In this document: in pieces, positions 1 to 4,074 of the stretch | Layout of the letters: every line of letters begins with the position of its first letter | How positions within the stretch are numbered: the first letter of the stretch is position 1 | Source of the DNA: a virus | Taxonomy: Duplodnaviria > Heunggongvirae > Uroviricota > Caudoviricetes | Virus record (IMG/VR): IMGVR_UViG_3300029241_000103 | Span: 1-4,074 of that record | Reading direction: 5' to 3' (one strand) | DNA: 4,074 nt | Program-made: the position numbers and the translations under genes | The notes under the pieces: model-generated | Told to the model about the DNA's origin: nothing | What the model saw: only the letters and a program-made list of their open reading frames with translations | The model's database searches: none

Positions 1-170
1 TGATGCCTGAAAAAACTGGTGTTTACTGGAATTCTCGGTTTAGCATTGCTCCTATGCTCGATAGGATGTACCGTTTTTGAAAAACAAGTAGTTATACACT
101 TTGTGGGAGCCTATTGGGAACCCGGTGTTTTCATTTCAAGGTGTAATCCATGCGGGGCATCAGAATGAGA

Positions 171-176
171 TATAAT
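171..176 (+). promoter_or_regulatory. Candidate sigma70 -10 hexamer (TATAAT) upstream of the 206..742 ORF
   Basis: Exact consensus TATAAT at 171-176, about 30 nt upstream of the ATG at 206. No good -35 is found at 16-18 bp spacing and there is no TG extension, so this is a -10 match only. Confidence 0.3.
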
Positions 177-205
177 GAGATTTTTAGTGTTCCGCTTGAG
201 AGTCT

Positions 206-742
206 ATGATGCTTACCCTAGACGAGATAGGTCAATCTGTACGTAACAATATCCAGTTGATTATTGATCATGTCGGCTTACCTCTTGCTGTTGGTCCGCT
301 CAGTGATGATGATTACAAGATTCTGTGTGGTGGCTATGGTGAGCTTGAATGGGACTATGCGTTAAGCACCTATGGCAACTCCAGAGAAAAGTATGAGTTC
401 TGCATAAAACTTGTTCAGCAAGGTCGGGTTCAGGGAATACCATCAGGAGCAGCAATTTGTGTTTATGGGGTTGAAGAAAACATCTTTCGTATCCATATGA
501 TCGAAAGGTTTTCTAGAGAAGATGAATCTCACCCATTGAAAGGGCGCATGGTTTTACTCACTCTTATGAGTGCTTTTATATTTTGTAAAGCTGTTGAATG
601 TAAAGTTGTCCACATTGTAGAGCCAGTACCAGAACTGGTGCAGTATTACGAGTCTTTTGGTTTCCGCATGGAACAGTGCGGTTATGTGATGTCTGCAGTC
701 ATTGATGAGCTGCAGGATATCTTTCTTAAATTTGCTCAGTAG
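206..742 (+). CDS. Hypothetical protein, 178 aa, with a GNAT-like C-terminal motif (possible divergent acyl/acetyltransferase fold)
   Basis: Uninterrupted ORF ending at TAG 740-742. A weak SD (GAGAG, 198-202) precedes tandem ATGs at 206 and 209; the spacing favours 209. The segment PELVQYYESFGF resembles GNAT motif B (A-x-x-x-Y-E-x-x-G-F), and the predicted strand/helix order fits a GNAT fold. The glycine-rich motif A (R/Q-x-x-G-x-G/A) is not clearly present (HPLKGRMVLL). Looks AT-richer than the phage genes by eye. Confidence 0.55.
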   Translation: MMLTLDEIGQSVRNNIQLIIDHVGLPLAVGPLSDDDYKILCGGYGELEWDYALSTYGNSREKYEFCIKLVQQGRVQGIPSGAAICVYGVEENIFRIHMIERFSREDESHPLKGRMVLLTLMSAFIFCKAVECKVVHIVEPVPELVQYYESFGFRMEQCGYVMSAVIDELQDIFLKFAQ

Positions 743-759
743 GTATAGACGAGAAGGGT

Positions 760-772
760 CTACAAATTGTAG
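760..772. promoter_or_regulatory. 13-bp palindrome CTACAAATTGTAG (6-bp arms, 1-nt centre), candidate protein-binding site
   Basis: Read directly: CTACAA (760-765), A, TTGTAG (767-772) is a perfect inverted repeat. It overlaps a 5-bp stem hairpin TAGAC-N7-GTCTA (746-762) just after the stop of the 206..742 ORF. Confidence 0.3.
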
Positions 773-847
773 GATACCCGTCCAGATTACCTTAAAGGTA
801 CATCTATGGCAGTCGTTTTGTGCTTAAACTACTAAGAAACGATGTCA

Positions 848-894
848 CCAATCGACATGATCGATTGGCATAAGTTAGCTAAACAAGCTAGCTT
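848..894 (+). promoter_or_regulatory. Candidate operator and promoter upstream of the small ORF
   Basis: Inverted repeat CCAATCGA-N5-TCGATTGG (848-868) overlaps a -35-like TTGGCA (865-870). After an 18-nt spacer comes a -10-like TAGCTT (889-894). The palindrome AGCTAGCT (886-893) lies in the spacer and -10 region. Confidence 0.3.
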
Positions 895-938
895 TAAAGA
901 GAGGGTTAGAGACGCCTTTACTGTCTCGGGAGTTTTCT

Positions 939-1112
939 ATGAAAGATCAAAAAGCAACCAAGCCACAGGTTAAGTTCGACACAATGAAAGCATTCGCAGG
1001 TATGGGTGCTGCTGTTGAAGTTCTGATGAAGGCTGCTCCTAATGCGTTCACTCACGCTACTGTCTCTGGTAAAGAGCAGCAGGGTAAGCTTCGTCGTCGC
1101 AAAGCAGCATGA
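939..1112 (+). CDS. Small hypothetical protein, 57 aa (MKDQKATKPQVKFDTMKAFAGMGAAVEVLMKAAPNAFTHATVSGKEQQGKLRRRKAA), basic C-terminal tail
   Basis: Not in the supplied ORF track (presumably below its length cutoff); translated by hand. ATG at 939 follows SD GGGAG (928-932) with a 6-nt spacer. Stop is TGA at 1110-1112. Codon choice is typical of well-expressed enterobacterial genes (GGT, GCT, CGT, GTT, CTG, AAA, GAA). An intrinsic terminator follows 23 nt downstream. Confidence 0.5.
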   Translation: MKDQKATKPQVKFDTMKAFAGMGAAVEVLMKAAPNAFTHATVSGKEQQGKLRRRKAA

Positions 1113-1131
1113 TCATAGCTGGTGCTTTTTG

Positions 1132-1160
1132 AAAACCCGCCTTTAGGCGGGTTTTTTCTT
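1132..1160. terminator. Rho-independent (intrinsic) terminator, probably bidirectional, between convergent genes
   Basis: Stem CCCGCC (1136-1141), loop TTTA, stem GGCGGG (1146-1151), then TTTTTT (1152-1157) on the plus strand. AAAA (1132-1135) precedes the stem, so the minus strand reads hairpin then TTTTC. The minus-strand gene's stop (TAA, 1160-1162) sits immediately upstream of the hairpin in that orientation. Confidence 0.8.
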
Positions 1161-1441
1161 TAGTGATGTTCTTTGCCCTTCTGTTTGCTTGTTCTGACCT
1201 GTTCCCACTCGATACGTCCTTCTTCTCGTCTTTTGTCTATGTATTCCGCAAGATCCTGAATATTGATGCAACGTTTTGCTTTTTGTGATGTGCCGATGCG
1301 ATATGTTGGAACGGGCAACTTACAAGCGTTTGCTTTTGCTTCTGCCGTGGCTGGACTCATGCCAAAGTACTTTTGGCTAACTGCTGAGAGTTCAATGTTA
1401 GGGGTATTGAATTCAGCCATCAGTAAAAACAAGGTGTTCAT
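1160..1441 (-). CDS. PrtN-family / excisionase-like small DNA-binding protein (about 93 aa)
   Basis: The N-terminus MNTLFLLMAEF... and the segment ...KLPVPTYRIGTSQKAKRCINIQDLAEYID match, from memory, the conserved pattern of PrtN (pyocin activator) / phage Xis-like proteins. Start chosen as ATG at 1441, preceded by GGAG with a 6-nt spacer. The longer GTG-initiated reading to 1468 was not used. Confidence 0.65.
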   Translation of the reverse strand: MNTLFLLMAEFNTPNIELSAVSQKYFGMSPATAEAKANACKLPVPTYRIGTSQKAKRCINIQDLAEYIDKRREEGRIEWEQVRTSKQKGKEHH

Positions 1442-1477
1442 AATTTTCTCCATCAAAACCGGCTGCACCCGGGAAAA

Positions 1478-2050
1478 TCATAATTCTGTGCTGGTGGCAG
1501 GAATTAATTTCTGCCAGATAGCGGAAACATATTTTGCCTGATGACGGGCATCGGCCAGGGCGTTGTGCCGTTCGCCATCGAAAGGCATGTCCATTTTGGG
1601 GTCGAATCCGATGGAACGCCCAAGCGTAACGATCGTGCGTACATCGTGGTCATTCCAGTATGCCCACGGGCAGATTTGTCCTGCTCGCTCATAAGCTCCA
1701 CGTAAAATTACGTTGTCGAAGGTGGCCCCGTTACCCCAGACTTTTAAATATTTCGTATTGGCTGCGTGCCGGTTAATGAAATGATTTAGTTCTGAGAGAG
1801 CATCGCTGATCGACAAAGTATCATCAATACAGATTGCAGCTCGTGCTTCAGGGCTTTGTTTCAACCACCACAGGATGGTATCGCCGTCAGGTGTAGCTCC
1901 TTGCCCCATAGCACTTTCCAGGCTAACAACTGTATAGAATTCTTGTCCGATGTCTCCGGTTTCTGGAGTGAAGAACACCGCGCCAATGGAAACGATCGGT
2001 GCATCCTTATTTTTCCCCATCGTCTCAAGGTCGATCATTAAGTTGTTCAT
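1478..2050 (-). CDS. DEDDh-type (DnaQ-like) 3'-5' exonuclease, phage-encoded, about 190 aa
   Basis: All three Exo motifs can be read: Exo I IDLETMG (D-x-E), Exo II WGNGATFDNVIL (FD), Exo III HNALADARH (H-x-x-x-x-D). Strong SD AGGAGGT lies 6 nt before the ATG at 2050. The ATG overlaps the upstream gene's TGA (minus strand reads TGATG). Confidence 0.85.
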   Translation of the reverse strand: MNNLMIDLETMGKNKDAPIVSIGAVFFTPETGDIGQEFYTVVSLESAMGQGATPDGDTILWWLKQSPEARAAICIDDTLSISDALSELNHFINRHAANTKYLKVWGNGATFDNVILRGAYERAGQICPWAYWNDHDVRTIVTLGRSIGFDPKMDMPFDGERHNALADARHQAKYVSAIWQKLIPATSTEL

Positions 2051-2826
2051 CACTTCACCTCCTGCGGCGGTTCCGGTAGCGGCATCCAGTGAGTTGCTTG
2101 CTCAATACCATTACCCGGCTTAATCGTTGCATCTCCGCGCCGAAAGGTGCTTCCGGTATAGCGTGCGGAGCATATTAGCGGTTCAACCAGAGAGCTATCG
2201 AAATTCACCGAAATAAGCACGTTCTGGCCCTTTTCAGGCATTCGCTCACTACAGCTTATCCAACCATCCGGAGTTACCGGAGAGTTGCCATTTACATCGA
2301 AGTTTGGCTCTGCGTCCTGAACCAGGAGGATGTAACCATTCTTGGCTGTATCAAGTTCTAACGCCTCGGTGACGGTGCCGAAATAGCGATTACCTAAATC
2401 AGCATCACAAGTGCTTACATCAATGGAAACTTCCATGCCTTCGATTAATTCTGGCAAGTTGTAAGTTTGGCTTACAGGTTGGCTACCCTGAAGCATGGCG
2501 GCACGGCAGGCGTTCCAGCCATCAGCATATGTTTCAGTTACACCGTCGAGATGGCAGGTAAGCAAATCCATTTCATCAAGCACTACCAGCGCTGGCGGCG
2601 CGGTGTAAAGCTGGTGCGTTCCATCAGGCAGCGAGTGACCTACATACTCACCGAACCCGTCAACACACATGCACCCATCCTCAATAATGCATGACGCCAC
2701 TGGCTCTGCTTCCAGCGATGCCAGTGCAATTTCATACGACCGGCGCTCAATATTGTCTCGAACGTCCAGGCTGCCTATGCGCTCTTTGATTTCTTTAATC
2801 AGTTCTTTGTCGGTGAAAGTTGTCAT
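2050..2826 (-). CDS. Phage protein with C-terminal DUF551 domain, 258 aa
   Basis: The C-terminal region WISCSERMPEKGQNVLIS...ATHWMPLPEPP matches the DUF551 hallmark (THWMPLPEPP) as I recall it from enterobacterial prophage proteins. ATG at 2826 with SD GAGGA about 7 nt upstream. The acidic, Cys-containing N-terminal 150 aa is unassigned. Confidence 0.75.
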   Translation of the reverse strand: MTTFTDKELIKEIKERIGSLDVRDNIERRSYEIALASLEAEPVASCIIEDGCMCVDGFGEYVGHSLPDGTHQLYTAPPALVVLDEMDLLTCHLDGVTETYADGWNACRAAMLQGSQPVSQTYNLPELIEGMEVSIDVSTCDADLGNRYFGTVTEALELDTAKNGYILLVQDAEPNFDVNGNSPVTPDGWISCSERMPEKGQNVLISVNFDSSLVEPLICSARYTGSTFRRGDATIKPGNGIEQATHWMPLPEPPQEVK

Positions 2827-2829
2827 GTG

Positions 2830-3117
2830 TTAGTCCTCATCCACTTCAACGTCATCTTTCAGCGTGATGCCGTGCCAATCATCAGCCCAACTGGTTAGCC
2901 CTGGCGCATCAATGCTAGGCATATAGACGCTTGCAGTGTGGTAGCCCTTATCGTTATCAATGCTGGCAACGTGCTCGCCGTTGTATGCGCTCAGCGTGTC
3001 CAGGACGCTATAAAACTTTCCTCCGGCTGCCCTGAAATCCTTTACAGCCTTCACAAGGCGATTCCACGCTTTTTCCTGTTCTGGCGTCAGGTCGATTAAT
3101 TCCTGCAAAGTTGCCAT
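2830..3117 (-). CDS. Hypothetical phage protein, 95 aa, strongly acidic C-terminus (…LKDDVEVDED)
   Basis: Start at ATG 3117, preceded by SD AAGGAGAG. It sits 1 nt after the TGA of the upstream gene (minus strand reads TGATATG). The longer track ORF (to 3279) would overlap the Ead/Ea22-like CDS in another frame and was rejected. Confidence 0.7.
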   Translation of the reverse strand: MATLQELIDLTPEQEKAWNRLVKAVKDFRAAGGKFYSVLDTLSAYNGEHVASIDNDKGYHTASVYMPSIDAPGLTSWADDWHGITLKDDVEVDED

Positions 3118-3118
3118 A

Positions 3119-3790
3119 TCACTCTCCTTTGATGCGAATGCCAGCGGCGCGCTCGGCTTCACTTTGTTCCCAAAACCACTTGTGAAGCGCCATAAGCTTT
3201 TCGTCAATCGGTGCATATTTGCGATTAAAGTAGGCCTGAGCATCTTTCTCAGATTCGTCCGGTAATTCGCCAGGGCCAAACAGTGTGTTATAAATCCATG
3301 CCAGTCCGCTTTTAGCGTCGCCAGTTGCCTGCCATTCGATAATGGCAGCCTGCATGACCAGAATGTTTTTCCCGATTAATAGGTCCAGTTCTTTGTACCG
3401 GTTGCGGATGTATGCATTCTCGCTTTGTAATTTTGCGTTGCGCTTCTCTGCGGCTTCCAGCTTGGCTTCTGCATCTTTGGCTCGCATCTGCCAGTTGATA
3501 GCGATGTCGATAACGCTGTTAGCACAACTGGACTCGTTCTCTTCGGCAGCTTTAGCTTCAGAAAGCTCATCAAGCAATCCAAGAACAACAGTTGGCGTGG
3601 CGAGCGTGATAAAACGCATATTGCTCATATGCTCTTCATCGCTAACATCATCGCCAGCCTCGACCGCTGCCATGTGCTGAACATAGCCGCTATCACAGGT
3701 ATTCCAGATTGCCCCTGCCTCGTGACCCCATTCACCATGTAGTGCTTTTTCTGCCGCCTCACGCAGTGCCTGGTAATTAATTTCGCTCAC
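3119..3790 (-). CDS. Ead/Ea22-like family phage protein, 223 aa, with central coiled-coil-like region
   Basis: The N-terminus MSEINYQALREAAEKALHGEW... resembles Ead/Ea22-like proteins of lambdoid prophages (from memory). The central segment EAKAAEE...AKDAEAKLEAAEKRNAKLQSENAYIRNRYKEL looks coiled-coil. Start is GTG at 3790, with a near-perfect SD AAGGAGG 6 nt upstream. GTG overlaps the upstream stop (GTGA). Confidence 0.7.
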   Translation of the reverse strand: MSEINYQALREAAEKALHGEWGHEAGAIWNTCDSGYVQHMAAVEAGDDVSDEEHMSNMRFITLATPTVVLGLLDELSEAKAAEENESSCANSVIDIAINWQMRAKDAEAKLEAAEKRNAKLQSENAYIRNRYKELDLLIGKNILVMQAAIIEWQATGDAKSGLAWIYNTLFGPGELPDESEKDAQAYFNRKYAPIDEKLMALHKWFWEQSEAERAAGIRIKGE

Positions 3791-4035
3791 TGGTTGCCTC
3801 CTTTACGGACTTTACGGATCTGCGCTGCGATGCGCGAAAAAAAAGACTCCCGCGTATGACTGTTAAGAGCTGGCGCGAACGCTGCGTTAAGAACGGCAGC
3901 ATCACAGCCGTCATCGATATAGAGCGCAATTTTTTTCTCCAGGCGCGCTTTGGCTTCCTGCAACTGCATACCCCGGCACGCACGCGGGATATACTCAGCA
4001 ATTTGAGCGATAGATTTTTCGTTCTGTTTAAACAT
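3787..4035 (-). CDS. Hypothetical phage protein, 82 aa
   Basis: ATG at 4035, preceded by SD GAGGTGA. Stop TGA (3789..3787) overlaps the GTG start of the next gene. Translation MFKQNEKSIAQIAEYIPRACRGMQLQ... has no family I can name. Confidence 0.6.
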   Translation of the reverse strand: MFKQNEKSIAQIAEYIPRACRGMQLQEAKARLEKKIALYIDDGCDAAVLNAAFAPALNSHTRESFFSRIAAQIRKVRKGGNQ

Positions 4036-4074
4036 GCTTCACCTCGATAGGCTTGATGGTGTCGATCAGTAGTC
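4028..4074 (-). CDS. 3' end of an upstream minus-strand CDS (partial; C-terminal residues …LLIDTIKPIEVKHV)
   Basis: One minus-strand frame is open from the window edge to TAA at 4030..4028, which overlaps codons 2-3 of the 82-aa gene (ATGTTTAA). Only 14 codons are visible, and a second frame is also open here, so the call is tentative. Confidence 0.3.
   Translation of the reverse strand, partial: LLIDTIKPIEVKHV

What the first reader, a model, noticed from the sequence alone, without database searches (positions are those of the whole stretch)
150..1160. Convergent, self-contained cassette (promoter – GNAT-like ORF – palindromes – small ORF – terminator) beside the prophage left operon
The plus-strand unit has its own candidate -10 (TATAAT), two ORFs with SD sequences and a strong intrinsic terminator. 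It is oriented against the phage operon and looks AT-richer by eye. This is the classic layout of a phage moron or accessory cargo locus. Such loci next to the int/xis end of lambdoid prophages often carry defence, anti-defence or toxin-like functions. Neither protein matches a family I can name with confidence, so this is the best candidate here for an uncharacterised system.
Basis: partly seen in the sequence, partly recalled or inferred. Interest (0 to 1): 0.7.

Follow-up and report, generated by a model that had tools for sequence, protein, structure and literature searches.

The report
Mobile phage GNAT plus small-protein cassette
This is a self-contained two-gene accessory cassette carried by many temperate phages of enteric bacteria: a very divergent acetyltransferase-fold protein always followed by a small basic protein made from a structured RNA leader. 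It sits in a prophage slot that otherwise holds toxin-antitoxin modules, so it is a good but untested candidate for a new toxin-antitoxin or anti-phage module.

Summary
Window 150-1160 carries a plus-strand unit: a conserved -10 box (171-176), ORF A (209-742), a 196-nt spacer of hairpins, ORF B (939-1112) and a strong terminator (1131-1156). It converges on the xis/early-left operon of an mEp460-like, dusA-integrating lambdoid phage. Its GC is 42.7% against 49.4% for the rest.

All 174 A-bearing loci read have B 90-250 nt downstream, in at least four unrelated phage positions. The "palindromes" are RNA hairpins on the plus strand, supported by compensatory and G·U changes.

The same att-xis slot holds Panacea or YafO toxin-antitoxin pairs in sister phages. 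B copies that lost A accumulate nonsynonymous changes (9 of 10, against 3 of 12; p=0.004).

Best reading (about 0.4): a toxin-antitoxin-like or abortive-infection moron with a GNAT effector and a labile small partner. Function is untested. Novelty: new variant of a known kind.

The parts
3..80 (+). dusA-like 5' ORF fragment (MPEKTGVYWNSRFSIAPMLDRMYRF*). This is the phage attachment region and the left boundary of the cargo slot.
   Evidence: Translation. Annotated as a partial tRNA-dihydrouridine synthase in matching E. coli records. The integrase lies just upstream in phage mEp460.
171..176 (+). Candidate -10 box (TATAAT) of the promoter for A. There is no good -35.
   Evidence: Sequence. A -10-like hexamer lies at the same distance from the A start in all cassette contexts. 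The consensus scan did not call it.
209..742 (+). Gene A: a 177-aa acidic (pI 4.8) GNAT-fold protein, phrog_4350. An alternative ATG lies at 206; the Shine-Dalgarno GAGAG is at 198-202.
746..775 (+). Candidate internal promoter for B: TAGACG (746-751), 18 nt, TAGGAT (770-775). It starts 4 nt after the A stop codon in the window; in many relatives the A stop codon TAG is itself the first three bases of TAGACG.
   Evidence: Both hexamers are invariant, apart from one G/C position in the second, and keep near-fixed spacing (one relative is 1 nt shorter) in 19 diverged cassettes, while the spacer sequence varies. Inference only; 8 of 12 consensus matches, below the scan's threshold.
782..938 (+). 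Structured RNA leader of B: consecutive hairpins at about 788-800, 807-847, 848-868, 873-893 and 909-927, then Shine-Dalgarno GGGAG at 928-932.
   Evidence: MFE -48.5 kcal/mol, z -3.78 on the plus strand against -2.07 on the minus strand. Across the five tested helices taken together (three leader hairpins, the long-range helix and the terminator), covariation on alignment A2 gives 96% of cells paired against at most 51% for slid controls, and 10 pairs with double changes against 0-4. The 848-868 and 873-893 hairpins supply 6 of those 10 double-change pairs; the 807-847 and 909-927 hairpins were not in this test. G·U wobbles fit only the plus strand. No Rfam match.
939..1112 (+). Gene B: a 57-aa basic (pI 10.5) small protein, phrog_2741. 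It has a central helical core and the C-terminus ...GKLRRRKAA.
   Evidence: pN is far below pS. Fop is 0.74 against 0.46-0.56 for all other genes in the window. AF2 pLDDT 59.9 with two helices. The family has only 12 clusters among 1.84 billion representatives. B lies downstream of A in 174 of 174 A loci.
947..956 (+). 5' arm of a possible long-range helix (TCAAAAAGCA) that pairs with 1123-1132.
   Evidence: 10-nt perfect inverted repeat. RNAalifold extends it to 14 pairs, with one compensatory A-U to G-C change in two sequences. Not predicted in the window's own minimum-energy fold or in several distant cassettes. Tentative.
1123..1132 (+). 3' arm of the possible long-range helix (TGCTTTTTGA), just before the terminator.
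1131..1156 (+). Intrinsic terminator: 11-bp stem, 4-nt loop and a T-run. It is flanked by an A-run, so it could act in both directions.
   Evidence: Conserved, with compensatory changes, in relatives.
1160..1468 (-). Excisionase (PrtN family). This is the first gene of the converging early-left operon and the right boundary of the cargo slot.
   Evidence: Pfam PF11112, E 4e-23. Annotated as excisionase in mEp460.

Best explanation
The region is a mobile two-gene moron of temperate Enterobacterales phages. It works as a toxin-antitoxin-like module and probably serves abortive infection or phage exclusion in the lysogen.

Shown:
- A weak promoter-like -10 box precedes gene A.
- A is an acidic, highly divergent GNAT-fold protein that keeps a candidate general base (E100), a P-loop-like HPLxG segment and the motif-B tyrosine (Y148 in YYESFGF).
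- A is obligately followed by gene B. B has a multi-hairpin leader that shows covariation for three of its hairpins, a strong ribosome-binding site, codon usage typical of highly expressed genes, and a terminator.
- When A is lost, B drifts.

Inferred:
- B has its own promoter (TAGACG-N18-TAGGAT) and is made in large excess over A.
- B is largely disordered on its own and binds and neutralises A.
- B's basic-then-Ala-Ala C-terminus resembles ssrA-type and MuA-type ClpX signals, which would make it short-lived.
- When an infecting phage or stress stops B synthesis, free A acetylates an essential target (a charged tRNA, or a basic protein, given A's acidity). Growth or phage development then stops.
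For: Anatomy
- ORFs, terminator and leader are as described.
- A is a GNAT fold, and tRNA-acetylating toxins (TacT3, TacT2, AtaT, KacT) are among its best structural matches.
- Candidate catalytic residues are invariant across 31 sequences and are kept in 42-49% identical homologues.

Obligate linkage
- A is never found without B: 102 of 102 and 72 of 72 A-bearing loci have it, and all 11 genome-contig loci, where B was located by tblastn, also have it.
- The most distant pairs keep the same arrangement.
- In E. coli complete genomes, B occurs with A (356) or behind PanAT (206), which together make all 562 B-bearing genomes.

Functional dependence
- Among B alleles within 6 nt of each other, those with A upstream show 9 synonymous and 3 nonsynonymous changes.
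- Those without A show 1 synonymous and 9 nonsynonymous changes, including at the otherwise invariant K2, A20, K50 and A57. Fisher p = 0.0037.
- Three of the truncated or extended B variants (P0080, P0092, P0053) carry the N-terminus MEDQ that marks the A-less context. Other truncated or fused variants (P0086, P0060, P0089, P0091) do not; some of these may be contig-edge, gene-call or assembly artefacts.

Position
- The same att-xis slot carries Panacea-antitoxin pairs or a YafO_toxin pair (Pfam E 1.9e-21) in sister phages.
- Elsewhere the cassette sits in classic moron slots, once beside a RelA_SpoT toxSAS-like gene.

B resembles an abundant but labile partner
- Fop 0.74 and AF2 pLDDT 60.
- The C-terminus ends in AA or VA after a basic run in nearly all family members.

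A can be inactivated
- An A frameshift allele with intact B recurs in independent samples.
Against: - No toxicity, binding, acetylation or defence phenotype has been tested.
- A has no hit in PADLOC or in any sequence profile.
- The gene order (enzyme first, small protein second, about 190 nt apart, probably with separate promoters) differs from known GNAT toxin-antitoxin operons. B has no ribbon-helix-helix or DUF1778 domain.
- A is acidic (pI 4.8), which is unexpected for a tRNA-binding toxin.
- The co-occurrence and drift data fit other readings equally well: B as A's substrate, or A as the neutraliser of a toxic B.
- A B-like gene in Cronobacter lacks the Ala-Ala tail and follows an unrelated 85-aa gene.
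- Both promoters are consensus-level inferences only.
Confidence: 0.4

Rival explanations
1. Enzyme-substrate pair. A acetylates B (its N-terminus or its many lysines), and the modified small basic protein is the active agent. For example, it could bind ribosomes, nucleic acid or an incoming phage component, giving superinfection exclusion or host modulation. A type VII-like variant is also possible: B is the toxic protein and A detoxifies it catalytically.
For: - A is acidic and B is basic and lysine-rich.
- B looks far more highly expressed than A, as expected for a substrate relative to an enzyme.
- A always has B, and B drifts once A is lost.
- All A-less B copies carry K2E, which could be an inactivating change in a toxic B.
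Against: - B has no membrane-toxin character and no known fold.
- An Ala-Ala degron-like tail and very high expression are unusual for a toxin.
- There is no evidence of acetylation.
Confidence: 0.22
2. Resistance or detoxification enzyme. A acetylates a small cationic molecule (an aminoglycoside, polyamine, aminoacyl-nucleotide microcin or similar), which benefits the lysogen. B is a separately acting small protein that merely travels with it.
For: - Acidic GNATs such as SpeG and aminoglycoside acetyltransferases are among the fold matches.
- Morons often carry host-fitness genes.
- B has its own putative promoter and also occurs behind other genes.
Against: - The strict A-to-B linkage across 42-100% identical A proteins and four or more genomic contexts is not expected if the two were unrelated. 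Nor is the drift of B once A is gone.
- NCBIfam, which holds resistance-enzyme models, gave no match.
Confidence: 0.12
3. Counter-defence. A acetylates and disables a host immune protein, as the GNAT anti-CRISPR AcrVA5 does to Cas12a. B is a helper or regulator.
For: - The cassette is phage-borne.
- In many phages it lies in the late Q-to-lysis region, where it would be strongly transcribed during lytic growth.
- A GNAT anti-CRISPR precedent exists (own knowledge).
Against: - The unit is bracketed by its own promoter and terminator. In this window it is antiparallel to the early operon, a layout typical of genes expressed from the prophage.
- Its slot-mates are toxin-antitoxin modules, not anti-defence genes.
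- It shows no similarity beyond the generic fold.
Confidence: 0.08
4. B is not a protein gene. The conserved 939-1160 segment acts as a structured regulatory or small RNA, and the ORF is incidental.
For: - Synonymous sites in B are about ten times more conserved than those in A in the same cassettes.
- A structured leader and a possible 5'-3' closing helix are present.
Against: - pN is far below pS in B: 0.00-0.05 against 0.05-0.46.
- The ORF, its length and its C-terminal motif are kept even in homologues with only about 30-50% protein identity.
- A strong Shine-Dalgarno sequence and codon bias (Fop 0.74) explain much of the low dS.
- No Rfam family matches beyond the terminator.
Confidence: 0.05

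Closest known systems
GNAT-toxin type II toxin-antitoxin systems (TacAT, AtaRT, KacAT, ItaRT)
   Same: - A two-gene module on mobile elements.
- It has a conserved motif-B tyrosine.
- The partner is small and appears partly disordered.
   Different: - There is no detectable sequence relation to those toxins or to any Pfam GNAT model.
- The partner B has no ribbon-helix-helix or DUF1778 domain and is unrelated to known antitoxins.
- The gene order is reversed, with a 90-250 nt structured spacer and probably separate promoters.
- A is acidic.
- Toxicity has not been shown.
Phage morons, as defined for HK97/HK022 (own knowledge): an extra transcription unit with promoter and terminator inserted between phage modules
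   Same: - It has its own -10 box and terminator, and often an upstream terminator as well.
- Its base composition differs from the flank.
- It is present or absent, or swapped, between otherwise collinear phages.
- It is found in several standard moron slots.
   Different: Morons are a layout, not a function. This one is a fixed two-gene unit with an internal structured RNA.
PanA-PanT (Panacea) and YafO-family toxin-antitoxin pairs that occupy the same att-xis slot
   Same: - They have the same position, orientation and size class.
- One PanAT allele even keeps gene B and the same terminator.
- Panacea pairs are experimentally validated toxin-antitoxin systems (PMC8832971).
   Different: - They are unrelated proteins.
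- Those pairs are antitoxin-first with overlapping or closely spaced genes.
- The validated E. coli PanAT accessions do not match those found here, so identity is not established.
hok/sok-type type I toxin mRNAs (5'-3' fold-back pairing, highly structured mRNA)
   Same: The mRNA for a small protein has a long structured leader. It may also have pairing between the start of the coding region and the 3' UTR just before the terminator.
   Different: - B is basic and soluble-looking, not a hydrophobic membrane peptide.
- No antisense RNA was identified.
- The long-range helix is not conserved in distant cassettes.

Membership tests
GNAT (Gcn5-related N-acetyltransferase) superfamily | Mixed alpha/beta GNAT fold | tested here: met
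GNAT (Gcn5-related N-acetyltransferase) superfamily | Sequence match to a curated GNAT profile (Pfam Acetyltransf_* or NCBIfam) | tested here: not met
   No family at E <= 1 in Pfam or NCBIfam. The profile search against PDB sequences found no GNAT.
GNAT (Gcn5-related N-acetyltransferase) superfamily | Acetyl-CoA pyrophosphate-binding motif A (Q/R-x-x-G-x-G/A) and the motif-B tyrosine/glutamate catalytic pair | tested here: inconclusive
   Motif B is present and invariant: Y148 in YYESFGF. Motif A is replaced by an invariant HPLxG segment, and a distant homologue lacks the glycine. Cofactor binding was not modelled.
GNAT-toxin type II toxin-antitoxin systems (TacAT/AtaRT/KacAT) | Cognate ribbon-helix-helix or DUF1778 antitoxin encoded immediately upstream in one operon | tested here: not met
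   Upstream of A is only the att region. The partner B lies downstream, has no Pfam domain and is unrelated to solved antitoxins.
GNAT-toxin type II toxin-antitoxin systems (TacAT/AtaRT/KacAT) | Toxin arrests growth by acetylating aminoacyl-tRNA; antitoxin neutralises it by direct binding | not testable with these tools
   This needs expression, binding and acetylation assays.
Phage moron | Autonomous transcription unit (promoter and terminator) inserted between phage modules, with deviant composition and variable presence among related phages | tested here: met
   Terminator; conserved -10 box, with the promoter resting on consensus only; GC 42.7% against 49.4%; four alternative cargos at the same slot; other insertion sites.
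Known anti-phage defence systems (PADLOC-DB v2.0.0) | Match of either protein to a defence-system profile | tested here: not met
   No hit at E <= 1 for A, B or ORF 842-973.
Known RNA families (Rfam 15) for the 743-938 leader | Covariance-model match | tested here: not met
   No match in 743-938 at E <= 1. The sub-threshold hits within the cassette all lie over the 3' end of B and the terminator.
Type I toxin-antitoxin (hok-like) | Small hydrophobic membrane toxin plus an antisense RNA | tested here: not met
   B has net charge about +8 and no transmembrane-length hydrophobic stretch. No antisense element was identified; the minus strand folds less well, at z -2.07.

The most novel reading that the evidence does not exclude
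The A-B cassette could be a previously unrecognised class of phage-borne two-component module. In it, an orphan-family GNAT enzyme and a small, abundant, protease-labile basic protein form a new kind of toxin-antitoxin or abortive-infection switch. It might act by acetylating the small protein or a translation component. Its output would be set by a new five-hairpin RNA leader that has no Rfam counterpart.
Probability: 0.25. Interest if true: 0.75.

Novelty: new variant of a known kind. Interest (0 to 1): 0.6.

Why it matters
The cassette is common. It is in 356 of 5,426 complete E. coli genomes, including O145, O111 and other Shiga-toxin-producing lineages. It also occurs in Salmonella, Enterobacter, Citrobacter, Cronobacter, Edwardsiella, Hafnia, Photorhabdus, Xenorhabdus and Shewanella prophages. 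Yet both proteins are annotated only as hypothetical.

If it is a toxin-antitoxin or defence module, three things follow:
- It adds a GNAT effector family that sequence-based tools (Pfam, PADLOC) cannot see.
- It adds a new small partner protein.
- It adds a new structured mRNA leader.

It also marks the dusA att-xis junction of lambdoid phages as a swap site for toxin-antitoxin cargo. That is a practical place to look for further systems.

Tried and rejected
1. sRNA-17. This ArcA-regulated small RNA was reported in an mEp460-like prophage (PMC7719688) and I suspected it lay in the A-B spacer. None of its published primer or probe sequences occurs in the window, so it lies elsewhere in that prophage.
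2. ORF 842-973 (43 aa) as a third gene. Its ATG lies in a hairpin loop and is absent in relatives, and it has no family hits.
3. Fused A-linker-B structure prediction with a paired alignment, to test for an interface.
4. AFDB50 fold search. The library was unavailable. The viral structure library returned only generic GNATs.
5. Natural 'B broken, A intact' genomes. The only candidates (L238, L239) have indels in both genes and about 98.3% identity, so they are probably noisy assemblies and uninformative.
6. Homology between A and the 179-aa first gene of the YafO allele. None was found.
7. Matching the experimentally validated E. coli PanAT accessions to the slot alleles. They do not match.
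8. Literature searches by protein accession and by keyword. They found no study of this pair.
9. The 5'-3' closing helix as a universal feature. It is not predicted in the window's own minimum-energy fold or in several distant cassettes.
Full report
**Context**

The window matches Enterobacteria phage mEp460 (97.8% over 1-1200) and hundreds of E. coli prophages. In the annotated records the order is integrase, a partial dusA gene, two hypothetical genes on the plus strand, then a leftward operon. That operon runs excisionase (PrtN family), 3'-5' exonuclease, DUF551 and Ead/Ea22 genes.

Window 3-80 encodes a DusA-like N-terminal fragment. The finding therefore lies between the attachment site of a dusA-integrating lambdoid phage and its xis gene.

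**The observation**

- A perfect TATAAT lies at 171-176. It has no usable -35, so the consensus scan did not call it.
- ORF A runs 206/209-742, with Shine-Dalgarno GAGAG at 198-202. Spacing, RefSeq annotation and homologues favour the ATG at 209.
- ORF B runs 939-1112, with GGGAG at 928-932.
- An 11-bp-stem terminator lies at 1131-1156.
- GC is 42.7% for 150-1160 and 49.4% for the rest. No 1011-nt window in the rest falls below 48.2%.

**Protein A**

No Pfam, NCBIfam or PADLOC model matches A at E <= 1. PHROGs places it in phrog_4350, of unknown function.

Homologues (39-100% identity) occur across Enterobacterales and in Shewanella. A few carry the UniRef name 'N-acetyltransferase'.

An AlphaFold2 model built from 31 sequences is confident (pLDDT 93.6, pTM 0.90). 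It has GNAT topology, with an extra N-terminal helix and a C-terminal helix.

- Foldseek against the PDB gives 290 matches at E <= 0.001, essentially all GNATs. TM-scores are 0.5-0.6 and identity is 6-17%.
- The fold is therefore certain, but the subfamily is not resolved.
- A profile search of PDB sequences finds no GNAT. Against RimI, only the motif-B segment aligns.

Invariant residues include E100 on strand beta-4, H109-P110-L111-x-G113 in the place of motif A, and Y148 in YYESFGF. These are kept in 42-49% identical homologues, except that one lacks G113.

A is acidic (pI 4.8) and under purifying selection (pN 0.06-0.26 against pS 0.6-0.95).

**Protein B**

B is 57 aa and basic (pI 10.5). 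It has no family match apart from phrog_2741. The family is tiny: 12 clusters among 1.84 billion representative proteins.

The conserved features are a core FDTxKAFAGMGAAVEVLMKAAP, a QGK/R motif, and a C-terminus that ends in Ala-Ala or Val-Ala after a basic run. This holds in almost all members.

Modelled alone, B is two helices at low confidence (pLDDT 60). It has no relative among solved structures.

It behaves as a coding sequence, with pN 0.00-0.05 against pS 0.05-0.46. Its synonymous sites are nonetheless about ten times more conserved than those of A in the same cassettes.

Its fraction of E. coli-preferred codons is 0.74, against 0.46-0.56 for every other gene in the window. The preferred-codon set is from my own knowledge. 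This points to high expression. RNA structure may add to the constraint.

**Linkage of A and B**

In every locus with A, B follows 90-250 nt downstream.

- This held in 102 of 102 loci and 72 of 72. It also held in all 11 species-representative genomes; B was located by tblastn in each.
- It also holds for the most distant pairs.
- It holds in phage Eeyore, where B is present but unannotated.

The pair occurs in unrelated positions:

- the dusA att-xis slot in E. coli and Salmonella;
- between Q (or DUF968) and the lysis genes in Enterobacter, Hafnia, Edwardsiella and Eeyore;
- inside a myovirus tail cluster in Photorhabdus;
- at a Shewanella prophage end.

Many copies are preceded by a terminator. 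All have a -10-like hexamer 30-45 nt upstream of A. This is the layout of a moron.

**B without A**

In IMG/VR, 48 of 120 B-bearing contigs have a Panacea-domain gene plus a 139-aa gene upstream instead of A.

In complete E. coli genomes, 356 carry A-B and 206 carry PanA-PanT-B. Together these account for all 562 genomes with B. The junction lies 13 nt before the B start, so the leader is gone in these copies.

I compared B alleles that differ from the window's B by at most 6 nt.

- With A upstream: 9 synonymous and 3 nonsynonymous changes.
- Without A: 1 synonymous and 9 nonsynonymous changes, several at otherwise invariant positions (K2, A20, K50, A57).
- Fisher p = 0.0037.

Three truncated or read-through B variants (P0080, P0092, P0053) also carry the A-less N-terminus. 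Other truncated variants do not, and some of those may be gene-call or assembly artefacts. B therefore appears to lose constraint once A is gone, which argues that the two act together.

A Cronobacter lineage has a diverged B-like gene without the Ala-Ala tail. It sits behind an unrelated 85-aa gene.

A frameshifted A with intact B recurs in independent samples. The reverse case, intact A with broken B, was not found in reliable assemblies.

**The 'palindromes'**

I aligned 19 diverged cassettes (A identity 65-100%). The spacer sequence has diverged, but hairpins are kept.

- RNAalifold and an explicit count over five helices (three leader hairpins, the long-range helix and the terminator) give 96% of cells paired, against 29-51% for slid controls.
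- Ten pairs show changes on both sides, against 0-4 for the controls. No shuffle out of 500 reaches the observed covariation.
- The strongest support is for the hairpins at window 848-868 and 873-893.
- Frequent C-G to U-G and A-U to G-U changes fit only plus-strand RNA.
- The window's 782-945 segment folds into five consecutive hairpins with z = -3.78. The minus strand gives z = -2.07.
- Rfam has no match there.

Just after the A stop lies TAGACG-N18-TAGGAT. Both hexamers are invariant, and the spacing is near-fixed, over a variable spacer. I read this as a candidate promoter for B. RNAalifold instead pairs TAGAC with the GUCUC that precedes the Shine-Dalgarno sequence. The two readings are not resolved.

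A 10-nt perfect pairing joins codons 3-6 of B (947-956) to 1123-1132, just before the terminator. It extends to 14 pairs and shows one compensatory change. It is not predicted in the window's own minimum-energy fold or in distant cassettes. I treat it as tentative.

**The slot**

Sister dusA phages with the same xis gene carry other cargos at this position:

- PanA(190 aa)-PanT(139 aa)-B;
- a second Panacea (DUF4065) gene with a 182-aa partner;
- a 179-aa gene with a YafO-family toxin, Pfam E 1.9e-21.

Their counts in complete E. coli genomes are 206, 79 and 48.

Panacea pairs are experimentally validated toxin-antitoxin systems (PMC8832971). The accessions tested there do not match those found here. 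So three of the four cargos at this slot are recognisable toxin-antitoxin modules.

**Interpretation**

Firmly shown:

- a mobile, variably present two-gene cassette;
- a divergent GNAT-fold first gene;
- a translated, small, basic second gene that is obligately linked to the first and functionally dependent on it;
- a structured plus-strand RNA leader;
- a terminator.

Inferred:

- the two promoters;
- high expression and proteolytic lability of B. Its C-terminus resembles the ssrA-type and MuA-type ClpX signals (own knowledge);
- direct A-B binding.

My preferred mechanism is a toxin-antitoxin-like or abortive-infection module. B holds the GNAT effector A in check, and A acts when the supply of B stops. 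I put this at about 0.4.

The main rival is that B is A's substrate, or a toxic protein that A detoxifies. This is favoured by A's acidity and B's basicity, and by A's resemblance to protein N-terminal acetyltransferases. Resistance-enzyme and counter-defence readings are less likely.

The reading of B as a non-coding RNA is largely excluded by pN/pS and by conservation of the ORF in distant homologues.

**Novelty**

Neither protein has a described function in the libraries searched. No paper was found by accession or keyword, and source names are 'hypothetical protein'.

The nearest known kind is the GNAT-toxin type II toxin-antitoxin system. The cassette fails two of its defining features, namely the upstream RHH/DUF1778 antitoxin and sequence-family membership. 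I therefore file it as a new variant of a known kind, not as a member of that family.

Noticed in passing
window 3-80: A DusA-like N-terminal ORF fragment marks the dusA attachment site. In lysogens the host dusA promoter points into the cassette, and no terminator is predicted between 80 and 205. Read-through from the host promoter into gene A therefore seems possible.
   Followed up: partly
window 1131-1161: The terminator hairpin is flanked by an A-run on one side and a T-run on the other. It could also stop the converging leftward transcript that ends with xis (whose stop codon is at 1160).
   Followed up: no
L246:222-1212, L248:308-1352, L009:2486-3687 (same slot in sister phages): The dusA att-xis junction is a swap site with four cargo alleles: A-B, PanA-PanT-B, a second Panacea pair, and a 179-aa gene with a YafO toxin. 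Their counts in 5,426 complete E. coli genomes are 356, 206, 79 and 48.
   Followed up: yes
L237:4798-4959 (Escherichia phage Eeyore, PP925821): A 53-aa B homologue (MEMKKERLFDT...QGRRRVREAA) lies downstream of the A homologue. It is not annotated in the GenBank record, which lists other short ORFs there instead.
   Followed up: yes
L021:2150-3109, L022:2051-3109 (Hafnia prophages): In Hafnia the A-B cassette sits directly after a RelA_SpoT-domain gene (toxSAS-like), between the Q antiterminator and the holin. Two candidate toxin or defence modules therefore share one moron slot.
   Followed up: no
L240:2167-2656 (Cronobacter prophages): A diverged 51-aa B-like gene that lacks the Ala-Ala tail follows an unrelated 85-aa phrog_11049 gene. 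The unit has its own hairpin and terminator, and it is inserted antiparallel between the terminase and portal genes.
   Followed up: partly
window 842-973: This 43-aa ORF overlaps the B start. Its ATG lies in the loop of a conserved hairpin and is missing in relatives, so it is not a gene.
   Followed up: yes
window 1478-4035, minus strand: The converging operon encodes an Rv2179c-like 3'-5' exoribonuclease-fold protein (E 4e-75), a DUF551 protein, an Ead/Ea22-like protein and small unknown ORFs. This is typical lambdoid early-left content with no surprises.
   Followed up: partly
elsewhere in mEp460-like prophages (not in the window): The published ArcA-regulated sRNA-17 of E. coli K1 RS218 maps to an mEp460-like prophage, but its sequence is absent from this window.
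   Followed up: yes

What the first reader, a model, noticed from the sequence alone, without database searches (positions are those of the whole stretch)
206..742. 178-aa protein with GNAT motif B but no canonical acetyl-CoA pyrophosphate loop
PELVQYYESFGF is a good match to the GNAT motif B helix. The region where motif A should sit (HPLKGRMVLLTLMSAF) lacks the usual Q/R-x-x-G-x-G/A signature. The protein could be a divergent GNAT enzyme, for example a GNAT-toxin-like aminoacyl-tRNA acetylase or a small-molecule modifier, or a catalytically inactive GNAT-fold protein. Its size is within the range I recall for GNAT toxins, but there is no upstream RHH/DUF1778-type antitoxin gene, which would be atypical for a TA pair.
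Basis: inference. Interest (0 to 1): 0.6.

Follow-up and report, generated by a model that had tools for sequence, protein, structure and literature searches.

The report
Orphan GNAT enzyme with small partner
The 178-codon gene really does encode a GNAT-fold (acetyltransferase-type) protein, from a small uncharacterised family that always travels with a tiny basic protein gene as a mobile add-on cassette of temperate phages; its target is still unknown.

Summary
The ORF (206..742; the conserved start is the second ATG, 209) is real. It lies at the int/attP-proximal end of an mEp460-like lambdoid phage or prophage of E. coli.

Canonical motif A is absent. In its place, just before helix alpha3, sits a family-conserved loop, H109-P-L-x-G113-R/K. 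Tyr148 of motif B, Glu100 and Asp/Glu139 are conserved, so an active enzyme is more likely than a dead scaffold.

The main new result is that the 57-aa downstream gene is an obligate partner. A small ORF follows the GNAT gene wherever downstream sequence was available (homologue detected in 101 of 104 loci), including 28-40%-identical relatives in tailocins, satellites and chromosomes. A structured spacer RNA separates the two genes and a terminator ends the unit.

In E. coli the GNAT cassette (358 genomes) alternates with a Panacea toxin-antitoxin cassette (207 genomes) at the same slot.

Best reading: a two-component phage accessory module, toxin-antitoxin-like or enzyme-substrate. It is not a classical GNAT/RHH pair. 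Function is untested.

The parts
123..925 (+). Exchangeable cassette: promoter region, GNAT gene and most of the spacer. In phages Lys8385Vzw and SKA5 this stretch is replaced by a Panacea-antitoxin gene plus a 139-aa gene.
   Evidence: blastn shows homology to L020/L021 only for window 1-122 and from 926 onward. Annotation and Pfam of the alternative cargo. GC is 0.39-0.44 here against about 0.50 in the rest of the window.
171..176 (+). Perfect -10 hexamer TATAAT, 30 nt upstream of the start codon. Candidate cassette promoter with no good -35. Unverified.
   Evidence: Read directly from the sequence. The consensus scan did not report it because the -35 is weak. Inference only.
209..742 (+). 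GNAT-fold protein gene, 177 aa from the conserved ATG at 209 (the in-frame ATG at 206 gives 178 aa). PHROG 4350, no Pfam family.
530..547 (+). H109-P-L-K-G113-R114, the loop immediately before helix alpha3. This is where motif A (the pyrophosphate-binding loop) sits in GNATs. Here it is degenerate but conserved within the family.
   Evidence: Secondary structure: beta4 93-101, alpha3 115-130. H109, P110, L111 and G113 are invariant in 41 close members. In 39 distant members: L111 33, G113 27, R/K114 33.
629..664 (+). Motif B helix PELVQYYESFGF, with near-invariant Tyr148 as candidate general acid.
   Evidence: Y148 is present in 41/41 close and 38/39 distant members. It aligns with Tyr115 of E. 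coli RimI in hhalign.
743..938 (+). 196-nt structured spacer RNA between the two genes. Hairpins at 788-800, 848-868, 873-893 and 909-927; the last abuts the Shine-Dalgarno GGGAG at 928-932.
   Evidence: MFE z-score -3.96, 0/200 shuffles as stable. On 16 distinct spacers, 94% of cells are paired, 22 cells have double changes, and 0/500 shuffles reach this. The GAGAC..GTCTC hairpin is present in 16/16. No Rfam match.
939..1112 (+). 57-aa basic (pI 10.5), mostly disordered partner protein. PHROG 2741, unknown function.
   Evidence: A homologue lies downstream of the GNAT gene in 101 of 104 loci, and divergent small ORFs are present in the rest that have sequence. dN/dS is 0.05-0.2. AF2 pLDDT 60 with one helix at 15-32. 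pI.
1131..1156 (+). Intrinsic terminator: an 11-bp G+C-rich stem followed by a T run. It ends the cassette and faces the convergent excisionase gene.

Best explanation
Window 209..742 encodes an acidic 177-aa protein with a genuine GNAT acyl-CoA N-acyltransferase fold. It belongs to a small orphan family that sequence profiles do not connect to any named GNAT family. It is probably catalytically competent, with a variant CoA-pyrophosphate loop HPLxG(R/K) in place of motif A.

It is the first gene of a self-contained mobile accessory ('moron') cassette. The order is: -10 box, GNAT gene, structured spacer RNA, 57-aa basic disordered protein gene, terminator. This cassette sits in the classical moron slots of temperate phages, tailocins and satellites.

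The small protein is the enzyme's obligate direct partner. My preferred mechanism (inferred, not shown) is a toxin-antitoxin-like or exclusion module expressed from the prophage. In it, the GNAT acylates a protein or peptide amine, and the small basic protein occupies or gates its acidic substrate groove as a labile inhibitor. The nearly equal alternative is that the small protein is itself the acetylation substrate.

Shown: the fold, the conserved residues, the gene pairing, the mobility and the RNA structure.
Inferred: catalysis, physical interaction, toxicity or defence.
For: Fold:
- AF2 pLDDT 91.3, pTM 0.89.
- Foldseek/PDB gives 289 hits at E<=1e-3, and all 50 listed are GNATs.
- BFVD top hits are predominantly annotated GNAT acetyltransferases.

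Catalytic competence:
- Y148 is present in 38/39, E100 in 34/39 (Q in 5), and D/E139 in 31/39 of distant members. The HPLxG(R/K) loop is conserved.
- Y148 aligns with RimI Tyr115.
- dN/dS is about 0.05.
- 357 of 358 E. coli copies are full length.

Pairing:
- The small gene is detected downstream in 101 of 104 loci.
- It is also present at 28-42% GNAT identity in phage Eeyore, a P4-like island, metagenomic elements and Shewanella.
- Overlapping small basic ORFs occur in the most distant chromosomal branch.
- In E. coli the GNAT gene never occurs without the small gene, whereas the small gene occurs without it (358 vs 562 genomes).

Moron and accessory nature:
- Low GC and a terminator.
- Four different insertion contexts.
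- The allelic alternative at the same slot is a Panacea-antitoxin cassette.

Partner properties:
- The small protein is disordered and basic (+7.6), against an enzyme at about -10.
Against: - No experiment and no complex model exists.
- Canonical motif A is missing, so CoA use is not proven.
- The two genes are 87-250 nt apart in phage versions, which is unusual for toxin-antitoxin operons.
- The small protein is more conserved than the enzyme (88-98% vs 66-89%). This is the reverse of most antitoxins.
- In 204 E. coli genomes the small gene persists next to a different cassette. It may therefore have a GNAT-independent role, or be backbone rather than partner.
- Charge complementarity is not universal: the distant branch has a basic enzyme with a basic small protein. 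Spearman -0.41, p = 0.18.
- There are no PADLOC hits.
Confidence: 0.5

Rival explanations
1. Enzyme-substrate pair. The GNAT acetylates the small basic protein, at its N-terminus or at lysines, to switch its activity. The small protein is the real effector and binds a conserved host or phage target.
For: - An acidic enzyme is paired with a basic, disordered, Lys/Arg-rich small protein.
- The small protein is more conserved than the enzyme, as expected if it contacts a conserved target.
- The small gene persists without the GNAT gene.
Against: - No lysine of the small protein is conserved across the whole family. K31 becomes Q or R, and only G49 is universal.
- In the distant branch both proteins are basic.
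- There is no direct evidence of modification.
Confidence: 0.3
2. Classical GNAT toxin of the TacT/AtaT/KacT kind. It acetylates aminoacyl-tRNA and arrests translation, with the 57-aa protein as an unconventional antitoxin.
For: - The size is similar.
- The location is a prophage slot that alternatively carries a toxin-antitoxin pair.
- The GNAT gene is never found without the small gene.
Against: - No RHH/DUF1778 antitoxin is present, and the gene order is reversed.
- The net charge of about -10 is hard to reconcile with tRNA binding. That the known toxins use a basic patch is from my own knowledge.
- There is no match to PADLOC or NCBIfam toxin models.
- Structural similarity to the toxins is no better than to many other GNATs.
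Confidence: 0.12
3. A stand-alone small-molecule acyltransferase (polyamine, antibiotic, sugar or metabolite) carried as a fitness gene. The small gene is an unrelated neighbour.
For: SpeG, aminoglycoside, glucosamine and glyphosate acetyltransferases are also among the structural matches. Morons often carry metabolic or resistance genes.
Against: The small gene accompanies the GNAT gene in every context and at every divergence level sampled, including overlapping reading frames. This is not expected of an unrelated neighbour.
Confidence: 0.08
4. A catalytically inactive GNAT-fold scaffold, or a GNAT-fold enzyme that uses a donor other than acyl-CoA such as aminoacyl-tRNA or acyl-ACP. Either would explain the missing motif A.
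Against: Tyr148, Glu100 and Asp/Glu139 are conserved like catalytic residues. The HPLxG(R/K) loop is the most conserved motif and sits exactly where CoA pyrophosphate is bound in GNATs.
Confidence: 0.1

Closest known systems
GNAT/RHH type II toxin-antitoxin toxins (TacT, AtaT, KacT, ItaT)
   Different: No RHH/DUF1778 antitoxin. The partner is downstream rather than upstream, 87-250 nt away, and has no DNA-binding domain. The enzyme is strongly acidic. There is no sequence-profile membership, and motif A is degenerate.
Protein N-terminal acetyltransferases (RimI, Ard1/Naa10, Naa20, NatD/Naa40)
   Different: Identity is only 9-13% and there is no profile match. There is an extra N-terminal helix and a long beta4-alpha3 loop. 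The gene is encoded in a phage cassette, not a housekeeping locus.
Prophage-encoded immunity genes with an adjacent self-protection gene (e.g. Tai/Ati of phi80; PMC11364771)
   Same: A two-gene unit in prophages, PICIs and P4-like satellites, in accessory slots, with a small neighbouring gene proposed to bind and neutralise the first.
   Different: There is no homology: tblastn of the GNAT against 50,697 phage records finds only mEp460 and Eeyore. Here both genes are on the same strand, and no phenotype is known.
Panacea (SocA/PanA) toxin-antitoxin cassettes
   Same: They occupy the same int/attP-xis slot as an alternative allele in E. coli prophages (207 vs 358 genomes) and are followed by the same 57-aa gene and terminator.
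   Different: The proteins are unrelated. There the antitoxin comes first and the two genes overlap.
Phage GNAT effectors such as AcrVA5 (acetylates Cas12a) or LUZ19 Rac (acetylates RNA polymerase). Recalled from my own knowledge, not tested here.
   Same: Small GNAT enzymes encoded by phages or prophages that modify a protein lysine of the host or of a defence system.
   Different: These are single genes without a conserved small partner. No sequence relation was detected.

Membership tests
GNAT superfamily (fold level) | Mixed alpha/beta fold with the order beta1-alpha1-alpha2-beta2-beta3-beta4-alpha3-beta5-alpha4-beta6-beta7 | tested here: met
GNAT superfamily (sequence families, Pfam clan CL0257) | Significant match to an Acetyltransf_* or related profile | tested here: not met
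   No Pfam family at E<=1 for the window protein or for any of 39 distant members. Nothing in NCBIfam. A profile search of 5.8 billion proteins recruits no Pfam-annotated protein. A few UniRef names call members 'N-acetyltransferase domain-containing', which is a source's label only.
GNAT superfamily | Motif A pyrophosphate loop Q/R-x-x-G-x-G/A between beta4 and alpha3 | tested here: not met
   The canonical string is absent. H109-P-L-K-G113-R occupies the position. G113 is present in 41/41 close and 27/39 distant members.
GNAT superfamily | Motif B helix with a catalytic Tyr and an acidic general base on beta4 or beta5 | tested here: met
   Y148 is present in 38/39, E100 in 34/39 (+5 Q), and D/E139 in 31/39 members. 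The motif aligns with RimI ...ALYESLGF. The catalytic roles are inferred, not shown.
GNAT superfamily | Binds acyl-CoA and transfers the acyl group to an amine | not testable with these tools
   Needs biochemistry or ligand-aware modelling.
GNAT/RHH type II toxin-antitoxin (TacAT, AtaRT, KacAT) | Upstream, usually overlapping, RHH/DUF1778 antitoxin gene | tested here: not met
   Upstream are attP/integrase or zur. The 49-aa upstream ORF has no Pfam match. Upstream neighbours differ in every context.
GNAT/RHH type II toxin-antitoxin | Toxin acetylates aminoacyl-tRNA and arrests growth, and the antitoxin neutralises it | not testable with these tools
   Only indirect evidence: net charge about -10 argues against tRNA binding, while obligate pairing with a small disordered protein is compatible with neutralisation.
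Phage moron / accessory cassette | Autonomous unit (own promoter and terminator, deviating composition) inserted between conserved phage modules, present or absent among related phages | tested here: met
   - Terminator at 1131-1156.
- GC 0.39-0.44 against about 0.50.
- Replaced by another cassette in Lys8385Vzw and SKA5.
- Found at attP-xis, Q-lysis, tail-cluster and satellite-int positions.
- The promoter is only a sequence guess.
Known anti-phage defence systems (PADLOC 2.0) | Match to a model of a known or candidate defence protein | tested here: not met
   No hit at E<=1 for the GNAT, the 57-aa protein or the 43-aa ORF.

The most novel reading that the evidence does not exclude
The cassette is a previously undescribed class of two-component phage accessory system. 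An orphan GNAT enzyme is coupled to a disordered basic mini-protein and a structured RNA. One possibility is an acetylation-based toxin/antitoxin or self-immunity switch, where the small protein is either a degradable plug of the enzyme or its switchable substrate. This would be used by prophages, tailocins and satellites for exclusion of competitors. The unusually nucleotide-conserved small-gene region may in addition act as an RNA.
Probability: 0.3. Interest if true: 0.7.

Novelty: new variant of a known kind. Interest (0 to 1): 0.5.

Why it matters
About 6.6% of complete E. coli genomes (358/5426), many Salmonella and Enterobacter genomes, and Photorhabdus/Xenorhabdus tailocin clusters carry this cassette. 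Neither protein has a name, a Pfam family or a publication.

If the GNAT and its mini-protein form a toxin-antitoxin-like or exclusion module, it would add an acetylation-based, non-RHH architecture to the known GNAT toxin systems. It would also add a new entry to the list of prophage-encoded accessory or defence functions.

The int/attP-xis slot, which is bi-allelic with a Panacea toxin-antitoxin cassette, is also a tidy natural example of cassette exchange at a prophage hotspot.

Even if the function proves modest, the family deserves a profile model so that it stops being annotated as 'hypothetical protein'.

Tried and rejected
- **Sequence-family searches.** Pfam, NCBIfam, PADLOC and PDB, as single sequence and as profile, gave nothing relevant. 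The weak PDB hits were to designed armadillo repeats and gp41, and I rejected them as chance.
- **PHROGs.** Only 'unknown function' families 4350 and 2741.
- **afdb50 Foldseek.** Not available.
- **sRNA-17.** This sRNA of the mEp460-like prophage of E. coli RS218 (PMC7719688) looked like a candidate for the spacer. Its sequence, taken from the paper's primers, is not in the window.
- **Rfam.** Only sub-threshold terminator look-alikes at 1092-1164.
- **The 43-aa ORF 842..973.** It overlaps the spacer but is not conserved outside close relatives, so I rejected it as a gene.
- **tRNA genes near the Eeyore copy.** None found.
- **Charge co-variation between enzyme and partner.** Suggestive only: the one acidic partner goes with the least acidic enzyme, but the correlation is not significant (rho -0.41, p = 0.18), and the distant basic-basic pairs contradict it.
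- **Tai/Ati systems** (PMC11364771). Analogous in layout but not homologous.
- **Literature.** Searches for the protein accessions, PHROG ids and for GNAT-plus-small-protein prophage systems found nothing.

Full report
**Where the window comes from.**
The window is the int/attP-proximal end of an mEp460-like lambdoid phage of E. coli. It matches phage mEp460 over its first 2,500 bases at 98%.

In mEp460 the order is: integrase (-), attP, gp23 (the 178-aa ORF, +), gp24 (57 aa, +), PrtN-type excisionase (-), Rv2179c-like 3'-5' exonuclease (-), DUF551 protein (-), Ead/Ea22 (-). In E. coli PMV-1 and in Salmonella the prophage sits next to zur, and the ORF is the first prophage gene. The ORF pair is therefore transcribed convergently with the early-left operon, from the prophage end.

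**Check of the observation.**
- ORF 206..742.
- PELVQYYESFGF at residues 142-153 (nt 629-664).
- HPLKGRMVLLTLMSAF at residues 109-124 (nt 530-577).
- No canonical Q/R-x-x-G-x-G/A.
- No upstream antitoxin-like gene.
- A 57-aa gene downstream.

The conserved start is the second ATG (209), as in both public annotations and in the family alignment.

The gene is real. Intact orthologues occur in more than 100 loci, with dN/dS of about 0.05.

**What the protein is.**
Sequence methods find nothing:
- No Pfam, NCBIfam or PADLOC family at E<=1.
- No solved structure by sequence or by profile.
- Only PHROG 4350, of unknown function.

The family is small. There are 54 representatives at 50% identity among 1.84 billion proteins, all about 175-190 aa. 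Neither the 39 distant members scanned one by one nor a profile search bridges to any annotated GNAT.

An AlphaFold2 model built on 41 homologues is confident (pLDDT 91.3, pTM 0.89) and has the GNAT strand/helix order plus an extra N-terminal helix. Structure searches agree:
- Foldseek against the PDB gives 289 hits at E<=1e-3, and all 50 listed are GNATs, with TM 0.5-0.6.
- The viral library's top hits are predominantly annotated GNAT acetyltransferases.

So the fold assignment is secure, but no GNAT subfamily stands out as the closest.

**Is it likely to be an enzyme?**
Canonical motif A is absent. The loop directly before helix alpha3, where GNATs bind the CoA pyrophosphate, is H109-P-L-x-G113-R/K. 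It is invariant in the close family and largely kept in relatives of 20-45% identity: L111 33/39, G113 27/39, R/K114 33/39.

Across those distant relatives the best conserved residues are W49 (39/39), Y148 (38/39), E100 (34 E plus 5 Q) and position 139 (31 D/E plus 6 N). hhalign against E. coli RimI aligns only motif B and puts Y148 on RimI Tyr115. From published RimI work, as I recall it, that tyrosine is the general acid.

A conserved tyrosine on alpha4 plus acidic residues on beta4 and at the end of beta5 is the usual GNAT catalytic layout. I therefore consider an active acyltransferase more likely than a dead scaffold. CoA use itself is not shown.

The protein is strongly acidic (pI 4.8, net charge about -10). 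This does not fit a tRNA-binding toxin. That the known toxins use basic patches is from my own knowledge.

**The partner gene.**
This is the main new result. A homologue of the 57-aa protein lies downstream on the same strand in all 10 species-representative genomes, and in 101 of 104 loci overall. The exceptions are one truncated contig and two loci with a divergent 52-aa ORF.

The pairing holds in quite different settings:
- Inside the tail gene cluster of a Photorhabdus tailocin-like element.
- At the end of a Shewanella prophage.
- Beside the integrase of a P4-like island.
- Downstream of a resolvase in another element.
- Between the Q-like region and the lysis genes in Enterobacter prophages and phage Eeyore. 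In Eeyore the 53-aa ORF is not annotated.
- In the most distant, chromosomal branch, where a 68-71-aa basic ORF overlaps the end of the GNAT gene.

The small proteins share a short central helix (G-x-A-V/L-x-x-L-x-K-A-x-P) and a tail E-x-x-G-(K/R)-basic...AA. The window's copy has these properties:
- It is basic (pI 10.5).
- It is under purifying selection (dN/dS 0.05-0.2).
- It is predicted to be mostly disordered, with one helix (pLDDT 60).

Within Enterobacteriaceae it is more conserved than the enzyme (88-98% vs 66-89%).

**The cassette and its slot.**
Lower GC (0.39-0.44 vs about 0.50), a perfect -10 box at 171-176 (sequence only) and a strong terminator at 1131-1156 delimit an autonomous unit.

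In phages Lys8385Vzw and SKA5, window 123..925 is replaced by a Panacea/SocA-domain gene plus an overlapping 139-aa gene. The 57-aa gene and terminator stay in place.

Counts in 5,426 complete E. coli genomes:
- GNAT gene: 358, of which 357 are full length.
- Small gene: 562.
- Complete Panacea cassette: 207.

So the slot is essentially bi-allelic. The GNAT gene is never without the small gene, while the reverse does occur.

**RNA features.**
The 196-nt spacer is more stable than shuffled sequence (z = -3.96). It contains hairpins kept with G-U and compensatory changes in 16 distinct spacers: 94% paired, 22 double-change cells, 0/500 shuffles. A GAGAC...GTCTC hairpin abuts the Shine-Dalgarno sequence in 16/16. 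Rfam has nothing there.

The small-gene region is an island of 96-100% nucleotide identity in an otherwise 70-88% identical E. coli/Salmonella comparison. Its synonymous divergence is far below that of the GNAT gene, for example dS 0.08 vs 1.33. That points to recombination or to an added RNA-level constraint. I could not separate the two.

**Interpretation.**
The evidence supports an obligate two-component accessory cassette built around an orphan, probably active GNAT enzyme.

I favour a toxin-antitoxin-like or exclusion module in which the small disordered protein gates the enzyme. The reasons are:
- The asymmetric dependence between the two genes.
- Overlapping genes in the distant branch.
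- A toxin-antitoxin cassette as the alternative allele at the same slot.
- Structural similarity to the GNAT toxins.

An enzyme-substrate relationship is nearly as likely. The reasons are:
- The best structural matches are N-terminal acetyltransferases.
- The enzyme is acidic and the partner basic.
- The partner is more conserved than the enzyme.

A classical TacT/AtaT-type system is unlikely, because the antitoxin type, the gene order and the charge are all wrong. An unrelated-neighbour model is contradicted by the pairing data.

Nothing in the searchable literature mentions either protein.

Noticed in passing
window 123-925, compared with L020:2280-3487 (phage Lys8385Vzw) and L021 (phage SKA5): The int/attP-xis slot is bi-allelic in E. 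coli. The GNAT cassette is in 358 genomes. A Panacea (SocA) antitoxin-domain gene (190 aa) plus an overlapping 139-aa gene is in 207 genomes. Both alleles are followed by the same 57-aa gene and terminator.
   Followed up: yes
window 743-938: The inter-cistronic spacer is a conserved structured RNA. Hairpins lie at 788-800, 848-868, 873-893 and 909-927, with G-U and compensatory changes, and z = -3.96. There is no Rfam family. The last hairpin abuts the ribosome-binding site of the small gene, so it may control its translation.
   Followed up: partly
window 939-1112 (roughly 951-1100): The small gene is an island of 96-100% nucleotide identity in E. coli vs Salmonella-type alleles whose flanks are 70-88% identical. 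Its dS is about 0.08-0.5 where the GNAT gene is saturated. This reflects either separate recombination history or an RNA-level constraint. The region plus terminator folds with z = -2.8.
   Followed up: partly
L022:4798-4959 (phage Eeyore, PP925821.1): An unannotated 53-aa ORF homologous to the 57-aa protein lies downstream of the Eeyore GNAT homologue. Several annotated 30-38-aa 'hypothetical proteins' around it (including one overlapping this ORF) had no detectable homologue among the loci searched.
   Followed up: partly
L119-L123 (metagenome-assembled genomes): A distant, basic (pI about 9) chromosomal branch of the family has a 68-71-aa, very basic, Pro/Arg/Lys-rich ORF overlapping the 3' end of the GNAT gene by 14-26 nt. 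There are no phage genes nearby.
   Followed up: partly
L008-L010, L016, L017 (Photorhabdus) and L013-L015 (Pseudescherichia vulneris): The cassette is inserted inside or at the edge of E217/PAM3-like contractile-tail clusters. In these loci a Q antiterminator (plus lysis genes in Pseudescherichia) lies immediately upstream of the tail genes, with no head genes seen in the ~16-kb loci fetched. These are probably tailocins.
   Followed up: no
window 1-122, with the junction near 45: Homology to the PMV-1 prophage starts at window position 45, while mEp460 matches from position 1. The attP core therefore probably lies around 40-60. The window looks like phage or attP-configuration DNA rather than an attL junction next to zur.
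   Followed up: no
window 206-211: There are two in-frame ATGs. The family alignment and the public annotations use the second one (209).
   Followed up: yes
elsewhere in mEp460-like prophages, not in the window: The published ArcA-regulated sRNA-17 of E. coli K1 RS218 (PMC7719688) maps to the same kind of prophage. Its sequence is absent from this window.
   Followed up: yes
window 1160-4035, minus strand: The rest of the window is ordinary lambdoid early-left cargo: PrtN-type excisionase (1160-1468), Rv2179c-like 3'-5' exonuclease (1478-2053), DUF551 protein (2050-2826), a 95-149-aa unknown ORF (2830-3117), an Ead/Ea22-like protein (3119-3790) and an 82-aa unknown ORF (3787-4035).
   Followed up: partly

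What the first reader, a model, noticed from the sequence alone, without database searches (positions are those of the whole stretch)
743..938. Cluster of palindromes in the 196-bp spacer between the two cassette ORFs
The spacer contains a hairpin TAGAC-N7-GTCTA (746-762), a 13-bp palindrome CTACAAATTGTAG (760-772), an 8-bp-arm inverted repeat CCAATCGA-N5-TCGATTGG (848-868) overlapping a -35-like TTGGCA, and AGCTAGCT (886-893) in the putative spacer/-10 region. This density suggests operator sites for a dimeric regulator controlling the small ORF, or a structured RNA element. It is more regulatory architecture than a simple bicistronic operon would need.
Basis: seen in the sequence. Interest (0 to 1): 0.45.

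Follow-up and report, generated by a model that had tools for sequence, protein, structure and literature searches.

The report
Conserved hairpin-rich RNA leader in phage cassette
The palindromes between the two small phage genes are real and conserved across many enterobacterial prophages, and they most likely fold as hairpins in the messenger RNA ahead of the second gene rather than serving as docking sites for a DNA-binding repressor.

Summary
All four palindromes are at the stated coordinates. Palindrome density is about five times that of shuffled sequence.

The window is the attP-proximal end of an mEp460-like, dusA-integrating E. coli phage. The spacer lies between a GNAT-fold gene (ORF178) and a 57-codon gene (ORF57). 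This pair travels as one cassette to different positions in different prophages.

Across 39 distinct homologous spacers, the promoter-like hexamers and three hairpins align (H3 848-868, H4 872-894, H5 909-927). Two further hairpins are seen in per-sequence folds (H2 784-805, Hv 807-847).
- H3-H5 pair in 89-92% of cells, against 47% or less for slid controls, and show compensatory changes.
- Non-Watson-Crick cells are mostly G.U rather than A.C (33 versus 6), which points to + strand RNA.

Two hexamers are invariant right after the ORF178 stop: TAGACG, then 18 bp, then TAGGAT.

No Rfam family matches. The PrtN-like gene is absent from most loci that keep the hairpins.

Verdict: an undescribed structured leader or intercistronic RNA of a phage moron. 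Transcription and function are untested. Moderate interest.

The parts
206..742 (+). ORF178, first cassette gene: a GNAT-fold protein of unknown substrate (phrog_4350).
   Evidence: ORF list. PHROG hit E 2e-103 and no Pfam hit. AlphaFold model pLDDT 94. Foldseek finds GNAT acetyltransferases at E about 1e-6, including AtaT and TacT.
746..751 (+). -35-like hexamer TAGACG.
   Evidence: Invariant in 23 of 23 distinct aligned spacers. Also present in the Serratia-type cassettes L124 and L138. Matches TTGACA at 4 of 6 positions.
746..772 (.). They lie between and over the promoter-like hexamers.
   Evidence: Present in the window. As palindromes they are only family-specific. The 3' arm is broken in variants L021 and L061, and distant families carry ACGGGATCCCGT instead.
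770..775 (+). -10-like hexamer TAGGAT, 18 bp after TAGACG.
   Evidence: TAnGAT is invariant in 23 of 23 spacers, with a spacer of 17-18 bp. Deeper homologues have TAGACG-16-TAGGAT (Serratia), TGcTACGAT (Edwardsiella) and TATAAT (Shewanella) at the same place. It falls below the scan threshold of 9 of 12.
784..805 (+). Hairpin H2: inner stem TTACC/GGTA(A) (788-800) plus outer stem AGAT/ATCT with a bulged C.
   Evidence: MFE fold. The TTACC-N5-GGTAA arms are conserved. Outer-stem extension beats shuffled flanks only modestly (combined p 0.0045).
807..847 (+). Hairpin Hv. It encloses the variable stretch. Its 3' strand is the conserved (C)GATGTnA motif.
   Evidence: Predicted in the window. Predicted at the same place in 13 of the 19 representative spacers folded, with different sequences pairing to the conserved GATG or GATA motif. 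No formal covariation count was made.
848..868 (+). Hairpin H3: CCAATCGA-N5-TCGATTGG.
   Evidence: Found by the repeat search. 95.5-95.7% of cells are paired. Two pairs show compensatory changes (C-G to U-A, G-C to A-U). Many U.G and G.U wobbles.
872..894 (+). Hairpin H4: AAGTTAGCT-N5-AGCTAGCTT.
   Evidence: MFE fold. Four of 8 pairs have changes on both sides, for example GGATAG/CTATCC, GAGTAG/CTACTC and AAGTAGTGG/CCACTACT. 87% of cells are paired.
909..927 (+). Hairpin H5: GAGAC-N9-GTCTC, abutting the ribosome-binding site.
   Evidence: Arms conserved with loops of 7-10 nt. GAGGC/GTCTC wobble variants occur. Hairpins at the same position in distant loci read GAGGC/GCCTC (L125), AGAGC/GCTCT (L122) and TGAG/CTCA (L124, L138).
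928..941 (+). Shine-Dalgarno GGGAG (928-932) and the ORF57 start codon (939-941).
   Evidence: Read from the sequence. GGAG or GAGG plus ATG is conserved in every aligned locus. In E. coli, the mosaic junction with PanAT-type prophages lies at about 926.
939..1112 (+). ORF57, second cassette gene (phrog_2741): a small basic protein with one predicted helix.
   Evidence: The AlphaFold model is low confidence, with a helix at 15-32 only. It follows every ORF178 homologue whose downstream DNA could be searched (about 120 loci).
1131..1156 (.). Intrinsic terminator closing the cassette. It can serve both strands, between the convergent ORF57 and xis genes.
   Evidence: Terminator scan. An 11-bp perfect inverted repeat. 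An equivalent terminator follows ORF57 in distant cassettes.

Best explanation
The spacer is a conserved, non-coding, hairpin-rich stretch of + strand RNA. It belongs to a mobile two-gene phage cassette made of a GNAT-fold ORF178 and a small ORF57.

Proposed mechanism:
1. Transcription enters the spacer from an internal sigma-70-type promoter just after the ORF178 stop codon (TAGACG 746-751, 18 bp, TAGGAT 770-775, start near 782), and/or by read-through from ORF178.
2. The RNA folds into five successive hairpins: H2 784-805, Hv 807-847, H3 848-868, H4 872-894 and H5 909-927.
3. The last hairpin ends one base before the Shine-Dalgarno sequence of ORF57.
4. Acting in cis, the structured leader sets the stability and translation of ORF57 mRNA independently of ORF178. 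A 5' hairpin would protect against 5'-end-dependent decay, and H5 would frame ribosome access.

Shown here: the palindromes, their conservation, base-pair covariation, strand asymmetry, invariance of the promoter-like hexamers, and linkage to ORF178.

Inferred, not shown: that the promoter fires, where the transcript starts, and that the hairpins control ORF57 expression.
For: Conservation and linkage:
- Every ORF178 homologue whose downstream DNA could be searched (about 120 fetched loci, 43-100% amino-acid identity) is followed by an ORF57 homologue after 118-197 nt. Two truncated or very distant loci could not be scored.
- The 39 distinct spacers align, with H2-H5 kept.
- Prophages that carry ORF57 behind a PanAT cargo instead have only 39 nt upstream and no hairpins.

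Covariation on an alignment not fitted to the structure (A3):
- 88.8% of H3-H5 cells are paired, against 19-45% with partners slid by 1-3 columns.
- 30 cells changed on both sides, against 10.4 +/- 2.8 in shuffles.
- 0 of 500 shuffles reach the observed covariation score.
- The model-fitted alignment A5 gives the same picture: 91.6% paired, against 47% or less.

Strand evidence:
- G.U-type cells outnumber A.C-type cells 70 to 18 by sequence and 33 to 6 by family (binomial p 1.4e-5). Double-stranded operator symmetry predicts equal numbers.
- The window's + strand folds at -51.8 kcal/mol (z -4.2) and the - strand at -42.9 (z -1.7).
- Over 19 representative spacers the mean z is -2.79 for the + strand and -2.09 for the - strand (Wilcoxon p 0.045). 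The same modular hairpin order is predicted in most of them.

Promoter evidence:
- TAGACG and TAnGAT are invariant in 23 of 23 spacers, while the 17-18 bp between them varies.
- Equivalents sit at the same place in Serratia, Edwardsiella and Shewanella cassettes.

Independence from context:
- The same leader family occurs between the late antiterminator and the holin genes in Citrobacter and Atlantibacter prophages.
- The PrtN-like xis is beside the cassette only in the E. coli families.

Non-coding status: the ORF at 842-973 is not conserved in length or stop position.
Against: - No transcription data were found for this locus. Both promoter-like pairs score only 8 of 12 against consensus and were not called by the scan.
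- H2, H3 and H5 have sequence-conserved arms. In the aligned set, H5 varies only through G.U wobbles. That pattern also fits protein recognition.
- Strand asymmetry in folding energy is modest. In some families the - strand folds as well or better (L008, L009).
- Part of the G.U count in H4 comes from a register ambiguity (a bulged base in the L008 and L012 types). My estimate after removing those cells is about 28 to 5.
- The families are related, so neither the shuffle control nor the binomial p is a true probability.
- Below about 65% ORF178 identity the leader keeps hairpins but not this sequence family. The covariance model finds nothing significant in Edwardsiella, Photorhabdus or Shewanella (L133, L135, L137). 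It finds only E 0.13 in Serratia L138.
Confidence: 0.55

Rival explanations
1. The palindromes are double-stranded DNA operators for a dimeric transcription factor, from the host or the phage. This factor would repress the promoter or promoters of ORF57.
For: - H2 (TTACC-N5-GGTAA) and H3 (CCAAT-N11-ATTGG) have sequence-conserved half-sites, fixed spacing and a free centre.
- The palindromes at 746-772 lie inside the conserved TAGACG-18-TAGGAT promoter-like element.
Against: - The G.U to A.C asymmetry is 33 to 6.
- H4 changes sequence while keeping its pairing.
- The H5 loop varies from 7 to 10 nt, which does not fit a fixed dimer.
- None of the four spacer palindromes searched recurs elsewhere in the 44.5-kb phage genome.
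- The PrtN-like gene is absent from most loci that keep the palindromes.
- The ORF57 model shows a single helix and no HTH or RHH fold, at low confidence. ORF178 is a GNAT fold.
Confidence: 0.17
2. The spacer encodes a discrete functional RNA that works with the GNAT-fold protein. It could be an RNA antitoxin, decoy or cofactor, or a trans-acting small RNA. On this view it is not a cis-acting leader of ORF57.
For: - In every locus examined the hairpin region travels with ORF178.
- In E. coli it is lost together with ORF178 when PanAT cargo replaces it. ORF57 stays.
- The architecture has several hairpins and a conserved 5' hairpin.
- H4 is followed by a short U-rich run, CUUUAA.
Against: - No intrinsic terminator lies between 743 and 938, so no defined 3' end is evident before ORF57.
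- No Rfam family matches.
- No tandem repeats of the type III antitoxin kind are present.
- H5 is positioned relative to the ORF57 ribosome-binding site in every aligned locus, which suggests a cis role.
Confidence: 0.13
3. The region works through a short leader peptide. A 9-codon upstream ORF (M-x-P/L-I-x-x-x-D/N-W-stop) spans H3, and its translation would remodel the downstream hairpins, as in translational attenuation.
For: Most non-E. coli families have an ATG, GTG or TTG at the conserved GATG motif and an in-frame TGG-TAA at the 3' arm of H3. I read this from the sequences.
Against: - In the window's own family the stop is lost, giving 43 codons that run into ORF57 out of frame. In the 84-87% family it is 19 codons.
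- No Shine-Dalgarno sequence is conserved upstream.
- The start codon lies in the paired 3' strand of Hv.
- Some families lack a canonical start (L079).
- The apparent peptide conservation follows automatically from conservation of the stem.
Confidence: 0.05
4. The palindromes are incidental: a chance cluster, a repetitive extragenic palindrome, or the scar of a mobile element.
For: Phage intergenic regions are often AT-rich and contain palindromes. The two palindromes at 746-772 are poorly conserved as palindromes.
Against: - The density is far above shuffles.
- There is one copy per genome and one per phage genome.
- The hairpins are conserved with compensatory changes in cassettes whose GNAT protein is down to about 65% identical.
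Confidence: 0.03

Closest known systems
Structured 5' leaders and intercistronic hairpins that set segmental mRNA stability and translation in bacterial and phage operons
   Same: A non-coding stretch between two co-oriented genes. It has several stable hairpins, one at the presumed 5' end and one abutting the ribosome-binding site. Pairing is conserved, and there is no terminator U-run.
   Different: No described family matches (Rfam). No ligand, protein or RNase partner is known. Whether it has its own promoter is only inferred.
Operator palindromes of autoregulated toxin-antitoxin and phage repressor promoters
   Same: Short inverted repeats cluster around promoter-like hexamers. The cassette shows an asymmetry typical of toxin-antitoxin pairs: ORF178 is never found without ORF57, while ORF57 is found without ORF178.
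   Different: No DNA-binding fold is detected in either cassette protein. The wobble asymmetry and H4 covariation point to RNA. The sites are not repeated elsewhere in the phage.
Leaders of type I toxin mRNAs, such as hok with its fold-back inhibition, tisB and zorO (compared from general knowledge of those systems)
   Same: A long, highly structured 5' untranslated region sits before a small ORF. ORF57 mRNA also has a conserved long-range pairing between codons 3-6 and the 3' untranslated region, with compensatory changes.
   Different: ORF57 is not a hydrophobic membrane peptide. No antisense RNA gene or promoter was identified. The structured leader is absent where ORF57 follows PanAT cargo.
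Lambda nut and HK022 put antitermination RNA hairpins (compared from general knowledge)
   Same: Promoter-proximal RNA hairpins in a lambdoid phage. In many relatives the cassette sits in the late operon, downstream of the Q-type antiterminator.
   Different: There is no sequence or Rfam similarity. There are five hairpins rather than a boxA/boxB pair or a two-stem put element. The region is followed by a strong terminator and, in E. coli, by a convergent gene, so read-through has no obvious purpose.

Membership tests
Any curated RNA family (Rfam 15) | A covariance-model match at or near the family's gathering score | tested here: not met
   In the window spacer the best match is an 18.5-bit hit to Phage_DGR on the - strand, where the gathering score is 50 (E 1.9). 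Seven divergent homologous loci give no match in their spacers.
Intrinsic (Rho-independent) terminator | A G+C-rich stem-loop followed directly by a run of U | tested here: not met
   The terminator scan finds nothing in 743-938. The cassette's terminator is at 1131-1156. H4 is followed only by CUUUAA.
Sigma-70 promoter | -35 and -10 hexamers close to consensus with a 16-18 bp spacer | tested here: inconclusive
   TAGACG-18-TAGGAT and TTGGCA-18-TAGCTT each match 8 of 12 positions, below the scan threshold of 9. Their key positions are invariant across families.
Sigma-70 promoter | An experimentally mapped transcription start | not testable with these tools
   No transcription-start or RNA-seq data were found for this locus. 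The Sakai O157 reference lacks the prophage.
Operator for a dimeric DNA-binding regulator | A palindrome with sequence-conserved half-sites at fixed spacing, next to a promoter | tested here: inconclusive
   Met for H2 and H3. Not met for H4, whose sequence covaries, or for H5, whose loop is 7-10 nt.
Operator for a dimeric DNA-binding regulator | A cognate regulator that is co-conserved, or the site recurring in a regulon | tested here: not met
   The PrtN-like gene is absent from 11 of 14 leader families. None of the four palindromes searched recurs elsewhere in mEp460. The ORF57 model has no DNA-binding fold, at low confidence. ORF178 is a GNAT fold.
Conserved structured RNA (cis-regulatory leader) | Base pairing kept through compensatory changes, above controls | tested here: met
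   88.8-91.6% of cells paired, against 47% or less when slid. 30-32 double-change cells, against 10-12 in shuffles. 0 of 500 shuffles reach the covariation score. The signal is strongest in H4, moderate in H3 and weak in H5.
Conserved structured RNA (cis-regulatory leader) | Strand-specific signature: G.U tolerated and A.C not | tested here: met
   70 to 18 by cell and 33 to 6 by family. My estimate is about 28 to 5 after removing the register-ambiguous cells. Fold z is -4.2 on the + strand and -1.7 on the - strand.
Conserved structured RNA (cis-regulatory leader) | The region is transcribed, and expression of the downstream gene depends on the structure | not testable with these tools
   Needs RNA mapping and reporter assays.
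Repetitive extragenic palindromes (REP/BIME) or miniature transposable elements | Many dispersed copies per genome | tested here: not met
   A median of one place per genome in 562 E. coli genomes. One copy in the phage genome.
Type III toxin-antitoxin RNA antitoxin | Tandem direct repeats of an RNA unit next to the toxin gene | tested here: not met
   No direct-repeat family lies within the spacer. Only chance-level two-copy repeats of 8-12 nt were found.

The most novel reading that the evidence does not exclude
The hairpin RNA could be a functional third component of a three-part phage-borne module made of a GNAT-fold effector, a structured RNA and a small protein. It might be an RNA that senses, sequesters or is modified by the GNAT protein, or one that times release of an ORF57 antidote. 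That would make the cassette a new kind of toxin-antitoxin-like or anti-phage system carried in moron positions of many enterobacterial prophages.

Observations that are compatible with this reading but do not show it:
- ORF178 never occurs without the RNA and ORF57, while ORF57 occurs alone.
- ORF57 mRNA has a conserved 5'-3' fold-back.
- ORF57 synonymous sites are unusually conserved.
Probability: 0.12. Interest if true: 0.7.

Novelty: new member of a known kind. Interest (0 to 1): 0.4.

Why it matters
The cassette is common. It is found in about 360 of 5426 complete E. coli genomes and in prophages of Citrobacter, Enterobacter, Atlantibacter, Cronobacter, Edwardsiella, Serratia and others. 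Both of its proteins are uncharacterised.

A conserved internal promoter and a roughly 155-nt structured leader would mean the two genes are expressed at independently controlled levels. That is the kind of wiring seen in toxin-antidote and lysogenic-conversion modules.

Defining the RNA gives a concrete handle for finding out what this widespread GNAT and small-protein moron does: mutations with compensatory rescue, and a covariance model for annotation. In itself, a structured leader is an ordinary kind of element.

Tried and rejected
1. sRNA-17 of E. coli K1 RS218 (Sun et al. 2020, PMC7719688). This is a 193-nt small RNA reported in an mEp460-like prophage, inside an intergenic region of about 1.1 kb, so it looked like a possible identity. 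Its sequence, taken from the paper's primer table and alignment, is not in the window even with 3 mismatches allowed. It is a different locus of the prophage.

2. Transcription-start evidence from the O157:H7 Sakai literature. Sakai has an intact dusA and lacks the prophage. A literature search for dusA, prophage and sRNA found nothing relevant.

3. CI/Cro-type operators. No second copy of any of the four palindromes searched exists in the mEp460 genome.

4. att-arm or Xis binding sites. The spacer is more than 600 bp from the attP core. The same leader also occurs in cassettes far from any att site or xis gene.

5. tRNA or tmRNA: none found.

6. A protein-coding reading of 842-973: not conserved.

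7. Occurrence of the H3 motif without ORF178. A scan of viral contigs found only loci that also carry ORF178 and ORF57.

8. RNAalifold on the raw MAFFT alignment of the whole spacer. It recovered only H2, H3 and a 4-bp long-range AGAC/GUCU helix made of invariant columns, which is therefore uninformative. H4 and H5 needed a manually specified structure.

9. Sequence search of ORF178 against solved structures: nothing significant. Only the fold comparison identified it as a GNAT.

Full report
**Where the window comes from**

The 4074-bp window is the attP-proximal end of an mEp460-like lambdoid phage of E. coli that integrates into dusA. It is 97.8% identical to phage mEp460 over bases 1-1200. 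It is up to 100% identical to prophages in several hundred complete E. coli genomes.

The window carries the phage (attP) version of the dusA 5' fragment, not the host-phage junction.

The gene order is:
- the dusA fragment and att core;
- ORF178 (206-742, + strand);
- the 196-bp spacer (743-938);
- ORF57 (939-1112, + strand);
- a terminator (1131-1156);
- a convergent PrtN-like excisionase, followed by early genes on the - strand.

**Checking the observation**

- TACCTTAAAGGTA at 788-800;
- GAGAC-N9-GTCTC at 909-927;
- a longer hairpin at 807-847.

The spacer has 11 perfect inverted repeats (arms of at least 5, loops of at most 8). Dinucleotide-preserving shuffles give 2.0 +/- 1.7, and 0.05% of them reach 11. 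Only 1.5% of equal-sized windows elsewhere in the sequence reach that number.

**What the spacer belongs to**

Within E. coli the cassette is nearly invariant (at least 98.7% identity). About 200 other genomes keep only bases 926-1160, which is the ORF57 ribosome-binding site, gene and terminator. In those genomes a Panacea-domain toxin-antitoxin cargo lies upstream, with only 39 nt before ORF57 and no hairpins. So bases 743-925 travel with ORF178.

I fetched about 120 loci with ORF178 homologues, at 43-100% amino-acid identity. Every one whose downstream DNA could be searched has an ORF57 homologue 118-197 nt downstream.

The pair sits in different places in different prophages:
- next to attP and xis in the E. 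coli families;
- between the late antiterminator and the holin or lysis genes in Citrobacter, Atlantibacter, Edwardsiella and Serratia;
- among tail genes in Photorhabdus;
- beside a methylase in Shewanella.

It is therefore a mobile two-gene moron, and the spacer is an internal part of it. ORF178 is a confidently modelled GNAT fold (pLDDT 94). ORF57 is a small basic protein with one predicted helix and a low-confidence model.

**Conservation of the palindromes**

The 39 distinct spacers align. The alignments together with the per-sequence folds give this block structure:
- an invariant TAGACG (746-751);
- 17-18 variable bases;
- an invariant TAnGAT (770-775);
- hairpin H2 (TTACC-N5-GGTAA, 788-800, with an outer stem 784-805);
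- a variable stretch that folds back onto a conserved (C)GATGTnA motif (Hv, 807-847);
- H3 (848-868);
- H4 (872-894);
- H5 (909-927);
- the Shine-Dalgarno sequence and the ATG.

They are not kept as palindromes. The 3' arm is broken in close variants, and distant families have a different palindrome, ACGGGATCCCGT.

**RNA or DNA?**

On a MAFFT alignment of 25 distinct sequences, not fitted to any structure, I specified H3, H4 and H5.
- 88.8% of cells form standard pairs, against 19-45% when partners are slid by 1-3 columns.
- 30 cells carry changes on both sides, against 10.4 +/- 2.8 in shuffles.
- No shuffle out of 500 reaches the covariation score.

A covariance model built from this alignment re-aligned 35 matches and gave the same picture.

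The three helices differ in how much they vary:
- H4 carries most of the covariation, for example AAGTTAGC/GCTAGCTT, GGATAG/CTATCC, GAGTAG/CTACTC and AAGTAGTGG/CCACTACT.
- H3 has two compensatory pairs.
- H5 varies only by wobble within this set. In more distant loci the hairpin at the same position reads GAGGC/GCCTC, AGAGC/GCTCT or TGAG/CTCA.

The non-Watson-Crick cells are overwhelmingly G.T rather than A.C: 70 to 18 by sequence and 33 to 6 by family. A double-stranded protein site gives no reason for that asymmetry. A + strand RNA does, because G.U pairs and A.C does not. Some of the G.U cells in H4 come from a bulge-register ambiguity. My estimate after removing them is about 28 to 5.

Folding energies agree. 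The window's + strand folds at -51.8 kcal/mol (z -4.2) and the - strand at -42.9 (z -1.7). Over 19 representative spacers the mean z is -2.79 against -2.09 (p 0.045). The same order of hairpins is predicted in most of them.

The asymmetry is modest and is reversed in two families, so it is supporting evidence rather than decisive evidence. The outer stem of H2 is only weakly better than shuffled flanks.

**Promoters**

The consensus scan calls no promoter in the spacer. Two 8-of-12 candidates are nevertheless conserved at their key positions.

The first is TAGACG-18-TAGGAT, directly after the ORF178 stop.
- It is invariant in 23 of 23 spacers, while the bases in between vary.
- Serratia has TAGACG-16-TAGGAT at the same place. 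Edwardsiella has TGcTACGAT and Shewanella has TATAAT.
- This is the pattern expected of a real promoter. It would put H2 at the 5' end of a leader of about 155 nt.

TTGGnA and TAnnnT are invariant. It may be a second start site. An RNA starting there would not contain H3 or H4, so it cannot explain their RNA-type covariation.

**Operator hypothesis**

H2 and H3 do look operator-like, with conserved half-sites, fixed spacing and a free centre. Four results count against the operator reading:
- None of the four spacer palindromes searched recurs elsewhere in the 44.5-kb mEp460 genome, and the covariance model finds a single copy.
It is absent within 2.5-3 kb in the other eleven families that keep the hairpins.
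- Neither cassette protein shows a DNA-binding fold.
- A scan of viral contigs for the H3 motif found it only in loci that also have ORF178 and ORF57.

**Comparison with known elements**

- No Rfam family matches the window spacer or seven divergent homologues.
- The spacer is not a terminator.
- It is not a repetitive extragenic element, since there is one copy per genome.
- It is not a tRNA or tmRNA.
- It is not coding. The ORF at 842-973 is not conserved.
- It is not the published sRNA-17 of mEp460-like prophages, whose sequence is absent from the window.

It works like the structured leaders and intercistronic hairpins that uncouple the expression of neighbouring genes. I file it as an undescribed member of that general kind.

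**Side observations that bear on the model**

- ORF57 mRNA has a conserved 10-nt pairing between codons 3-6 (947-956) and the 3' untranslated region (1123-1132). L079 and L011 have compensatory changes, and L124 and L138 have a compensated variant.
- Among conserved amino acids, ORF57 codons are 69-96% identical to the window's. ORF178 codons in the same loci are 33-63% identical.
- ORF178 is never found without ORF57, while ORF57 is found without ORF178.

Together these suggest that ORF57 expression is tightly controlled at the RNA level. They also suggest the pair may behave like an effector and its antidote. This is inference only.

**Verdict**

The most likely mechanism is a + strand hairpin-rich leader, probably with its own promoter, that controls ORF57 in cis (confidence 0.55). 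Operators (0.17) and a separate functional RNA (0.13) remain possible. Transcript mapping and compensatory-mutation reporters would settle it.

Noticed in passing
window 947-956 with 1123-1132: There is a perfect 10-nt long-range complementarity between ORF57 codons 3-6 (UCAAAAAGCA) and the 3' untranslated region 11 nt after the stop (UGCUUUUUGA), just 5' of the terminator. The same 10-nt pair is the best match in 13 of the 14 leader families tested and in one of two PanAT-type loci. L079 and L011 carry compensatory changes (UCAGAAAGCA/UGCUUUCUGA), and L124 and L138 carry a compensated variant (GCAAAAAGU/ACUUUUUGU). It resembles the fold-back inhibition of hok mRNA and would cover the ribosome landing zone.
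   Followed up: partly
window 939-1112 versus 206-742, and homologous loci: Among conserved amino acids, ORF57 codons are 69-96% identical to the window's, while ORF178 codons in the same loci are 33-63% identical. Either ORF57 has extra nucleotide-level constraint, such as RNA structure or an antisense function, or it is exchanged more recently as a separate module.
   Followed up: partly
window 206-1156, and loci L003-L006, L133-L145: ORF178, the spacer and ORF57 form a mobile moron found at different prophage positions (attP/xis, the Q-holin gap, the tail region). ORF178 never occurs without ORF57. ORF57 occurs without ORF178 in about 200 E. coli genomes, behind a PanAT toxin-antitoxin cargo and sometimes a CoiA-like gene. 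This asymmetry is what an effector-antidote pair would show.
   Followed up: partly
window 842-868 (ATG 842), and the H3 region of homologous loci: In most non-E. coli families a 9-codon upstream ORF (M-x-P/L-I-x-x-x-D/N-W-stop) spans hairpin H3 exactly. Some families use a GTG or TTG start one codon upstream. In the window's family the stop is lost, giving a 43-codon ORF at 842-973.
   Followed up: partly
window 1-75: The dusA 5' fragment in the window is the phage (attP) version, not the host-derived attL version seen in integrated prophages. The window therefore comes from a phage or excised circular form. The core is the inverted repeat CCTAT-GCTCG-ATAGG, and the host-phage junction in lysogens falls within ATGCTCGA.
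   Followed up: yes
window 235-206, - strand: A promoter-like site, TTGACC-18-CATCAT, lies on the - strand inside the 5' end of ORF178 and points towards attP. In the phage genome the integrase gene lies beyond attP. It is a candidate int promoter.
   Followed up: no
TTGGnA and TAnnnT are invariant across 25 aligned spacers even though they overlap H3 and H4. It could be a nested promoter giving a leader of about 38 nt that contains only H5.
   Followed up: partly
window 899-927: In the window's own family the MFE fold pairs GTCTC (923-927) with an upstream GAGA (899-902) in a longer irregular stem, instead of with GAGAC (909-913). Two competing 5' arms exist only in this family.
   Followed up: no
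L009 921-1005: A tRNA gene lies about 2 kb upstream of the cassette in one Escherichia sp. locus. That prophage may use a tRNA attachment site rather than dusA.
   Followed up: no

What the first reader, a model, noticed from the sequence alone, without database searches (positions are those of the whole stretch)
939..1112. Unlisted 57-aa ORF with strong SD, efficient-looking codons and a basic KLRRRKAA tail
The ORF track omits this gene, but it has an ideal GGGAG-N6-ATG start, a codon profile typical of efficiently translated genes and a strong terminator immediately downstream. The hydrophobic central stretch and Arg/Lys-rich C-terminus suggest a small membrane-associated or nucleic-acid-binding protein. 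It could be a partner (regulator or antitoxin-like) of the upstream 178-aa protein, or an independent small effector.
Basis: seen in the sequence. Interest (0 to 1): 0.55.

Follow-up and report, generated by a model that had tools for sequence, protein, structure and literature searches.

The report
Small partner protein of prophage acetyltransferase
The 57-codon reading frame is a real, conserved and probably well-expressed small basic protein that always accompanies an acidic acetyltransferase-like gene in a mobile two-gene prophage cassette; its function is untested, and it most likely acts as the enzyme's short-lived binding partner or inhibitor.

Summary
ORF 939-1112 has GGGAG-N6-ATG, a strong terminator (1131-1156) and much stronger codon bias than its neighbours (CAI 0.56 vs 0.28-0.39). 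It is a genuine gene: dN/dS is 0.07-0.3, variation is concentrated at third codon positions, and indels are all in frame.

It is not unlisted. RefSeq annotates it as WP_000654815.1, phage mEp460 as gp24, and PHROGs as phrog_2741, all without a function. It occurs in 562 of 5426 complete E. coli genomes.

GNAT-less copies, where a Panacea toxin-antitoxin pair replaces the GNAT, show relaxed constraint (9 non-synonymous to 3 synonymous changes, against 3 to 9).

The small protein is one helix with disordered basic ends (pI about 10.5), has no membrane segment, and ends in a ClpXP-degron-like ...RRRKAA. The GNAT is acidic (pI about 4.8).

Best reading, confidence about 0.4: a labile, antitoxin-like inhibitor of the GNAT within a self-contained accessory cassette. 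A role as substrate or subunit is not excluded. No experimental data were found.

The parts
171..176 (+). TATAAT, a -10-like element about 30 nt upstream of the GNAT gene. It is a candidate for the cassette's own promoter (P1).
   Evidence: A TAnAAT-type hexamer lies 30-40 nt upstream of the GNAT start in nearly all contexts examined, although the surrounding sequence is unrelated. Prediction only; no transcript data.
206..742 (+). 178-aa acidic GNAT-fold protein (RefSeq WP_000956557.1, which starts at 209; mEp460 gp23; phrog_4350).
746..775 (+). TAGACG-N18-TAGGAT, a promoter-like motif (P2) directly after the GNAT stop codon.
   Evidence: Both hexamers and the 16-18 nt spacing are kept in 17 of 21 distinct lineages while the spacer sequence varies. 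Shewanella has TTGATA-N16-TATAAT at the same place. The motif matches only 8 of 12 consensus positions, so the generic scan missed it. Not verified experimentally.
776..927 (+). Structured leader between the two genes, a chain of about five hairpins. Examples: TTACC..GGTAA; CCAATCGA..TCGATTGG; AGTTAGCT..AGCTAGCTT; GAGAC..GTCTC at 909-927, which abuts the SD.
   Evidence: MFE of the stretch 776-941, which also takes in the SD and the start codon, is -51.6 kcal/mol, z = -3.9. RNAalifold recovers three of the hairpins, with 4 pairs changed on both sides. One hairpin is kept with entirely different sequence in L005, L008 and L130. A covariance model finds it only in the close Enterobacteriaceae group, not in Serratia, Hafnia, Edwardsiella, Photorhabdus or Shewanella. 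No Rfam family matches.
928..932 (+). Shine-Dalgarno GGGAG, 6 nt before the ATG.
   Evidence: GGAG or GAGG lies 6-9 nt upstream of the ATG in all homologous loci. In the GNAT-less loci, homology with the window begins only about 12 nt before the ATG, so the SD and the ORF travel together.
939..1112 (+). The 57-aa small basic protein gene (WP_000654815.1; mEp460 gp24; phrog_2741).
   Evidence: dN/dS is 0.07-0.3, variable columns by codon position are 19/22/49, and indels are all in frame. The family has only 14 representative clusters among 1.84 billion proteins; the 12 short ones (54-77 aa) are stand-alone and two are partial matches inside long proteins. AF2 predicts a single helix at 15-32. 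pI is 10.5. 51 of 58 full-length members end in [AV]A-COOH after a basic run.
1131..1156 (+). Intrinsic terminator that closes the cassette.
   Evidence: A terminator hairpin occupies the same position in nearly every lineage examined, with different loop or stem sequences. The exceptions are Photorhabdus L097, where none is obvious, and ETEC H10407, where an insertion has displaced it.

Best explanation
The ORF encodes a genuine small protein, probably abundantly translated. It is the cognate partner of the GNAT-fold protein encoded about 200 nt upstream.

The two genes form a self-contained accessory cassette (a 'moron'). Its parts are: a promoter-like element, the GNAT gene, a second promoter-like element with a hairpin-rich leader, a strong SD, the small gene, and a terminator. 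Temperate phages of Enterobacterales and Shewanella carry the cassette in various non-essential slots.

The most likely mechanism is as follows. The basic small protein has one conserved helix flanked by disordered ends. It binds and neutralises or regulates the acidic acetyltransferase. It is kept short-lived by a C-terminal ClpXP-type degron (...RRRKAA-COOH). It is kept in excess by its own promoter, strong SD and optimal codons. This is a toxin-first, type II toxin-antitoxin-like or abortive-infection-like arrangement.

Shown: the gene is real, the pair is co-inherited, the charges are complementary, the upstream protein has a GNAT fold, and orphan copies are under relaxed constraint.

Inferred: physical binding, inhibition, proteolytic lability, toxicity of the GNAT, and any anti-phage role.
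For: (1) Coding. Purifying selection, dominance of third-position variation, and conserved SD, ATG and terminator.

(2) Partnership. All 162 loci with a GNAT-like gene have a family-HMM hit within 700 nt downstream. Of these, 87 were fetched from the GNAT side; two further lineages looked up from the GNAT side afterwards, Edwardsiella tarda and Brenneria, carry a family-type small gene too. The 358 E. coli genomes with the GNAT gene equal the 358 that carry the joined stretch.

(3) Mobility as a unit. The pair is found in these positions:
- between attP and xis;
- between the Q antiterminator and the holin;
- inside tail genes;
- next to portal and terminase;
- directly after a CI-like repressor;
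- in a Shewanella island.

(4) Orphan copies. Where a Panacea toxin-antitoxin pair has replaced the GNAT, distinct mutations are 9 non-synonymous to 3 synonymous (omega about 0.9). They hit invariant V26, L29, K50 and the terminal AA. Equally shallow GNAT-linked copies show 3 to 9 (omega about 0.1). Fisher p = 0.039, or p = 0.013 against all GNAT-linked copies.

(5) Charge complementarity in all 16 lineages. GNAT net charge is -5 to -18, small protein +6 to +9.

(6) Degron-like tail. 51 of 58 members end in [AV]A after a K/R run. This matches the ClpXP C-motifs tabulated in PMC9775585: SsrA LAA, MuA RRKKAI, YbaQ RAKKVA, PaaA HARKVA.

(7) Signs of high expression relative to the GNAT. CAI is 0.56 against 0.29, and there is a conserved promoter-like motif just upstream of the leader.

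(8) Not an obvious substrate. No Lys is invariant (K/R swaps occur) and the N-terminus is not conserved, which argues against an acetyl-acceptor role.

(9) Fold neighbours of the GNAT include the tRNA-acetylating toxins TacT, AtaT and KacT.

(10) Both genes remain intact in a decayed O157:H7 prophage remnant whose neighbouring genes are pseudogenes.
Against: - No experiment of any kind exists. No paper mentions either protein.
- The small protein is more conserved than the GNAT (79-91% against 66-72% identity in the same loci). This is unusual for an antitoxin.
- The GNAT is strongly acidic. The known GNAT toxins bind tRNA, so a tRNA target is unlikely and toxicity is unproven.
- The asymmetry 'small gene without GNAT, never GNAT without small gene' rests on what looks like one ancestral replacement event, since all GNAT-less copies share K2E and the same junction.
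- A 35%-identical GNAT homologue sits on a 3-kb Morganella plasmid with no small partner.
- The small protein has no DNA-binding domain, and the gene order and 196-nt spacer differ from canonical GNAT/RHH modules.
- The AF2 model of the small protein is of low confidence (pLDDT 63).
- The mutation counts are small, so the Fisher p values are modest.
Confidence: 0.4

Rival explanations
1. The small protein is an obligate subunit, targeting factor or substrate of a non-toxic GNAT. Together they form a two-component effector that modifies a host or rival-phage target, for example counter-defence by acetylation as with AcrVA5, or lysogenic conversion. Alternatively the GNAT acetylates the small basic protein to switch it on or off.
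For: - Strict co-inheritance, and decay of the small gene once the GNAT is lost, fit equally well.
- An acidic GNAT suggests a cationic substrate, and the partner is the nearest cationic protein.
- The top fold hits include protein N-terminal acetyltransferases: Naa20, NatD and RimI.
- The small protein is more conserved than the enzyme, as expected if it also contacts a conserved cellular target.
- Phage-borne GNATs with anti-defence roles exist (AcrVA5; listed).
Against: - No Lys is invariant; K31 and K50 are swapped for R in some lineages. The residue after the initiator Met varies (K, E, S, Q). So there is no conserved acceptor site.
- A degron-like end, a separate promoter and much stronger codon bias than the enzyme are not needed for a 1:1 subunit.
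- The slot is otherwise used for toxin-antitoxin cargo.
Confidence: 0.3
2. The small protein acts on its own, for example as a basic nucleic-acid-binding, ribosome-binding or regulatory protein of the prophage. On this view it merely sits next to the GNAT gene.
For: - About 200 E. coli genomes keep an intact copy without the GNAT, including ETEC H10407, where other cargo flanks it on both sides.
- It has its own SD, terminator and promoter-like element.
- It has a strongly basic tail and high codon adaptation.
Against: - Every GNAT locus carries the gene in at least six unrelated genomic positions. Chance adjacency does not explain this.
- GNAT-less copies show neutral-like substitution (omega about 0.9) at otherwise invariant residues.
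- Those copies appear to descend from one replacement event whose junction lies just before the SD.
Confidence: 0.12
3. The functional product is an RNA, with the coding frame incidental. It could be the structured leader and/or the terminator-proximal 3' end acting as an sRNA, an RNA antitoxin or a cis-regulator.
For: - The leader is significantly structured (z = -3.9), with some compensatory changes.
- The 20 nt between the stop codon and the terminator are well conserved.
- An sRNA (sRNA-17) has been reported elsewhere in mEp460-type prophages (PMC7719688).
Against: - Codon-position pattern, dN/dS of 0.07-0.3 and in-frame indels show selection on the protein.
- The leader model fails outside the close Enterobacteriaceae group while the protein is conserved.
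- GNAT-less loci keep the ORF but have lost the leader.
- No Rfam family reaches threshold.
- sRNA-17 does not map to this window.
Confidence: 0.03

Closest known systems
GNAT/RHH type II toxin-antitoxin modules (TacAT, AtaRT, KacAT, ItaRT)
   Same: - A GNAT-fold protein of about 160-180 aa is paired with a small adjacent gene on mobile DNA.
- TacT3, AtaT and KacT are among the best structural matches.
- In those systems a short helical segment of the antitoxin blocks the enzyme (PDB titles 6gtr and 7ak9). This is the role proposed here for the conserved helix.
- A labile partner is expected.
   Different: - The partner lies downstream, not upstream, and is separated by a 196-nt structured spacer with its own promoter-like motif.
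- It has no RHH/DUF1778 DNA-binding domain and no sequence similarity to known antitoxins.
- The GNAT is acidic (pI 4.8), which argues against a tRNA substrate.
- No Pfam GNAT model detects it.
- Toxicity is untested.
Prophage 'morons' and accessory-slot cargo, as in the lambda rexAB or Stx positions
   Same: - It is a self-contained unit with promoter-like elements and a terminator.
- It is inserted in different non-essential slots: after Q, after cI, at the att end, or within tail genes.
- It is interchangeable with toxin-antitoxin cargo at the same site.
   Different: 'Moron' is an architectural class, not a mechanism. Expression in the lysogen has not been shown for this cassette.
ClpXP substrates with C-terminal recognition motifs (SsrA tag, MuA, YbaQ)
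   Same: The family tails (RRRKAA, SRKVAA, MRKAAA, SRKAVA, KAKAA) resemble C-motif 1 (xAA) and C-motif 2 (RRKKAI, RAKKVA, HARKVA).
   Different: This is only a sequence resemblance. No degradation data exist, and a basic tail could equally bind the acidic GNAT or nucleic acid.
PHROG phrog_2741 / RefSeq WP_000654815.1 (and phrog_4350 / WP_000956557.1 for the GNAT)
   Same: The window's proteins are full-length members of these sequence families. They are identical to the RefSeq proteins.
   Different: These families carry no function or partner annotation.

Membership tests
PHROG phrog_2741 (phage protein family of unknown function) | Full-length match to the family profile. | tested here: met
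   E = 8.1e-36, residues 1-57 against profile positions 1-57 of 57.
Protein-coding gene, as opposed to a chance ORF | Purifying selection in this frame; conserved start, SD and stop; indels in multiples of three. | tested here: met
   dN/dS is 0.07-0.3. Variable columns by codon position are 19/22/49. Frame and SD are kept in every lineage examined.
GNAT/RHH type II toxin-antitoxin (TacAT/AtaRT/KacAT) | The toxin has a GNAT fold. | tested here: met
GNAT/RHH type II toxin-antitoxin (TacAT/AtaRT/KacAT) | The antitoxin has an RHH (DUF1778) DNA-binding domain and is encoded upstream of the toxin. | tested here: not met
   The small gene is downstream. It has no Pfam or NCBIfam hit. AF2 predicts a single helix.
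GNAT/RHH type II toxin-antitoxin (TacAT/AtaRT/KacAT) | The toxin acetylates aminoacyl-tRNA and arrests growth; the antitoxin rescues. | not testable with these tools
   This needs expression and biochemistry. The acidic pI of 4.3-5.5 across the family makes tRNA binding doubtful.
Type II toxin-antitoxin in general | The two genes are inherited as a unit. The neutraliser may occur alone, but the toxin does not. | tested here: inconclusive
   All 162 GNAT loci carry the small gene. About 200 E. coli genomes have the small gene without the GNAT. These appear to stem from a single replacement event. A 35%-identical homologue in Morganella stands alone.
Type II toxin-antitoxin in general | Proteolytically unstable antitoxin. 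| not testable with these tools
   There is only a degron-like C-terminus: 51 of 58 members end in [AV]A after a basic run, compared with the motifs in PMC9775585.
Type I toxin (small membrane peptide with a structured 5' UTR) | A transmembrane-length hydrophobic helix. | tested here: not met
   The longest uncharged run is 13 residues. The maximum KD(19) is 1.0. Net charge is +8.
Known anti-phage defence systems (PADLOC-DB v2) | Match to any component model. | tested here: not met
   No hits at E <= 1 for either protein.
Known RNA families (Rfam 15) | Match at the gathering threshold in 743-1160. | tested here: not met
   Only sub-threshold, terminator-driven hits were found, for example rnk_pseudo at 32 bits against a gathering score of 55.
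Prophage moron | An autonomous unit with its own promoter and terminator, found in variable positions among related phages. | tested here: inconclusive
   Variable position and the terminator are shown. The promoters are only conserved consensus-like motifs.

The most novel reading that the evidence does not exclude
The cassette is a previously undescribed toxin-first GNAT toxin-antitoxin or abortive-infection system. An acidic acetyltransferase acting on a cationic, non-tRNA target is held in check by an unrelated 57-aa ClpXP-labile peptide inhibitor that lacks any DNA-binding domain. The system is carried by about 7% of complete E. coli genomes, including O157:H7 and O145, and it moves between at least six prophage slots.
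Probability: 0.25. Interest if true: 0.65.

Novelty: new variant of a known kind. Interest (0 to 1): 0.45.

Why it matters
The gene itself is ordinary in one sense: it is already annotated as a hypothetical phage protein. This analysis adds three things: the protein is under selection, it is tied to a cryptic GNAT enzyme that sequence models miss, and the pair behaves as a mobile two-gene module in slots that usually hold defence or toxin-antitoxin cargo.

The small gene is in 562 of 5426 complete E. coli genomes and the full pair is in 358, including O157:H7 and O145 pathogens and phage mEp460. If the antitoxin-like reading is right, this would be a new architecture for GNAT toxin systems, with a non-tRNA target and a minimal peptide inhibitor. 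It can be tested with two plasmids and a clpX mutant.

Tried and rejected
- sRNA-17. This sRNA is reported in mEp460-type prophages of E. coli K1 (PMC7719688). Its sequence, from the paper's supplement, is not in the window, so it is a different locus.
- Sequence-family searches. Pfam, NCBIfam and PADLOC gave nothing for either protein. PDB sequence-profile searches gave only noise.
- Rfam gave only sub-threshold terminator hits.
- Exhaustive profile search with the small-protein alignment found only 14 representative clusters: 12 short proteins (54-77 aa) and two partial matches inside long proteins, with no fusion to or inclusion in a recognisable domain.
- The afdb50 fold library was unavailable. 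The viral fold library gave only generic GNATs.
- The AF2 model of the small protein is too weak (pLDDT 63) for a fold search.
- A covariance model of the leader did not reach distant lineages. I therefore dropped the idea that the leader is a family-wide third component, such as an RNA antitoxin.
- The 57-aa ORF after a 27%-identical GNAT on an Enterobacter kobei plasmid is not detectably homologous (hhalign probability 0.1%). It is analogous in position only.
- The membrane-protein reading was rejected.
- The overlapping 43-aa ORF (842-973) and the antisense ORFs were rejected. They have no family hits and poor codon usage, and the codon-position pattern fits only the 939 frame.
- Literature searches by accession numbers, peptide strings, and GNAT plus defence terms found no description of this cassette.

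Full report
**Where the window comes from.** The window is the left arm of a lambdoid prophage of the mEp460 type, integrated at dusA. It is 99.8% identical to many E. coli chromosomes and about 97.6% identical (78% of the window covered) to phage mEp460. In mEp460 the order is: integrase (-), attP, gp23 (the 178-aa gene, +), gp24 (the 57-aa gene, +), PrtN-type excisionase (-), 3'-5' exonuclease (-), a DUF551 gene (-), and so on. In chromosomes the pair follows a dusA fragment.

**Checking the observation.**
- The ORF runs 939-1112 (57 aa). GGGAG lies at 928-932, six bases before the ATG.
- The terminator at 1131-1156 has an 11-bp stem with 6 G-C pairs and a T-run. Its energy is -19.3 kcal/mol, z = -3.8.
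- Codon bias is real. CAI is 0.56 and Fop 0.74, against 0.28-0.39 and 0.47-0.56 for the seven other genes in the window. Only 28 of 5000 recodings of the same protein with the neighbours' codon usage reach this CAI. The w-values came from my memory of Sharp & Li 1987.
- 'Unlisted' is only a length-threshold effect. RefSeq annotates the ORF as WP_000654815.1, mEp460 as gp24, and PHROGs as phrog_2741, with a full-length match at E = 8e-36. All public names are 'hypothetical protein' or 'phage protein'.

**Is it a gene?** Homologues occur in E. coli, Salmonella, Enterobacter, Atlantibacter, Pseudescherichia, Franconibacter, Cronobacter, Hafnia, Serratia, Edwardsiella, Photorhabdus, Brenneria and Shewanella.
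- Among eleven diverged DNA sequences, Nei-Gojobori dN/dS is 0.07-0.3.
- Variable alignment columns by codon position number 19, 22 and 49.
- The only indels are whole codons.
- A GGAG or GAGG motif 6-9 nt upstream of the ATG, and a terminator hairpin downstream with differing loop or stem sequence, are present in nearly every lineage; the exceptions for the terminator are noted under the parts.

The ORF is therefore protein-coding and under purifying selection. The family is small. A search of 1.84 billion representative proteins with the family profile found 14 clusters; the 12 short ones (54-77 aa) are stand-alone proteins and two are partial matches inside long proteins.

**The protein.**
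- AF2 with the family alignment predicts one helix at residues 15-32, flanked by non-regular ends (pLDDT 63).
- The conserved core is F-D-T-x-x-A-F-x-x-M-G-A-A-V-E-x-L-x-K-A-A-P-x-x-F, followed by E-x-Q-G-[KR]-x-R and a basic tail.
- There is no membrane segment. The longest uncharged run is 13 residues and the maximum KD(19) is 1.0.
- Net charge is +8 and pI is 10.5.
- Of 58 full-length family members, 46 end in AA and 5 in VA, after a run averaging 4.1 K/R in the last eight residues.
- This matches the ClpXP C-terminal recognition motifs tabulated in PMC9775585: C-motif 1 is SsrA LAA, LldD NAA, RplJ EAA; C-motif 2 is MuA RRKKAI, YbaQ RAKKVA, PaaA HARKVA. This is a sequence resemblance only. 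Degradation has not been tested.

**The neighbour.**
- The 178-aa protein has no Pfam, NCBIfam or PADLOC hit.
- It folds confidently (pLDDT 92, pTM 0.89) into a GNAT acetyltransferase fold.
- Invariant residues include H97, E100, the loop H109-P-L-x-G113-x-M115 and Y148...G152-F153. By position these correspond to the beta4-alpha3 CoA-binding loop and the catalytic Tyr of GNATs. That correspondence is my inference from general GNAT knowledge.
- The protein is acidic in every lineage, with net charge -5 to -18 and pI 4.3-5.5.

**Partnership.** Every locus with a homologue of the 178-aa gene has a family-HMM hit to the small protein within 700 nt downstream: 162 of 162 loci. Of these, 87 were retrieved from the GNAT side and so are unbiased for the small gene. 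They comprise 34 distinct combinations. Two further lineages looked up from the GNAT side afterwards, Edwardsiella tarda and Brenneria, also carry a family-type small gene just downstream.

In complete E. coli genomes:
- the small gene is in 562 of 5426;
- the GNAT gene is in 358;
- exactly 358 carry the joined stretch.

The pair occupies unrelated positions:

| Position | Organisms |
|---|---|
| Between attP and xis | E. coli |
| Between the Q antiterminator and the holin | Hafnia, Serratia, Edwardsiella, others |
| After NinB, RusA and a 229-aa ORF that I read as Q-like (not checked against any family), with lepA just beyond | Franconibacter |
| Between tail genes | Photorhabdus |
| Beside portal and terminase | Edwardsiella tarda |
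| Directly after a CI-like repressor | Brenneria |
| In an island next to a DNA methylase | Shewanella |

The charges are complementary throughout. In a decayed O157:H7 prophage remnant both genes are intact, although the neighbouring exonuclease, methyltransferase and yfdR genes are pseudogenes.

**Orphan copies.** About 200 E. coli genomes have the small gene without the GNAT.
- There, a SocA/Panacea-domain protein (PF13274, E = 2e-19) plus a 139-aa ORF replace the GNAT and the leader.
- Homology with the window starts only about 12 nt before the ATG.
- ETEC H10407 also has a CoiA-like gene inserted downstream.
- All these copies share K2E, so they probably derive from one replacement event.

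| Class | Non-synonymous | Synonymous | Omega |
|---|---|---|---|
| GNAT-less copies | 9 | 3 | about 0.9 |
| GNAT-linked copies of similar shallowness | 3 | 9 | about 0.1 |

The non-synonymous changes in the orphan copies hit invariant V26, L29 and K50 and the terminal A56 and A57. Fisher p is 0.039, or 0.013 against all GNAT-linked mutations (25 to 46). The counts are small, but the direction fits loss of function once the GNAT is gone.

**Cassette anatomy.**
- A TAnAAT -10-like hexamer lies 30-40 nt upstream of the GNAT start in nearly all contexts (window 171-176).
- Directly after the GNAT stop, TAGACG-N16-18-TA[GC][GT]AT is kept in 17 of 21 lineages although the spacer varies (window 746-775). 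Shewanella has a near-consensus promoter in the same place.
- The 117-163 nt between this motif and the ATG form a chain of hairpins. In the window the MFE is -51.6 kcal/mol, z = -3.9.
- Three hairpins are recovered by RNAalifold, with some double changes. One is kept with entirely different sequence in several lineages.
- A covariance model of this leader finds only the close Enterobacteriaceae group. The leader is therefore not a family-wide element, and I treat it as regulatory or insulating rather than as a third component.
- All promoter statements are predictions.

**Mechanism.** The evidence establishes a real small protein that is functionally tied to a GNAT enzyme in a mobile accessory cassette. 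I favour an antitoxin-like reading: a labile inhibitor of the enzyme. The reasons are:
- a degron-like end;
- a separate promoter-like element, a strong SD and optimal codons, all of which would give an excess of a short-lived protein;
- no conserved Lys or N-terminal residue that could serve as an acetyl acceptor;
- a single conserved helix, as in the toxin-binding segments of GNAT antitoxins (PDB titles);
- interchange with a bona fide toxin-antitoxin family at the same site;
- the absence of any GNAT-only locus within the family.

Against this reading:
- the small protein is more conserved than the enzyme;
- the GNAT is acidic, so a tRNA target like that of TacT or AtaT is unlikely;
- the occurrence asymmetry rests on one event;
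- a 35%-identical homologue stands alone on a 3-kb Morganella plasmid;
- nothing has been tested experimentally.

The main rival is that the small protein is an obligate subunit or substrate of a non-toxic effector.

My estimates are: the gene is real, above 0.97; it is a functional partner of the GNAT, about 0.85; antitoxin-like inhibitor, about 0.4; subunit or substrate, about 0.3; independent function, about 0.12; RNA-only, about 0.03.

**Comparison with known systems and novelty.**
- The cassette resembles GNAT/RHH toxin-antitoxin modules in fold and pairing. It fails their defining antitoxin feature (an RHH domain encoded upstream), so it should not be filed as a member.
- It fits the architectural class of prophage morons.
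- No Pfam, NCBIfam, PADLOC or Rfam family covers it, and no paper found here does either.
- The ORF itself is already annotated. The new findings are the GNAT identity of its neighbour, the strict pairing and the relaxed-constraint result.
- I rate it a new variant of a known kind, of moderate interest.

Noticed in passing
window 1-205; L064 1-989; L183 1973-4347: The stretch between the dusA fragment and the excisionase gene is a cargo hotspot. Related E. coli prophages carry different cargo here: the GNAT gene; or a SocA/Panacea-domain protein plus a 139-aa ORF (a likely PanA-type toxin-antitoxin pair); or, in ETEC H10407, those two genes plus a CoiA-like gene inserted after the small gene.
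   Followed up: partly
window 746-927: A conserved promoter-like motif, TAGACG-N16-18-TAGGAT, is followed by a hairpin-rich leader of about 150 nt (z = -3.9) with no Rfam match. The hexamers are conserved as far as Serratia and Hafnia. The hairpins are conserved only within the close Enterobacteriaceae group.
   Followed up: partly
L089 2150-3109; L090 2051-3109: In Hafnia prophages a RelA_SpoT-domain gene of 319-352 aa sits immediately upstream of the GNAT/small-gene cassette, between Q and the holin. It may be a toxic small alarmone synthetase or a CapRel-like defence gene.
   Followed up: no
L100 5488-5769: The Serratia prophage that carries the cassette also encodes an Acb2/Tad1-hairpin (anti-CBASS/anti-Thoeris type) protein just after its lysis genes.
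   Followed up: no
L265 2492-3328; L264 (whole 3-kb plasmid): Two distant GNAT homologues were found on plasmids. On an Enterobacter kobei plasmid with phage-like genes, a 27%-identical homologue is followed by a basic 57-aa ORF and a terminator; the ORF is not homologous to this family. On a 3-kb Morganella plasmid, a 35%-identical homologue has no small partner.
   Followed up: partly
window 1160-1468 (- strand): The PrtN-type excisionase is annotated with two different starts: 102 aa in mEp460 and 93 aa in RefSeq PGAP.
   Followed up: no
outside the window (E. coli RS218 CP007149 4535226-4535418): A published 193-nt ArcA-regulated sRNA, sRNA-17, lies elsewhere in mEp460-type prophages (PMC7719688). 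That study removed 'hypothetical protein' genes before defining intergenic regions.
   Followed up: yes
L102 4040-5952: In O157:H7 strain G5295 the prophage at dusA is decayed. The exonuclease is truncated, a methyltransferase has an internal stop, yfdR is truncated and an IS1203 element is inserted. The GNAT gene, the small gene and the excisionase gene remain intact.
   Followed up: partly
window 1113-1130: The 18-20 nt between the stop codon and the terminator (atagctggtgctttttgaaa) are nearly invariant in loci whose proteins are only 79-91% identical. This may be a U-rich element upstream of the terminator, such as an Hfq- or RNase-related 3'-end feature.
   Followed up: no

What the first reader, a model, noticed from the sequence alone, without database searches (positions are those of the whole stretch)
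1160..1441. Excisionase/PrtN-like gene is followed by the cassette rather than an integrase
In lambda-like layouts the leftward operon ends in xis then int. Here the Xis/PrtN-like gene is the last minus-strand gene, and the next 1.1 kb is the convergent cassette. Either the integrase lies beyond the window start with the cassette inserted between xis and int, or this protein acts as a transcriptional activator (PrtN-type) rather than an excisionase.
Basis: inference. Interest (0 to 1): 0.35.

Follow-up and report, generated by a model that had tools for sequence, protein, structure and literature searches.

The report
Excision factor of a dusA-integrating phage
This small gene encodes the already described RdfN-type excision helper of a lambda-like E. 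coli phage that integrates into the host dusA gene. Its integrase lies just past the left edge of the window, on the other side of the phage attachment site, so the layout is normal for this phage group.

Summary
Window 1160-1441 (-) is a real 93-aa gene (Pfam PF11112 PrtN, 3e-23; PHROG 'excisionase', 1e-39). It is the last gene of the leftward operon and faces a convergent two-gene cassette.

The window is about 98% identical to phage mEp460, where a tyrosine integrase starts 131 bp left of window position 1. The crossover core is ATGCTCGA at 54-61, with a surrogate dusA 5' end on its left and integrase arm-type repeats at 103-123. An attP/attB/attL/attR comparison shows integration into codons 33-35 of dusA.

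In E. coli lysogens this gene sits at attL and the integrase about 47 kb away at attR. In the cassette-free Yersinia phage YeP3 the order is exonuclease, this gene, attP, integrase.

The protein is 61% identical to a close relative of Vibrio RdfN. RdfN is the PF11112 factor shown experimentally (Rivard 2021) to drive excision by dusA-specific integrases. Farrugia (2015) already listed mEp460 among phages carrying such an integrase.

The cassette is a mobile moron (a GNAT-fold protein plus a 57-aa protein) in a cargo slot between attP and rdfN. The finding is known biology and of low interest.

The parts
1..53 (+). Core-proximal part of the attP P arm. It encodes the 3' part of a phage-borne surrogate 5' end of dusA. 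The frame runs from position 3 (MPEKTGVYWNSRFSIAPMLD...) and in the excised phage form stops at 78-80. The rest of the P arm, with three arm-type repeats, and the integrase gene lie left of the window.
   Evidence: There are 0 mismatches to the phage side of EH41 attR and to SKA5 attP, and 3 to mEp460 attP, but 11 mismatches to host attB and attL.
54..61 (.). attP crossover core (overlap region) ATGCTCGA. This is the only stretch shared by attP, attB, attL and attR, and it corresponds to codons 33-35 (Met-Leu-Asp) of E. coli dusA.
   Evidence: Four-way alignment of mEp460 attP, K-12 attB, and EH41 attL and attR. Position confirmed.
62..131 (.). attP P' arm, with two direct arm-type repeats GTGGGAGCC / TTGGGAACC at 103-123. 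Homology with phages that carry other cargo ends at 122-131, which marks the functional right edge of attP.
   Evidence: There are 0 mismatches to the phage side of EH41 attL. The repeat family is shared with three copies in the mEp460 P arm about 199 bp away. YeP3 has the same architecture with a different motif, GGGGTGCT.
132..205 (+). Upstream region of the cassette, with TATAAT at 171-176 inside a 10-bp-spaced direct repeat AATGAGAT (164-171 and 174-181). This is a possible cassette promoter. No terminator-like site separates it from the dusA 5' fragment upstream.
   Evidence: Sequence, repeats, promoter and terminator scan (it called no consensus promoter here). The promoter role is inferred.
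206..742 (+). Cassette gene 1: a 178-aa GNAT-fold protein of unknown substrate (PHROG 4350).
   Evidence: No Pfam, NCBIfam or PADLOC hit. The AlphaFold model has pLDDT 91. Foldseek against the PDB gave 314 hits at E<=1e-3, all GNAT acetyltransferases: GCN5, AtaT/TacT/KacT, SpeG.
939..1112 (+). Cassette gene 2: a 57-aa protein (PHROG 2741) that accompanies gene 1 in all three cassette contexts examined.
   Evidence: PHROG hit at 8e-36. A 57/58-aa gene follows the GNAT-like gene in Atlantibacter and Photorhabdus prophages.
1131..1156 (+). Intrinsic terminator of the cassette: an 11-bp stem followed by UUUUUUCUUU. On the minus-strand transcript the same hairpin forms, but only a short U run follows it, so it is a weaker stop for the rdfN transcript.
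   Evidence: Scan. Folds (z = -3.5; z = -4.8). The terminator belongs to the mobile unit: window 209-1157 aligns at 69% to the Atlantibacter copy.
1160..1441 (-). rdfN homologue: a 93-aa PF11112 (PrtN-family) winged-helix protein. It is the predicted recombination directionality factor (excisionase) for the dusA-specific integrase and the last gene of the early-left operon.
   Evidence: family hits; 61% identity to V. cholerae 76-aa P0027; P0027 locus matched to published rdfN primers; model pLDDT 88.9, top fold hit P2 Cox 4LHF but E=0.13; experimental RdfN.
1478..2053 (-). Upstream gene of the same operon: a 3'-5' exonuclease (Rv2179c-like, DEDDh). It is conserved immediately upstream of rdfN in mEp460, SKA5, PhiR55_1 and YeP3.
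   Evidence: Pfam PF16473 at 3.7e-75. Synteny.

Best explanation
The gene at 1160-1441 (-) encodes the RdfN-type recombination directionality factor of a lambdoid E. coli phage (mEp460 group). The phage's tyrosine integrase belongs to the dusA-associated integrase family.

The window is the excised (phage-form) junction. Its order is int (131 bp off the left edge in the nearest relatives), attP P arm, core ATGCTCGA at 54-61, P' arm, cargo cassette, then rdfN.

Integration: Int alone recombines the attP core with codons 33-35 of host dusA. The P arm supplies a substitute promoter and 5' end for dusA.

Prophage state: rdfN and the cassette end up at attL, and int ends up at attR about 47 kb away. 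The two genes cannot be co-transcribed as in lambda.

Excision (inferred): when the CI-like repressor is lost, the leftward early operon is transcribed and ends in the exonuclease gene and rdfN. RdfN is a small winged-helix DNA binder that binds the att arms. It switches the separately expressed integrase, which is probably autoregulated, from integration to attL x attR excision.

The cassette (a GNAT-fold protein plus a 57-aa protein and its own terminator) is an independent mobile moron. It sits in a cargo slot between the P' arm and the 3' end of rdfN.

What is shown here: gene identity at the family level, the att quartet and core, gene order in the phage and prophage forms, and the cassette being an insertion. 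What was shown elsewhere for a homologue: RDF activity. What is inferred: RDF activity of this particular protein, its binding sites, and the regulation of both genes.
For: (1) Family: PF11112 at 3e-23 and PHROG 1300 'excisionase' at 1e-39.

(2) Experimental precedent: Rivard et al. 2021 (PMC8409611). Deleting rdfN (a 76-aa PF11112 protein) abolished excision of the dusA-specific element IMEVchUSA3. A mini-element carrying only int excised only when rdfN was supplied. The authors state that int and rdfN lie across attP.

(3) The window protein is 61% identical (46/76, E=3e-33) to the V. cholerae 76-aa protein P0027. The P0027 gene matches the published rdfN forward cloning primer exactly. It has the same first 7 and last 3 residues, and it sits in an island next to a Fur-family gene.

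(4) Att quartet: window 1-53 has 0 mismatches to the phage side of EH41 attR, and 62-131 has 0 mismatches to the phage side of EH41 attL. Host attB differs at 11 of 53 positions on the left and is unrelated on the right. The shared core is ATGCTCGA.

(5) Gene order: in mEp460 and SKA5 it is int, attP, cargo, rdfN. In the EH41 lysogen the dusA' fragment, cargo and rdfN lie at 349-350 kb, while int and the restored dusA lie at 397-399 kb.

(6) The cassette-free relative YeP3 has exonuclease, rdfN (PF11112, 55% identical), a 279-bp gap holding attP with a surrogate dusA 5' end, and then int (67% identical).

(7) Farrugia et al. 2015 (PMC4482086) name mEp460 as carrying a dusA-associated integrase. 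They found a prtN homologue in 60 of 94 dusA islands.

(8) The P2-like phage ACA1 also integrates in dusA and carries a PF11112 gene.

(9) The model is a confident winged helix plus a long C-terminal helix. The nearest PDB fold is the excisionase/regulator P2 Cox, and another hit is a putative Klebsiella excisionase.
Against: No experiment exists for this protein or for any E. coli lambdoid homologue. The integrase itself is outside the window and is known only from close relatives, at 97-99% nucleotide identity over the shared parts.

P0027 is a close relative of the tested RdfN but not proven identical to it, because the published reverse primer does not match its locus.

The fold match to Cox and other excisionases is not statistically significant (best E=0.13). 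Sequence searches of the PDB found nothing.

The family's founding member, PrtN, is a transcriptional activator, so DNA binding for regulation cannot be excluded. RdfN binding sites in attL and attR were not identified.
Confidence: 0.85

Rival explanations
1. Dual-function protein. Besides directing excision, it acts as a transcriptional regulator, as P2 Cox, 186 Apl, P4 Vis and KplE1 TorI do. It might, for example, repress the integrase promoter or the surrogate dusA promoter, which overlap the P-arm arm-type sites. It might also modulate the cassette promoter. This reading extends the best explanation and is compatible with it.
For: PF11112 is named after a transcriptional activator. The top structural neighbour is the multifunctional P2 Cox. 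In the dusA-integrating P2-like phage ACA1, a PF11112 gene occupies the Cox position beside the immunity repressor. In mEp460 the arm-type repeats lie 19-55 bp upstream of the int start codon, so att-bound proteins would overlap Pint. In KplE1, IntS and the RDF TorI both repress intS, whose promoter overlaps attL (PMC2951348).
Against: There is no direct evidence. No RdfN binding site has been defined. Rivard et al. did not report RdfN acting on Pint: Pint was tested only for AcaCD dependence and was active without it. The Cox fold match is weak (E=0.13).
Confidence: 0.3
2. A pure PrtN-type transcriptional activator with no role in recombination. It would switch on some phage or cargo promoter after induction.
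For: Family name and Pfam match. RefSeq/PGAP labels the E. coli orthologues 'pyocin activator PrtN family protein'.
Against: It is 61% identical to a close relative of an experimentally proven RDF. It is linked to dusA-type integrases and dusA attP sites in lambdoid (mEp460, SKA5, YeP3) and P2-like (ACA1) phages, and a PF11112 gene was reported in the SGI1-like dusA islands and in 60 of 94 dusA islands overall. In cassette-free YeP3 it sits directly against attP. No other excisionase candidate is annotated in these recombination modules.
Confidence: 0.05
3. A lambda-type xis-int operon that was only recently split by the cassette. On this view int expression still depends on leftward read-through from the early promoter across the cassette (a strict reading of the reader's first alternative).
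For: int and the PrtN-like gene are on the same strand with int downstream. On the minus-strand transcript the hairpin at 1131-1156 lacks a proper U-tract, so some read-through is possible in the excised circular form.
Against: attP lies between the two genes even without any cassette (YeP3). In the prophage, where excision must start, int is therefore about 47 kb away at the other end and cannot be reached from this operon. The published description of dusA elements says the same. Read-through would also have to run about 1 kb antisense to the cassette.
Confidence: 0.07

Closest known systems
RdfN of the dusA-specific element IMEVchUSA3 of Vibrio cholerae (Rivard et al. 2021, PLoS Genet, PMC8409611)
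   Same: Both have a PF11112 domain. A close V. cholerae relative of RdfN is 61% identical over 76 residues. Both are partnered with a dusA-specific tyrosine integrase, lie across attP from int, and belong to elements that restore the dusA 5' end.
   Different: The window protein is 93 aa, not 76, with a 17-residue basic C-terminal tail that is variable and modelled with low confidence. It lies at the end of a lambdoid early-left operon, presumably under CI control, instead of behind an AcaCD-responsive promoter. It has not been tested experimentally.
dusA-associated integrase (DAI) elements (Farrugia et al. 2015, NAR, PMC4482086)
   Same: Integration is in the 5' end of dusA, with imperfect direct repeats around a short conserved core and a prtN homologue on board. 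Phage mEp460, the nearest relative of the window, is named in that paper as a DAI carrier.
   Different: Nothing essential differs. That paper left the role of the prtN homologue open.
KplE1 / HK620 / Sf6 recombination module (IntS + TorI; Panis et al. 2010, PMC2951348)
   Same: The integrase promoter overlaps the att region. int and the RDF gene are transcriptionally uncoupled. Control of excision rests on RDF expression.
   Different: The proteins are unrelated (TorI is not PF11112). The target there is the argW tRNA gene, not dusA. Autoregulation of int is only inferred here.
Lambda Xis-Int
   Same: Both are small basic DNA-binding proteins expressed from the leftward early operon that direct a tyrosine integrase towards excision.
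   Different: There is no sequence match to lambda-type Xis families. In lambda, attP lies downstream of int, so xis and int stay adjacent in the prophage and are co-transcribed from pL. Here attP lies between them.
P2 Cox (PDB 4LHF)
   Same: It is the best structural neighbour of the model (a winged helix), and it is an excisionase that is also a regulator.
   Different: The match is weak (E=0.13, TM 0.43-0.49, 18% identity). There is no sequence homology and the partner integrase is different.
PrtN, pyocin gene activator of Pseudomonas aeruginosa
   Same: Same Pfam family (PF11112).
   Different: PrtN activates pyocin promoters and has no partner integrase or att site. The window protein sits in a recombination module.

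Membership tests
RdfN-type recombination directionality factors (PF11112) of dusA-specific integrases | PF11112 (PyocinActivator/PrtN) domain in a small protein of about 75-100 aa | tested here: met
   E=3e-23, 82 bits against a 24.2-bit cutoff, covering profile positions 1-73 of 74. The protein is 93 aa.
RdfN-type recombination directionality factors (PF11112) of dusA-specific integrases | Sequence similarity to the experimentally characterised RdfN | tested here: met
   It is 61% identical (46/76) to V. cholerae P0027. The P0027 gene matches the published rdfN forward primer exactly and nearly matches the promoter primer, but not the reverse primer. P0027 is therefore a close relative of the tested protein, not proven identical.
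RdfN-type recombination directionality factors (PF11112) of dusA-specific integrases | Encoded by an element that integrates in the 5' end of dusA through a DAI-type tyrosine integrase | tested here: met
   The attP core and both proximal arms lie in window 1-131. The att quartet was reconstructed. The integrase (PF00589) lies next to attP in mEp460 and SKA5 and next to restored dusA in EH41. mEp460 is listed as a DAI phage. The integrase itself is outside the window.
RdfN-type recombination directionality factors (PF11112) of dusA-specific integrases | Located across attP from int, so at the opposite prophage end | tested here: met
   This matches the statement in PMC8409611.
RdfN-type recombination directionality factors (PF11112) of dusA-specific integrases | Required for integrase-mediated excision (RDF activity) | not testable with these tools
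   This needs deletion and complementation with attB/attP detection.
Lambda-type / HTH_17 excisionases | Sequence match to Xis/excisionase Pfam families | tested here: not met
   Only PF11112 was reported at E<=0.1. No PDB sequence match was found.
Lambda-type / HTH_17 excisionases | Winged-helix fold resembling solved excisionases | tested here: inconclusive
   The model (pLDDT 88.9) is a winged helix. The best hits are P2 Cox 4LHF (E=0.13, probability 0.87) and the putative excisionase 2KVV (E=0.85). No hit reached E<=0.001.
Lambda-type / HTH_17 excisionases | xis adjacent to and co-transcribed with int, with attP outside the pair | tested here: not met
   attP lies between the two genes.
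PrtN pyocin activators | PF11112 domain | tested here: met
PrtN pyocin activators | Activates pyocin or late promoters through P-box sites, under PrtR control | not tested
   There are no pyocin genes in the window or in related phages. P-box motifs were not searched. Promoter activation needs an experiment.
KplE1/HK620-type recombination modules | Integrase promoter overlaps the att arm, and int is uncoupled from the RDF gene | tested here: inconclusive
   The layout fits: arm-type repeats lie 19-55 bp upstream of the int start in mEp460, and the two genes are separated by attP. The promoter itself and autoregulation were not shown. There is no sequence relation to TorI.

The most novel reading that the evidence does not exclude
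The stretch between the attP P' arm and the 3' end of rdfN is a dedicated cargo slot. Any gene placed there sits directly downstream of the host dusA promoter in the lysogen, and downstream of the phage's surrogate dusA promoter in the excised form, with no intervening terminator. Different phages fill the slot with different toxin-antitoxin-like or defence-like modules. Here it holds an uncharacterised GNAT-fold protein plus a 57-aa partner. In SKA5 it holds a Panacea-domain pair, and in PhiR55_1 a YafO module. RdfN may in addition regulate Pint, the surrogate dusA promoter or the cargo promoters, as Cox and TorI do in their systems. If so, the GNAT + 57-aa pair would be a new phage-borne toxin-antitoxin or defence module expressed by promoter capture at attL.
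Probability: 0.25. Interest if true: 0.4.

Novelty: already known. Interest (0 to 1): 0.15.

Why it matters
It matters mostly for correct annotation. 'Pyocin activator PrtN family protein' in E. coli lambdoid prophages at dusA should be read as the excisionase (RdfN). The integrase should be sought at the other prophage end, next to the restored dusA.

The result also gives an inferred answer to a question left open by Rivard et al. 2021, namely what drives rdfN expression in prophage-type dusA elements. Here rdfN is the terminal gene of the repressor-controlled early-left operon.

dusA is a known insertion site of Shiga-toxin phages (a Stx2a prophage in PMC12029490), and the Stx2k phage phiSTEC1575 carries a 97%-identical copy of this gene. 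The module is therefore relevant to Stx prophage stability. None of this is conceptually new.

Tried and rejected
- Sequence searches of the PDB with the protein and with its family profile found nothing useful.
- NCBIfam and PADLOC gave no meaningful hit for the PrtN-like protein or the cassette proteins.
- Foldseek with the RdfN model gave only non-significant winged-helix matches (best E=0.13). I treat the fold evidence as consistent but inconclusive.
- The published reverse cloning primer for rdfN does not match the P0027 locus. I therefore claim only that P0027 is a close relative of the tested RdfN, not the same protein.
- I checked whether the PF11112-int gap of Pseudomonas phage D14H holds a dusA-type core. 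It does not, so I did not use that phage as evidence.
- In BcepIL02 the tblastn match overlaps the 3' end of the annotated integrase on the opposite strand. I could not interpret this and did not use it.
- The consensus promoter scan found no sigma-70 site for the cassette or in the P' arm, so the promoter statements are inference.
- Rfam gave no hit in the window.
- I rejected the idea that the window comes from an integrated prophage. Its left 53 bases match the phage P arm, not host dusA.

Full report
**Observation**

The window is an early-left region of a lambdoid enterobacterial phage. The ORF at 1160-1441 (-) is 93 aa. It has an ATG preceded by GGAG, while the upstream GTG at 1468 has no ribosome-binding site. 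It matches Pfam PF11112 (PrtN) at 3e-23 and PHROG 1300 'excisionase' at 1e-39. It follows the 3'-5' exonuclease gene (1478-2053, PF16473) by 36 nt and is the last credible minus-strand gene.

Facing it is a plus-strand unit with two genes, 206-742 (178 aa) and 939-1112 (57 aa). The unit ends in a strong terminator at 1131-1156, 4 nt from the stop codon of the PrtN-like gene. The described observation is correct.

**Where the integrase is**

The window is 97.6% identical to phage mEp460 over 78% of its length. It is up to 98.7% identical to prophages in many E. coli chromosomes.

In mEp460 the order is DinI(-), tyrosine integrase gp22(-), a 340-bp gap, gp23(+), gp24(+), gp25 'excisionase' with a pfam11112 note (-), then exonuclease(-). 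Window position 1 lies 131 bp beyond the integrase start codon. Phage SKA5 has the same arrangement, with an annotated 'tRNA-dihydrouridine' mini-ORF in the gap.

**The attachment site is inside the window**

In E. coli EH41 the left prophage end reads zur, DUF2713 gene, a truncated dusA 5' fragment, the two cassette genes, then the PrtN-family gene, at 349-350 kb. The right end, at 397-399 kb, reads DinI, integrase, then a full-length dusA and pspG. Uninterrupted K-12 has zur-yjbL-yjbM-dusA-pspG.

I aligned mEp460 attP, K-12 attB, and EH41 attL and attR. The only segment common to all four is ATGCTCGA, which is window 54-61 and codons 33-35 of dusA.

- Window 1-53 has 0 mismatches to the phage side of attR and 11 mismatches to the host.
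- Window 62-131 has 0 mismatches to the phage side of attL.

The window therefore carries an intact attP and comes from the excised or virion form. The left arm encodes a surrogate DusA N-terminus...MPEKTGVYWNSRFSIAPMLD. After integration this is fused in frame to the host gene. In the phage form it runs into a stop at 78-80.

Arm-type repeats (GGGAACC-like) occur twice at window 103-123 and three times in the mEp460 P arm, 19-55 bp upstream of the int start.

**A cassette-free relative**

Yersinia phage YeP3 has exonuclease, a PF11112 gene (55% identical), a 279-bp gap, then an integrase (67% identical to that of mEp460), all on one strand.

The gap contains a surrogate dusA 5' end (...RFSVAPMLD) and the same core. 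It has the same 3+2 arrangement of arm repeats about 198 bp apart, but with a different motif, GGGGTGCT.

The ancestral module is therefore rdfN-attP-int. attP separates the two genes whether or not a cassette is present.

**What the protein does**

Farrugia et al. 2015 defined the dusA-associated integrases. They named mEp460 as a carrier and found a prtN homologue of unknown role in 60 of 94 dusA islands.

Rivard et al. 2021 then examined the 76-aa PF11112 protein RdfN of IMEVchUSA3.

- Deleting rdfN abolished excision and mobilisation of the element.
- Expression of rdfN in trans restored excision.
- A mini-element carrying only int excised only when rdfN was supplied.
- They note that int and rdfN lie across attP.

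The window protein is 61% identical (46/76, E=3e-33) to V. cholerae P0027, which is also 76 aa. The P0027 gene matches the published rdfN forward primer exactly and shares the terminal residues R-E-L. The reverse primer differs, so P0027 is a close relative and not necessarily the tested protein.

The AlphaFold model (pLDDT 88.9) is a winged helix followed by a long helix. Its nearest PDB neighbours are P2 Cox (4LHF) and a putative excisionase (2KVV), but neither match is significant.

The P2-like phage ACA1 integrates in dusA and has a PF11112 gene at the Cox position.

**Mechanism (inferred)**

In the lysogen, rdfN sits at attL as the terminal gene of the leftward early operon. In mEp460, operator-like TTGCG...GCAA repeats occur both between the cI-like and cro-like genes and just left of the cI-like gene. 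This fits a repressor-controlled leftward promoter.

The integrase, at attR, must have its own promoter inside the P arm. That promoter probably overlaps the arm-type sites, as in the KplE1/HK620 paradigm, where int is autoregulated and excision is controlled through the RDF.

Induction would thus deliver RdfN, which redirects Int to attL x attR recombination.

**The cassette**

Homology with SKA5 ends at window 122 and resumes at 926. Homology with PhiR55_1 ends at 131 and resumes at 1189. The slot between the P' arm and the 3' end of rdfN holds different cargo in each phage:

- here, a GNAT-fold protein plus a 57-aa protein;
- in SKA5, a Panacea-domain protein, a 139-aa ORF and the same 57-aa gene;
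- in PhiR55_1, genes annotated YafO and YafM.

The 178-aa protein has no family hit. Its model (pLDDT 91) is clearly a GNAT fold.

The pair, with its terminator, is a mobile unit. Window 209-1157 is 69% identical to a copy between the Q antiterminator and the holin genes of an Atlantibacter prophage. The pair also sits inside a tail module in Photorhabdus.

In all three cargo-bearing phages the cargo points the same way as dusA. No terminator-like site separates it from the dusA fragment. Transcription from the dusA promoter across attL is therefore conceivable, but it has not been shown.

**Verdict**

The finding is real and is explained by published work. The gene is the RdfN-type excisionase of a dusA-integrating lambdoid phage, and its separation from int is the norm for this module because attP lies between them.

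The lambda premise is wrong, and the attP in the window was missed. The 'activator instead of excisionase' option is not supported, although an additional regulatory role remains open.

Novelty: already known. Interest: low.

Noticed in passing
window 206-1157: The convergent cassette is a mobile two-gene unit with its own terminator: a 178-aa protein with a confident GNAT fold and no sequence-family hit, followed by a 57-aa protein. A copy 69% identical in DNA sits between Q and holin in Atlantibacter prophages (L012/L013). The protein pair also lies inside a myovirus tail module in Photorhabdus (L010/L011). GNAT toxins (AtaT, TacT, KacT) are among the top fold hits, but generic acetyltransferases score equally well.
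   Followed up: partly
L007 3816-4804 (SKA5); L008 4300-5290 (PhiR55_1); window 132-1157: The slot between the attP P' arm and rdfN is a cargo hot spot. SKA5 carries a SocA/Panacea-domain protein plus a 139-aa ORF there. PhiR55_1 carries genes annotated YafO toxin and YafM. All cargo is oriented like dusA, and left breakpoints cluster at window 122-131.
   Followed up: partly
window 103-123; L001 7888-7924; L009 4280-4301 and 4477-4517: The arm-type repeat architecture (three copies in the P arm, two in the P' arm, about 198-199 bp apart) is conserved between mEp460 and YeP3. The repeat motif differs (GGGAACC versus GGGGTGCT), tracking the 67%-identical integrases.
   Followed up: partly
L003 about 6900-7060 (E. 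coli VTB97074v attL): In this strain the host side of attL is a different dusA-like 5' end (MPAESHTVYPAYRFSIAPMLD), and yjbL/yjbM are absent. This may be a scar left by another dusA-targeting element.
   Followed up: no
window 164-181: A direct repeat AATGAGAT occurs twice with 10-bp spacing, overlapping a perfect TATAAT (171-176) upstream of the GNAT-like gene. It may be a promoter or operator of the cassette. The consensus promoter scan did not call it.
   Followed up: no
window 2507-3143 and 3463-3724: There is mosaicism in the ea-type genes. These stretches, which include much of the DUF551 gene (2050-2826) and part of the Ead/Ea22-like gene, have essentially no match in mEp460 or EH41. 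In EH41 and other RefSeq E. coli genomes the DUF551 gene is annotated as two pseudogene fragments.
   Followed up: no
L015 3001-3255 (Pseudoalteromonas phage ACA1): A P2-like phage that integrates in dusA carries a PF11112 protein annotated 'cox-like' next to the immunity repressor. This suggests PF11112 proteins can occupy the Cox (excisionase plus switch regulator) niche.
   Followed up: no
L001 14872-14920 and 15685-15740 (mEp460): Operator-like imperfect palindromes (TTGCGnnnTATGCAA type) occur both between the cI-like and cro-like genes and just left of the cI-like gene. This fits OR/OL-type control of the leftward operon that ends in rdfN.
   Followed up: partly
L006 11266-14827: The V. 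cholerae island that carries the RdfN relative P0027 also encodes an OLD-family ATPase/TOPRIM protein followed by a UvrD-like helicase (a Gabija-like pair), and an Integrase_1 (PF12835) protein.
   Followed up: no

What the first reader, a model, noticed from the sequence alone, without database searches (positions are those of the whole stretch)
1478..2050. Stand-alone DEDDh 3'-5' exonuclease where lambda carries Exo/Bet
The motifs are complete (D-x-E, FD, H-x-x-x-x-D), so the enzyme is probably active. No RecT/Bet-like annealase partner is visible in the window, although one could lie upstream of 4074. Small phage DEDDh nucleases could act in recombination or repair, in host nucleic-acid turnover, or in counter-defence by degrading nucleic-acid or oligonucleotide signals. 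The substrate cannot be inferred from sequence.
Basis: partly seen in the sequence, partly recalled or inferred. Interest (0 to 1): 0.4.

Follow-up and report, generated by a model that had tools for sequence, protein, structure and literature searches.

The report
Prophage DexA-family 3'-5' exonuclease gene
This is an intact, already catalogued 3'-to-5' exonuclease gene of the T4 DexA family, the last early gene before the excisionase in a common E. coli temperate phage; it is ordinary, it is not a stand-in for lambda Exo, and its biological role is untested.

Summary
Window 1478-2050 (- strand) encodes a 190-aa single-domain DEDDh exonuclease. It matches Pfam PF16473 (Rv2179c-like) end to end (E 3.7e-75), all five catalytic residues are present, and the gene is under strong purifying selection (dN/dS about 0.08).

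The protein is 100% identical to phage mEp460 gp26 and to RefSeq WP_001061345.1. That accession is already listed as a DexA homologue in Kang et al. 2025 (NAR). About 11% of complete E. coli genomes carry the gene. Its closest solved relative is T4 DexA, a DNA exonuclease.

The gene is translationally coupled inside the leftward early operon, directly upstream of xis. This is lambda's accessory 'exo-xis' region, not the Exo/Bet slot. In near-identical prophages the whole operon up to the repressor contains no recognisable annealase.

The nearest sister clades (51-64% identity) are informative. One sits in an Erf-SSB-Exo-Abc2 module. The other is fused to the N-terminal region of RecE in place of RecE's 5'-3' nuclease domain.

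My best reading is a DexA-like exonuclease acting on DNA 3' ends in early phage DNA metabolism. Exclusion of hmC phages, an RNA substrate, and interplay with host defences are not excluded. Known family, low novelty.

The parts
1478..2050 (-). Exonuclease gene: 190 aa plus stop, a single DEDDh (PF16473, DexA/Rv2179c-like) domain
   Evidence: 100% identical to mEp460 gp26 and to WP_001061345.1. AF2 model pLDDT 89.4. Top PDB fold match is T4 DexA.
2024..2032 (-). Exo I motif, codons D7-L8-E9 (metal-binding acidic residues)
   Evidence: Coordinates. Invariant in alignments A2 and A1, which includes T4 DexA D7/E9.
1715..1720 (-). Exo II motif, codons F111-D112
   Evidence: Both residues are invariant in the alignments.
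1550..1567 (-). Exo III motif, codons H162-N-A-L-A-D167 (the 'h' histidine and the last acidic residue)
   Evidence: Aligns with DexA H186/D191. Invariant in A2.
1655..1657 (-). Codon W132, equivalent to DexA W152, which contributes to the partner subunit's active site in the DexA dimer
   Evidence: The role in DexA is taken from PMC12153337. A role here is inferred.
2048..2062 (-). Translational coupling to the upstream gene: a GGAGG Shine-Dalgarno at 2058-2062, and the start ATG (2048-2050) sharing one base with the DUF551 gene's TGA stop (2050-2052)
   Evidence: Read directly from the sequence and the ORF coordinates.
2050..2826 (-). Upstream gene in the same operon: 258-aa protein with a C-terminal DUF551 domain
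   Evidence: Pfam PF04448, E 4.1e-22. A DUF551-containing protein is the upstream neighbour in 19 of 80 related loci.
1160..1441 (-). Downstream gene: excisionase (93 aa, PrtN/pyocin-activator family), the last gene of the leftward operon
   Evidence: Pfam PF11112, E 4.1e-23. PHROG 1300 'excisionase'. Called as 93 aa in L007-L011.
2830..4035 (-). Further upstream operon genes, tightly packed or overlapping: 95-aa ORF (2830-3117), Ea22-like 223-aa protein (3119-3790), 82-aa ORF (3787-4035)
   Evidence: No sigma-70-like promoter was found on the - strand anywhere in the window.
1131..1156 (+). GC-rich hairpin between the convergent + strand accessory genes and xis. It looks like a terminator on the + strand.

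Best explanation
The gene encodes an active, Mg2+-dependent DEDDh 3'->5' exonuclease of the T4 DexA branch of PF16473, probably a homodimer. It is made early in lytic growth or induction as the second-to-last gene of the leftward (pL-type) operon of an mEp460/SfV-like lambdoid phage that integrates at dusA. It is translationally coupled to the upstream DUF551 gene and lies directly before xis.

Shown: family membership, complete catalytic residues, purifying selection, operon position, and the absence of a recognisable annealase in this phage type.

Inferred: it removes nucleotides from free DNA 3' ends (single-stranded DNA, 3' tails or flaps, oligonucleotides), as DexA does. On this reading it serves as an accessory DNA-end-processing or nucleotide-recycling enzyme in early phage DNA metabolism. 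It does not serve as the 5'->3' resection partner of an annealase.
For: - Family and catalytic residues: full-length PF16473 match; catalytic residues invariant.
- Closest solved relative is T4 DexA: by sequence (phmmer E 4.6e-11; profile E 7.2e-16) and by fold (Foldseek E 4.5e-11, TM 0.73).
- RNase AS/Rv2179c is more distant: not detected by sequence at E<=0.01, and a fold match only at E 2e-5.
- DexA and the E. coli homologue EcD both digest DNA in vitro (PMC12153337).
- Operon position: start codon overlaps the upstream stop, strong SD, no internal promoter found.
- Selection: dN/dS about 0.08 and 80 of 80 related copies intact.
- Nearest clades in an NJ tree point to DNA-end metabolism. 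The mEp235/P22-like clade (60-61% identity) lies in the order Erf-SSB-Exo-Abc2 in about 73 of 80 loci. The other clade (51-62% identity) is fused C-terminally to the RecE N-terminal region in place of RecE's PDDEXK head; P0252 is 88% identical to Rac RecE over residues 1-592.
- From established knowledge (Huang et al. 1999, Genetics, not re-read here): T4 DexA trims 3' ends during double-strand-break repair in intron homing.
Against: - No biochemistry or genetics exists for this orthologue.
- In this phage type there is no annealase or phage SSB to cooperate with.
- The RecE-N fusions also lack RecT, so the recombination link is by association only.
- PF16473 is named after an exoribonuclease, so an RNA substrate is not excluded.
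- The only functional claim for an E. coli homologue is anti-T4 defence, not phage DNA metabolism (PMC12153337).
- The IMG/VR loci used for the neighbour counts are mostly near-identical prophages, so the counts are not independent events.
Confidence: 0.5

Rival explanations
1. HREX-type exclusion. The enzyme selectively digests incoming hydroxymethylcytosine-modified DNA of T-even phages and so protects the lysogen or the infected cell, as claimed for the E. coli homologue EcD.
For: Kang et al. 2025 report that plasmid-borne EcD digests T4 DNA, spares unmodified dsDNA and protects against T4 (PMC12153337). From their cloning primers I traced EcD to a P2-like prophage protein that is 38% identical to the window protein. 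The window protein itself (WP_001061345.1) is in their Table S3 of DexA homologues. The Trp equivalent to DexA W152 is conserved.
Against: The acidic residue they assign to hmC recognition (DexA D169; E149 in the EcD-like protein) is Arg in this protein and Arg, Lys or Leu in its close relatives. The 'tetramer' Asp (D90) that EcD lacks is present here as D84. Both assignments rest on an alignment that is gapped nearby. The gene sits inside the repressed early-lytic operon, with no promoter of its own detected. EcD itself lies in the early operon of a P2-like prophage, and the defence phenotype came from a pET plasmid. Identity to EcD is only 38%, against 51-64% to the clades linked to recombination genes.
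Confidence: 0.12
2. RNA exonuclease. Like RNase AS/Rv2179c, it trims RNA 3' ends (poly(A) tails or mRNA 3' ends). Given its constant position next to xis/int, it might tune the stability of the xis-int message or of host RNAs.
For: It belongs to the same Pfam family as RNase AS. Fold matches include RNase AS, Orn/REXO2 and RNase T. NCBI names many homologues '3'-5' exoribonuclease'. The gene lies next to the xis/int module in almost every temperate context examined, across at least four unrelated xis types. From textbook knowledge, lambda int is retro-regulated through 3'->5' RNA decay.
Against: It is much closer to DexA than to RNase AS in both sequence and fold. The two characterised closer relatives, DexA and EcD, act on DNA. 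Adjacency to xis may simply reflect slot conservation in mosaic lambdoid genomes. No RNA element was detected in the window.
Confidence: 0.12
3. Interplay with host defence. The exonuclease destroys a nucleic-acid component or signal of a host defence (retron msDNA, reverse-transcriptase cDNA, oligonucleotide second messengers). Alternatively, its activity on DNA ends is what RecBCD-guarding systems sense.
For: In Vibrio phages, mutations that escape retron Ec48 map to a phage 'RNaseT/DNA pol III-domain' exonuclease encoded next to SSB and an SSAP system (preprint 10.1101/2021.05.05.442762). In the mEp235/P22-like clade the exonuclease lies directly beside the anti-RecBCD gene abc2. The same operon carries a PAPS-reductase-like gene, a domain shown to confer anti-Dnd activity in that preprint. 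Fold neighbours include Orn and the CBASS-associated exonuclease Cap18.
Against: I could not obtain the Vibrio exonuclease sequence, so its membership in this family is untested. PADLOC gives only a weak generic DEDDh hit (E 2.2e-5). There is no direct evidence for any defence target.
Confidence: 0.12
4. Functional replacement of lambda Exo or RecE as the resection half of a two-component (exonuclease plus annealase) recombination system.
For: Homologues fused to the RecE N-terminal region occupy the recE slot in Rac-like prophages.
Against: DEDDh enzymes digest 3'->5', the wrong polarity for producing 3' tails for an annealase. No annealase is present in this phage type or next to the RecE-N fusions. 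YfdQ, the only large conserved unknown in the operon, shows no fold similarity to any solved annealase. The gene lies in the exo-xis accessory region, not the exo/bet slot.
Confidence: 0.03

Closest known systems
T4 DexA (exonuclease A; PDB 8KEL/8KEN)
   Same: Same Pfam family and DEDDh catalytic residues. It is the best sequence and fold match among solved structures, and the Trp equivalent to DexA W152 is conserved. Both are small, stand-alone, early phage genes.
   Different: Identity is only about 27%. DexA is 227 aa, with extra loops and helices. [quoted passage not shown] The window protein has Arg where DexA has D169 and sits in a temperate-phage operon next to xis.
EcD / 'HREX' exonuclease (Kang et al. 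2025, PMC12153337)
   Same: An E. coli prophage-borne DexA homologue of about 190 aa from the same family. The window protein's RefSeq accession is in the same paper's homologue table.
   Different: 38% identity. EcD comes from the early region of a P2-like prophage. It has Ala or a gap where this protein has D84, and an acidic residue where this protein has R145 (190-aa numbering; R146 in the 191-aa numbering). Anti-T4 activity was shown only for EcD, expressed from a plasmid.
RNase AS / Rv2179c (M. tuberculosis; PDB 4OKE, 6S0M)
   Same: It is the founding member of PF16473, with the same fold and DEDDh motifs.
   Different: It is a cellular, poly(A)-specific exoribonuclease. It is not detectable by sequence search from this protein or its profile, and its fold match is weaker (E about 2e-5) than DexA's.
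RecE (Rac exonuclease VIII) and the RecE-N::DEDDh fusion proteins
   Same: Homologues 51-62% identical to the window protein form the C-terminal domain of 385-901-aa proteins. Their N-terminal regions are homologous to RecE residues 1-592, up to 88% identical. Like the window gene, these fusions lie directly before xis/int.
   Different: RecE's catalytic head is a PD-(D/E)XK 5'->3' dsDNA exonuclease (PF12684) that works with RecT. The window protein has no RecE-like N-terminal region, the opposite polarity and no RecT.
Lambda Exo/Bet (Red) module
   Same: Both are early-leftward-operon nuclease genes of lambdoid phages.
   Different: The fold (PD-(D/E)XK trimer), polarity (5'->3'), partner (the Bet annealase) and map position all differ. 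The window gene lies in the region lambda fills with ea8.5/ea22.
Erf-SSB-Exo-Abc2 module of mEp235, mEpX2 and P22-like phages
   Same: The exonuclease is about 61% identical to the window protein and belongs to the same enterobacterial clade.
   Different: There it is embedded between a phage SSB and the anti-RecBCD gene abc2, next to the Erf annealase (73-79 of 80 loci). In the window's phage type none of these partners is present.

Membership tests
DEDDh (DnaQ-like) 3'-5' exonuclease superfamily | Exo I D-x-E, Exo II D and Exo III H-x4-D motifs | tested here: met
   D7/E9, D112 and H162/D167 are present and invariant.
DEDDh (DnaQ-like) 3'-5' exonuclease superfamily | RNase H-like alpha/beta fold | tested here: met
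   AF2 model pLDDT 89.4. 96 PDB matches at E<=1e-3; all 50 listed are DEDDh exonucleases: DexA, REXO2/Orn, RNase T, RNase AS, Cap18, 3'hExo/ERI1.
DEDDh (DnaQ-like) 3'-5' exonuclease superfamily | Metal-dependent 3'->5' exonuclease activity | not testable with these tools
   Needs purified protein and D7A/E9A controls.
PF16473 Rv2179c-like / DexA family | Full-length match above the curated threshold | tested here: met
   251.9 bits against a cut-off of 27, positions 1-177 of 177.
PF16473 Rv2179c-like / DexA family | Closest solved structure is a family member | tested here: met
   T4 DexA is the top hit by sequence and by fold.
PF16473 Rv2179c-like / DexA family | Homodimer with a partner-subunit Trp at the active site | tested here: inconclusive
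   The Trp (W132) is invariant. The oligomeric state was not modelled.
HREX / EcD-type hmC-DNA-specific defence exonuclease (Kang 2025) | Loss of the DexA D90 'tetramer' residue | tested here: not met
   D84 aligns with DexA D90; the EcD-like protein has Ala or a gap there. The residue varies among close homologues, so its weight is limited.
HREX / EcD-type hmC-DNA-specific defence exonuclease (Kang 2025) | Trp plus an acidic residue (DexA W152 and D169) for hmC recognition | tested here: not met
   The Trp is conserved, but the D169 position is Arg here (E149 in the EcD-like protein). The alignment is gapped nearby.
HREX / EcD-type hmC-DNA-specific defence exonuclease (Kang 2025) | Selective digestion of hmC DNA and protection against T4 | not testable with these tools
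   Experimental.
HREX / EcD-type hmC-DNA-specific defence exonuclease (Kang 2025) | Expression in the uninfected or lysogenic cell | tested here: inconclusive
   The gene is internal to the early-lytic operon and no sigma-70-like promoter was found on its strand. A consensus scan cannot exclude weak promoters.
Two-component recombination exonucleases (lambda Exo, RecE, YqaJ) | PD-(D/E)XK nuclease fold with 5'->3' polarity | tested here: not met
   The fold is DEDDh. Rac RecE carries PF12684 PDDEXK.
Two-component recombination exonucleases (lambda Exo, RecE, YqaJ) | Adjacent single-strand annealing protein gene | tested here: not met
   None in the window or in the full operon of 99.6-99.8% identical prophages. 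RecT in 0 of 80 and Erf in 1 of 80 loci. YfdQ shows no annealase-like fold match.
DNA polymerase proofreading domain or subunit (DnaQ/epsilon) | Match to the RNase_T/DnaQ model, and fusion to or adjacency with a polymerase | tested here: not met
   PF00929 scores 20.8 bits, below its cut-off of 24. The PHROG 'polymerase exonuclease subunit' hit is E 2.6e-8 against 4e-94 for phrog_255. No polymerase gene is in the operon.
RNase AS-type poly(A) exoribonuclease | Specific sequence relationship to Rv2179c and RNA or poly(A) specificity | tested here: inconclusive
   Same Pfam family, but Rv2179c is not found by phmmer or profile search and its fold match is weaker than DexA's. Substrate specificity cannot be tested here.
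TONDO / ISG20-like anti-RNA-phage exonucleases (preprint PMC13344964) | Membership of the ISG20-like DEDDh clade, usually with an auxiliary domain | not tested
The window protein has no auxiliary domain. The preprint describes a clade selected by homology to ISG20.

The most novel reading that the evidence does not exclude
The enterobacterial clade containing this gene may be an unrecognised class of temperate-phage DNA-end enzymes: an exchangeable 3'->5' nuclease domain. The same domain occurs alone, between SSB and Abc2 beside Erf, or grafted onto the RecE N-terminal region in place of the 5'->3' domain. In almost every case it lies next to the xis/int module. This could reflect a real functional tie to excision/integration, or to manipulation of RecBCD and of the systems that guard it, rather than mere slot conservation.
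Probability: 0.15. Interest if true: 0.55.

Novelty: already known. Interest (0 to 1): 0.27.

Why it matters
As it stands, little changes. The gene is a common, correctly annotated member of a characterised exonuclease family, and the exact protein is already in RefSeq, in phage mEp460 and in a published list of DexA homologues.

Two points give it modest value:
- The only functional claim for E. coli homologues is 'bacterial' defence against hmC phages. That claim rests on a gene that is in fact an early gene of a P2-like prophage. The window protein lacks two of the residues the claim depends on. The function of the much more common lambdoid version is therefore still open.
- The fusions between the RecE N-terminal region and this domain, and the Erf-SSB-Exo-Abc2 arrangement, offer a concrete and testable link between 3'->5' exonucleases and phage DNA-end metabolism.

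mEp460 is a cultivable phage with an identical gene, so the experiments are easy to set up.

Tried and rejected
- **Locating EcD.** The reverse primer alone gave one chance hit in IMG/VR with no exonuclease ORF. A concatenated-primer BLAST against E. coli genomes then found the gene family.
- **Is YfdQ/DUF2303 the missing annealase?** A solved 'YfdQ protein' entry exists (9o7m, 36 chains). I found no paper for it. My AF2 model (pLDDT 77) has no significant PDB fold match and none to Rad52, Redbeta, RecT or Erf. I rejected the idea for lack of evidence, but it is not disproved.
- **Is the retron-Ec48-escape exonuclease of Vibrio phage 66E30.1 in this family?** No accession could be obtained. 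Two Vibrio phages I inspected (K268, PS10B.1) are different phages. Left untested.
- **Literature searches.** The search with 'RNase AS', 'PF16473' and 'DexA-like' returned only noise. Searches for mEp460 found no functional study of gp26.
- **RNA genes.** Rfam and tRNA scans of the window found nothing.
- **DUF551 as an obligate partner.** It is the upstream neighbour in only 19 of 80 loci, so I rejected this.
- **Polymerase proofreading fragment.** Rejected.
Full report
**What is there.** The window carries a tightly packed leftward gene string: an 82-aa ORF (3787-4035), an Ea22-like protein (3119-3790), a 95-aa ORF (2830-3117), a DUF551 protein (2050-2826), the gene in question (1478-2050) and an excisionase of the PrtN family (1160-1441). 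Two rightward accessory genes (206-742, 939-1112) end at a hairpin terminator at 1131-1156.

The protein covers the whole Pfam model PF16473 (Rv2179c-like 3'-5' exoribonuclease domain; E 3.7e-75) and PHROG 255 'exonuclease' (E 4e-94). The DEDDh residues are D7, E9, D112, H162 and D167. All are present, invariant among 39 homologues, and aligned with the catalytic residues of T4 DexA. The AlphaFold2 model is confident (pLDDT 89.4). Its best PDB matches are T4 DexA (E 4.5e-11, TM 0.73), followed by REXO2/Orn, RNase T, RNase AS and Cap18. Median dN/dS against relatives is about 0.08, and 80 of 80 related copies are intact.

**Where it comes from and how common it is.** The window is an exact match to an ENA metagenome contig (L011) that represents the unintegrated phage form, with int and dinI beyond the left end. 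It is 98% identical over most of its length to coliphage mEp460 and to prophages inserted at dusA next to zur and lexA.

The protein is 100% identical to mEp460 gp26 ('exonuclease') and to RefSeq WP_001061345.1 ('3'-5' exonuclease'). A gene at least 80% identical at the DNA level is present in 615 of 5,426 complete E. coli genomes. Homologues occur in 1,279 of 50,697 phage records, including T-even dexA. An exhaustive phmmer search finds 11,657 cluster representatives at E<=1e-3. It is an ordinary, widespread gene.

**Map position.** The gene is not where lambda has exo/bet. It directly abuts xis and is preceded by an Ea22-like gene. The literature calls this the accessory 'exo-xis region' (PMC10834534). 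From my own knowledge, lambda's order is int, xis, ea8.5, ea22, orf61/63/60a, exo, bet.

The start ATG shares a base with the upstream TGA and has a GGAGG seven bases upstream. No sigma-70-like promoter was found on this strand in the window. The gene is therefore most likely expressed with the early leftward operon, not in the repressed lysogen. That last step is an inference.

**The annealase question.** In 99.6-99.8% identical prophages the full operon from the repressor reads: YfdP, YfdQ (DUF2303), a YfdR-like 5'-deoxynucleotidase, a PAPS-reductase-like protein, three small ORFs, Ea22-like, DUF551, exonuclease, xis. There is no RecT, Bet, Erf, YqaJ or SSB. Across 80 IMG/VR loci of this clade (75-100% identity), RecT and YqaJ were found in 0 and Erf in 1. 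YfdR was found in 72 and YfdQ in 59.

I tested whether YfdQ might be a cryptic annealase. A solved structure exists (9o7m, 36 chains). My model has no significant fold match, and none to known annealases. So the gene is stand-alone in this phage type. A DEDDh enzyme also has the wrong polarity (3'->5') to replace lambda Exo or RecE, which digest 5'->3'.

**What the relatives say.** Three lines of evidence bear on function.

1. *Characterised family members.* T4 DexA is a DNA exonuclease. Kang et al. 2025 (PMC12153337) report that an E. coli homologue, EcD, digests hmC-containing T4 DNA and protects against T4 when expressed from a plasmid. They call this HREX.
   - Using their cloning primers, I located EcD in the early region of a P2-like prophage. 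It is 38% identical to the window protein.
   - The window protein's own accession appears in their Table S3.
   - By their criteria this protein is not EcD-like. It keeps the Asp equivalent to DexA D90, and it has Arg where DexA has D169 and EcD has Glu.
   - RNase AS/Rv2179c, the RNA-specific founder of the Pfam family, is not detectable by sequence or profile from this clade.

2. *Gene neighbourhood in the nearest clades.* In mEp235, mEpX2 and P22-like phages the orthologue (about 61% identical) lies in the order Erf-SSB-Exo-Abc2. Of 80 loci, Erf was found in 73, SSB in 74 and Abc2 in 79.

3. *Domain fusion.* Among the best hits are 385-901-aa proteins with this domain at the C-terminus (51-62% identity).
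   - Sixteen of the 26 examined have N-terminal regions homologous to RecE.
   - P0252 is 88% identical to Rac RecE over residues 1-592 and then switches to the DEDDh domain in place of the PDDEXK head.
   - These fusions lie in Rac-like or e14-like prophages directly before xis/int, and no RecT is present.

An NJ tree without bootstrap groups the window clade, the fusions and the Erf-linked clade together. The EcD-like protein, the Vibrio homologues and DexA fall outside that group.

**Interpretation.** The best-supported reading is a DexA-like, probably dimeric, Mg2+-dependent exonuclease that removes nucleotides from free DNA 3' ends. It would be produced early in lytic growth or induction as an accessory DNA-end-processing or recycling enzyme. 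What is shown is family, active site, selection, operon position and the lack of a partner. Substrate and role are inferred from the closest relatives and from the associations with Erf, SSB, Abc2 and RecE. I put this at about 0.5.

The rivals are:
- hmC-phage exclusion (about 0.12). It is weakened by the missing determinant residues, the early-operon position and the low identity to EcD.
- An RNA substrate, possibly tied to xis/int expression (about 0.12). It is prompted by the family name and the constant adjacency to xis/int, but weakened by the closer kinship to DexA.
- Interplay with host defence (about 0.12). It is prompted by retron-Ec48 escape mutations in a Vibrio phage exonuclease next to SSB and SSAP genes (preprint 10.1101/2021.05.05.442762). 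I could not test whether that protein belongs to this family.
- A true replacement for lambda Exo (about 0.03).

**An unexplained regularity.** In almost every temperate context I examined, the DEDDh gene or domain is the last or nearly last gene before the integration module.
- In the window clade the next gene is a small excisionase-position ORF in 68 of 79 loci. These ORFs fall into four sequence-unrelated clusters. Two are recognised excisionase families (PrtN and DUF1233); the other two have no Pfam match. An integrase follows in 31 loci.
- The RecE-N fusions are followed by xis/int or by int directly.
- Vibrio phage K268 has the gene directly before int, and Citrobacter phage phiNP directly before xis.

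This may be plain slot conservation in mosaic genomes, or a functional link. The data do not decide.

**Verdict.** The object is a known, annotated member of a characterised family, so novelty is low. The residual interest lies in its untested role in lambdoid phages and in the RecE-head swap seen in sister genes.

Noticed in passing
Related proteins P0243-P0264; loci L178, L179, L183, L184, L185: RecE 'head swap'. Proteins of 385-901 aa carry the RecE N-terminal region followed by this DEDDh domain instead of RecE's PDDEXK 5'-3' nuclease domain. P0252 is 88% identical to Rac RecE over residues 1-592. In Rac-like prophages the fusion is followed directly by xis/int, and recT, ralR and rcbA are absent. 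These proteins are often annotated 'exodeoxyribonuclease VIII'.
   Followed up: partly
L013 7001-7549 (mEp235), L094 4001-4549 (Salmonella phage NM-3), L098-L177: A sister clade of the exonuclease (about 61% identity) sits in the conserved order Erf - SSB - Exo - Abc2 (anti-RecBCD). Relative to P22 (erf-abc1-abc2, from my own knowledge), SSB plus Exo occupy the abc1 position.
   Followed up: partly
Window 1160-2050 and loci L014-L093, L097, L181: The DEDDh gene lies next to the xis/int module almost everywhere, although the downstream small ORFs fall into at least four unrelated sequence clusters (two are recognised excisionase families, PrtN and DUF1233). The reason for this constant adjacency is unexplained.
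   Followed up: partly
Window 3119-3790 (- strand): Residues 112-210 of the Ea22-like protein match the PADLOC model 'DpdH' (E 4.8e-37), a component listed for the Dpd 7-deazaguanine DNA-modification defence cluster. The N-terminal half matches Pfam Ead_Ea22.
   Followed up: no
L011 155-1033 and L007 7730-8608 (just upstream of window position 4074): A 292-aa PAPS-reductase-like gene lies in the same early operon. A phage PAPS domain was shown to confer resistance to the Dnd defence in Vibrio phages (preprint 10.1101/2021.05.05.442762). mEp460 itself lacks this gene at that position.
   Followed up: no
L007 6250-7074 (YfdQ/DUF2303), upstream of the window: YfdQ is conserved in 59 of 80 loci of this phage type. 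It has a solved PDB entry (9o7m, 36 chains) but no paper I could find, and no detectable fold relative for my AF2 model. Its function is unknown. It sits roughly where other lambdoid phages carry their recombination genes.
   Followed up: partly
Window 1-60: This is the left end, the phage attachment region within a surrogate 5' fragment of dusA (annotated 'tRNA-dihydrouridine synthase, incomplete' in relatives). Prophage copies L007-L010 diverge from the phage form to the left of positions 45-54, which places the crossover there. The integrase lies on the other side of attP, separated from xis.
   Followed up: partly
Window 206-742 and 939-1112 (+ strand): Two rightward genes between attP and xis (178 aa, phrog_4350; 57 aa, phrog_2741) are convergent with the early operon and end at a strong hairpin terminator. 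They have no Pfam, NCBIfam or PADLOC match. Their position suggests accessory genes expressed in the lysogen.
   Followed up: no
L004 8989-9570 (E. coli S19-651, P2-like prophage): EcD, the 'bacterial' HREX defence exonuclease of Kang et al. 2025, maps to the early region of a P2-like prophage. It lies between small early genes and a ParE-like gene, a Dam methylase and the replication endonuclease gene. It is therefore a phage early gene rather than a host chromosomal defence gene.
   Followed up: partly
L012 7883-8456 (phage SKA5); L097 4001-4474 (phiNP): Some deposited phages carry split or truncated copies of the exonuclease gene: two overlapping 'exodeoxyribonuclease VIII' CDSs in SKA5 and a 474-nt CDS in phiNP. 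Either the gene is dispensable in those phages or these are sequencing or annotation errors.
   Followed up: no

What the first reader, a model, noticed from the sequence alone, without database searches (positions are those of the whole stretch)
2050..2826. DUF551 protein with an unassigned acidic, Cys-containing N-terminal half
DUF551 is widespread in enterobacterial prophages and has no known function. Here it is fused to a roughly 150-aa N-terminal region (…SCIIEDGCMCVDGFGEYVGH…) for which I recognise no motif. Its position immediately upstream of, and start/stop-overlapping with, the exonuclease suggests a functional link.
Basis: partly seen in the sequence, partly recalled or inferred. 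Interest (0 to 1): 0.35.

Follow-up and report, generated by a model that had tools for sequence, protein, structure and literature searches.

The report
Mosaic DUF551 prophage accessory protein
This is an ordinary, already catalogued accessory gene of an E. coli lambdoid prophage: its "mystery" front half is a patchwork of small interchangeable modules that also exist as a separate gene elsewhere, and its closeness to the exonuclease gene reflects gene order in one phage lineage, not a demonstrated partnership.

Summary
The ORF is real: 2050-2826, minus strand, 258 aa. It has a C-terminal DUF551 domain (aa 188-255), an acidic N-terminal region with no assigned domain, and a 1-nt stop/start overlap with an Rv2179c-like 3'-5' exonuclease.

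The N-terminal half is not one domain. It is a mosaic of a helical leader, two swappable cassettes and a "mid" module, joined at conserved motifs (ALASLEAEPVA, LYxAPPxxVVPDE, GWNACRAAML, GNSPVTPDGW).

Residues 1-112 occur at 96% identity as a free-standing 116-117 aa ORF in the nin region of other prophages. There that ORF is translationally coupled to a separate DUF551 gene. The same module is also found fused to a DUF550 pyrophosphohydrolase domain.

The "Cys cluster" is not conserved. C52 is G, S or E in 40 of 82 copies of the cassette, and the cassette itself is optional.

No sequence or fold search found a characterised domain.

The exonuclease link is lineage-specific synteny. It holds in 57/75 close relatives but only 4/78 diverse DUF551 loci. 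In 31/78 exonuclease loci a different gene sits upstream, yet it ends in the same ...QEVK* junction that carries the exonuclease's Shine-Dalgarno (SD) site.

The exact protein is already deposited as "DUF551 domain-containing protein". Function remains unknown; I infer a non-enzymatic adaptor role in early phage-host modulation. Interest is low.

The parts
2050..2826 (-). Whole ORF, 258 aa, DUF551 domain-containing mosaic protein (stop codon 2050-2052)
   Evidence: ORF list. The exact sequence is present in public data on 9 contigs, named 'DUF551 domain-containing protein [Escherichia coli]'.
2695..2826 (-). Leader module, aa 1-44 (MTTFTDKELIKEIKERIGSLDVRDNIERRSYEIALASLEAEPVA). Predicted helical hairpin ending in junction motif J1, ALASLEAEPVA.
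   Evidence: AF2 helices 6-18 and 25-39, pLDDT 71-81 in the N-module model. Matches phrog_3323 over aa 1-47. Found in 1120 of 5426 complete E. coli genomes, including an 86-aa ORF in a P2-like prophage. At least 6 alternative leaders all end in the same motif.
2593..2694 (-). Cassette 1, aa 45-78 (SCIIEDGCMCVDGFGEYVGHSLPDGTHQLYTAPP), the Cys/His-containing cassette. Its first and last residues are predicted as paired beta strands. It ends in junction J2, LYxAPPxxVVPDE (here VVLDE).
   Evidence: Strands 44-48 and 69-73. The same cassette is found in about 576 E. coli genomes. In 82 copies C46, C54 and H64 are invariant, H71 is kept in 81/82, and C52 is replaced in 40/82. At least 6 unrelated alternative cassettes exist, and the cassette is absent in P0044 and P0318.
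2491..2592 (-). Cassette 2 plus junction helix, aa 79-112 (ALVVLDEMDLLTCHLDGVTETYADGWNACRAAML). Ends in junction J3, GWNACRAAML.
   Evidence: Helix 98-111. At least 5 alternative cassette-2 types precede the same W-N-A-C-R-A-A-M-L motif. J3 DNA identity is 0.94 overall and 0.86 at third codon positions, against 0.60 in the flanks. Free-standing N-module ORFs stop 3-5 codons after this motif.
2266..2490 (-). Mid module, aa 113-187 (QGSQPVSQTYNLPELIEGMEVSIDVSTCDADLGNRYFGTVTEALELDTAKNGYILLVQDAEPNFDVNGNSPVTP). Near-invariant, acidic, structure unresolved. Ends in junction J4, GNSPVTPDGW.
   Evidence: 95-100% identical in proteins of 128-434 aa with different N-termini. Separable from DUF551: it is absent in L080 and L083-L085, replaced by another module in L005, and followed by a different C-terminal domain in L179 and L186. 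AF2 pLDDT is below 35, so the fold is unknown.
2062..2265 (-). DUF551 domain, aa 188-255, small all-beta C-terminal domain
   Evidence: PF04448 E=4.1e-22. AF2 shows five strands with pLDDT 71-91. Invariant W189, P197, W247 and P254 across divergent members.
2048..2064 (-). Gene junction CAGGAGGTGAAGTGATG: last codons of the ORF (Q-E-V-K-stop) contain the exonuclease SD (AGGAGG, 2058-2063), and the stop overlaps the exonuclease ATG (2048-2050)
   Evidence: Sequence. All 31 non-DUF551 genes found upstream of close exonuclease homologues also end in ...QEVK*.
1478..2050 (-). Neighbouring Rv2179c-like DEDDh 3'-5' exonuclease, 190 aa. Co-transcribed and translationally coupled, but not a demonstrated partner.
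   Evidence: PF16473 E=3.7e-75, phrog_255. The exact protein is found on at least 1000 contigs.
2830..3117 (-). Upstream 95-aa gene (phrog_2821, unknown function). Its stop lies 3 nt before the DUF551 ATG.
   Evidence: Near-identical to 933W L0066, which likewise precedes the 933W DUF551 gene L0065.

Best explanation
What it is (shown). The ORF is a mosaic accessory gene of the early-left (pL, exo-xis-type) operon of an mEp460/SfV-like lambdoid prophage of E. coli. It has five recombinationally independent pieces: a helical leader (aa 1-44), a beta-hairpin-like variable cassette (45-78), a second variable cassette closed by the GWNACRAAML helix (79-112), a near-invariant acidic mid module (113-187), and the C-terminal DUF551 beta domain (188-255). 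The pieces are joined at short motifs that are conserved at the DNA level and behave as recombination boundaries. This particular allele equals a nin-region-type free-standing N-module ORF (aa 1-112; 95% nt and 96% aa identity) joined in frame, within the GWNACRAAML junction, to the mid+DUF551 part of mEp460 gp27-type genes (97-98% aa identity).

How it works (inferred, not shown). It is non-enzymatic. DUF551 acts as a portable docking domain carried at the C-terminal end of many different N-terminal parts. The acidic three-helix N-module displays variable loops. Together they would act early after infection or induction as an adaptor or modulator of host physiology (replication, stress response, lysis-lysogeny balance), as reported for other exo-xis genes and for the yfdQRST cluster.

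Its tie to the exonuclease is operon architecture. The overlap and the SD belong to the 5' boundary of the exonuclease gene and are kept whatever gene lies upstream.
For: Context. The window is 97.6% identical over 78% of its length to phage mEp460, with gene order Ead/Ea22-like, small ORFs, DUF551, exonuclease, xis, int, and YfdQ/YfdR homologues further upstream. 933W L0065 is the positional counterpart inside the classical exo-xis region. No promoter or terminator signal above chance lies inside the operon.

Mosaicism. aa 106-258 are 95-98% identical in proteins of 183-433 aa with unrelated N-termini. 80 viral loci carry 55 distinct proteins on the same C-terminal 150 aa. 70 separate 50%-identity clusters carry DUF551 domains at least 77% identical to this one. 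The A1 and A4 alignments show leaders, cassettes and C-termini in many combinations. Junction DNA, including third codon positions, is more conserved than its flanks.

N-module autonomy. Free-standing 116-117 aa ORFs (P0267-P0271) are 96% identical over 100% of aa 1-112. They lie in the nin region and end with an SD and an ATGA overlap into a separate 195-aa DUF551 gene. The module is fused to DUF550/PF04447 in P0281. In UTI89 it is split from DUF551 by an HNH endonuclease gene.

Portable DUF551. The domain is C-terminal (median tail 2 aa) behind extensions of 0-345 aa. Partners among 146 representatives include Ead_Ea22 (7), dATP/dGTP pyrophosphohydrolase (2), lambda P (1) and DUF3850 (1), and none is an exonuclease.

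No catalytic or known domain.

Functional inference from the literature. Exo-xis genes modulate lysogenisation and induction (PMC3824215, PMC10789677). Ea22 proteins are mosaic and have acidic C-terminal domains, and variant V2 carries DUF551 (PMC10834534). The DUF551 protein YfdS contributes to multicopy inhibition of DnaA-dependent initiation, and its loss gives H2O2 sensitivity (PMC4776307).

Exonuclease junction.
Against: No experiment or interaction prediction bears on this protein, so the adaptor role is inference by analogy.

The AF2 model of the whole protein is poor (mean pLDDT 46.6; aa 41-192 below 40) and that of the N-module only moderate (66.1, pTM 0.43), so the loop-display picture is tentative.

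Conservation at third codon positions in the junctions could partly reflect recent common descent rather than selection for recombination sites.

Adjacency to the exonuclease is frequent within the clade (57/75), so a lineage-specific functional cooperation cannot be excluded.

Some dN/dS values for the C part are near 1, on very few substitutions.
Confidence: 0.6

Rival explanations
1. One reading: the DUF551 protein is a functional partner (regulatory or targeting subunit) of the downstream DEDDh exonuclease, and the overlap ensures stoichiometric co-production.
For: There is a 1-nt stop/start overlap and the SD lies inside the DUF551 coding end. 57 of 75 close relatives of this DUF551 variant have the exonuclease immediately downstream. 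47 of 78 close exonuclease homologues have DUF551 immediately upstream.
Against: 31/78 exonuclease loci have something else upstream: 16 carry the same scaffold with a different CxxCxGxG C-terminal domain, 14 carry an unrelated 103-aa membrane-like ORF, and 1 carries a truncated protein. All end in QEVK*. 18/75 close DUF551 relatives are followed by other genes, such as an ASCH-like gene or NinX. Only 4/78 diverse DUF551 loci have an adjacent exonuclease, and only 1 adjacent and 1 nearby among the 59 loci whose DUF551 is under 50% identical. Of 47 distinct downstream ORFs in divergent loci, only 2 are long enough for a DEDDh domain. DUF551 genes also sit in the nin region and at the YfdS position, away from any exonuclease. 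No DUF551-exonuclease fusion occurs among 146 representatives.
Confidence: 0.1
2. Cassette 1 is a small zinc-binding (Cys2His2-like) element, C46-x7-C54-x9-H64-x6-H71, that gives this allele a metal-dependent binding function.
For: C46, C54 and H64 are invariant and H71 is kept in 81/82 copies of the cassette. In the AF2 models C46 and H71 sit on paired antiparallel strands (44-48 with 69-73), and the full-length model adds a hairpin at 52-55. Zinc-binding proteins are known from this phage region: Ea8.5 homologues (Kwan et al. 2013, as cited in PMC7093339). The alternative C-terminal domain in sister alleles has a CxxCxGxG motif.
Against: The cassette is at least 90% identical overall, so invariance of four residues carries little information. 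The spacing matches no known zinc-finger model, and Pfam finds nothing. C52 of the supposed cluster varies freely. The cassette is dispensable and is interchangeable with Cys-free cassettes. pLDDT there is only 52-62.
Confidence: 0.2
3. The protein is an anti-defence or decoy factor (for example an acidic DNA or protein mimic), and its cassettes are shuffled under an arms race with host immunity.
For: It is strongly acidic (pI 4.07 for aa 1-187). It lies in an early-expressed accessory region. Its modules show extreme combinatorial diversity. Both DUF551 and the N-module can be fused to DUF550/MazZ-type pyrophosphohydrolase domains, which PMC10834534 says are implicated in evading restriction.
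Against: There is no similarity to any known anti-defence protein or fold, no defence gene was identified nearby in the window, and no experimental data exist. Mosaicism is general in lambdoid accessory regions and needs no arms race.
Confidence: 0.12
4. The ORF is a functionless recombination by-product, a chance in-frame fusion on its way to decay.
For: This exact combination is rare: 9 contigs, against at least 1000 for the neighbouring exonuclease. No complete E. coli genome among 5426 holds at least 80% of the gene in one place. It carries P83L in the otherwise more than 90% conserved VVPDE junction.
Against: The reading frame is intact with a good SD. dN/dS is 0.22 for the N-module and mostly below 0.6 for the C part. 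Analogous in-frame fusions of N-modules to mid+DUF551 are very common, which argues that fusions are tolerated and maintained.
Confidence: 0.06

Closest known systems
Enterobacteria phage mEp460 gp27 (YP_007112101.1, DUF551 domain-containing protein, 250 aa)
   Same: Same operon position, immediately upstream of and overlapping the exonuclease gp26, followed by xis and int. aa 106-258 are about 97% identical, including the mid module and DUF551.
   Different: The N-terminal roughly 105 aa are unrelated (different leader and a helical 'AVSDERAAYELF...' module instead of the Cys cassette), so overall identity is 67% with gaps.
Free-standing N-module ORFs of lambdoid nin regions (e.g. P0271, NCBI 'hypothetical protein G5G56_001477', 117 aa)
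   Same: 96% identical over all of aa 1-112, with the same leader, Cys cassette, cassette 2 and GWNACRAAML helix. They are followed by a DUF551 gene with the same DUF551 variant.
   Different: They are a separate gene ending ...AAMLKGDKS*, located in the nin region rather than the exo-xis-type region. The DUF551 partner is a separate, translationally coupled ORF with its own N-terminus.
Phage 933W L0065 (AAD25410.1, 'similar to EaA protein of bacteriophage P22', 207 aa)
   Same: Positional counterpart in the classical exo-xis region, preceded by the same 95-aa gene (L0066). It has the same leader and a near-identical DUF551.
   Different: It has a different central region, no mid module and no Cys cassette. 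It ends ...QEVNRG and is followed by an ASCH-like gene (L0064), not an exonuclease.
Ea22 variant V2 of Stx phages (e.g. phi24B) and lambda Ea22
   Same: Early exo-xis-region proteins that are mosaic and have acidic C-terminal parts. V2 carries the DUF551 signature as a portable C-terminal domain, and ea22 has a tested pro-lysogenic phenotype (PMC10834534, PMC7093339). Ead_Ea22+DUF551 fusions were seen here (P0101; 7/146 representatives).
   Different: The ORF studied here has no Ead_Ea22 coiled-coil region. In the window the Ead/Ea22-like protein is a separate gene (3119-3790). No phenotype has been tested for this architecture.
E. coli K-12 CPS-53 YfdS (DUF551 protein of the yfdQRST cluster)
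   Same: A DUF551 protein of a related prophage early operon (YfdQ/YfdR homologues lie upstream in mEp460, MS6198 and UTI89). It is the only DUF551 protein with reported phenotypes (PMC4776307).
   Different: YfdS is a short (about 120 aa) protein at a different operon position. The gene at that position in related prophages matches my DUF551 profile only weakly (E about 1e-6), so it is a distant paralogue. It was not compared directly with K-12 YfdS here.

Membership tests
Pfam DUF551 (PF04448) | Match to the family HMM above the gathering threshold | tested here: met
   79.2 bits against a cut-off of 22, E=4.1e-22, profile positions 1-68 of 68, aa 188-255.
Pfam DUF551 (PF04448) | Conserved W...P ... 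(H)W..LP..P core residues and placement at the C-terminal end of the protein | tested here: met
   W189, P197, W247 and P254 are invariant in an alignment of divergent members. Only 3 residues follow the domain here; the family median tail is 2 aa.
Ead/Ea22-like family (PF13935) | N-terminal segment plus coiled-coil Ead_Ea22 signature | tested here: not met
   No PF13935 hit for this ORF. The neighbouring ORF 3119-3790 has it (E=1e-14).
Obligate two-gene module 'DUF551 + DEDDh exonuclease' | Conserved co-occurrence or adjacency across diverse genomes | tested here: not met
   57/75 in close relatives but 4/78 in diverse DUF551 loci. 31/78 exonuclease genes have a non-DUF551 upstream gene.
Obligate two-gene module 'DUF551 + DEDDh exonuclease' | Physical interaction between the two products | not testable with these tools
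   No multimer prediction or experimental data were available.
Zinc-finger / metal-binding domain (for the Cys cassette) | Match to a known Zn-binding motif or model, with conserved ligand set | tested here: not met
   No Pfam, NCBIfam or PDB hit. C52 is variable in 40/82 copies. A C46/C54/H64/H71 quartet is conserved only within a nearly identical cassette.
Zinc-finger / metal-binding domain (for the Cys cassette) | Stoichiometric metal binding | not testable with these tools
   Needs ICP-MS or a PAR assay on purified protein.
Known anti-phage defence proteins (PADLOC) | Match to a defence-system protein model | tested here: not met
   0 families for this ORF.
PHROG phrog_60 / phrog_5117 / phrog_3323 / phrog_12449 / phrog_924 (all 'unknown function') | HMM match | tested here: met
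   phrog_60 E=2.9e-60 over the whole protein. The others are piecewise hits: aa 1-115, 1-47, 75-127 and 179-257. The piecewise pattern itself reflects the mosaic.

The most novel reading that the evidence does not exclude
The leader/cassette/GWNACRAAML N-module is a dedicated loop-display scaffold. Conserved DNA junctions would let lambdoid and P2-like prophages swap beta-hairpin cassettes combinatorially, producing families of early proteins with different binding specificities. These would be delivered through interchangeable C-terminal docking domains (DUF551, the CxxCxGxG domain, DUF550), making a recombination-driven specificity-diversification system for host takeover or anti-defence.
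Probability: 0.1. Interest if true: 0.6.

Novelty: already known. Interest (0 to 1): 0.15.

Why it matters
It matters little for discovery. The protein is a deposited, annotated member of a very large family (more than 8000 close hits, and 1173 clusters at 50% identity) of uncharacterised prophage accessory proteins, and mosaicism of exo-xis-region genes is already published.

There are three modest gains. First, the "unassigned half" now has an explicit module map, with junction motifs that can guide construct design for anyone studying DUF551 or exo-xis proteins. Second, the stop/start overlap with the exonuclease is shown to be a property of the exonuclease gene's boundary, which is a caution against reading function from overlap in mosaic phage operons. 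Third, conserved C-terminal peptides such as KGE* and QEVK* turn out to be imprints of the next gene's Shine-Dalgarno sequence.

Tried and rejected
1. Sequence searches of the ORF against NCBIfam, PADLOC and PDB chains found nothing beyond DUF551.

2. The AF2 whole-protein model was mostly low confidence. Foldseek against PDB gave no match better than E=1.4. For the N-module model, PDB gave only generic helical-hairpin matches (E of 3.6 or worse), and BFVD gave only uncharacterised phage proteins with low TM-scores.

3. Two attempts to sample DUF551 loci from the species-representative genome collection failed. The first alignment was too divergent for pattern design, and the second pattern gave no confirmed hit. 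I used viral contigs instead.

4. Two giant repeat proteins (P0234, 2088 aa; P0258, 988 aa, with LRR and Flg_new repeats) scored as DUF551 relatives in the exhaustive search. Per-repeat scores are only 2.5-17 bits and Pfam does not call DUF551 in them, so I rejected them as repeat-summed artefacts.

5. I considered internal promoters or terminators that might uncouple the gene from its neighbours. Consensus matches are at or below the shuffled expectation, and none lies on the minus strand within the operon.

6. I considered that the alternative downstream genes might be hidden DEDDh exonucleases. They are NinX, an ASCH-like protein or small proteins, and mostly too short.

7. I did not use the third large homology search. 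A mid-module-only search would have returned near-identical sequences.
Full report
**Observation.** The window is a stretch of an E. coli lambdoid prophage. It is 97.6% identical over 78% of its length to phage mEp460. On the minus strand it carries a tightly packed operon: an 82-aa ORF, an Ead/Ea22-like protein (3119-3790), a 95-aa phrog_2821 protein (2830-3117), the ORF in question (2050-2826, 258 aa), an Rv2179c-like 3'-5' exonuclease (1478-2050) and a PrtN-type excisionase (1160-1468). In mEp460 the same order continues to the integrase, and YfdQ/YfdR homologues lie further upstream.

Pfam finds DUF551 at aa 188-255 (E=4e-22) and nothing else. NCBIfam, PADLOC and PDB chain sequences add nothing. 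The N-terminal 187 aa are acidic (pI 4.07; 34 D+E against 10 K+R) and contain six Cys. The ORF's TGA shares one base with the exonuclease ATG, and an AGGAGG SD lies in its last codons.

**The N-terminal half is a mosaic.** PHROG hits are piecewise: aa 1-47, 1-115, 75-127 and 179-257. A search of 5.8 billion proteins hit the 8000-candidate ceiling. Every listed hit is a DUF551 protein, but no full-length match exceeds 78% identity, while aa 106-258 are 95-98% identical in proteins of 183-433 aa with unrelated N-termini. No complete E. coli genome out of 5426 holds at least 80% of the gene in one place, although 2772 hold parts of it. The leader alone occurs in 1120 genomes and the Cys cassette in about 576.

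Alignments resolve the pieces:
- a leader ending ALASLEAEPVA, with at least 6 types;
- cassette 1 ending LYxAPPxxVVPDE, with at least 6 types, of which the Cys-containing one is here;
- cassette 2 ending GWNACRAAML, with at least 5 types;
- then a stop codon, a mid module plus DUF551, DUF551 directly, or a DUF550 domain.

Many combinations of these occur. P0044 joins the leader directly to the mid module, and P0318 lacks cassette 1. In 80 viral loci the same C-terminal 150 aa carries 55 distinct proteins. The junction motifs are more conserved at the DNA level than their flanks, including at third codon positions (J3 0.86 and J4 0.99, against flanks 0.53-0.68), which fits recombination boundaries.

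**The N-module is an independent unit.** Searching with aa 1-112 alone returned 116-117 aa proteins that are 96% identical over the whole query and have no DUF551 (P0267-P0271). At the DNA level they are 95.2% identical over all 336 nt. These ORFs lie in the nin region of other prophages, after the replication genes and before hok, Fic, DUF968 and RusA. They end ...AAMLKGDKS* with an SD and an ATGA overlap into a separate 195-aa DUF551 gene that carries the same DUF551 variant.

The same module occurs in other settings:
- fused to DUF550/PF04447 (P0281);
- behind an Ead_Ea22 segment (P0355);
- as an 86-aa ORF in a P2-like prophage;
- in UTI89, split from a DUF551 remnant by an HNH endonuclease gene.

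The window allele is therefore most simply a recombinant between a nin-type N-module ORF and an mEp460 gp27-type mid+DUF551 part, with the crossover in the GWNACRAAML junction. Both halves show purifying selection: dN/dS is about 0.22 for the N-module and mostly 0.35-0.6 for the C part, on small counts.

**The Cys cluster.** Among 82 copies of this cassette, C52 is G, S or E in 40. C46, C54 and H64 are invariant and H71 is nearly so. The cassette is at least 90% identical overall, is optional, and is interchangeable with Cys-free cassettes. A C-x7-C-x9-H-x6-H zinc site remains possible: C46 and H71 fall on paired strands in the model. It is not a family feature, and it could not be tested here.

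**Structure.** AF2 on the whole protein gave mean pLDDT 46.6. Only DUF551 (five strands, pLDDT 71-91) and the leader hairpin were reasonably predicted, and aa 41-192 were below 40. The N-module alone, with a more diverse alignment, gave pLDDT 66: helices at 6-18, 25-39 and 98-111, and strands at 44-48 and 69-73 that close cassette 1. Foldseek found no significant PDB match for either model, and only uncharacterised phage proteins in BFVD.

**DUF551 architecture in general.** An exhaustive search of 1.84 billion cluster representatives found 1173 with E of 1e-3 or better. Seventy distinct 50%-identity clusters carry a nearly identical DUF551. The domain is C-terminal (median tail 2 aa) behind 0-345 aa (median 140) of other sequence, and stand-alone 63-77 aa versions exist. 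Of 146 representatives, 143 are Pfam DUF551. Only about 15 have a second Pfam domain: Ead_Ea22 in 7, dATP/dGTP pyrophosphohydrolase in 2, and lambda P and DUF3850 in 1 each. None has an exonuclease domain. Two giant repeat proteins among the hits are artefacts of summed weak repeat scores. An unassigned N-terminal region is thus the rule for this family, not a peculiarity of this gene.

**The exonuclease link.**
- Among close relatives of this DUF551 variant, 57 of 75 loci with enough downstream DNA have the exonuclease adjacent. The other 18 have an ASCH-like gene, NinX, small membrane proteins or others.
- Among 78 diverse DUF551 loci (36-99% identity), only 4 have an adjacent exonuclease and 2 a nearby one. 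Among the 59 whose DUF551 is under 50% identical, there is one of each.
- Of 47 distinct downstream ORFs in divergent loci, only 2 are at least 150 aa.
- In the reverse direction, 47 of 78 close exonuclease homologues have DUF551 upstream. Sixteen have the same modular scaffold with a different CxxC...CxxCxGxG C-terminal domain, 14 have an unrelated 103-aa membrane-like ORF and 1 has a truncated protein. All end in ...QEVK*.

The overlap and SD therefore belong to the 5' boundary of the exonuclease gene and are kept whatever precedes it. DUF551 genes also occur in the nin region and, as a distant paralogue, at the YfdS position of the same operon type, far from any exonuclease.

**Mechanism.** Shown: the gene's position in an early, polycistronic, translationally coupled operon, its modular anatomy, and the absence of any catalytic signature.

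Inferred from named literature: genes of the exo-xis region modulate lysogenisation, induction and host physiology (PMC3824215, PMC10789677). Ea22 proteins are mosaic with acidic C-terminal domains, variant V2 carries DUF551 as a "portable domain", and phi24B ea22 is pro-lysogenic (PMC10834534, PMC7093339). YfdS (DUF551), together with YfdQ and YfdR, inhibits DnaA-dependent initiation when overproduced, and its loss gives H2O2 sensitivity (PMC4776307).

I therefore propose that DUF551 is a docking domain and that the acidic N-module is a variable-loop scaffold, together acting as a non-enzymatic modulator early in infection or induction. This functional part is weakly supported (about 0.3). 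The structural and evolutionary reading is well supported (about 0.85).

**Novelty and verdict.** The exact 258-aa sequence is already public, on 9 contigs, annotated "DUF551 domain-containing protein [Escherichia coli]". The family is huge, and mosaicism of this region is published. The finding is real but ordinary. Its most interesting suggestion, a functional tie to the exonuclease, is not supported. Interest is 0.15.

Noticed in passing
window 3115-3130 and 2048-2064; also L089 2320-2340: Conserved C-terminal peptides of operon genes are imprints of the next gene's Shine-Dalgarno sequence. Ead/Ea22-like ends ...IKGE* = AAAGGAGAGTGAtATG. The DUF551 ORF ends ...QEVK* = CAGGAGGTGAAGTGATG. Free-standing N-module ORFs end KGE*/KGK*/GDKS* over AAGGGAGA. 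This probably explains the 'K/RGE motif of unknown significance' at Ea22 C-termini noted in PMC7093339.
   Followed up: partly
window 3119-3790 (minus strand), aa 112-210: The C-terminal part of the Ead/Ea22-like neighbour matches the PADLOC 'DpdH' model strongly (E=4.8e-37). This suggests that this defence-system model shares a module with prophage Ea22-like proteins, or was built from one.
   Followed up: no
window 206-742 (plus strand): A 178-aa ORF on the opposite strand (phrog_4350, E=2e-103) has no Pfam, NCBIfam or PADLOC hit. It lies between the excisionase end of the operon and the integrase side, as in mEp460 gp23, and is a candidate moron of unknown function.
   Followed up: no
window 1131-1156: A strong GC-rich hairpin (11-bp stem) is flanked by T-runs on the plus strand and A-runs upstream. 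It lies between the convergent 57-aa ORF (939-1112, plus strand) and the excisionase (1160-1468, minus strand), so it is a likely bidirectional intrinsic terminator.
   Followed up: no
L180-L186, L223, L229, L236, L237 (upstream of the exonuclease at about 2190-3000 in those loci): In 16 of 78 exonuclease loci, DUF551 is replaced by a different roughly 80-aa C-terminal domain (...FISCLECFGDDDCDTCDGSGRIEIKVP...) on the same modular scaffold. It has a DnaJ-like CxxC...CxxCxGxG motif and no Pfam match.
   Followed up: partly
L003 3367-4881 (E. coli UTI89 prophage): A free-standing HNH endonuclease gene sits directly after the ...GWNDCREAMLQG junction. It separates a 118-aa N-module ORF from a DUF551 remnant annotated as a pseudogene, which looks like a homing-endonuclease-type insertion at a module junction. 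'DUF551 | HNH endonuclease | exonuclease' neighbourhoods recur in other genomes.
   Followed up: no
L001 6981-7343, L003 3005-3367, L005 1018-1380: The 120-aa gene after yfdR in these operons (the YfdS position) is a distant DUF551 member (...ITHWAVMPKAPE; E about 1e-6 against a small local profile). mEp460-type early operons therefore carry two DUF551 paralogues.
   Followed up: partly
window 2578-2580 (aa 83): This allele has Leu (VVLDE) where more than 90% of relatives have Pro in the VVPDE junction motif. The significance is unknown.
   Followed up: no

What the first reader, a model, noticed from the sequence alone, without database searches (positions are those of the whole stretch)
3787..4035. 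Homopolymer tracts (A8 at 3837-3844 and T7 at 3930-3936 on the plus strand) inside the 82-aa gene
Runs of 7-8 identical bases in a short phage gene are potential slippage sites, either for polymerase or ribosomal frameshifting or as mutational hot spots. An alternative-frame ORF (3777..4001) spans the same region. The shifted products would differ only modestly, so functional frameshifting is speculative.
Basis: seen in the sequence. Interest (0 to 1): 0.2.

Follow-up and report, generated by a model that had tools for sequence, protein, structure and literature searches.

The report
Indel-prone base runs in phage gene
Two runs of identical bases in a small prophage gene of unknown function are ordinary by-products of codon choice that act as natural insertion/deletion hot spots, producing inherited frameshifted versions of the gene in a few percent of related prophages, with no sign of a programmed frameshifting device.

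Summary
The 82-aa gene (3787-4035, minus strand) contains T8 (codons TCT TTT TTT TCG) and A7 (GAG AAA AAA ATT) on its coding strand, and its +1 frame is open (3777-4001).

Tract lengths are not invariant. In a tract-independent sample of 117 related prophage copies, 5 had T7 or T9 and 2 had A6 or A8, and 7 of the 8 single-base indels in the conserved part of the gene fell in these 15 bases. In finished E. coli genomes, T7:T8 was 3:108 and A6:A7 was 1:326. T7, A6 and a frame-restoring A6+T6 allele each recur with identical DNA in independent samples, so they are inherited alleles and not only read errors.

The T8 sits exactly where the conserved core (residues 1-66) ends and a hypervariable tail begins, so T-tract shifts only swap the tail.

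Nothing supports programmed frameshifting:
- there is no downstream RNA structure;
- the upstream SD-like motif is not conserved;
- the -1 frame stops after 8 codons;
- distant homologs keep Phe-Phe but break the T run, and have stops in the +1 frame.

Verdict: an ordinary replication-slippage hot spot, probably with low-level non-programmed transcriptional slippage at T8. Low interest.

The parts
3787..4035 (-). 82-aa gene of unknown function (PHROG 1344), predicted to be a small four-helix protein. The conserved core is residues 1-66 and the C-terminal tail is hypervariable.
   Evidence: ORF. No Pfam match. phrog_1344, E = 8e-51, unknown function. Alignment A1 shows invariant F65 F66 followed by a tail of variable sequence and length. 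AlphaFold model has pLDDT 87 and four helices. Fold searches gave no informative match.
3837..3844 (-). T8 tract on the coding strand (A8 on +), in codons TCT TTT TTT TCG = S64 F65 F66 S67, in the U_UUU_UUU register. It is the main indel hot spot and sits at the core/tail boundary.
   Evidence: Sequence. T7, T9, T10 and T6 alleles. In finished E. coli genomes, T8 108 records against T7 3 records. Broken in distant homologs.
3930..3936 (-). A7 tract on the coding strand (T7 on +), in codons GAG AAA AAA ATT = E33 K34 K35 I36. It is the secondary indel hot spot. A shift here replaces more than half of the protein.
   Evidence: Sequence. A6 in L102 and A8 in L189. A6 allele P0113 confirmed on DNA. 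In finished E. coli genomes, A7 326 records against A6 1 record.
3777..4001 (-). Open +1 frame (74 codons). It is read from the A tract onward by natural A6 alleles and from the T tract onward by T7 and T10 alleles, and it ends at a TAA (3777-3779) 8-10 nt downstream of the ead start codon (3788-3790).
   Evidence: Proteins P0113, P0020 and P0121. P(open by chance) = 0.05-0.08. 2-4 stops in this frame in all distant homologs.
3812..3814 (-). TAA stop in the -1 frame, 8 codons after the T8. A T9 allele, or a -1 slip, gives a 74-aa product ending FFFAHRSADP.
   Evidence: Read from the sequence. T9 alleles L082 and L174 translate to ...SFFFVHRSADP*.
3787..3790 (-). GTGA overlap: the TGA stop of the 82-aa gene (3787-3789) overlaps the GTG start of the downstream ead/Ea22-like gene (3788-3790). 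This is a translational-coupling arrangement that is conserved only in frame 0.
   Evidence: Ead_Ea22 Pfam hit for 3119-3790. A GTGA or ATGA overlap is kept in nearly all of the 36 tail haplotypes.
3797..3803 (-). AAGGAGG Shine-Dalgarno sequence for the ead gene. It is embedded in the last codons of the 82-aa gene and encodes the conserved 'GG' of the tail.
   Evidence: Sequence. GGAGG is conserved across the tail haplotypes while the surrounding tail residues vary.
3801..3818 (-). 9-bp tandem duplication (TCCGTAAAG x2 on the coding strand) specific to this window. It gives ...IRKVRKGGNQ (82 aa) where relatives have ...IRKGGNQ (79 aa).
   Evidence: Alignment: all 83 relatives have one copy. 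No exact match in IMG/VR. No E. coli complete genome covers 80% or more of a 67-nt query spanning it.
4028..4035 (-). ATGTTTAA overlap: the start codon of the 82-aa gene overlaps the TAA stop (4028-4030) of the upstream 67-aa gene, which runs off the window. The operon is tightly packed.
   Evidence: Sequence. The upstream 67-aa gene overlaps by 8 nt in related loci.

Best explanation
The two tracts are incidental products of codon choice for conserved residues. Lys-Lys-Ile is written AAA AAA ATT, and Ser-Phe-Phe-Ser is written TCT TTT TTT TCG. They behave as replication-slippage (indel) hot spots in a small accessory gene of the early-left operon of lambdoid prophages and phage-plasmids. Slippage by 1 or 2 bases has repeatedly produced heritable frameshift alleles. 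Because the T8 lies at the junction between the conserved 66-residue core and an unconstrained 13-residue tail, T-tract shifts merely swap the tail: the +1 tail is RASQRRSVKEATSE.., and the -1 tail is [A/V]HRSADP. These alleles persist and even spread in lineages of E. coli and Klebsiella prophages. A-tract shifts scramble residues 36 onward, are rarer, and are sometimes followed by a second shift at the T tract that restores frame 0 (A6+T6, A9+T9). The following are shown here: the tracts, their register, the concentration of indels in them, recurrence on different haplotypes, inheritance, non-conservation in distant homologs, and the absence of frameshift stimulators. The following are inferred: that the mechanism is DNA polymerase slippage, that tail swaps are near-neutral, and, from published reporter data, that E. 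coli RNA polymerase also slips at the T8 at a low non-programmed level (reporters gave about 10%), so a minor share of protein from a T8 allele may carry the alternative tails.
For: Indel concentration: in 117 usable copies retrieved with an anchor between the tracts, and therefore independent of tract length, 7 of the 8 one-base indels within positions 1-210 of the gene lie in the 15 tract bases. My binomial estimate is about 7e-8. Independent recurrence: the four T7 copies sit on four different flanking haplotypes. Length dependence: in finished E. coli genomes T7:T8 is 3:108 and A6:A7 is 1:326. Inheritance: the T7 allele P0121 has identical DNA in 3 NCBI isolate assemblies plus 21 similar places. 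The A6 allele P0113 is identical in 6 samples, including MEGAHIT metagenome contigs. The A6+T6 allele P0101 is identical in 6 of 7 SRA runs, with one unrelated substitution in the seventh. A Klebsiella T7 allele, P0169, sits on complete chromosomes and is indexed in 126 blocks. About 33 of 120 protein-cluster representatives show a frame change at a tract. Core/tail boundary: alignment A1. Tail haplotypes are variable but keep the frame-0 stop/start overlap. Codon-choice null: P(at least one run >=7) = 0.65. Distant homologs break the T run while keeping Phe-Phe. Literature: UUUUUUU and AAAAAAA are under-represented in all frames in E. coli genes, attributed to transcriptional slippage or indel mutation (PMC4066793). 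E. coli RNA polymerase needs at least 7 T or 8 A to slip, and gave about 10% rescue at T8 (PMC6260861).
Against: Some variants are surely sequencing or assembly errors: singletons on short Logan or ENA contigs, an N inside the tract in L042, and T9 in a 13.8x MAG contig (L082). The raw frequency of variants is therefore over-estimated. No read-level data, mutation-rate measurement or expression data were available. Neutrality of the tail swap is inferred from variability, not tested. The +1 frame being stop-free (P = 0.05-0.08) and the existence of frame-restoring double shifts are mildly suggestive of something more than pure neutrality.
Confidence: 0.8

Rival explanations
1. Programmed -1 ribosomal frameshifting at U_UUU_UUU produces a second, 74-aa product (core plus F-AHRSADP) at a set ratio.
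For: The T8 is in the X_XXY_YYZ register. U_UU.U_UU.U belongs to the shift-prone, under-represented heptamers in E. coli (PMC4066793). A GGGAG SD-like motif lies 2 nt upstream of the T8 in the window.
Against: The 81 nt from the tract onward fold no better than shuffles (MFE -13.1 kcal/mol, z = +0.77). The SD-like motif is GAAAG or GAGAG in many relatives, and it is too close to the heptamer for dnaX-type -1 stimulation (the spacing rule is from my own knowledge of dnaX). The -1 frame stops after 8 codons and only replaces a tail that is already unconstrained. Distant homologs encode Phe-Phe as TTC TTT or TTT TTC, with T runs of 6 or fewer. Without stimulators, heptamers of this kind give roughly 0.1-0.5% frameshifting (PMC4066793).
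Confidence: 0.03
2. Purposeful transcriptional slippage: RNA polymerase stutters on the T8 (and A7) so that one allele yields a regulated mixture of tail variants, as in IS-element transposases, Thermus dnaX or Shigella mxiE.
For: In GFP reporters, E. coli RNA polymerase slips detectably on 7 or more T, with about 10% rescue at T8 by both insertion and deletion (PMC6260861). The +1 frame is open to just beyond the gene end. Both tail frames occur as natural alleles.
Against: Known purposeful sites are typically 9 or more A/T, and their length is conserved among homologs, which is the criterion stated in PMC1088944. Here the run is 8, it is absent from distant homologs, and the +1 frame carries stops there. 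A7 is below the A8 threshold reported for E. coli RNA polymerase. Neither alternative tail shows sequence conservation beyond what frame 0 and the embedded SD impose. Some slippage probably happens, but as noise.
Confidence: 0.07
3. The apparent tract-length polymorphism is entirely a sequencing or assembly artefact of homopolymers, and the tracts are invariant in nature.
For: Homopolymers are classic error sites. L042 has an N in the tract. T9 is seen in a 13.8x MAG contig. Many double-shift variants come only from Logan assemblies of unknown platform.
Against: Identical variant alleles recur in independent samples and platforms: NCBI isolate assemblies, MEGAHIT Illumina metagenomes, and complete chromosomes. 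The T7-type cluster holds 61 distinct sequences, with single members on up to 38 contigs. Variants are also present in RefSeq complete genomes and are annotated as normal CDS.
Confidence: 0.05
4. The tracts form a contingency (phase-variation) switch: heritable length changes toggle the protein, or, by moving the stop codon relative to the GTGA overlap, toggle translational coupling to the downstream ead/Ea22 gene.
For: There is length polymorphism at both tracts. Frame 0 alone preserves the stop/start overlap with ead. The -1 frame stops 21 nt upstream of the ead start and the +1 frame stops 8 nt downstream of it. Frame-restoring double shifts (A6+T6, A9+T9) re-create the native stop even though the core is scrambled.
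Against: Alleles are stable within lineages, with identical DNA across many samples. About 97% or more of finished-genome copies carry the canonical lengths. Tracts of 7-8 bases in mismatch-repair-proficient enterobacteria are far shorter than classic contingency tracts (own knowledge). The tracts are not conserved in distant homologs. The function of the gene is unknown.
Confidence: 0.05

Closest known systems
Homopolymer (mononucleotide-run) replication-slippage hot spots in bacterial coding sequences, and the 'pseudo-pseudogene' class of Baranov et al. 2005 (PMC1088944)
   Same: A/T runs inside a gene. Indels are concentrated in the run. Orthologs in different strains differ by one base in the run. 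The longer run is the more variable. AAAAAAA and UUUUUUU are generally selected against in E. coli genes (PMC4066793).
   Different: The runs here are 7-8 bases, shorter than the 9 or more analysed by Baranov et al. The T tract happens to lie at the boundary to a dispensable tail, so frameshift alleles stay annotated as normal proteins and spread.
E. coli dnaX -1 programmed ribosomal frameshift (A_AAA_AAG with an upstream SD and a downstream hairpin), and phage lambda G/GT tail-chaperone frameshifting
   Same: A slippery heptamer in the correct register (U_UUU_UUU), and a shorter -1 product, as with the dnaX gamma subunit.
   Different: There is no downstream hairpin (z = +0.77), no conserved SD at stimulatory spacing, and no conservation of the heptamer or of the trans-frame product. 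The expected efficiency is at background-plus level only.
Programmed transcriptional slippage sites (IS-element A9 runs, Thermus thermophilus dnaX A9, Shigella mxiE T9)
   Same: A poly-T run in the sense strand at which E. coli RNA polymerase can add or drop a U. The alternative frames are open for a short distance.
   Different: The run is 8 bases and not 9 or more. Its length is not conserved across the family. The alternative-frame products are not conserved. No evidence of use.
Contingency loci with homopolymeric tracts (Haemophilus, Neisseria, Campylobacter phase variation)
   Same: Heritable ON/OFF or variant alleles generated by tract-length change.
   Different: The tracts are much shorter, alleles are stable within lineages, the canonical length dominates at 97% or more, and no selectable surface or defence phenotype is known.

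Membership tests
Programmed -1 ribosomal frameshift site | Slippery X_XXY_YYZ heptamer in the zero-frame register | tested here: met
   UC U_UUU_UUU CG: the zero-frame codons are TCT TTT TTT TCG. The A7 tract (GAG AAA AAA ATT) is not in register.
Programmed -1 ribosomal frameshift site | Stimulatory RNA structure (hairpin or pseudoknot) 5-9 nt downstream | tested here: not met
   RNA fold of 3770-3850(-): MFE -13.1 kcal/mol against -15.1 +/- 2.6 for shuffles, z = +0.77.
Programmed -1 ribosomal frameshift site | Conserved upstream SD-like stimulator at suitable spacing | tested here: not met
   GGGAG lies 2 nt upstream of the T8 in the window but is GAAAG, GAGAG or GGAAT in many close relatives.
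Programmed -1 ribosomal frameshift site | Heptamer conserved among homologs beyond what the protein requires, and a conserved trans-frame ORF | tested here: not met
   Distant homologs use TTC TTT, TTT TTC, or TTT TTT with non-T flanks (T run of 6 or fewer). The -1 frame ends after 8 codons.
Programmed -1 ribosomal frameshift site | Trans-frame protein detected | not testable with these tools
   Needs mass spectrometry or a reporter assay.
Programmed transcriptional slippage site | A/T run long enough for efficient RNA polymerase slippage (typically 9 or more in bacteria) | tested here: inconclusive
   T8 is above the minimum of 7 T reported for E. coli RNA polymerase (about 10% in reporters, PMC6260861) but below the 9-nt class of PMC1088944. 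A7 is below the reported A8 minimum.
Programmed transcriptional slippage site | Run length conserved across homologs, and both frames encode conserved products | tested here: not met
   The run is absent from homologs at 62-77% identity, and the +1 frame has 2-4 stops there. The alternative tails are not conserved.
Programmed transcriptional slippage site | Heterogeneous mRNA population at the run | not testable with these tools
   Needs cDNA sequencing.
Replication-slippage mutational hot spot | Indels concentrated in the run relative to the rest of the gene | tested here: met
   7 of 8 one-base indels in positions 1-210 fall in the 15 tract bases, in a tract-independent sample of 117 copies.
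Replication-slippage mutational hot spot | Independent recurrence on different haplotypes, and inheritance of the variants | tested here: met
   Four T7 copies on four flanking haplotypes. Identical T7, A6 and A6+T6 DNA in multiple independent samples. A Klebsiella T7 lineage.
Replication-slippage mutational hot spot | The longer run is more variable than the shorter one | tested here: met
   Finished E. coli genomes: T7/(T7+T8) = 3/111 against A6/(A6+A7) = 1/327. IMG/VR sample: 5 T-tract variants against 2 A-tract variants.
Contingency (phase-variable) locus | Tract-length polymorphism among isolates | tested here: met
Contingency (phase-variable) locus | High-frequency reversible switching within a lineage, with a selectable phenotype | not testable with these tools
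   Indirect evidence is against it: alleles are identical across many samples of a lineage, and the canonical lengths dominate. The function of the gene is unknown.

The most novel reading that the evidence does not exclude
The T8 (with the A7) is a low-frequency heritable and transcriptional 'tail switch'. By moving the stop codon of this gene relative to the GTGA stop/start overlap and the embedded Shine-Dalgarno, tract length would tune translational coupling to the downstream ead/Ea22 gene. The frame-restoring double shifts (A6+T6, A9+T9), which scramble the protein core yet re-create the native stop, would then reflect selection on that coupling and not on the protein.
Probability: 0.05. 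Interest if true: 0.4.

Novelty: new member of a known kind. Interest (0 to 1): 0.15.

Why it matters
Mostly it matters as a caution. This small prophage gene is annotated in public databases under many lengths (66-144 aa) and with three different C-terminal tails, and almost all of that diversity traces to one- or two-base changes in two homopolymers, plus mosaic 3' ends. Recognising this avoids treating the variants as distinct protein families or as evidence of recoding. It is also a clean natural illustration that a frameshift hot spot is tolerated when it lies at the boundary to an unconstrained tail, and that a first frameshift can be compensated at a second tract. If the coupling idea in the novel case were true, it would be a modest new example of gene-expression tuning in lambdoid early operons.

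Tried and rejected
1. The first retrieval of relatives by protein similarity suggested near-invariant tracts. I rejected it as biased, because the best tblastn hits are by construction the intact alleles. I replaced it with an anchor-pattern retrieval that does not depend on tract length.
2. The search for related loci with distant proteins P0074 and P0058 returned almost only close relatives. I used exact look-ups instead.
3. I looked for an intrinsic terminator or promoter using the T or A runs on either strand. None was found in 3500-4074.
4. The Rfam scan of the whole window found nothing.
5. Fold searches of the AlphaFold model against PDB and BFVD gave only generic helical bundles and uncharacterised phage proteins, with best E = 0.048. 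No function could be assigned.
6. The whole-window search in complete E. coli genomes found no record covering 80% or more, so the exact source and allele context of the window could not be identified.
7. I considered a prfB-like +1 frameshift (SD-like GGGAG 2 nt upstream of the T8). I rejected it because the motif is not conserved and there is no slow or stop codon in the A site (UCG).
8. I considered an overlapping gene in the +1 frame. I rejected it because of the stops in distant homologs and the non-synonymous changes in that frame.

Full report
**Observation.** The + strand has A8 at 3837-3844 and T7 at 3930-3936. Both lie inside the 82-aa ORF at 3787-4035 on the minus strand, and the 74-codon ORF at 3777-4001 on the same strand is its +1 frame. 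On the coding strand the tracts are T8, in codons TCT TTT TTT TCG (S64 F65 F66 S67), and A7, in codons GAG AAA AAA ATT (E33 K34 K35 I36). The T8 is therefore in the U_UUU_UUU register and the A7 is not in the X_XXY_YYZ register. After the T8, the -1 frame stops after 8 codons (TAA at 3812-3814). The +1 frame runs 19 codons to a TAA at 3777-3779, whose stop lies 8-10 nt past the start codon of the next gene.

**Chance.** These are the only two runs of 7 or more bases in the window, against 0.89 expected from shuffles. If the protein is kept and synonymous codons are drawn from local usage, a run of 7 or more appears in 65% of draws, a run of 8 or more in 30%, and two runs in 8.7%. The +1 frame is stop-free in 5-8% of draws. 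The tracts are thus what K-K-I and S-F-F-S give with AAA and TTT codons. They are not a statistical anomaly.

**Context.** The gene has no Pfam family and belongs to PHROG 1344, of unknown function. It sits in a tightly packed minus-strand operon typical of the early-left region of lambdoid prophages.
- Its ATG overlaps the stop of an upstream 67-aa gene (ATGTTTAA).
- Its TGA overlaps the GTG of an Ead/Ea22-like gene (GTGA), and the AAGGAGG for that gene is embedded in its last codons.
- Further downstream come a DUF551 protein, a 3'-5' exonuclease and a PrtN-like protein.
- Relatives occur in 872 of 5426 complete E. coli genomes, on chromosomes and on plasmids of about 100 kb, and in Stx-converting phages, mEp460 and Klebsiella phages.
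- An AlphaFold model from a 27-sequence alignment is a confident four-helix protein (pLDDT 87), with no informative structural neighbours.

**Are tract lengths invariant?** A first set of 83 relatives seemed to say so, but those were the best protein matches and so were biased towards intact alleles. The protein database told a different story. Many variants keep residues 1-66 and then switch to ...FF-RASQRRSVKEATSE (T7)...FFF-RASQ (T10)...FFF-[A/V]HRSADP (T9) or ...FF-VHR (T6). Some shift at the A tract and return to frame 0 at the T tract (A6+T6, for example P0101 from phage vB_EcoM-813R1; and A9+T9, P0109). About 33 of 120 cluster representatives carry such a change. That figure over-weights rare variants.

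**Unbiased counts.** I retrieved 119 IMG/VR contigs with a DNA anchor lying between the tracts, of which 117 were usable.
- 5 had a T-tract length change: four T7, each on a different flanking haplotype, and one T9.
- 2 had an A-tract change: A6 and A8.
- Within positions 1-210 of the gene, 7 of the 8 single-base indels fell in the 15 tract bases. My binomial estimate is about 7e-8.
- In RefSeq complete E. coli genomes, allele-specific queries gave T8 108 against T7 3 records for the window's haplotype, and A7 326 against A6 1.
- PGAP annotates a T7 allele as an ordinary 82-aa protein that overlaps ead by 14 nt.

**Real or artefact?** DNA look-ups show inheritance.
- The T7 allele P0121 is identical in three NCBI isolate assemblies, with 21 similar places not shown, and is indexed in 63 blocks.
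- The A6 allele P0113 is identical in six samples, including MEGAHIT metagenome contigs, and is indexed in 89 blocks.
- The A6+T6 allele is identical in six of seven SRA runs, with one unrelated substitution in the seventh.
- A Klebsiella T7 allele, P0169, lies on complete chromosomes and is indexed in 126 blocks.
- Some singletons, an N inside the tract in L042, and a T9 in a 13.8x MAG contig are probably errors, so raw frequencies are upper bounds.

**Why T-tract variants persist.** The alignment of intact homologs has invariant F65 F66, after which sequence and length are hypervariable. Among 36 tail haplotypes, the residues vary (R/C, A/E/T, I/L, R/H, K/Q, N/S), while the embedded GGAGG and the frame-0 stop/start overlap (GTGA or ATGA) are kept. 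Frame 0 is therefore the native frame, the tail is constrained mainly by signals for the next gene, and a shift at the T8 only swaps an unconstrained tail. An A-tract shift replaces 47 residues and is about ten-fold rarer in finished genomes.

**Programmed recoding?**
- The 81 nt from the T8 onward fold no better than shuffles (z = +0.77).
- No terminator or promoter uses the runs, and there is no Rfam match.
- The GGGAG just upstream is GAAAG or GAGAG in many relatives.
- Homologs at 62-77% identity keep Phe-Phe but write it TTC TTT, TTT TTC, or TTT TTT with non-T neighbours, giving runs of 6 or fewer. They have 2-4 stops in the +1 frame, and the A run is kept only where K-K-I is.
- By the criterion of Baranov et al., that run length is conserved among homologs (PMC1088944), purposeful slippage is not indicated.

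**Published numbers that set expectations.** U_UU.U_UU.U alone gives roughly 0.1-0.5% -1 frameshifting, and UUUUUUU and AAAAAAA are under-represented in E. coli genes in all frames (PMC4066793). E. coli RNA polymerase needs at least 7 T or 8 A to slip and gave about 10% rescue at T8 in reporters (PMC6260861). Low-level, non-programmed transcript heterogeneity at the T8 is therefore likely, but it is an inference.

**Verdict.** The 'functional frameshifting' half is not supported. This is a new instance of a well-known phenomenon, and interest is low. The least conventional reading not excluded is that tract length tunes translational coupling to ead, and that frame-restoring double shifts reflect selection on that coupling. 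I put this at about 5%.

Noticed in passing
window 3801-3818 (minus strand): A perfect 9-bp tandem duplication (TCCGTAAAG x2 on the coding strand) just upstream of the AAGGAGG for ead. It adds V-R-K to the tail, giving 82 aa against 79 aa in all 83 relatives first fetched. It is absent from IMG/VR by exact search and from the complete E. coli genomes. It is itself a slipped-strand type event and appears private to this sequence.
   Followed up: yes
window 1131-1156 (+), between the convergent genes 939-1112 (+) and 1160-1468 (-): A strong terminator-like hairpin (11 pairs, GAAAACCCGCC TTTA GGCGGGTTTTT, then TCTTT), with A-rich sequence on its 5' side. It could serve both convergent transcription units. 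The only other run of 6 T in the window is its U-tract.
   Followed up: partly
related loci, about position 225-232 of the 240-nt reference gene (six loci, protein type P0037): Six copies share a one-base deletion in GGCAACCAG, giving GGCACCAG, just before the stop. This removes the GTGA stop/start overlap and extends the ORF into ead (...IRKGGTSER..). It is a third, non-homopolymer frameshift allele that is also inherited.
   Followed up: partly
L239-L242 (Klebsiella chromosomes) against L218: In one widespread Klebsiella prophage lineage the T7 allele is the form annotated as a 'MULTISPECIES' 87-aa protein (P0169, indexed in 126 blocks). Its extended +1 tail overlaps the start of the small downstream ORF by about 37 nt.
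   Followed up: yes
L042 (IMG/VR contig of 44,510 bp, the same length as phage mEp460): The deposited sequence has an N as the last base of the T tract. This is direct evidence that the run caused base-calling ambiguity in at least one reference-type phage record.
   Followed up: no
whole window 1-4074: No complete E. coli genome covers 80% or more of the window. The best is 78% at 98.5% identity, in three pieces. The window is therefore a mosaic combination of early-region modules not represented as such in that collection. The gene family also occurs on plasmids of about 95-120 kb, presumably phage-plasmids (277 of 1081 places).
   Followed up: partly
L112 and L089 (relatives): These are the two frameshifting indels in the sample that lie outside the tracts: a G insertion 2 nt after the T8 (CGTGGCATC) and a 5-nt deletion in the tail. 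Both are again confined to the variable tail region.
   Followed up: partly
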